A DNA stretch of 8,362 nucleotides. Source: a virus (lineage: Duplodnaviria > Heunggongvirae > Uroviricota > Caudoviricetes). Positions within the stretch are counted from its first letter, which is position 1, and each line of letters begins with the position of its first letter. Shown piece after piece: positions 1 through 8,362 of this stretch. The notes below the pieces were generated by a model. That model worked only from the letters and a program-made list of their open reading frames with translations, searched no databases and was not told the origin of the DNA. The stretch covers positions 1 to 8,362 of the IMG/VR virus record IMGVR_UViG_2675903621_000020. One strand, 5' to 3'. Both the position numbers and the translations under genes were made by a program.

Positions 1-61
1 CGATGATCTGGCAGCCTGAGTTCACAGATAAAACACTCTCCAGGAAAACCGGGGCGGTTCA
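1..61 (+). mobile_element. Right terminus of an IS3-family insertion sequence (IS629-like); the element continues beyond the window start
   Basis: Reverse complement of 1-61 begins TGAACCGCCCCGGTTTTCCTGGAGAG, an imperfect inverted copy of the IS left end at 8280 (TGAACCGCCCCGGGAATCCTGGAGAC). Terminal 5'-TG...CA-3' as in IS3-family ends. The yeeJ reading frame is lost exactly at this junction (61/62). Family name is from memory. Confidence 0.7.
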
Positions 62-1449
62 TTATAGCCTTTCAGGGCATATTTGGTTTGTAGCGACGAA
101 ACCAGTGATTTCACTTCTCCTGACTTCCCTGTCACGGGGTCTGTCAGGGTCAGGCGAACCAGTTCTTTTTTGCGATATTCCAGAACGATGTTGTTGTTGC
201 GATCCACCAGATCAAAACGGCTGCCTGCAAGGCTACGCCGTGCATCGACTTCATTCGGGTCAAGCTGTTTCTGCATCGCGCTTCCAGGTTGCCAGGTAAA
301 ATCGACGGCAAAACGGGTGTCATTTTCGCCCTGTTTACCCTAGCGTTGCTCCGCGCTGAAGGTCATCAGCGGGAAGGGGGTATAGTTAAGTCCAGCGGTT
401 ATGGCATGAGGATTACTTTGCCGATCATCTTTATCGAACAGGGCCACTTCATCGCCATAATACTGTTCATAGACCAGTTTACCGCCAAGGTGCGGCCAGG
501 CGGGTAGCCAGCCTTCTGCGCGTACATCCCAGCCATTGGCCGGGCGTGCTTCATAATCGTTGTCCAGTTCAGGTGCGCTGCGCCAGTTGGTCAGTCGCAA
601 ATAGCCGTTACTGCTTAATTTTAGATAGTCGCGCCAGTACTCCGCGCCAATGCCGGCGCGGGAGTGGTAACGGCTAAGATCGTGGTCGAAAAAGAAGTTG
701 ATGCCCGACATCCATGTGGGAGTGAAATGACGCCAACCCAAGCCGTTGTTAATCTGCGTACGCTCGTCAGTACGATGGAGAGTATGCTGACTGAAAAAGA
801 GATTATCAGGCGTTTCATACCACGGATGGAGAAAATCGAACTGGGAGTTCTTCAGGCTAAAATCTTCATCCACGCCCAGCGTGATTCTTGCGGTACCGAA
901 GCGGCTTAACCAGTCTGTCATTGCGCCTGAAGCCTGAGAAGAGGCCCATCCACGCGCCATATTTGCCGCTTGCTCGCTGTTCATATCCTCGGCGAGCAGA
1001 GACCCGATTTGCTGTGAAGTACTGGCTATCTGTTGCTCAAGGTTGCCACTGCTATTACCCGGTGGCGGGGTTAAATTATTTTCACTAACTTGTGCCGGGA
1101 CATCCAGTTCATCACCCTGGCGGACATTATCAAAACCTCGAGCAAACGTACGAAACTGGTTGAGTTTGCGTAACTCAGCCACCGAAATACCGAAACGTTC
1201 GGCAACGCTTTGGGCCGATTCCAGCGCTCCAAGGGTGTAGGGCACCGTATTGGCATTTGCAATGGCAATTTGTGTAGGAACTGGTTGTTGGGTTGCGGCG
1301 TTTACCACACCTTGTGCTGCCGCAGCCATAGGGAACACAAGTTGAGTTATCAGGCAGATACCCGCAGTTAAGCGGCGTAGTTTAATTCCCATCCCGCATA
1401 AGATTTGTCGGTCATTTATTTCTTCTCCACTTCTCTTCTTCGTAGCCAT
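62..1449 (-). pseudogene. yeeJ: 5' portion of an intimin/invasin-family inverse-autotransporter adhesin gene (yeeJ-like), interrupted by an in-frame TAG and truncated by the IS
   Basis: Minus-strand ORF 340-1524 in the track. ATG at 1449 has a GGAAGG Shine-Dalgarno 5 nt upstream (alternative ATG at 1476). Long signal-peptide-like N-terminus (…LTAGICLITQLVFPMAAAAQG), LysM-like segment (FGISVAELRKLNQF), then a Trp/Tyr/Gly-rich beta-barrel-like region. An in-frame TAG (plus-strand cta at 340-342) stops the frame, which resumes in the same frame to the IS junction at 61/62. Synteny with tRNA-Asn and mtfA matches my memory of E. coli K-12. Confidence 0.7.
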
Positions 1450-1646
1450 GCTTACCTTCCCTGAACGAGCTAACATAAATGCGCCCTTTCTAGCACAGCG
1501 AAAAAATGTAAATCCTGATAGCAATATGATTGAAAATTAATAACTTTTCGTTAGGCAGTTTTGGATGTGAGTTGCAAGAGGGGAGACTACTGAATAACTC
1601 AAGTTTTATAATCGAGGGGAAAATGGTGATGGCGTTCATAGCAAAA

Positions 1647-1673
1647 CGCCCTCAACCATAAAGGTCGAGGGCG
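1647..1673 (-). terminator. Candidate hairpin downstream of tRNA-Asn (possible asnT terminator)
   Basis: 7-bp inverted repeat CGCCCTC/GAGGGCG with a 13-nt loop. On the minus strand it is followed by TTTTG. A second hairpin GGCGTT-N8-AACGCC sits at 1631-1650. The loop is large and the T-run short, so confidence is low. Confidence 0.3.
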
Positions 1674-1762
1674 CTTAAGATGTTAAAAACCCGCTATCCG
1701 TTAAAAAACAATGTTCAACTAAGGTCAGTGACATTGCGCTAAAAAAGCGAATTTTTAGAATT

Positions 1763-1838
1763 TGGCTCCTCTGACTGGACTCGAACCAGTGACATACGGA
1801 TTAACAGTCCGCCGTTCTACCGACTGAACTACAGAGGA
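1763..1838 (-). tRNA. asnT: tRNA-Asn (anticodon GUU), 76 nt with encoded CCA
   Basis: Reverse complement reads TCCTCTGTAGTTCAGTCGGTAGAACGGCGGACTGTTAATCCGTATGTCACTGGTTCGAGTCCAGTCAGAGGAGCCA. 7-bp acceptor stem, anticodon loop CT-GTT-AA, T-loop GGTTCGAGTCC. The asnT name is assigned from position between mtfA and yeeJ. Confidence 0.93.
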
Positions 1839-1856
1839 ATCGTGTGAACGGGGCGC

Positions 1857-1885
1857 ATATTACTTAGCGGTACCTTGTCTGTCAA
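1857..1885 (-). promoter_or_regulatory. Sigma70 promoter for tRNA-Asn
   Basis: Minus strand reads TTGACA (1885-1880), a 17-nt spacer, TAATAT (1862-1857), then the GC-rich discriminator GCGCCCC. This sits about 19 nt upstream of the mature tRNA 5' end. AT-rich sequence lies further upstream, including a GTTAATTAAT direct repeat at 1914-1923 and 1934-1943. Confidence 0.55.
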
Positions 1886-1938
1886 CACTAAATTTCATAA
1901 GTCATTTCAATTGGTTAATTAATCTGCAAAGTTGTTAA

Positions 1939-2736
1939 TTAATGAACATTCGTCGCCGAAAACGAGTCTGTATCATTAGCGTGATGCAGTCTCTGCAAAG
2001 GATCTTGTTGATAAAATTGGCAGAAACGTTGCCACAATGAAGGGAAACGAGGAGCAAAAAGTTCTGGGGCGCTAAAGAAATATTCAGAAAGTACGGCAAA
2101 ACATTCAGCAGGATCACTGGCAGCATAAGCATCAATGCTCGCCGCATTCTCGCCAACCAATTCGATTTCTTCCTGAATGTTGTTCATTGCAGCATGAAGA
2201 TCGTGTTCCCAGCCAGCAACCTCACGCAACGGAATAAAGGGAACTCCGCTGGCGCGATCGCCGTTACGGGTGTCCAGCTTATGAGCGACTTCATGAATAA
2301 TCAGGTTAAAACCAGAAGCATCAAAAGAATCTTGTATATCCAACCAGTTCAAAACGATAGGCCCTTGCTGCCAGCTCTGACCTGACTGAACAATACGTTG
2401 GTTATGCACCAGACCGATATCGTCTTCCCATTCATCATCGACCACAAATGGCGCAGGATAAATTAAGACTTCATGAAAACCATCCAGCCATTCCAGTCCT
2501 AACTCCAGAACGGGTAGGCAAAATAGAAGTGCTATCCGGCAGCTTCTTAATGAATCCAGTTCAAAGCCCTGTAAAGGAACAAGCCGCTTTTGCTGTAAAA
2601 AACGTTCGGCAAGAGTGACTAATTTGCTTTGTTCCTGTTCCGTCAGACACGTTAAAAGGGGGATCGATAGTGCTTCCTGCCAGGGAAGGGCAGTTTGATG
2701 TGCTGATTCTTGTACTTTCCAGGGCCACTTAATCAT
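1939..2736 (-). CDS. mtfA: MtfA (Mlc titration factor A), zinc-metallopeptidase fold, 265 aa
   Basis: ORF with ATG at 2736 (the track ORF extends to a GTG at 2775). Protein begins [28 protein letters not shown] and contains the HExxH motif ([10 protein letters not shown]). Stop TAA at 1939-1941. Recognised from memory as MtfA/YeeI. Confidence 0.9.
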
Positions 2737-2829
2737 CGTTTTGCTCGCAAACTCGTCACTTGAACAAAATTGCACGGACAGGGACTGTTAAAATGCCAAA
2801 TTTCCTGGCATCATGGCAACCATCTGAAC

Positions 2830-2919
2830 GGAGAGATGCCGGAGCGGCTGAACGGACCGGTCTCGAAAACCGGAGTGGGGGCAACTCCACCGGGGGTTCA
2901 AATCCCCCTCTCTCCGCCA
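2830..2919 (+). tRNA. serU: tRNA-Ser (anticodon CGA), 90 nt with long variable arm and encoded CCA
   Basis: GGAGAGATGCCGGAGCGGCTGAACGGACCGGTCTCGAAAACCGGAGTGGGGGCAACTCCACCGGGGGTTCAAATCCCCCTCTCTCCGCCA. 7-bp acceptor stem GGAGAGA/TCTCTCC, anticodon loop CT-CGA-AA, T-loop GGTTCAAATCC. The serU name is assigned from anticodon and position beside mtfA. Confidence 0.9.
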
Positions 2920-2998
2920 AAATTCAATCACTTACACGCCATCAAGTCAGTGATAAAAATCACACTTGGAATTACTTGGAATATTTTGTTGGAATATT
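2920..2998. other. Candidate prophage attL arm between the tRNA-Ser 3' end and the int 3' end
   Basis: The integrase reads toward the tRNA 3' end, the standard tRNA-integrated prophage layout. Three direct repeats (C/G)TTGGAAT(A/T)T at 2965-2972, 2975-2982 and 2989-2995 lie where lambda P' arm-type Int sites would be. An ATCACT-N16-AGTGAT inverted repeat (2926-2953) with an IHF-like ATCAA element lies between them and the tRNA. The core cannot be delimited without attR or an empty site. Confidence 0.4.
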
Positions 2999-3997
2999 CT
3001 GGGGTAAAGGTACATCCAGTGTAGGTGAGATCTTCACTTTCCTGTCATAGATTAATACCTGTCCTTCGGTCTTGTGACCAGAGAAAAGTTGTTTATCCCG
3101 GCTACTACCTTCGTAATCTGATATCCCCTTGGCTTTAAGGTCATGGAACGTAAAATCGGTGGCGATCCCAGATATCTGTCCTGCTAAATTTCTTGCCTCA
3201 ACCCACATTTCATTAAATCCTTTATACATGTAACGGTTGCCGTACTGATTGCTGATTACATAGGCCGACTTGGGGAGTTGTTTGGCTTTTTCTATAACTG
3301 ATTGCAGGCGGGGGCTCCAGGCTTTTATCTGTTTCTTTCCTGTTTTACCTTGCTGGATAAAGATCCCATCGTTTCCGATCTGTTCCCATTTCAGAGATAA
3401 CACATCGGAAATCCTTGCTGCGCACAGATATGCAATTTCCATCGCGATAAAAACAGGCACAGGAGCCACGCTTAATACGGCCTGGTATTCTTTGTCAGTC
3501 ACATAGCGCTCTCGGTTTTTTGCCTTGAATTTACTTACACCGGCACAAGGATTAGCCTTTACATACCCTCGTTCATACCCCCAACTATAAACGCGCGACA
3601 TACTGCTTTTTTCATGGTTTGCCTGCGTTTTACTCTGCTCGCCTCTTTTGTCCATGTATCGTCTGATGTGCTCTGGTTTTACAGAATCGGCCAGCACCTT
3701 ACCGAATACGGCCAGCAACTTTTTTTGATGTTGCAGATAATCTTTTTGAGTTCTAGGACTAAGCTCGCTGTAATAGGCGCTGGCGAGAAATTTTTCCCAC
3801 AAACGCCCAAATGTCATTGCGCGATCGCGATGGTTAACCGTTTCTTCATACTTTTTCCATAATGCGGCTAAACCATCCTCGATTGCAGTTAAGGTTACAG
3901 ATTCTCTGGATGTCGGTTTCCATACATAACTATATTTATTGGGGTATACCTTTGGCGGTAATTTTTCGTGTTCGGGATTTTTCCTTCGTCTTCCCAT
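2972..3997 (-). CDS. int: Lambda-family tyrosine integrase, 341 aa
   Basis: ORF with ATG at 3997 and TAA at 2972-2974. N-terminus MGRRRKNPEHEKLPPKVYPNKYSYVWKP resembles the lambda Int arm-binding N-terminus (MGRRRSHERRDLPPNLY…, from memory). C-terminal catalytic region has HDLK and GHK…Y elements (FTFHDLKAKG…LFSGHKTEGQVLIYDR). Confidence 0.92.
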   Translation of the reverse strand: MGRRRKNPEHEKLPPKVYPNKYSYVWKPTSRESVTLTAIEDGLAALWKKYEETVNHRDRAMTFGRLWEKFLASAYYSELSPRTQKDYLQHQKKLLAVFGKVLADSVKPEHIRRYMDKRGEQSKTQANHEKSSMSRVYSWGYERGYVKANPCAGVSKFKAKNRERYVTDKEYQAVLSVAPVPVFIAMEIAYLCAARISDVLSLKWEQIGNDGIFIQQGKTGKKQIKAWSPRLQSVIEKAKQLPKSAYVISNQYGNRYMYKGFNEMWVEARNLAGQISGIATDFTFHDLKAKGISDYEGSSRDKQLFSGHKTEGQVLIYDRKVKISPTLDVPLPQNIPTKYSK

Positions 3998-4200
3998 TAG
4001 ATCGCACCGAAATCAGGTTCAGCCTCACGTGGTGGTAAAGTTTTTATACAGGTAAACAGTTCCCGACTGACGATCGGTTTTCCACTACGATTGGTATAGA
4101 ACGGAAGCCCATTTTTTATTAACCAGTTGCGCTGGTGGCTTGCATATTTGCAGCCCGTTAACGTTTGCAATTCATTTTCGGTTAAAAATATGCTGCTCAT
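3997..4200 (-). CDS. xis: Excisionase (Xis-like), 67 aa
   Basis: ATG at 4200. Stop TAA (3999-3997) overlaps the int ATG (3997-3995) as TAATG, indicating translational coupling. Small basic protein with a Trp-containing motif (…QRNWLIKNGLPFY…) loosely alignable to lambda Xis. Directly upstream of int. Confidence 0.7.
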   Translation of the reverse strand: MSSIFLTENELQTLTGCKYASHQRNWLIKNGLPFYTNRSGKPIVSRELFTCIKTLPPREAEPDFGAI

Positions 4201-4216
4201 AGCTATATCTCACAAC

Positions 4217-4244
4217 CGCCGCTAACTATATGCCGTTAGCGGCG
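4217..4244 (-). other. GC-rich stem-loop in the 58-nt gap between the exonuclease-domain gene and xis
   Basis: Perfect 10-bp inverted repeat CGCCGCTAAC (4217-4226) / GTTAGCGGCG (4235-4244) with an 8-nt loop. It lies 16 nt upstream of the xis ATG and is not followed by a U-run on the transcribed strand. Confidence 0.45.
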
Positions 4245-4258
4245 ATCCGGGTTGAACA

Positions 4259-6676
4259 TTAAAAATCAGCCTGACTCGGGATCAGTTTTTGCCAGATGGC
4301 TGAAACGTATTTTGCCTGGTAACGCGCATCGTGCAGGGCGTTATGGCGTTCACCTTCGAATGGAATAGTCGTTCTTGCGTCGAAATCCATCACCAGTCCC
4401 AGAGCAACCATCGTTCTTACATCGCGATCATTGGTGTAACGCCACGGGCAGGGGATCCCCTGCCGTTCATATGAACGGCGTAAAATCACGTTGTCGAAAG
4501 TTGCACCGTTACCCCAGACCTGAACAAAAAATTCACCGGAGTTTTCGTCGATAAATTCCCGTAATTGCAGCAGTGCATCATCCAACGGGATTTCATCGGT
4601 CAGAATGGAGGATTGTGCTTCGCGTGACTGTTTCAGCCACCACTTAATGGTGTCCCGATCGATGACCCCGCCTGCGGTTTCCAGATCGATAGTTTTGCTG
4701 AATTCTGGCCCCATATCTCCGGTTGCCGGATCAAAAAACTTACCGGCTATAGCGTTTATTGGCGCATCAGGATTTTTTCCCATTGCTTCAAGGTCAATCA
4801 TCAGATGGTGCCACAACCTGCTGGTGGATGAGATTTCATGATGACCGTTCACTTTAATTAAGGGATTTGCTGTTTCGCCAGTTTTATTATCGCTGGCGTG
4901 ATACTGATCGCTGCCAGTGTTCTCCTTGTGCAGATGTTCAGTGCCTTCCATTTCCTCCGGATCATTTTTCTGAGCTTCAGCCTGATTCTCTTCATCGAAT
5001 GTTTCCTGGTAGGTTGCGTTCCCCATCACCGCACTACAGTCAGGACAGTTGCCGCCACCGGTCTGACCACATGTGGTGCAAACTTTTTCTGGTTCTTGTT
5101 GCACTACTGGTTCTGGTTGTTTTGTTTTTGGCTCGTTTTGTAACGCATTTGGGCTGTTTTGTTCCGCTTTATCCTGATTCTGGTCATCATCATCGCGACT
5201 CTGGATCCCCTTCACCCATTTTGGATCATTCGGGTCGCTAATCCCTTCAACAAATTCTCCGCGAGAAGCAGCCAGTAATTTATCTGCATCGACAGGATTT
5301 TTGGGTGGAATGTTTTTCTTGGCTTCATGGAGTTCTGCACGCAGTTTCTGATATTTCGCATCAACAGAATTTATCTGTGGCTGAGCATCCATCGACTGCG
5401 TGTCCTGATTATGTTCAGTTGTATCCGGTTCCACTGCTTCAGTCGTTGCCTGTTCATCTGCCATTGCGCCAGATGGCTGCGGTTTTTCTTCATCATCCTG
5501 TTTTCCTTCTTTTGTTACACGCTGCGGCATCGGGGCAGAGGAGCGGCCACAGGCAATATCCACGATTTCCGGATCAGGGGTGGCATGATCGGTTTCAGTC
5601 AGCACCTTATTCAGGTATTCGGTGACACGGTGGGGAGTAGCCTCTATACCAATTGGTGCTTCTTTCACGGACGCAACCACGATGGCGCGGGAGTAATCCT
5701 TGTGGCCCGGCATGGTGATGAATTTGCTGAAAAACACAGTAAATGGCGGTTTATTTTCAGCGATAATTTCCTCAATGCGTTTAGCGTGTGCGGGATGAAG
5801 GTTATAAATATCCACGTCCATTGAACGGGCCAGTACGCCAGTGGCTACGTCACGCGCCACTGACGCATCATCGTGGACAAAACCTTCGCCGCGATCGGTA
5901 AGAATGCCGCCGCCAGCGTTAGCGCCGGATGGCGTGCGGCTGATGCGTGAAACACTATTTCCTTTCATCCACTCTTTTGTAAGCAGACCGCGATCGGTGT
6001 AGTCAGCGCCCAGGTATGCTTCGATAAAAGAGGTCATCAGTCCCAGGTCCGAATTTACGGGGGCGGGGAAAACTTTGTCAGTGTCTCGCACCAGTTTGTA
6101 CAAATCCCGAATCTCCAGCGGTTCGAGTTGCACTGCTTTATTTGAGATGGCCAGCGCGGTAACGGCGGGAAGTTTTTCATCCTGTGCGTTATGTAATGCG
6201 CGCAGTTTGTCCAGTGAAACGTGCGTGACCGGTTTTTCGCTGTTGTGTTGCGCCAGCCAGCGAACAGGCAGAATCTGACCTGAAACCGGAAGAAGCATAT
6301 TCTCCTCAATCTTAGCCATGTCTTCGCCGTTGACGTTGGTATTGTCAGTACTGGCTGGTTTGTCCGGAACAGAGGGCGCGATAAGTATCATTGTGATACC
6401 ATCTTCTCCGCCTTTTTCGTATCGGTTGCAGAATTCAGTATCAAACACACCTTCCGGTGGAAGGTCATTCACAACGGGTAAATGGACGCGGATGGGTTTT
6501 TTAAAATCCTCTTCGTCAAATCCGGCATCGTCCATTGCAGCAACACCGCGTGATATTGCAACCGATAATTTTTTTGCTGTGCGCCAGTAAAAACCACCTT
6601 TAATCCCAAGGCGTTTTCTGACTTTGTCATTTTTGGCTTCGTAATATAGTGCAATTTCTTCTTTATCAGCGTTCAT
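4259..6676 (-). CDS. 805-aa multidomain prophage protein: N-terminal domain of unknown function, acidic disordered linker with a CxxC-x7-CxxC knuckle, C-terminal DEDDh (DnaQ-like) 3'-5' exonuclease domain
   Basis: ATG at 6676 with a GAGG Shine-Dalgarno 7 nt upstream; TAA at 4259-4261. The C-terminal ~185 aa carry motifs in canonical order: Exo I DxE (MIDLE, res. 628-630, or TIDLETAGG, 664-666), Exo II ([13 protein letters not shown]728), Exo III H-x4-D (HNALHD, H778/D783). Residues ~385-620 are D/E/Q/P/K-rich low complexity containing C533-x2-C536-x7-C544-x2-C547. Confidence 0.85.
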
Positions 6677-6768
6677 TGATAAACCTCATAACCATTTTAA
6701 GGATGAACAAATTCCTGCCATTGCTGGTATTTTTAATCCGTTGGTATGGCGTTAATATGGCTGGAGGG

Positions 6769-6957
6769 TTATCCAGCCGGTATTTCGTTATTCAGGTTCA
6801 GCGACACTTTTTTTAACGGGAGGCATTCACCGGGGATTTTTTGTTCGTCCCTTACCTGAATGCAGGATGACTTACTGTCATAAATTCCGGTAATTACATT
6901 CTGCGGCTCACCCGTTATAAGAAAAACGGTCATCACCAGTGCAAATGCTGAGGTCAC
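6769..6957 (-). CDS. Small hypothetical protein (62 aa) with a hydrophobic N-terminus, coupled to the upstream small ORF
   Basis: GTG start at 6957 overlaps the upstream stop as GTGA. GGAG Shine-Dalgarno 5 nt upstream. N-terminus MTSAFALVMTVFLITG is signal/TM-like; two Cys. Stop TAA at 6769-6771. A 54-aa variant would start at ATG 6933. I recognise no homolog. Confidence 0.4.
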   Translation of the reverse strand: MTSAFALVMTVFLITGEPQNVITGIYDSKSSCIQVRDEQKIPGECLPLKKVSLNLNNEIPAG

Positions 6958-7142
6958 TGCTGTTCTCCGAAAATACCAAGTTCAAGAAGAGCAATTCGGG
7001 AAAGTATGGAATTATCATTGAGCAGATAAGGCTCATATTTCCGCATATTAATGGCATCCTCAGTAAACGCTTTATTACTGAGCAGAACACCAATATCAAA
7101 ACAACCTTCAGACGTATTAACGTTTGGTAATAACGTTTCCAT
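6954..7142 (-). CDS. Small hypothetical protein (62 aa), first gene of the leftward operon
   Basis: ATG at 7142 with a strong Shine-Dalgarno GAGGA 7 nt upstream (minus strand …TTGAGGACGCGATA-ATG). Protein METLLPNVNTSEGCFDIGVLLSNKAFTEDAINMRKYEPYLLNDNSILSRIALLELGIFGEQQ. Stop TGA at 6954-6956. The track ORF extends upstream to a GTG at 7247 with no ribosome-binding site. Confidence 0.5.
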   Translation of the reverse strand: METLLPNVNTSEGCFDIGVLLSNKAFTEDAINMRKYEPYLLNDNSILSRIALLELGIFGEQQ

Positions 7143-7159
7143 TATCGCGTCCTCAACAA

Positions 7160-7307
7160 TGAATTTTGTGATGCAGTGCCTGGTGCCTCCAGGTGACGTT
7201 AACCAGTTAACAATTAACGCCGGATACAGAGAATCCACCCATAACACTGTTTTTGGTTTTAACTGTTCCGCGTGCGCTTAGCCGCATTCACCGCATCACA
7301 AAATTCA
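7160..7307. repeat. Perfect 15-bp inverted repeat pair flanking a 118-bp segment next to the leftward operon start
   Basis: TGAATTTTGTGATGC at 7160-7174 and its reverse complement GCATCACAAAATTCA at 7293-7307 (17 of 18 with one flanking base each side). The left arm abuts the Shine-Dalgarno of ORF 6954-7142. The enclosed segment contains GTTAAC-ca-GTTAAC-aa-TTAAC (7198-7218). Confidence 0.6.
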
Positions 7308-7394
7308 CTTTAAAAAGGGCGGCAGAGCAGTCACGGAGTAAAACTGATACCGCCAAATGTCACCAGAAAATTGATAACAGAGGGCGTTGTAGCG

Positions 7395-8362: not shown

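Follow-up and report, generated by a model that had tools for sequence, protein, structure and literature searches.

An amber mutation probably followed by an IS629-type insertion in the yeeJ adhesin gene of O55:H7-type Escherichia coli

Overview

We analyzed a stretch of 8,362 nucleotides (hereafter, the window) that begins within an insertion sequence and continues into the 5′ part of yeeJ, an inverse autotransporter adhesin gene. This yeeJ copy, from an O55:H7-type E. coli, was very probably knocked out twice in succession, by an amber mutation and then by insertion of an IS629-type element. The window is the complete draft contig CYGQ01000060.1 (8,362 bp; short-read assembly GCA_001286625.1), and its positions 62 to 8279 are 100% identical to O55:H7 complete genomes. 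The features on which the analysis turns are as follows.

Positions 1..61, plus strand: right inverted-repeat end (last 61 nt) of an IS629-type element of the IS3 family, in the opposite orientation to yeeJ; the contig stops inside it
Positions 62..64, minus strand: TAA when read along the gene (yeeJ nt 1386-1388), the probable left copy of a target-site duplication of 3 bp
Positions 62..1449, minus strand: 5′ part of yeeJ (first 1388 nt, codons 1-462 plus 2 nt)
Positions 340..342, minus strand (read 342-340): amber TAG at codon 370 (gene nt 1108-1110), ancestrally CAG (Gln)
Positions 343..1449, minus strand: what is left of the open reading frame, encoding 369 aa of the N-terminus and missing the barrel end, the linker through the pore and all of the passenger
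Positions 1763..1838, minus strand: asnT, tRNA-Asn(GTT), found with ARAGORN; conserved upstream neighbour of yeeJ and synteny marker
Positions 8280..8362, plus strand: left inverted-repeat end (first 83 nt) of another IS629-type copy, oriented like the first and lying between prophage genes at the other contig end

Identity of the gene

The yeeJ start codon is an ATG at 1449-1447 on the minus strand, with a good ribosome-binding site upstream. From there, the frame reads MATKKRSGEEINDRQ (MATKKRSGEE...)...TFSAEQR, a stop, and then GKQGENDTRFAVDFTWQPGSAMQKQ...KYALKGY, so that a single stop is its lone interruption. A Pfam search with the 462-residue translation, in which Gln was put back at position 370, matched residues 144-419 to IAT_beta (PF11924) over profile positions 2-279 of 279 (E = 2.8e-113). 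Residues 182-426 also align end to end with the β-barrels of invasin (4E1T, E = 6.6e-80) and intimin (4E1S, E = 3.8e-69). Searched against Pfam, the N-terminal part of yeeJ gave no LysM match at E <= 0.001; in other genomes the N-terminal yeeJ fragment carries the PGAP label 'LysM domain-containing protein', and a LysM domain has been described for YeeJ (PMC6714894). We read the 1388-nt segment as encoding a signal peptide, a putative LysM region and the inverse-autotransporter β-barrel. The passenger of YeeJ falls outside the window. Where it can be read, in the O55:H7 allele that lacks the IS and in identical proteins, it contains Big_1 (PF02369) and Invasin_D3 (PF09134) repeats according to Pfam.

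The order mtfA-asnT-yeeJ is identical in E. coli K-12 MG1655, O157:H7 and O55:H7, and mtfA lies beyond the tRNA-Asn gene in the window as well. Over the 1388 nt of yeeJ, we counted 20 mismatches to K-12 (98.6% identity), 2 to each of O157:H7 FRIK944 and WS4202, and none to O55:H7 USDA5905. The IAT_beta and barrel matches, the K-12-like gene order and the 98.6% identity to K-12 therefore identify the gene as a yeeJ orthologue, as the initial annotation had supposed in calling it a yeeJ-like adhesin gene, and as the long 2,660-aa form, which bears the PGAP name 'inverse autotransporter adhesin-like protein YeeJ'.

A characterized relative is yeeJ of K-12 (b1978), an inverse autotransporter adhesin with a role in biofilms (Martinez-Gil et al. 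2017, PMC5595812), which shares with the window copy its locus, 98.6% of its sequence over the 1388 nt and an N-terminal architecture of IAT_beta and, putatively, LysM. The K-12 gene is intact, has CAG at codon 370 and measures 7,077 bp, whereas O55:H7 and O157:H7 carry the 2,660-aa 'YeeJ-like' variant and the copy in the window is broken by both the amber and the IS. Expression of yeeJ is derepressed in a pnp or hns background. Much closer is the yeeJ pseudogene of complete O55:H7 genomes such as USDA5905, which is identical over 62-1449 including the TAG and is accompanied by the same prophage, serU, mtfA and asnT. Unlike the window, the complete O55:H7 genomes have no IS in yeeJ or at the prophage site, and their yeeJ has no further interruption up to codon 2,660.

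The amber codon

Alignment to orthologues gave CAG at codon 370 in K-12, FRIK944 and WS4202, making CAG the ancestral codon. The initial annotation had placed an in-frame amber at 340-342 and traced it to a single-base change from CAG or TGG; the position is exact (TAG at 342-340, codon 370), and CAG is the source. We next took a census of both alleles with a 41-mer centred on codon 370, for which a central mismatch gives no match under the 28-base word of megablast. The TAG 41-mer was present in 9 of 5,426 complete E. coli genomes (USDA5905, RM12579, CB9615, DEC5A, DEC5D, DEC5E, TB182A, 2013C-4465 and FDAARGOS_946), all of the O55:H7 group, and the CAG 41-mer in 2,500 of the same genomes. Outside the O55:H7 group, no exact match to the TAG 41-mer was found among the 5,426 complete genomes, and the stop is thus not a feature shared by intact orthologues. 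The nine carriers fall in the O55:H7 group of Weinroth and Bono (PMC9413875). TAG also occurs in two other draft assemblies, and the exact 369-aa product is annotated in both O55:H7 drafts.

In the IS-free O55:H7 allele, 2,290 further open codons follow the TAG, which is the sole internal stop in 2,660 codons and is accompanied by no frameshift. Such a length of open frame argues that this is a true gene and excludes a chance open reading frame, and the single defect in 2,660 codons suggests that the inactivation of yeeJ in O55:H7 is evolutionarily recent. Since the identical 41-mer recurs in nine independently assembled complete genomes, we regard the TAG as a real mutation, fixed in the clone that makes up the O55:H7 group. 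That it might instead be a sequencing or assembly error, with the gene intact up to the IS, is hardly credible. Some apparent yeeJ frameshifts may indeed be assembly artefacts, according to Martinez-Gil et al. (PMC5595812), and the window comes from a short-read draft, where support for the TAG in the source isolate consists of identity with other assemblies. Those assemblies, however, include the nine complete genomes, produced by several laboratories on several sequencing platforms, along with the two further drafts, and a single base was substituted outside any repeat, which rules out a homopolymer indel. Phase variation was considered and rejected for a like reason, the change being a substitution in a place with no repeat tract.

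Comparison of the two 41-mers shows that the ancestral context CGC-CAG-GGT holds a Dcm site, CCAGG, and that the mutated base is its inner C, giving CTAGG. Deamination of 5-methylcytosine classically turns CCAGG into CTAGG, and amber codons are known to arise in this way. Coulondre and colleagues reportedly observed in 1978 that amber hotspots in lacI lie at Dcm sites and arise by this very change. The yeeJ case is like the lacI hotspots in that the inner C of CCAGG, being the first base of CAG, became T and made TAG; it is unlike them in that the change is natural and clone-fixed, and in that methylation is putative here. Deamination of 5-methylcytosine at the Dcm site is the likely cause of the amber, the deaminated base presumably having evaded very-short-patch repair.

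The stop is already flagged in public annotation: PGAP lists yeeJ of USDA5905 (E3175_RS28540) as a pseudogene with an 'internal stop'. In our literature search, papers on YeeJ, on IS629 and on O55:H7 made no mention of this yeeJ lesion.

Predicted effect on the protein

The amber sits about 50 residues ahead of the end of the barrel domain, which extends to residue 419 in the IAT_beta match and to 426 in the structure alignment. Translation would thus halt inside the 12-stranded barrel, and the predicted 369-aa product lacks the final barrel strand or strands, the conserved stretch after it (...LDPNEVDARRSLAGSRFDLVDRNNNIVLEY) and all of the passenger, an Ig-like/lectin region of about 2,200 aa. 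In the invasin and intimin structures, the region missing from this product closes the barrel and threads the pore. By this homology, the fragment would be unable to insert into the membrane or to display the adhesin; because the stop falls within the β-barrel domain, no functional adhesin is expected, and the mutation is best described as a presumed loss of function.

Read-through of the amber, by a suppressor tRNA or by favourable context, would leave the lesion without inactivating effect, and we consider it extremely improbable. No supporting evidence for it was found, the sole lead being the presence of serU in the window. A mutated serU is the amber suppressor supD. The serU copy in the window has the wild-type CGA anticodon and is therefore not supD. 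Moreover, codon 370 encodes Gln in the 2,500 genomes with CAG, and TAG is found within O55:H7 only. Even with read-through, in the IS-bearing clone the IS would remove the passenger after codon 462.

The IS629-type element and its junction with yeeJ

The boundary between yeeJ and the IS lies at 61/62, immediately after gene nt 1388 and exactly where it had been annotated; it is 277 nt downstream of the amber, at the boundary between barrel and passenger. From position 61, the minus strand (61-1) reads TGAACCGCCCCGGTTTTCCTGGAGAGTG..., an IS629-type terminal inverted repeat. Both IS ends in the window (61-1 on the minus strand and 8280-8362 on the plus strand) open with TGAACCGCCCCGG. An O55:H7 draft (locus L005) has a complete element of 1310 bp whose two ends match them with 100% identity. 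This element carries transposase open reading frames with HTH_Tnp_1 and rve domains and occupies the same prophage site as the second copy in the window. Past the junction, the yeeJ frame continues as ...KGYNEPPRFSWRVFYL and ends at a stop 13 codons into the IS.

Related copies in O157:H7 are annotated by PGAP as 'IS3-like element IS1203 family' transposase with a 'programmed frameshift'. The O55-type element and the one in yeeJ of FRIK944 differ at 56 of 1310 positions, which is consistent with the published divergence between IS629 sub-type II (O55:H7) and sub-type I (the IS1203 form, O157:H7), put at about 4% (>55 bp) by Rump et al. (PMC3271280). IS629 makes target duplications of 3-4 bp (PMC3271280), and 3-bp duplications flank three other yeeJ insertions, those of FRIK944, O103:H2 and ECP19-198. 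For the window, the TAA at 62..64 is a probable duplication seen from one side, since its second copy would be on another contig.

An 84-aa open reading frame (22-276, minus strand) spans the junction, and exact look-up of this fusion returned five contigs from at least two separate assemblies. Because the identical fusion is found on five draft contigs, we take the junction to be genuine and subclone-wide. An IS629-type end abutting yeeJ nt 1388 was absent, in both orientations, from all complete genomes, and the prophage-site IS junction at 8280 was absent from the complete O55:H7 genomes, as would be expected if the junction is specific to a subclone.

Simple insertion or truncation

The initial annotation had described yeeJ as truncated by the IS. 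The IS junction stands, but truncation is more than the sequence shows: the contig merely stops 61 nt into the IS. A contig ending in an IS is evidence of an insertion junction and no proof of truncation, and here the contig ends inside the IS repeat, before reaching the remainder of yeeJ. We consider it likely that the element inserted simply and that the remainder of yeeJ follows it on another contig, in which case a sequence ...GGATTCCCGGGGCGGTTCA (the IS629 left end) followed by TAACGTCGAAGCC... and the rest of yeeJ would be expected. This is the arrangement at three of the four other yeeJ IS insertions examined: each is a simple insertion flanked by a 3-bp duplication, and the gene resumes after it. 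The fourth, in O157:H7 WS4202, has IS1203 at yeeJ nt 2826 and then unrelated genes, and gives a precedent for an IS-mediated deletion or rearrangement, by which the remainder of yeeJ would be gone or moved and the gene truly truncated. Two other IS-associated changes point the same way, namely, in the O55:H7 draft AIFU01000013.1, a 4.75-kb deletion next to the prophage-site IS629 and, in the sister contig CYAH01000084.1, a further change at window position 3183. The downstream yeeJ half, predicted as a 2,226-aa edge open reading frame, was also not found in the collection by exact look-up; this failure is weak evidence, however, since an exact sequence is needed and the position of the contig edge is uncertain. 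On balance, we judge a deletion or rearrangement unlikely.

A chimeric protein query joining the IS peptide to YeeJ returned five irrelevant fragments only. Two candidates for the missing half were rejected. A 2,185-aa open reading frame starting from the first GTG was found, but it equals a 799-bp-deletion allele of O157-type genomes. Contig L013, which starts at yeeJ nt 1388 and encodes a 2,197-aa 'partial' YeeJ from Val464, has 8 differences from USDA5905 over 9 kb, four of them in the O157-type state, and its sister contig L017 has CAG and an O157-type prophage; L013 was assigned to another lineage because of these O157-like sites and the CAG and O157-type prophage of L017.

Order of the two lesions

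The TAG is present in all nine complete O55:H7-group genomes and in IS-free drafts, and the IS junction is confined to a subclone, which places the IS second. In the first step, a C to T change in the ancestor shared by the sequenced O55:H7 strains converted Gln370 from CAG to TAG. In the second, the 1310-bp IS629-type element entered yeeJ of the subclone after nt 1388, opposite to the gene; with the gene already dead, this insertion was probably neutral. The initial annotation had taken the two independent lesions as pointing to decay of the adhesin. Their independence is upheld, but they do not amount to parallel evidence of selection, since they are sequential and the gene was dead before the IS arrived. 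An IS that landed in an already-dead gene makes the second lesion uninformative on selection.

yeeJ lesions in related lineages

Complete yeeJ has been reported in 35% of 126 genomes, with 'a high number of strains' carrying truncated copies (PMC6714894, PMC5595812). In O55:H7, O157:H7 and other related lineages, the lesions are as follows.

Amber at codon 370: O55:H7
IS at about nt 1217: O103:H2 12009; simple insertion, 3-bp duplication
IS at nt 1388: O55:H7-type clone of the window
IS at nt 1431: O157:H7 ECP19-198; simple insertion, 3-bp duplication
IS at about nt 1976: O157:H7 FRIK944; simple insertion, 3-bp duplication
IS at nt 2826: O157:H7 WS4202; downstream part lost
799-bp deletion, nt 559-1357: 17 contigs of O157-type genomes

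The insertions of FRIK944, WS4202, ECP19-198 and O103:H2 12009 resemble that of the window in bringing a 1310-bp IS3-family element of the same family into yeeJ, and in four of the five cases, the window included, the IS is opposite to the gene. They differ in position (about nt 1217, 1431, 1976 and 2826 versus 1388) and in codon 370, which is CAG in these EHEC copies and not TAG.

We regard the window as a case of ordinary pseudogene formation, by a point mutation and then an IS, in an often-broken gene. It is distinctly improbable that loss of YeeJ was selected as a pathoadaptive change in this lineage, with the lesions forming part of a recurrent inactivation. At least seven separate yeeJ lesions in related lineages speak for it, as do O157-type drafts in which yeeJ is broken within 2 nt of the junction in the window. 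These lesions have to be set against the size of the gene, which at about 8 kb is a large mutational target, and against the high activity of IS629, present in 19-25 copies in these genomes (PMC3271280); the second lesion, in an already-dead gene, is silent on selection. In addition, an intact 2,660-aa YeeJ, which over its C-terminal 2,198 residues has the same sequence as the O55:H7 allele, is found on more than 1,000 contigs, largely O157:H7. The comparison that had been drawn with decay in EHEC-type genomes thus holds for particular strains only.

Breaks at the same site in O157-type drafts

Several O157:H7-type drafts, which have CAG at codon 370, Ala59 and a prophage 97.3% identical to that of the window, have yeeJ split near nt 1388; isolates broken at this site include those of GCA_023965495.1 and GCA_012226465.1. 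Their N-terminal contigs end at nt 1381-1386, and within one assembly the matching C-terminal contig opens at nt 1388. Because of trimming at the contig ends, the inserted element falls outside the sequence, and none of the complete genomes shows it. Exact look-ups of nine predicted fusion proteins, made for either orientation, either IS subtype and two start codons, and of a 463-aa edge variant found none of them. According to Rump et al. (PMC3271280), IS629 has no sequence-specific target, which makes a second independent hit at nt 1388 mildly surprising. The O157-type drafts being split within 2 nt of the O55:H7-type junction despite their different background, yeeJ may be a recurrent and possibly selected target of inactivation in O55:H7 and O157:H7, with an IS629 hotspot at nt 1386-1388, and we offer this as a tentative suggestion that is somewhat doubtful. 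Were it true, there would be two independent hits at one site, beside at least five other independent lesions in yeeJ.

Uses of the two lesions as markers

The significance of these observations is small beyond bookkeeping. An O55:H7 group presumably without the YeeJ adhesin, against O157:H7 strains that are mostly intact, amounts to a small difference between progenitor and descendant. The codon-370 amber cleanly marks the sequenced O55:H7 group by a single nucleotide, all nine carriers being O55:H7 and no other genome of the 5,426 having it. Within this group, a subclone is recognizable by its IS629 junction at yeeJ nt 1388, which could aid typing.

IS629 copies flank the yeeJ segment

The window comprises the entire draft contig CYGQ01000060.1, which stops within IS629 on either side. 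Features of the window relevant here are as follows:

1-61: IS629 end piece, in direct orientation with that at 8280-8362
2830-2919: serU, tRNA-Ser(CGA), adjoining the prophage integrase gene
2972-3997: intact tyrosine integrase (341 aa) of the lambdoid prophage
8279/8280: junction of the right-hand IS629, in a prophage intergenic region
8280-8362: IS629 end piece

Since the IS629 copies at the two contig ends point the same way, the 8.2-kb segment between them, which carries the 5' part of yeeJ, asnT, mtfA, serU, and the prophage end, is flanked by direct copies. Recombination between these copies could lead to the loss of the segment. The right-hand IS629 lies 80 nt beyond the stop at 8199, with a DUF1391 gene ~33 nt away, and the O55:H7 draft AIFU01000013.1 contains IS629 at the identical prophage site (6611-7920 of comparison locus L005). 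However, unlike in the window, the element in AIFU01000013.1 adjoins a 4.75-kb deletion of window positions 3531-8279, which leaves the integrase gene incomplete and eliminates both dicB and the exonuclease gene.

Besides the integrase, the lambdoid prophage of the window encodes an 805-aa RecE-like exonuclease, DUF4224, DUF1482, and dicB. In contrast to the intact integrase of the window, its counterpart is frameshifted in O157:H7 FRIK944 and WS4202, whose prophage shares only ~95-97% identity with that of the window.

A sister assembly (L008, CYAH01000084.1, 3342 bp) shares the yeeJ::IS629 junction of the window and carries an additional IS629 right end, inverted, that abuts window position 3183 within the prophage integrase gene. 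This extra end points to an IS that is still moving in the yeeJ::IS629 subclone.

Lesions of yeeJ in related strains

Four further loci (L001, L004, L014, and L020) have IS629/IS1203 insertions in yeeJ that are independent of one another.

IS629/IS1203 insertions in yeeJ (gene nt; strain; remark)
~1976; FRIK944; duplication GAG
2826; WS4202; downstream part replaced
~1217; O103:H2 12009
1431; ECP19-198; duplication GTT

Many O157:H7 strains of the "Z" and Argentine sets share one more such insertion, further into yeeJ. A separate allele, present on 17 contigs, lacks 799 bp within the gene (nt 559-1357) in O157:H7-type genomes (L009-L012, including CP044350.1 and CP058233.1). Two ORFs remain in this allele, an N-terminal one of 201 aa and a downstream one of 2,185 aa.

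In O157:H7-type draft assemblies (contigs L013 and L015-L019), yeeJ is broken at nt 1381-1388, at most 2 nt from the IS junction of the window, and these assemblies carry CAG at codon 370. The element inserted at this split is not visible in the draft contigs and was found in no complete genome. This stretch of yeeJ may represent a local insertion hotspot.

A second difference in yeeJ separates the O55:H7 group from O157:H7 and K-12: gene nt 175 (window 1275) is A in the former and G in the latter, giving Thr59 versus Ala59 at a residue preceding the LysM domain.

Follow-up and report, generated by a model that had tools for sequence, protein, structure and literature searches.

An integrase gene that reads toward the 3' end of a tRNA gene, and that carries three short direct repeats at its own 3' end, raises two questions: whether a phage has integrated at this tRNA, and what the repeats are for. 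We addressed both in a window of 8,362 nucleotides, by which we mean the whole stretch of DNA that was analysed. Coordinates refer to this window, and attachment (att) positions are counted from the middle anticodon base of the tRNA-Ser(CGA) gene serU (window 2865). The gene order of the window agrees with E. coli (Table 1), and to the right of serU stands a block of phage early-left genes, all on the minus strand. The first-pass annotation had described an int gene pointing at the tRNA 3' end and overlapped by a small xis gene, and this is what ARAGORN, Pfam and PHROG show; the xis stop and the int start overlap by one base in TAATG. We consider it likely that 2830–4200 is the attL end and int–xis module of a lambdoid prophage, 49 kb long and of the Sp14/CP-933U type, inserted in serU, and that the repeats are P' arm sites of the integrase (Int).

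Table 1. Features of the window and of the attachment sites, with the arm motifs of related phages.
Feature	Position	Strand	Remarks
yeeJ, 5' part	340–1524	-	matches E. coli order
asnT	1763–1838	-	matches E. coli order
mtfA	1939–2775	-	matches E. coli order
serU, tRNA-Ser(CGA)	2830–2919	+	ARAGORN
Strand-exchange stretch GGTCTCGAAAACCGGAGT	2859–2876	+	only stretch identical in attL, attR and K-12 attB
Anticodon loop CTCGAAA, 7 nt	2862–2868		anticodon 2864–2866
Candidate IHF site, H'-like, ATTCAATCACTTA	2922–2934	+	+57 to +69; one mismatch to WATCAANNNNTTR
Candidate IHF sites, P arm	-92 to -80 and -37 to -25	-	at most one mismatch to WATCAANNNNTTR
Palindrome-like element GTGATAAAAATCAC	2950–2963		between H'-like site and P'1
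P'1-like candidate arm site CTTGGAATTA	2965–2974	+	+100 to +109; overlaps int stop codon
P'2-like candidate arm site CTTGGAATAT	2975–2984	+	+110 to +119; in last int codons
P'3-like candidate arm site GTTGGAATAT	2988–2997	+	+123 to +132; in last int codons
int, tyrosine integrase, 341 aa	2972–3997	-	Pfam Phage_integrase, E 2.5e-11
Putative excisionase/directionality factor, DUF4224, 67 aa	3997–4200	-	Pfam; PHROG 'excisionase', E 7e-21
Exonuclease, 805 aa	4259–6676	-	
DUF1482 and dicB	beyond exonuclease	-	
Arm motif, ST64B and Kp4884-3 (P' arm only)			TGAGAAAA
Arm motif, BUCT709			TTAGAATA
Arm motif, L072 and L084			AAGAATAT
Arm motif, Evi and L089 (P' arm only)			TTGGTATA
Arm motif, ZF40 (tRNA-Leu site)			TTCCTAAT

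Positions 62–8279 are 100.0% identical to several O55:H7 genomes (megablast), with two base differences from E. coli O55:H7 CB9615. The two ends of the window, 1–61 and 8280–8362, are the termini of one multicopy IS3-family element in the same orientation, which we take to be IS629-like. IS3-family insertions thus lie at 61/62, where yeeJ is interrupted, and at 8279/8280, in the early region of the prophage. Six O55:H7-type complete genomes among the matches listed (five of them labelled O55:H7) match 62–8279 only, and are therefore without these two insertions. In yeeJ, annotated at 7 kb in K-12, there is also an in-frame TAG at codon 351 (340–342, minus strand), beyond which the reading frame goes on; given this codon and the insertion at 61/62, the adhesin gene is a pseudogene in the window's genome. 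On the phage side, the 805-aa exonuclease combines an Exonuc_VIII N-terminal region with a C-terminal Rv2179c-like 3'–5' exoribonuclease domain, a domain that in ST64B stands alone as a separate 190-aa gene.

Evidence for the far end of the prophage comes from the CB9615 genome and not from the window's own genome, which has an IS3-family element in the prophage at 8279/8280. In CB9615 the run of phage genes is about 49 kb long; it includes lambda-like head and tail genes and ends with espJ and a gene with EspF repeats, both adjoining attR. Between espJ and yodB lies the second tRNA 3' segment that an integration event should leave: a 61-nt copy running from the anticodon stem to CCA (GGTCTCGAAAACCGGAGTAGGGGCAACTCTACC...CCGCCA), beyond which comes the flank that K-12 has after serU. 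The distance between the two copies of GGTCTCGAAAACCGGAGT in CB9615 is 48,949 bp, which is the prophage length. The empty site is seen in K-12, where the order is yodB–serU–mtfA–asnT–yeeJ with nothing between yodB, serU and mtfA, so the statement in the first-pass annotation that K-12 has ordinary backbone genes at serU was correct. The int–serU junction is present in only 1,092 of 5,426 complete E. coli genomes. The element is thus strain-specific cargo, as had been proposed, and an ancient fixed remnant is ruled out; with attR, the empty site and a strain-limited junction all in hand, integration at tRNA-Ser(CGA) is established.

Two base differences locate the exchange. G2877 and C2888 at attL are A and T both in K-12 serU and in the displaced copy at attR; attL holds a full tRNA gene and attR a 61-nt 3' copy with the K-12 bases. 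It follows that the 3' part of the tRNA at attL is phage DNA and that the exchange took place to the left of 2877. serU at attL is therefore a hybrid gene, with a bacterial 5' part and a 3' part supplied by the phage. The two substitutions are a compensatory pair that keeps a base pair of the variable arm; as a side observation, lysogens express a slightly different tRNA-Ser(CGA), since a phage-supplied G–C replaces A–T there. The exchange stretch is bounded on its left at 2859, where phage and bacterial sequences diverge, and on its right by the first phage-specific base, 2877. Within its 18 bp are the loop and, from the anticodon stem (CCGGT/ACCGG), the 3' strand and some of the 5' strand. 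By analogy with other integrases that target tRNA genes, the 7-nt anticodon loop is most likely the overlap region here, and the stem arms would be the core sites.

The window has exactly three copies of TTGGAAT, at 2966, 2976 and 2989 (+101, +111 and +124). The first-pass annotation had given the three repeats at the int 3' end a common form, (C/G)TTGGAAT(A/T)T; the three repeats are indeed present, except that copy 1, CTTGGAATTA, departs from this form in its last base, and the copies read TTGGAAT(A/T)(T/A). Their number is unremarkable, with three copies of the plain 7-mer in the window against 2.15 expected, and five of the degenerate 10-mer with one mismatch against three expected, which is not above chance. 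What is unusual is their clustering and their recurrence at attR rather than the count. At attR of CB9615, TTGGAAT is found in direct orientation at -119 (CTTGGAATATTCTG) and inverted at -54 (ATTCCAA), and the 14-mer TTGGAATATTCTG recurs there, at about -119, together with the base that precedes it in the third repeat. Over 59.9 kb of CB9615 and both strands there are seven copies of TTGGAAT, five of them between -119 and +130 of the att core; one of the other two is at -288 and one in the remaining 59 kb. The copy at -288 was dropped as a chance occurrence; it is absent from all relatives. When the two arms are joined as attP (-130 to +140), the commonest 7-mer is AATATTC, which overlaps the arm motif and has six copies, and none of 2,000 dinucleotide-preserving shuffles of attP had any 7-mer above five copies.

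Lambda attP has arm sites P1, P2 and P'1–P'3 and IHF sites H1, H2 and H' (PMC4880445). The positions found here suggest a lambda-like set of five arm sites, P1, P2 and P'1–P'3, and the three repeats beside int are very probably the sites that Int grips during integration. The first-pass annotation had likened the placement of the repeats to that of the lambda P' sites, and two further results favour this comparison: the motif occurs in the other arm as well, and the positions are conserved in relatives while the motif changes.

The comparison set comprised ten intact attP sites whose integrases are 50–95% identical (ST64B, ZF40, BUCT709, Evi and IMG/VR contigs). Nine of the ten keep four or five positions to about ±1 bp; in ZF40 the P' pair is shifted. 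A direct copy lies at -117 to -119 and an inverted copy at -53 to -55, each in nine of the ten sites. The P' copies lie at +100 to +102, +111 to +113 and +123 to +126 and number two to four in tandem, starting at +100 to +102; ZF40, which uses a tRNA-Leu site, is the exception, with two P' copies only, at +136 and +148. Six arm motifs are found across these attP sites: TTGGAATA, TTGGTATA, TTAGAATA, AAGAATAT, TGAGAAAA and TTCCTAAT. More distant relatives, with Int 50–61% identical to that of the window, have repeats at the same places in other sequences. Four IMG/VR contigs with Int 94–95% identical have an intact attP and P arms that otherwise align poorly with the O55 arm; within this group, four invariant islands are left in the P arm: GCTTGGAATATTCT, TGATTTTTC, ATTTATTCCAA and TTGATTTT.

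Two relatives depart from the common arrangement in ways worth recording. In phage Evi (L006, 3520–3850) the attP contains a tRNA-Ser(UGA) fragment and has TTGGTATA as its arm motif, and as a whole it is turned round with respect to int: the P arm is next to int and the three tandem sites lie on the far side; an inverted site at -54 was looked for in this attP and not found. In the IMG/VR contig L057, a 13-bp duplication has given a fourth tandem P' repeat at +137; the int frame of this contig is also longer.

Repeats that lie in a coding end could also be a by-product of the int C-terminal sequence, or chance repeats in A+T-rich DNA; copies 2 and 3 do fall inside the last nine int codons, and the whole-window count is at the level of chance. 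We give this explanation next to no weight: the attR copies lie outside any int coding sequence, the positions are held to about ±1 bp across the compared attP sites with differing motifs, and none of the 2,000 shuffles had as many repeats as were observed. The ST64B repeats, 34 nt past the int stop codon and so not in its ORF, speak against coding constraint, which we reject as the cause.

The attachment region also has candidate sites for IHF. With the consensus WATCAANNNNTTR and at most one mismatch, a threshold to be read against an A+T-rich sequence, we found the three matches listed in Table 1, and most relatives have matches at or near the same three places. An H'-like match lies at +56 or +57 in eight of the ten attP sites and at +70 in ZF40; BUCT709 has no H'-like match with at most one mismatch, and ST64B has none at -92 or -37 under the same limit. 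The cores of the -92 and -37 matches coincide with the two invariant TGATTTT islands in the P arm. A second IHF-like match, at +78 to +90, was dropped because it occurs in the O55 element only. The palindrome-like element is conserved: O55 and ST64B have it as GTGAT(A/G)AAAATCAC, the 95% group as GTGACAAAAATCAC; the ST64B counterpart of this near-palindrome is GTGATGAAAATCAC.

If the repeats are arm sites, Int should have a domain to bind them. Its closest solved relative is lambda Int (1z1b; phmmer E 6.7e-11), with about 18–21% identity and an alignment that runs from residue 68 onward. The AlphaFold2 model of Int (pLDDT 87) has, ahead of this region, strands at 17–19, 23–26 and 34–38 and a helix at 43–59, with a pLDDT of about 88. 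The best Foldseek match is full-length lambda Int (1z1b_A; 352 columns, TM 0.68), as against 286 columns to a construct of lambda Int residues 75–356. The model thus gives Int the extra N-terminal domain by which lambda Int binds arm sites. Because Pfam reported no arm-binding domain on Int and a phmmer search of residues 1–70 against the PDB gave no match, the call of this domain rests on the predicted structure. Variation within the family is greatest over the N-terminal 60 residues (32–53% identity, versus 52–66% for the rest). Across relatives the N-domain groups with the arm motif, an association that is confounded by shared ancestry.

By alignment with lambda Int, the catalytic residues are assigned as R195, K218, H285, K288, H308 and Y317. 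The Arg II position (lambda R311) is thus occupied by Lys (K288, window 3134–3136), a residue found at this position in 0.5% of tyrosine recombinases (Gibb et al. 2010; PMC2943603). Lys stands there in 104 of 120 homologues, all of those that match FHD[LI]KAKG, with the other 16 lying outside the pattern; ST64B IntA and ZF40 Int are among the Lys-bearing proteins, and the more distant relatives F10, KS5, Xfas53 and Si3 have Arg. The Cre variant R292K is active with a ligation defect (PMC2943603). The catalytic domain of Int is recognizable despite Lys288, and ST64B IntA, which has the same Lys, recombines attP with attB in vitro (PMC12455584).

The neighbouring DUF4224 gene offers another candidate for the protein that binds the repeats. 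Its predicted structure is a small winged helix-turn-helix with weak matches to the DNA-binding domains of RacA, BldC and MerR (Foldseek E 0.15), and the same Foldseek search gave no match to solved excisionases; a homologue search returned seven close relatives only. DUF4224 proteins of the clade share a conserved C-terminal (E)EP(N/D)F(D/G)AI tail (PNFDAI or PDFGAI; window 3997–4020), with the rest 34–43% identical, and by analogy with lambda Xis this tail could be the part that contacts Int. Excisionases also bind direct repeats in att arms, and DUF4224 proteins, too, differ between phage subgroups, so the repeats might be targets of the excisionase or of another accessory protein instead of Int. 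We regard this as improbable, because three P' and two P sites, one of them inverted, form the arm pattern of lambda Int, whereas lambda Xis has its sites in the P arm only (PMC4880445). Moreover, the Xis of ZF40 is 66–68% identical to those of BUCT709 and L066 and the arm motifs are unrelated, which indicates that the motif tracks Int rather than Xis. Int remains our preferred partner for the repeats.

The element is the O55:H7 version of a known 49-kb lambda-like prophage of the Sp14/CP-933U type. In O157:H7 Sakai, Sp14 lies between yodB and tRNA-Ser(cga) (PMC8190617); tccP is carried on CP-933U/Sp14 (PMC2884950), to which a review table also assigns EspJ (PMC8065619). O157:H7 genomes match at the junction with about 93% identity, and in the ST64B record the integrase of that phage is noted as similar to the CP-933U integrase.

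What is known of Sp14 bears on whether the module still works. Circular Sp14 DNA was found after mitomycin C, at a low level; several late functions are defective, and in the view of Asadulghani et al. the Sp14 Xis is probably non-functional (PMC2669165). The arm sites could accordingly be genuine and the prophage in this strain defective, its module a fossil that no longer integrates or excises. Those three findings, the late-function defects, the Xis judgement and the mere traces of circular forms, speak for such decay, as do the IS3-family insertions at 61/62 and 8279/8280 in the window's genome. We nevertheless think it unlikely: int and xis are full-length, int has kept the family's invariant residues, CB9615 has two intact att arms, and circular Sp14 was, after all, detectable (PMC2669165).

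We propose the following sequence of events. The attP site would carry the tRNA-Ser 3' part (anticodon stem through CCA), and Int would exchange strands within the 18 bp at 2859–2876, most likely across the 7-nt anticodon loop. Integration would thereby rebuild an intact tRNA at attL from phage DNA and leave the original 3' part displaced at attR. Int may use its small N-terminal domain to bind the three P' repeats (2965–2997) and the P-arm sites at -119 and -54, and the three IHF-consensus sites would bend the arms back, allowing arm-bound Int subunits to reach the core. With a bend centred near +63, for example, the P' sites (+101 to +131) would come to lie on the core, over about +25 to -5. 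The excisionase in this scheme would be the DUF4224 protein.

It is already known that the prophage carries the type III effectors EspJ and TccP/EspFu in EHEC and EPEC, and the att anatomy of an EspJ/TccP prophage tells how the element moves. The map of arm and IHF sites is a new and well-supported prediction for a prophage already known in itself; no arm-site mapping for the ST64B, Sp14 or serU integrases was found in the literature searched. The map, with its five arm sites, its three IHF-like sites and its anticodon-loop crossover, offers predictions that can be tested, for which the integrase family had no precedent in that literature. The general picture of lambda-type site-specific recombination is unchanged, and the result is sound and unsurprising. 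Related integrases with the same type of core and different arm motifs could aid studies of how the N-domain reads DNA, or serve as orthogonal integration tools.

A wider reading extends to the clade of CP-933U, ST64B and ZF40, and we lean slightly towards it. The clade may have one rigid attP scaffold, with at least six exchanges of arm sequence and Int N-domain upon it, which would form a natural series of specificity swaps. The scaffold would consist of five arm sites and mostly three IHF-consensus sites, fixed to about ±1 bp around a class II tRNA anticodon core, and all members would work with Lys at Arg II. If true, the series could yield an arm-recognition code or mutually orthogonal integrases.

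Among the closest known systems, Sp14/CP-933U shares the yodB/tRNA-Ser(cga) site and has espJ and a tccP-like gene at the far end. The O55:H7 version differs in length (48.9 kb versus about 43.7 kb), in a diverged P arm and, in the window's own strain, in the extra IS3-family insertions. ST64B belongs to the same Int clade (57% identity) and agrees in its tRNA-Ser(CGA) anticodon core and in the spacing of the five sites; its arm motif, by contrast, is TGAGAAAA, and its repeats lie outside the int ORF.

Lambda is a further comparison. There the P' cluster lies at roughly +50 to +80 from the crossover, whereas the P' sites of the window are near +100 to +130, about 45 bp further from the core, a distance over which we infer the bridging geometry. 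The cluster lies further out than that of lambda because 54 nt of tRNA, carried in attP, stand between core and arm; the core itself is in the tRNA anticodon stem-loop, and the H'-like site comes after the tRNA 3' end. In sequence the arm motif bears no relation to that of lambda, Arg II is replaced by Lys, and the putative Xis is a DUF4224 protein rather than a member of the lambda Xis family. Similar to lambda, the 3' end of int abuts the P' arm and xis overlaps int; there are five arm-type repeats, two in P and three in tandem in P', with three IHF-consensus sites between arms and core, and the integrase is predicted to share the three-domain heterobivalent fold.

Follow-up and report, generated by a model that had tools for sequence, protein, structure and literature searches.

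A RecE-type scaffold joined to a DexA-like DEDDh exonuclease domain in the dicBF-type operon of an E. coli O55:H7 prophage

The gene at 4259–6676 (minus strand) of the window, that is the whole stretch of 8,362 nucleotides analysed here, is a chimera in which the non-catalytic scaffold of RecE and a linker with a zinc knuckle are followed by an intact DEDDh 3'-5' exonuclease domain, and the junction lies at the point where the PD-(D/E)XK 5'-3' nuclease of RecE would start. According to the ORF list the reading frame runs from an ATG at 6676 to a stop codon at 4259–4261 and encodes 805 residues; the product is annotated as 'exonuclease' (WP_000990641.1) and is 100% identical in O55:H7 genomes. 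A DnaQ-like exonuclease on a RecE-like scaffold was the main observation of an earlier sequence-only reading of this DNA, and it is confirmed by Pfam, BLASTP and a structural model. The module swap and the absence of an annealase, both part of the interpretation given there, also hold, whereas the linker and knuckle are not new and the architecture is not rare.

Architecture of the chimeric protein

The RecE-type scaffold constitutes residues 1–375 (5552–6676, minus strand) and includes PF06630 at residues 56–187 (Pfam E 1.8e-24). These positions are occupied in at least 90% of the sequences when 36 full-length fused-type homologs are aligned together with K-12 RecE. By BLASTP, residues 58–607 show 73% identity to residues 50–591 of K-12 RecE, and past residue 607 no similarity to this protein is found. 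The NCBIfam exoVIII model NF007259 gives the same picture, with residues 1–607 aligned to positions 1–602 of 877 and positions 603–877 unmatched, and the score of 1036 bits is below the equivalog cut-off of 1269. The C-terminal nuclease domain of RecE (about 600–866) is of the PD-(D/E)XK 5'-3' type. The earlier reading had likened the N-terminal 600 residues or so to RecE and proposed that the catalytic module has been swapped; the alignments bear out both, since the similarity ends at the nuclease-domain boundary at residue 607. An AF2 model of the scaffold from an 8-sequence alignment is poor (pLDDT 61, pTM 0.36) and confident for residues 1–100 only, and this model has no fold match at E below about 1 in a Foldseek search against the PDB. 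Two comparisons were divergent enough for a dN/dS of the scaffold, which is 0.17–0.30.

Residues 376–620 (4817–5551, minus strand) form an acidic linker of low complexity and low hydrophobicity, as judged from composition and from alignments with RecE and Tritos, and its occupancy varies among homologs. From about residue 463 onward the linker is common to RecE and the YdfE-type (Tritos) proteins. The translation shows a CxxC-x7-CxxC zinc knuckle with C533, C536, C544 and C547 (5036–5080, minus strand), and none of the four cysteines varies among 116 close homologs. The linker and its knuckle are thus present as first described, but they are nothing new, as they are RecE-derived and an identical knuckle is located at RecE residues 518–532. 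A P2-like Dam methylase likewise ends in this motif at its C-terminus.

The exonuclease domain at residues 621–805 (4262–4816, minus strand) contains the Exo I (DxE), Exo II (D) and Exo III (Hx4D) motifs, with D628 and E630 in MIDLEA, D728 in ATFDN, and H778 and D783 in HNALHD. These DEDDh motifs, visible in the translation itself, are supported by T4 DexA, where D7, E9, D119, H186 and D191 align one-to-one with these five residues. A profile search and a structure prediction had been suggested as checks on this assignment, and both agree with it: PF16473 spans residues 623–795 over the full model (positions 1–177 of 177, E 1.1e-60, 204.8 bits against a gathering score of 27), and the predicted model has a DnaQ fold with a pLDDT of 94.4. 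DexA is the first Foldseek match of this model (TM 0.77, E 1.4e-11), followed by RNase T and the oligoribonuclease Orn. It is also found over its full length in a profile search against the PDB (E 1.7e-22, next best 4e-6), and it is the sole match in a PDB sequence search; Rv2179c is among the matches of neither search. The closest solved relative of residues 621–805 is therefore the T4 DNA exonuclease DexA.

The dicBF-type operon and the nuclease-only recombination module

The prophage is integrated at serU in E. coli O55:H7, and the tRNA-Ser(CGA) gene that serves as attachment site is located at 2830–2919 on the plus strand (ARAGORN, Rfam). The other genes of the region are on the minus strand. 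The tyrosine integrase (2972–3997; Pfam, annotation) and an excisionase with a DUF4224 domain (3997–4200; Pfam, PHROG) lie downstream of the exonuclease gene, the latter at a distance of 58 bp. The two small ORFs upstream are those of the known dicBF operon, as seen by Pfam, NCBIfam, Rfam and annotation: a YdfD-like DUF1482 gene (6769–6957; Pfam E 2.8e-15, annotation), the GTG start of which overlaps the stop codon of dicB, and dicB itself (6954–7142; Pfam E 2.4e-36, NCBIfam above cut-off, annotation), encoding a cell-division inhibitor of 62 residues. DicB blocks ManXYZ-dependent entry of phage DNA. They are preceded by the DicF sRNA (7317–7368; Rfam RF00039, 77 bits against a gathering score of 48), so that the order is DicF, DicB, YdfD-like protein and chimeric exonuclease, the last gene before xis-int. 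A HTH repressor and a Cro-like gene are annotated in the prophage, the region is syntenic with K-12, and the operon is a dicBF-type early-left (Qin-like) operon. With DicF, dicB and the ydfD-like gene on its upstream side, the chimeric gene occupies the position of ydfE in K-12. It was considered whether the protein is a direct homolog of K-12 YdfE; there is no significant similarity, the two genes share no more than their position, and the N-terminus that YdfE does match is of the Tritos type.

An internal promoter for the exonuclease gene is represented by one weak match of 9 out of 12 positions (6721–6694), and promoter-like sites are fewer than in shuffled sequence; the gene is therefore treated as a member of the operon. 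In K-12, dicBp is a promoter like lambda PL and is repressed by DicA, ydfE is a member of the operon, and DicF is processed from the polycistronic transcript (PMC10448788). From this type of promoter control the chimeric protein is expected only upon derepression or induction. The literature search found no paper that ties Rv2179c to prophages, or ydfE and dicB to an exonuclease; the nuclease domain, very common in E. coli, belongs to a well-studied operon.

That no annealase follows the gene had been concluded from the short distance to xis, and this can be extended to the whole prophage, where annotation and Pfam show no annealase, SSB or anti-RecBCD gene, nor does Pfam reveal a hidden annealase among the ORFs without known function. 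A survey of the neighbours of homologs, also suggested earlier, gave the same result: RecT, Bet, Erf, Sak4, Gam, Abc2 and SSB were searched for by tblastn in fused-type loci from other Enterobacterales and found in none of 23. The repressor gene is located 0.9–2.8 kb upstream of the exonuclease gene in fused loci, and in 20 of 22 there is no ORF longer than 128 residues on the same strand between the two. The only large same-strand ORF of unknown function in this interval, encoding 310 residues (phrog_6603), is found in locus L026, and in this single case might be a hidden annealase. Standalone homologs adjoin Sak4-SSB, Erf(-SSB) or Abc2, which points towards DNA recombination.

The window contains three Chi sites (GCTGGTGG), at 4131–4138, at 4820–4827 inside the exonuclease gene, and at 7845–7852, all on the plus strand, which is the late-gene or top strand. 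Seven top-strand and two bottom-strand sites are present in the entire prophage (46.4 kb). In 229 kb of fused loci there are 96 top-strand and 23 bottom-strand sites (binomial p 8.5e-12), with 3.8 expected from base composition, and every one of the 23 fused-type loci is Chi-rich on one strand; the 44 kb of loci from standalone relatives with Sak4, Erf or Abc2 contain a single Chi. The fused gene thus resides in prophages that are without annealase, SSB and anti-RecBCD genes and whose early regions have many Chi sites biased to one strand. A class of lambdoid Rec modules with these properties, consisting of a nuclease without annealase, SSB or anti-RecBCD function in Chi-rich phages, has already been catalogued as 'Tritos', with top/bottom Chi numbers ranging from 21/6 to 7/2 (PMC12315714, Genome Research 2025), and the prophage fits this nuclease-only type. 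Lambdoid Rec modules with DnaQ-like nucleases are another subject of that paper, the main text of which does not discuss the chimeric RecE-DEDDh architecture.

Spread, selection and possible function

The architecture is no rarity: of 5426 complete E. coli genomes 4061, about three-quarters, contain nuclease-domain DNA, with up to seven copies per genome; the chimeric gene itself is already annotated and catalogued, with both Pfam domains assigned in public records. PF06630 and PF16473 occur together in 8 of 10 long representatives, and the RecE-DEDDh fusion is conserved in other Enterobacterales down to about 52% identity in the nuclease domain. With a dN/dS of 0.10–0.11 this domain is under purifying selection. 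Four of the five catalytic columns are invariant in a 56-sequence alignment (A1), the D783 column being D in 55 of 56, and all five residues are intact in the window protein and in most lineages. The closest alleles, at 93% identity and present in at least 1000 contigs, carry E630K throughout the group, and in two divergent lineages (P0130 and P0137) between one and three catalytic residues are gone although the ORFs are still full-length, indicating that nuclease activity is dispensable in some prophages. Frameshifts or IS insertions are found in PPompW, K-12 ydfE and PV16-126; the gene is intact in isolated viable phages, among them Tritos, HannyBb and mEp460.

In the reading that we favour, with a probability of about 0.4, the protein would be a 3'-end DNA-processing enzyme and a partner of host RecBCD, Chi and RecA, with the RecE scaffold as its targeting or assembly module. 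The candidate enzyme should be a Mg-dependent 3'-end DNA exonuclease active during lytic growth, and unlike RecE it would not provide a phage annealase with 3' tails. It might rather act beside the host RecBCD-Chi-RecA pathway, for example by trimming 3' tails to near-blunt ends for RecBCD. This suggestion comes from the genetics of ExoI and SbcCD, where host 3'-5' single-strand exonucleases prepare such ends, which RecBCD needs. The same RecE scaffold is here joined to a nuclease of opposite polarity in a phage without annealase, which argues for the scaffold as an independent module, and its targeting or assembly function might then not depend on the nuclease. Through its strict association with Chi-rich genomes lacking Gam and annealase the gene is connected with a dependence on host RecBCD that was recently proposed for many lambdoid phages, and the protein is a candidate phage-encoded helper or modulator of the RecBCD pathway. 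The difference at a catalytic residue among close alleles in STEC prophages could matter for induction and for recombination between the many lambdoid prophages that these pathogens carry. E630K and the other catalytic losses count against a RecBCD partner, as does the observation that a 3'-5' exonuclease usually inhibits recombination (PMC12315714). The association with Chi perhaps merely reflects the missing anti-RecBCD gene, without involvement of the nuclease.

A broader and doubtful proposal is that the N-terminal 600 residues of RecE are a portable module for nucleases of either polarity, 5'-3' in RecE with RecT and 3'-5' in the chimeric protein, and bring both to one and the same DNA substrate or host partner, so that a phage with the 3'-5' form would co-opt RecBCD-Chi-RecA without an annealase; or else the enzyme would be an exclusion nuclease triggered by derepression, and the dead alleles might be 3'-end binders like SbcB15 ExoI. 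If true, the 3'-5' version of the scaffold would define a phage strategy of co-opting host RecBCD-Chi-RecA without an own annealase. For RecE, the chimera amounts to an experiment done by nature, and the function of the scaffold can be approached by swap and deletion tests.

It is possible, but on balance unlikely, that the enzyme breaks down the DNA or RNA of rival phages once the operon is derepressed, and thereby complements DicB, with modified DNA (as for EcD/HREX) or the 3' ends of RNA phages (as for TONDOs) as proposed targets. EcD, a standalone E. coli homolog that is 38% identical to residues 626–798 (E 1e-31; sequence recovered by means of a 17-mer primer from PMC12153337), breaks down T4 DNA and confers protection on cells infected by this phage (PMC12153337), and among DEDDh exonucleases with auxiliary domains that are encoded on prophages and plasmids there are defences against MS2 and Qbeta (PMC13344964). 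The location next to int and DicB from the same operon, which protects against phages (PMC10448788, PMC6832061), point in the same direction. However, residues W152 and D169 of DexA, reported to be required for recognition of 5hmC, are not conserved and correspond in the alignment to T748 and V762, and the tetramer residue D90, lost in EcD (A78), is kept as D700. PADLOC-DB 2.0 gave no significant match, the sole one having E 0.028 over 23 residues. Moreover, a dicBF-type operon is repressed by a DicA-type repressor in lysogens (PMC10448788), so a resting lysogen should be without protection, and the strict tie to Chi-rich, annealase-less genomes has no obvious rationale in defence.

Two further explanations are improbable. 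As DexA is the nearest solved relative and scavenges host DNA (PMC12153337), the chimeric enzyme might supply phage replication with nucleotides by degrading DNA of the host or broken DNA. Many standalone homologs do share an operon with a YfdR-like 5'-deoxynucleotidase (phrog_318), but this neighbour is absent from the fused loci. Such a role also gives the RecE scaffold no purpose, and we know of no degradation of host DNA by lambdoid phages. The other is that the scaffold, or binding to 3' ends, is the main action with catalysis secondary, or that defective prophages carry the gene as a passenger in decay. The E630K group, the full-length P0130 and P0137 proteins with losses of catalytic residues and the disrupted copies mentioned above would agree with this, but the low dN/dS of the nuclease domain, the residues kept in most lineages and the intact genes of viable phages would not. 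Finally, a 3'-5' exoribonuclease acting on phage or host RNA, for example by trimming products of the DicF transcript, is very improbable: PF16473 is named Rv2179c-like after an exoribonuclease, the structural matches that rank next are RNase T and oligoribonuclease, and the gene is co-transcribed with a processed sRNA (PMC10448788), but the DNA enzyme DexA is by far the best match in both profile and structure, and standalone homologs adjoin SSB, annealase and Abc2 genes.

Comparison with known systems

The Rac exonuclease VIII, RecE, has the N-terminal scaffold, the acidic linker and the zinc knuckle in common with the chimeric protein, and both genes are located in a lambdoid early-left operon directly upstream of xis-int. 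They differ in that the RecE C-terminal nuclease domain is replaced by the DEDDh 3'-5' domain, and in that RecE has RecT as its partner, whereas the prophage is without recT. DexA (PDB 8KEL/8KEN) is a 3'-5' exodeoxyribonuclease with all five catalytic residues aligned, but the identity is only about 21–24%, and DexA is a standalone protein of 227 residues with extra loops, from a lytic and not a temperate phage. EcD or 'HREX', which degrades 5hmC DNA (PMC12153337), has a PF16473-type domain aligned over 183 residues and is likewise prophage-borne, in a P2-like early operon. It is standalone, with about 190 residues and another operon context, and has W at the DexA W152 position and A at the D90 position where the chimeric protein has T748 and D700. 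The ISG20-like TONDOs, compared by description only, also combine a DEDDh exonuclease with a variable auxiliary domain in prophages and plasmids; the candidates were found with human ISG20 as query, and only BLAST hits below 500 residues were examined (PMC13344964). The ydfE pseudogene of K-12 Qin is located in the same slot, after dicB-ydfD and before int, and is an IS2-truncated remnant of a full-length gene of the Tritos type, whereas the chimeric gene is intact. Tritos itself shows the same operon order, DicF-DicB-YdfD-exo-xis-int, and shares the linker from about residue 463 and the DEDDh domain, but its N-terminus is YdfE-type, 99% identical to residues 1–256 of K-12 YdfE, and that of the chimeric protein is RecE-type.

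Source locus and early operon

The exonuclease gene lies in a lambda-like prophage that has serU as its integration site and whose left end falls in the window. Ahead of this end, the window carries the beginning of a yeeJ-like adhesin pseudogene, then a tRNA-Asn gene, mtfA and serU itself, a tRNA-Ser(CGA) gene. The whole 2418-nt exonuclease gene is found with 100% identity in genomes of E. coli O55:H7, CB9615 among them. The adhesin CDS (340–1524, minus strand) encodes the N-terminus, including a LysM-like region, of a very large yeeJ-type Ig-like adhesin; in CB9615 the adhesin gene is a pseudogene with an internal stop (RefSeq). The prophage is about 46 kb, with int at one end and a tail-fibre gene and an espJ/EspF-repeat effector at the other. 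Between its replication genes and Q it carries a SIR2-family gene and hokD (27452–28938 of its locus L001), probably as accessory (moron) genes or for defence.

The gene (4259–6676, minus strand) encodes 805 residues and is separated from xis by 58 bp. Upstream on the same strand are a YdfD-like gene (DUF1482) and dicB (6954–7142), the GTG start of the former overlapping the stop of the latter. Further upstream are the DicF sRNA (77 bits in Rfam), a DUF1391 gene and the gene for a DicA-like HTH repressor. The dicB gene encodes the canonical 62-residue DicB; a 97-residue ORF (6954–7247, minus strand) is too long, since its M36 (nt 7142) is where the gene begins in RefSeq and where the match to Pfam starts. 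The same gene order is found in Tritos, vB_EcoS-689R5, PPompW, strain KY179 and O103:H2 12009, where the copy sits at the Qin site adjoining rspB. The K-12 operon ydfABC-dicF-dicB-ydfDE has dicBp, a lambda PL-like and DicA-repressed promoter, and besides DicF and DicB its sole characterised member is YdfD (PMC10448788). No convincing internal promoter was found for the exonuclease gene. A 171-residue ORF on the opposite strand within the early-left operon (7684–8199, plus strand), in the position of sieB in lambda and Rac, combines an N-terminal coiled coil with a pair of CxxC motifs in its C-terminal part; it matches phrog_1244 (function unknown in PHROGs), a family found again between repressor and exonuclease in two loci with related fused proteins (L013 and L055).

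A RecE-type scaffold with a DexA-like domain

Pfam assigns PF06630 (Exonuc_VIII) to aa 56–187 (E = 1.8e-24) and the whole PF16473 model (Rv2179c-like) to aa 623–795 (E = 1.1e-60). The NCBIfam exonuclease VIII equivalog aligns by model positions 1–602 of 877 to aa 1–607, and since nothing matches the final third of the model, its score stops at 1036 bits, short of the 1269 cut-off. By BLASTP, residues 50–591 of K-12 RecE correspond to aa 58–607 with 73% identity, and no similarity is found past aa 607; the crystallised catalytic fragment of RecE starts about where this similarity ends. The sequence-only reading had proposed that the catalytic module of a RecE-like protein was swapped, and from the Pfam, NCBIfam and BLASTP results this is correct. 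The features it read from the translation are also present, namely the ORF and its distance to xis, the DEDDh residues (D628 and E630, D728, H778 and D783), the acidic region at aa ~376–620 with few hydrophobic residues, and the zinc knuckle (C533-x2-C536-x7-C544-x2-C547). It had placed linker and knuckle ahead of the nuclease, where they do lie; both belong to the RecE-derived portion, and RecE has an identical 31-residue stretch.

When the C-terminal domain was searched as a single sequence against PDB sequences, T4 DexA (8KEL, 8KEN) was the sole match (E = 2e-4), and a profile built from 56 diverse family members matched DexA over its full length (E = 1.7e-22), followed by DnaQ and oligoribonucleases at 4e-6 or worse. 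All five catalytic residues align between DexA and the window protein. An AlphaFold2 model of the domain on the same alignment (pLDDT 94.4, pTM 0.90) gave DexA as first Foldseek match in the PDB (E = 1.4e-11, TM 0.77), with RNase T and Orn as the next ones. The DnaQ-like assignment holds in both profile and predicted structure. We are confident that the gene encodes a chimera of RecE scaffold and DexA-like DEDDh domain in a dicBF-type early-left operon.

The family is very large, as among the 50%-identity clusters searched 10,740 match the nuclease domain at E ≤0.001; the majority are standalone proteins of ~180–190 aa, and the nearest relatives of the window domain are long fused proteins. 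PF06630 and PF16473 occur together in 8/10 long representatives, down to a nuclease-domain identity of ~52%, indicating that the fusion is old and maintained. Phage Tritos has the same linker (from ~aa 463) and nuclease domain behind an unrelated N-terminus that is 99% identical to K-12 YdfE, and the ydfE pseudogene of K-12 Qin is therefore what IS2 truncation has left of this positional gene; K-12 YdfE itself has no similarity to the window protein and corresponds to it in position alone. Between the window allele and that of O103:H2 12009 (L119 3001–5418), dS is 0.008 in the scaffold and 0.72 in the nuclease domain, a contrast that indicates recombination within the gene and implies a breakpoint in the linker. 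The dN/dS is 0.10–0.11 in the nuclease domain (four comparisons), 0.24–0.33 in the linker, and 0.17 and 0.30 in the scaffold (the two comparisons with enough divergence). By eye, fused homologs of 823–833 aa from Citrobacter and Phytobacter (L041, L045, L050, L052, L085) appear to have an internal duplication of a helical scaffold segment (...LRQRLLAQ...ELDxDNxYVQNLLLAxxN...).

Exo I has Lys in place of its catalytic Glu (E630K, MIDLKTMG) in 44 of 116 full-length close homologs. These make up the entire 93%-identity allele group (the O103:H2 12009 allele and P0013–P0059), one sequence of which occurs in at least 1000 contigs; counts inside this group reflect shared descent and not independent events. 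The divergent homologs P0130 and P0137 also have Lys here and have lost the Exo II Asp, and P0137 the Exo III Asp as well; one to three catalytic residues are gone in these lineages with the ORFs still full-length.

Among 5426 complete E. coli genomes, 653 have the full-length gene (≥80% coverage) and 4061 have nuclease-domain DNA, in as many as 7 copies per genome. Both Pfam domains are assigned in public records, under names such as 'exonuclease' and "3'-5' exonuclease", and PHROGs holds families for the protein. The earlier finding was real and mostly correctly read, but the gene is common, annotated and already catalogued at census level.

Neighbouring genes, Chi sites and proposed role

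That no annealase follows the gene was confirmed, as no RecT, Bet, Erf or Sak4-like gene is annotated anywhere in the prophage and Pfam detected none among its ORFs without assigned function. The survey was extended to 80 related loci from species-representative genomes, 23 encoding fused proteins of ≥600 aa and 50 standalone proteins. By tblastn, RecT, Bet, Erf, Sak4, Gam, Abc2 and SSB are absent from all 23 fused loci, which come from Escherichia, Klebsiella, Kluyvera, Citrobacter, Dryocola, Buttiauxella, Atlantibacter, Enterobacter and Phytobacter. Standalone genes lie directly 3' of Sak4-SSB (L049, L051), directly 3' of Erf with or without SSB (L031, L043, L056, L058) and directly 5' of Abc2 (L044). 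The repressor gene lies only 0.9–2.8 kb upstream of the exonuclease gene in 22 fused loci, and for 20 of them no same-strand ORF between the two genes exceeds 128 aa; one exception of 310 aa is phrog_6603 (function unknown in PHROGs). Other standalone genes are found 3' of DUF2303 (YfdQ-like) and YfdR-like 5'-deoxynucleotidase genes. This recurrent module (L019, L021, L024, L036 and others), in which DUF2303, the HD-type YfdR-like gene (phrog_318) and the standalone homolog are followed by xis-int, has no recognised annealase and is also Chi-rich.

Phages of the 'Tritos' class have a nuclease but lack annealase, SSB and anti-RecBCD genes, and each of the four is Chi-rich; many Chi sites correlate with a missing anti-RecBCD function (PMC12315714). 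In the prophage, Chi occurs 7 times on the late-gene strand, three of these sites being in the window (4131, 4820 and 7845, plus strand), and twice on the other strand. In ~10 kb of early region per fused locus, 229 kb in total, Chi occurs 96 times on the top strand vs 23 on the bottom (binomial p = 8.5e-12), with 3.8 per strand expected from base composition. A single Chi occurs in the 44 kb of standalone loci with Sak4, Erf or Abc2. The protein might be a DNA 3'-end exonuclease that would act in lytic-cycle DNA metabolism alongside host RecBCD-Chi-RecA, because, among five points, standalone relatives lie in Rec modules, annealase and anti-RecBCD genes are absent and the context is Chi-rich. 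This is the best-supported reading, to which we give a probability of roughly 40%.

Comparison with EcD and other exonucleases

The main rival, that the protein serves in exclusion, is related to the defence-type module of the sequence-only reading and seems rather unlikely. EcD, an E. coli homologue of DexA, digests T4 DNA and protects against T4 (PMC12153337), and defence against RNA phages is shown for further DEDDh exonucleases that carry auxiliary domains (PMC13344964). The window protein retains the DexA tetramer residue D90 as D700, whereas the 5hmC-recognition residues W152 and D169 (PMC12153337) are replaced by T748 and V762; because of these differences, and with D90 retained, its membership of the HREX type is unsupported.

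The EcD sequence was recovered here from the published primers as a 189-residue ORF starting MIDTET, with A at position 78 as stated (PMC12153337) and a 3' end matching the reverse primer save one base; translation probably begins four codons before this Met (MNHLMIDTET). The D12-class Dam methylase adjoining EcD on one viral contig (L116 5187–6167, minus strand) has a C-terminal zinc-knuckle module of 24 residues as in RecE and the window protein, and the knuckle may be a small portable module on DNA-acting phage proteins. On viral contigs (L113 5682–6248 and L116 6404–6970, both minus strand, and L095, L100, L110 and L111) EcD occupies a P2-like prophage early operon, where a cox-like gene and the integrase gene flank it on one side and the genes for Dam methylase and gpA on the opposite side. 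The published 'bacterial' defence exonuclease, 38% identical to aa 626–798 of the window protein, is therefore a prophage gene.

What the first reader, a model, noticed from the sequence alone, without database searches (positions are those of the whole stretch)
6769..7142. Two 62-codon ORFs coupled by a GTGA overlap at the head of the exonuclease operon
The upstream ORF has a near-ideal Shine-Dalgarno. The downstream ORF starts with GTG overlapping the upstream stop, has its own GGAG, and a hydrophobic signal/TM-like N-terminus. They occupy the position that kil/cIII-type small host-interaction genes take in lambdoid early-left operons, but I cannot assign either to a known family. A small soluble protein plus a small membrane-associated protein ahead of a nuclease is also a common layout for toxin/immunity or exclusion modules.
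Basis: partly seen in the sequence, partly recalled or inferred. Interest (0 to 1): 0.45.

Follow-up and report, generated by a model that had tools for sequence, protein, structure and literature searches.

The report
Prophage dicB and ydfD gene pair
The two small overlapping genes are real, but they are the already known prophage pair dicB (a cell-division blocker) and ydfD (a lysis protein), here as a diverged version common in pathogenic E. coli, so the finding is ordinary.

Summary
On the minus strand, a 62-codon ORF (7142..6954, ATG) and a second 62-codon ORF (6957..6769, GTG) overlap in GTGA, and each has its own Shine-Dalgarno. The upstream ORF is DicB (Pfam PF05358, E 5.7e-37; NCBIfam 113.8 bits against a cut-off of 100). 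The downstream ORF is DUF1482, the family of the K-12 Qin lysis protein YdfD (E 2.8e-15). The DicF sRNA lies 175 nt upstream of the dicB start (7368..7317, 77 bits). Gene order matches the K-12 Qin dicBF operon: dicF, dicB, ydfD, exonuclease, int. The window is 100% identical to E. coli O55:H7, where RefSeq already names both genes. Across 14 alleles both frames stay open, the ATGA or GTGA overlap is kept, and dN/dS is 0.05-0.43. The pair sits inside a repressor-controlled early operon, not at its head. The kil-like and exclusion ideas are right in spirit: per K-12 literature, DicB blocks division through MinC, excludes phages that enter via ManYZ, and suppresses YdfD lysis. This allele is 63% and 48% identical to the tested K-12 proteins, so its activity is inferred. 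Already known; low interest.

The parts
7317..7368 (-). DicF small RNA gene, upstream of the pair in the same transcription unit
   Evidence: It matches Rfam RF00039 at 77 bits (gathering score 48, E 3.7e-16) over the full model, positions 1-52. It differs from K-12 dicF at one base.
7143..7316 (-). dicF-dicB spacer and leader, containing the dicB Shine-Dalgarno GAGGA at 7154-7150
   Evidence: It is about 99% identical to the K-12 Qin dicF-dicB spacer. GAGGA lies 7 nt before the ATG. The open frame extends upstream to a GTG at 7247.
6954..7142 (-). dicB homologue (62 aa), a cell-division inhibition protein of the DicB family
   Evidence: Pfam PF05358 scores E 5.7e-37, 125.7 bits, covering 1-62 of 62. 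NCBIfam NF049927 scores 113.8 bits against a cut-off of 100. It is 63% identical to K-12 DicB with no gaps. RefSeq names it dicB, WP_000449169.1. dN/dS is 0.05-0.41.
6965..6968 (-). GGAG Shine-Dalgarno for the downstream gene, inside the 3' end of dicB
   Evidence: It lies 7 nt before the GTG. A GGAG or AGGA is kept at this place in all 14 alleles compared.
6954..6957 (-). GTGA start/stop overlap (translational coupling junction)
   Evidence: The overlap is read directly. All 14 alleles have either ATGA or GTGA at this position. K-12 has ATGA.
6769..6957 (-). ydfD homologue (62 aa), DUF1482 family; the K-12 member is the Qin lysis protein YdfD
   Evidence: Pfam PF07358 scores E 2.8e-15, 56.4 bits against a cut-off of 25. 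phrog_1092 scores E 1e-32. It is 48% identical to K-12 YdfD with no gaps. RefSeq lists it as WP_000199480.1, DUF1482 family protein. dN/dS is 0.16-0.43.
6758..6779 (-). GC-rich hairpin spanning the ydfD-like stop codon
   Evidence: The fold is GGCUGGA-UAACCC-UCCAGCC at -13.6 kcal/mol, z = -3.06 against shuffles. It is kept in window-type alleles and absent in the K-12 type. Its role is unknown, and there is no U-run on the sense strand.
4259..6676 (-). Downstream exonuclease gene (context, the next gene of the operon)
   Evidence: It carries the Pfam Exonuc_VIII N-terminal region plus a C-terminal Rv2179c-like 3'-5' exoribonuclease domain. This is the same position as the ydfE remnant in K-12 Qin.

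Best explanation
The two ORFs are the dicB and ydfD genes of a Qin-like (dicBF-type) early operon. The operon belongs to a lambdoid prophage integrated at tRNA-Ser next to mtfA in E. coli O55:H7. Shown here: family membership, synteny, intact frames and purifying selection. Inferred from K-12 work: the operon is silent while the DicA-type repressor is bound. [quoted passage not shown] YdfD is translated by ribosomes that terminate dicB and restart at the overlapping GTG. [quoted passage not shown] Through the same MinC interaction DicB also disables ManYZ, which blocks DNA entry of lambda-type phages. YdfD causes lysis of dividing cells, reportedly by binding and inhibiting IspG of the MEP isoprenoid pathway. 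Because DicB stops division, it holds YdfD lysis in check indirectly rather than by binding YdfD. The window carries a diverged allele of both proteins, so equal potency and identical targets are assumed, not demonstrated.
For: Both ORFs match their families above the curated cut-offs. DicF lies upstream. Gene order is colinear with K-12 Qin: dicA, ydfA, dicF, dicB, ydfD, exonuclease remnant, int. The window is 100% identical to O55:H7 genomes, where RefSeq annotates dicB and a DUF1482 protein at these coordinates. The dicF-to-dicB-codon-17 stretch is about 99% identical to K-12. DicB residues 3-15, which fall in the N-terminal 13-14 residues reported essential, are identical to K-12. L5 is kept. 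The only change, K2E, is at a position where K2A, K2G and K2R stayed active (PMC4967827). YdfD-family invariant residues F5, L7, V11, G16, C32, E38, Q39, C45, P47, P60 and A61 are all present. Across 14 alleles both frames stay open and the 4-nt overlap and internal SD are kept. dN/dS is 0.05-0.43 in the annotated frames, while the other two same-strand frames give ratios of 1.0-1.6. The window-type allele covers at least 80% of the query in 1019 of 5426 complete E. coli genomes. The K-12 mechanisms come from PMC6832061, PMC8835842, PMC10448788 and PMC4967827. Indirect antagonism is supported by three points: SulA also blocks YdfD lysis, locus L018 combines window-type DicB with a K-12-type YdfD C-terminal half, and non-Escherichia DUF1482 genes have no DicB partner.
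Against: No experiment on this allele was found in the papers searched. After about codon 20, DicB is only 52% identical to K-12, and its net charge is -5 against +3. K-12 deletions of the last 12-20 residues weakened activity. The YdfD homologue lacks the residue equivalent to K-12 L63 and has T2 instead of N2. In K-12 the deltaC1, L63A, deltaN1 and N-terminal point mutants all lost full lethality. The IspG mechanism itself rests on one study without enzyme kinetics, as the authors state. An antisense gene lies between the ydfA homologue and dicF (7684-8199 +), so read-through from the repressor-controlled promoter has not been shown for this prophage. Single-sequence structure models were too poor to use.
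Confidence: 0.9

Rival explanations
1. The pair is a cognate toxin/immunity (type II toxin-antitoxin-like) module. The upstream small protein would neutralise the downstream toxic protein by direct binding.
For: The gene order (protector upstream, toxic gene downstream), the 4-nt overlap and the small sizes all resemble type II TA pairs. In K-12, DicB co-expression prevents YdfD lysis.
Against: SulA, an unrelated division inhibitor, also prevents the lysis, so the protection comes from division arrest. The alleles are not tied to each other: L018 carries window-type DicB (88% in the C-half) with a K-12-type YdfD C-half (85%). In Klebsiella, Enterobacter, Leclercia, Kluyvera and Buttiauxella the DUF1482 gene follows small ORFs of two other families and no DicB. 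DicB is itself toxic, which is not antitoxin behaviour. DicB shows no DNA-binding domain in Pfam. Neither protein hits PADLOC.
Confidence: 0.05
2. The DUF1482 protein is an envelope-directed single-gene lysis protein, like the small phage proteins that block cell-wall precursor steps. It would be anchored or exported by its hydrophobic N-terminus, and IspG would not be its physiological target.
For: The hydrophobic N-terminus is conserved across the family (F5, L7, V11, G16 invariant). Two invariant cysteines, C32 and C45, could form a disulfide outside the cytoplasm. Lysis that needs ongoing division is typical of inhibitors of wall synthesis. The IspG evidence lacks kinetics.
Against: The hydrophobic run is only 13-16 residues, has no K/R before it and ends in Glu-Pro. 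That is short for a membrane span and atypical for a Sec signal (using my own rough scales, not a trained predictor). Lu et al. report pull-down, SEC, ITC and FRET with IspG, rescue by ispG overexpression or HMBPP, and no effect of Cys mutants on IspG binding.
Confidence: 0.12
3. The two ORFs are decaying, functionless leftovers of a defective prophage, or chance ORFs.
For: ORFs of about 60 codons are common by chance in this window. In K-12 the same operon sits in a cryptic prophage with a pseudogenised exonuclease and integrase.
Against: Both frames are intact in all 14 alleles. dN/dS is well below 1 only in the annotated frames. The region is present in 4646 of 5426 genomes. Here the neighbouring exonuclease, xis-like gene and integrase are intact. 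Inducible or complete phages carry the same pair.
Confidence: 0.02

Closest known systems
DicB of the E. coli K-12 Qin cryptic prophage (Pfam PF05358; NCBIfam NF049927)
   Same: It has the same length (62 aa), aligns without gaps and is 63% identical. Residues 3-15 are identical, and these fall in the N-terminal segment needed for activity and full MinC binding. It occupies the same position after dicF and before ydfD, with the same leader and Shine-Dalgarno.
   Different: The C-terminal two-thirds is only 52% identical and the net charge is reversed (-5 against +3). Residue 2 is K2E. A recombination breakpoint lies at about codon 17-20. MinC/ZipA-dependent division arrest and ManYZ exclusion have not been tested for this allele.
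YdfD lysis protein of Qin (Pfam DUF1482, PF07358)
   Same: It is colinear and 48% identical. All family-invariant residues are present, including both cysteines and the EQ motif. It has the same 4-nt overlap with dicB and the same position ahead of the exonuclease.
   Different: It uses a GTG start instead of ATG. It is one residue shorter: it lacks the equivalent of L63, whose removal weakened K-12 YdfD. It has T2 instead of N2, and its C-terminal half has net charge +1 against -3. Lysis and IspG binding are untested for this allele.
Lambda Kil and other prophage division inhibitors
   Same: It is a small protein of an early, repressor-controlled leftward-type operon that stops host cell division when the prophage is derepressed.
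   Different: There is no sequence relationship: the only Pfam hit is DicB. DicB acts through MinC rather than directly on FtsZ.
Type II toxin-antitoxin pairs
   Same: It is a two-gene cassette with overlapping small genes, in which the upstream product prevents killing by the downstream product.
   Different: The protection is indirect, since any division block works. The partners are exchangeable. The upstream protein is itself toxic and has no DNA-binding domain.

Membership tests
DicB (PF05358 / NF049927) | Full-length match to the family profile above the curated cut-off | tested here: met
   Pfam gives 125.7 bits against a cut-off of 27, covering 1-62 of 62. NCBIfam gives 113.8 bits against a cut-off of 100.
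DicB (PF05358 / NF049927) | Intact N-terminal segment (first 13-14 residues, L5 critical) that K-12 mutagenesis found essential | tested here: met
   Residues 3-15 are identical to K-12 and L5 is present. K2E falls at a position where K2A, K2G and K2R remained active (PMC4967827). This was tested by sequence only.
DicB (PF05358 / NF049927) | Location in a dicBF-type operon: after dicF, before ydfD, under a DicA/DicC-type immunity region | tested here: met
   DicF lies at 7368..7317. The O55:H7 record shows an HTH repressor, a Cro/CI-type gene and a ydfA homologue (DUF1391) upstream, colinear with K-12.
DicB (PF05358 / NF049927) | MinC-dependent inhibition of cell division, and MinC-dependent inhibition of ManYZ | not testable with these tools
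   This is known for the K-12 protein only (PMC6832061).
YdfD / DUF1482 (PF07358) | Match to the family profile above the curated cut-off | tested here: met
   Pfam gives 56.4 bits against a cut-off of 25, covering 4-61 of the protein on 1-57 of 57. phrog_1092 gives E 1e-32.
YdfD / DUF1482 (PF07358) | Family-invariant residues (F5, L7, V11, G16, C32, E38, Q39, C45, P47, P60, A61) | tested here: met
   All are present in an 8-sequence alignment spanning Escherichia and Klebsiella phage homologues.
YdfD / DUF1482 (PF07358) | Terminal residues that K-12 YdfD needs for full lethality (N2 and L63). This is a determinant of activity, not of family membership. | tested here: not met
   The window protein has T2 and ends at ...IPAG with no equivalent of L63. 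K-12 deltaC1, L63A and N-terminal mutants survived induction (PMC8835842). This lowers confidence in equal lytic potency, not in homology.
YdfD / DUF1482 (PF07358) | Division-dependent lysis on induction; binding of IspG | not testable with these tools
   These are K-12 data only.
Type II toxin-antitoxin module | Cognate pairing: toxin and antitoxin co-inherited and specific to each other | tested here: not met
   L018 is a recombinant of the two allele types. DUF1482 genes in five other genera have non-DicB upstream partners.
Type II toxin-antitoxin module | Antitoxin with a DNA-binding domain that autoregulates the operon | tested here: not met
   DicB has no Pfam hit other than DicB. In K-12 the operon is regulated by DicA from a promoter upstream of ydfA.
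Sec signal peptide or transmembrane anchor (N-terminus of the DUF1482 protein) | Basic n-region followed by a hydrophobic core, or a hydrophobic span of about 19 or more residues | tested here: inconclusive
   There is no K/R in residues 1-28 before K29. The hydrophobic run is 13-16 residues and ends in Glu-Pro. The summed insertion energy for the best 19-residue window is unfavourable. The scales were entered from memory and no trained predictor was available.
Lambda Kil / cIII | Sequence membership in those families | tested here: not met
   Pfam, PHROGs and NCBIfam return only DicB and DUF1482 families for the two proteins.

The most novel reading that the evidence does not exclude
The diverged allele carried here is found in about a fifth of complete E. 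coli genomes, including O55:H7, O157:H7, O26, O103 and ST131. It may not be functionally equivalent to the K-12 pair. Its DicB has a recombined, charge-reversed C-terminal two-thirds, which could redirect the MinC complex to other membrane proteins and so change which phages are excluded. Its YdfD lacks a terminal residue needed for full lethality in K-12, so it could be attenuated or have another target. More broadly, DUF1482 genes are always translationally coupled to a small upstream ORF drawn from at least three unrelated families. That could mean a general 'brake plus lysis protein' cassette, in which the unknown partners (phrog_22279/31129 and phrog_3722) are new division inhibitors.
Probability: 0.12. 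Interest if true: 0.4.

Novelty: already known. Interest (0 to 1): 0.1.

Why it matters
It matters little as a discovery. The locus, both families, their overlap and their interplay are published for K-12, and the identical proteins are already named in RefSeq for O55:H7. The useful outcome is a correction. The region should be read as dicF-dicB-ydfD inside a repressor-controlled early operon, not as unassigned ORFs heading an exonuclease operon. A modest open point remains: all functional work used the K-12 alleles, while many pathogenic lineages carry this 63%/48%-identical variant, often in several prophage copies. Whether it blocks division, excludes phages and lyses cells in the same way would bear on prophage-host physiology in EHEC and EPEC strains.

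Tried and rejected
1. Chance ORFs: rejected by the family E-values and by dN/dS with alternate-frame controls.
2. Structure: neither protein has a solved relative. Only two chance-level matches appeared, at E about 0.5. Single-sequence AlphaFold2 models gave mean pLDDT 51 for the YdfD-like protein and 57 for DicB, too low for fold searches, so none was run. An alignment-based model would have needed the large protein-database search.
3. Defence-system libraries: no PADLOC hit for either protein.
4. RNA structure at the coupling junction: the 90 nt around the GTG fold no better than shuffles (z = 0.39). There is therefore no evidence for a start site masked by structure.
5. Experimental evidence for this allele: the UTI89 filamentation screen (PMC6206680) covers a dicB-ydfD region whose ydfD is annotated at 192 nt, the 63-aa K-12-type length. 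I did not align it. It was taken as giving no test of the window type.
6. The primary paper on YdfD lysis (Masuda et al. 2016, PMC5975272) is not held. Its results are cited only as reported by PMC8835842 and PMC10448788.
7. A full-text search for 'DUF1482' found no papers.
8. An intrinsic terminator after ydfD: the hairpin at 6758-6779 has no U-run on the sense strand. The scan flags it only on the opposite strand.

Full report
**Observation**

The finding's coordinates hold two ORFs on the minus strand.
- The upstream ORF runs 7142..6954. It starts with ATG and encodes 62 aa (METLLPNVNTSEGCFDIG...), ending in TGA.
- The downstream ORF runs 6957..6769. It starts with GTG and encodes 62 aa (MTSAFALVMTVFLITGEPQ...).
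- The GTG start (6957-6955) overlaps the upstream TGA (6956-6954), giving GTGA.
- GAGGA lies 7 nt before the ATG, and GGAG lies 7 nt before the GTG.

ORFs of this size are frequent by chance: the window has 57 ORFs of at least 40 aa. The case that these are genes has to rest on other evidence.

**Identity**

The upstream protein matches the whole Pfam DicB profile: PF05358, E 5.7e-37, positions 1-62 of 62. It also passes the NCBIfam DicB model at 113.8 bits against a cut-off of 100.

The downstream protein matches Pfam DUF1482: PF07358, E 2.8e-15, 56.4 bits against a cut-off of 25. It also matches phrog_1092 at E 1e-32.

An Rfam scan finds the DicF small RNA at 7368..7317 on the same strand, at 77 bits against a gathering score of 48. 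That is 175 nt upstream of the dicB start.

The 821-base region is 100% identical to seven complete genomes, six of them named E. coli O55:H7. RefSeq annotates exactly these two genes there as dicB (WP_000449169.1) and a DUF1482 family protein (WP_000199480.1). In strain CB9615 they are followed by an exonuclease, a DUF4224 xis-like gene, an integrase and tRNA-Ser next to mtfA.

**Context**

K-12 Qin has the gene order dicC, dicA, ydfA, ydfB, ydfC, dicF, dicB, ydfD, ydfE (an exonuclease remnant), intQ. There, dicB and ydfD overlap by 4 nt and ydfD is annotated as 'lysis protein'. The O55:H7 prophage is colinear with this. The one difference is a 171-aa gene on the opposite strand (window 7684-8199), which takes the place of ydfB and ydfC.

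The pair is therefore in the middle of a dicBF-type operon, not at the head of an exonuclease operon. In K-12 this operon is one transcript from the DicA-repressed promoter upstream of ydfA, and no internal promoter was found (PMC10448788).

**Relation to the characterised proteins**

The window DicB is 63% identical to K-12 DicB. The DUF1482 protein is 48% identical to K-12 YdfD. Both alignments are gap-free.

The DNA alignment shows a sharp mosaic boundary.
- From dicF to about codon 17 of dicB, the two sequences are 97-100% identical.
- From there through ydfD, identity drops to 33-67%.

K-12 has ATGA where the window has GTGA, so homology supports the GTG start.

**Is it under selection?**

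I collected 13 further alleles from E. coli genomes and phages. Their nucleotide identity to the window in the diverged part ranges from 94% down to unalignable.

- Every one of the 14 alleles, counting the window, has both frames open, an ATGA or GTGA overlap, and a GGAG or AGGA ahead of it.
- Nei-Gojobori dN/dS against the window is 0.05-0.41 for dicB and 0.16-0.43 for ydfD.
- Pooled pN/pS is 0.36 and 0.52 in the annotated frames. In the two other same-strand frames it is 1.0-1.6.
- Other frames on either strand are not consistently open across the two allele types.

The dicF-dicB region occurs in 4646 of 5426 complete E. coli genomes, with a median of 2 places per genome. The window-type allele covers at least 80% of the query in 1019 genomes.

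**Mechanism (from the literature on the K-12 proteins)**

- DicB binds MinC. The complex is taken to the septum through ZipA and depolymerises the FtsZ ring, so cells filament.
- The same MinC interaction is needed for DicB to inhibit ManYZ. That inhibition blocks DNA entry of lambda and other ManYZ-dependent phages, and also blocks growth on mannose (PMC6832061).
- The N-terminal 13-14 residues of DicB are essential. L5 is critical, residue 2 can be substituted, and the last 8 residues are dispensable (PMC4967827).
- The window protein is identical to K-12 at residues 3-15 and differs only by K2E.
- YdfD lyses cells on induction. The lysis is prevented by co-expressing dicB or sulA, so it needs ongoing division.
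- YdfD binds IspG, shown by pull-down, SEC, ITC and FRET. Lysis is relieved by ispG overexpression or by HMBPP (PMC8835842). That paper's Figure 7 even aligns a YdfD from E. coli O55:H7.

**What is inferred rather than shown for this allele**

- After residue 20 the DicB allele is 52% identical to K-12, with net charge -5 instead of +3.
- The YdfD allele ends one residue early: it has no equivalent of L63. It also has T2 instead of N2. In K-12 the deltaC1, L63A and N-terminal mutants lost full lethality.
- Equal potency and identical targets are therefore assumptions.

**The toxin/immunity idea**

The layout resembles a type II toxin-antitoxin pair, but the evidence points to indirect antagonism.
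- SulA substitutes for DicB in blocking the lysis.
- Locus L018 combines a window-type DicB with a K-12-type YdfD C-terminal half.
- A scan of representative genomes found DUF1482 genes in Klebsiella, Enterobacter, Leclercia, Kluyvera and Buttiauxella.
- In those genera the upstream gene is not DicB. It is one of two other small-ORF families of unknown function, phrog_22279/31129 with an ATGA overlap or phrog_3722 with a TGATG overlap. There is no DicF either.
- Neither protein is in PADLOC.

**The N-terminus of the DUF1482 protein**

The N-terminus is hydrophobic and conserved: F5, L7, V11 and G16 are invariant. But the run is only 13-16 residues, has no basic residue before it and ends in Glu-Pro. 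It is neither a textbook signal peptide nor a textbook membrane span. Lu et al. assign IspG binding to residues 1-28. With two invariant cysteines also present, an envelope site of action cannot be fully excluded. I keep it as a minor rival.

**Dead ends**

- There are no solved structures for either protein.
- Single-sequence AlphaFold2 models were of low confidence, pLDDT 51 and 57.
- The coupling junction has no unusual RNA structure.
- The primary YdfD lysis paper is not held.

**Verdict**

They are the known dicB-ydfD pair of a Qin-like prophage operon, already annotated as such in the source genome. Novelty: already known. The only open point is whether this widespread diverged allele behaves like the K-12 one.

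Noticed in passing
window 7684-8199 (+): A 171-aa gene (RefSeq hypothetical WP_000559930.1; phrog_1244, function unknown) lies antisense inside the dicBF-type operon, between the ydfA homologue and dicF. K-12 has ydfB and ydfC at that place. I read a C-terminal CxxC...CxxC motif in the translation, and several weak coiled-coil family hits cover the N-terminal part. It has no credible Pfam or PADLOC match. Convergent transcription could affect read-through to dicF, dicB and ydfD.
   Followed up: partly
window 6758-6779: A 7-bp GC-rich hairpin (GGCUGGA-UAACCC-UCCAGCC) has the ydfD-like stop codon in its loop. It folds much better than shuffles (z = -3.06). It is kept in window-type alleles and absent in the K-12 type, and no U-run follows on the sense strand. 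It could be a processing or stabilising element, or a module boundary.
   Followed up: partly
window 6683-6727 (minus strand): A stretch of about 45 nt just upstream of the exonuclease start (CCAGCAATGGCAGGRATTYGTTCAYCCT..AAA...ATGAGGTT) is nearly invariant across both allele types, although the sequence on either side diverges. It contains a small GCCA-GCAA-UGGC hairpin and a weak promoter-like match.
   Followed up: partly
window 7085-7095 (about codon 17-20 of dicB, minus strand): There is a sharp mosaic breakpoint inside dicB. Upstream of it (dicF, the leader and the DicB N-terminus) the sequence is 97-100% identical to K-12. Downstream it is 33-67% identical. The functionally essential N-terminus is thus shared between otherwise different alleles.
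   Followed up: yes
window 4259-6676 (-): The 805-aa 'exonuclease' combines a RecE/ExoVIII N-terminal-like region with a C-terminal Rv2179c-like 3'-5' exoribonuclease domain, not the RecE nuclease domain. It falls below the NCBIfam exodeoxyribonuclease VIII cut-off (1036 against 1269 bits, matching only model positions 1-602).
   Followed up: no
L007, L008, L025-L035 (positions about 1300-1700 of each locus): In Klebsiella, Enterobacter, Leclercia, Kluyvera and Buttiauxella prophages, the DUF1482 gene is translationally coupled to small upstream ORFs of two other unknown families. One is about 40 aa ('DFAR...LAQKGNPE', phrog_22279/31129, ATGA overlap). The other is 66 aa ('GRAVPMR...AAWLVSFDY', phrog_3722, TGATG). 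There is no DicB or DicF.
   Followed up: partly
L014, L015, L018 (positions 1-433): In some E. coli prophages a Rha-family regulator gene ends 10 nt before dicB. L014 and L018, the two of these loci that were scanned, have no DicF. The dicF-dicB linkage is therefore not universal even in Escherichia.
   Followed up: no
L003, L005, L021 (dicB-ydfD region, antisense frame): In several K-12-type alleles one antisense frame is completely free of stop codons over the whole 377-nt dicB-ydfD region (125 codons). This is not so in the window-type alleles. It may be chance.
   Followed up: no
window 340-1524 (-), 1763-1838 (-), 1939-2775 (-), 2830-2919 (+), 2972-3997 (-): The chromosomal context is the start of a large Ig-like-domain adhesin pseudogene (internal stop, per RefSeq), tRNA-Asn, mtfA, then tRNA-Ser next to the integrase at the edge of the prophage.
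   Followed up: partly
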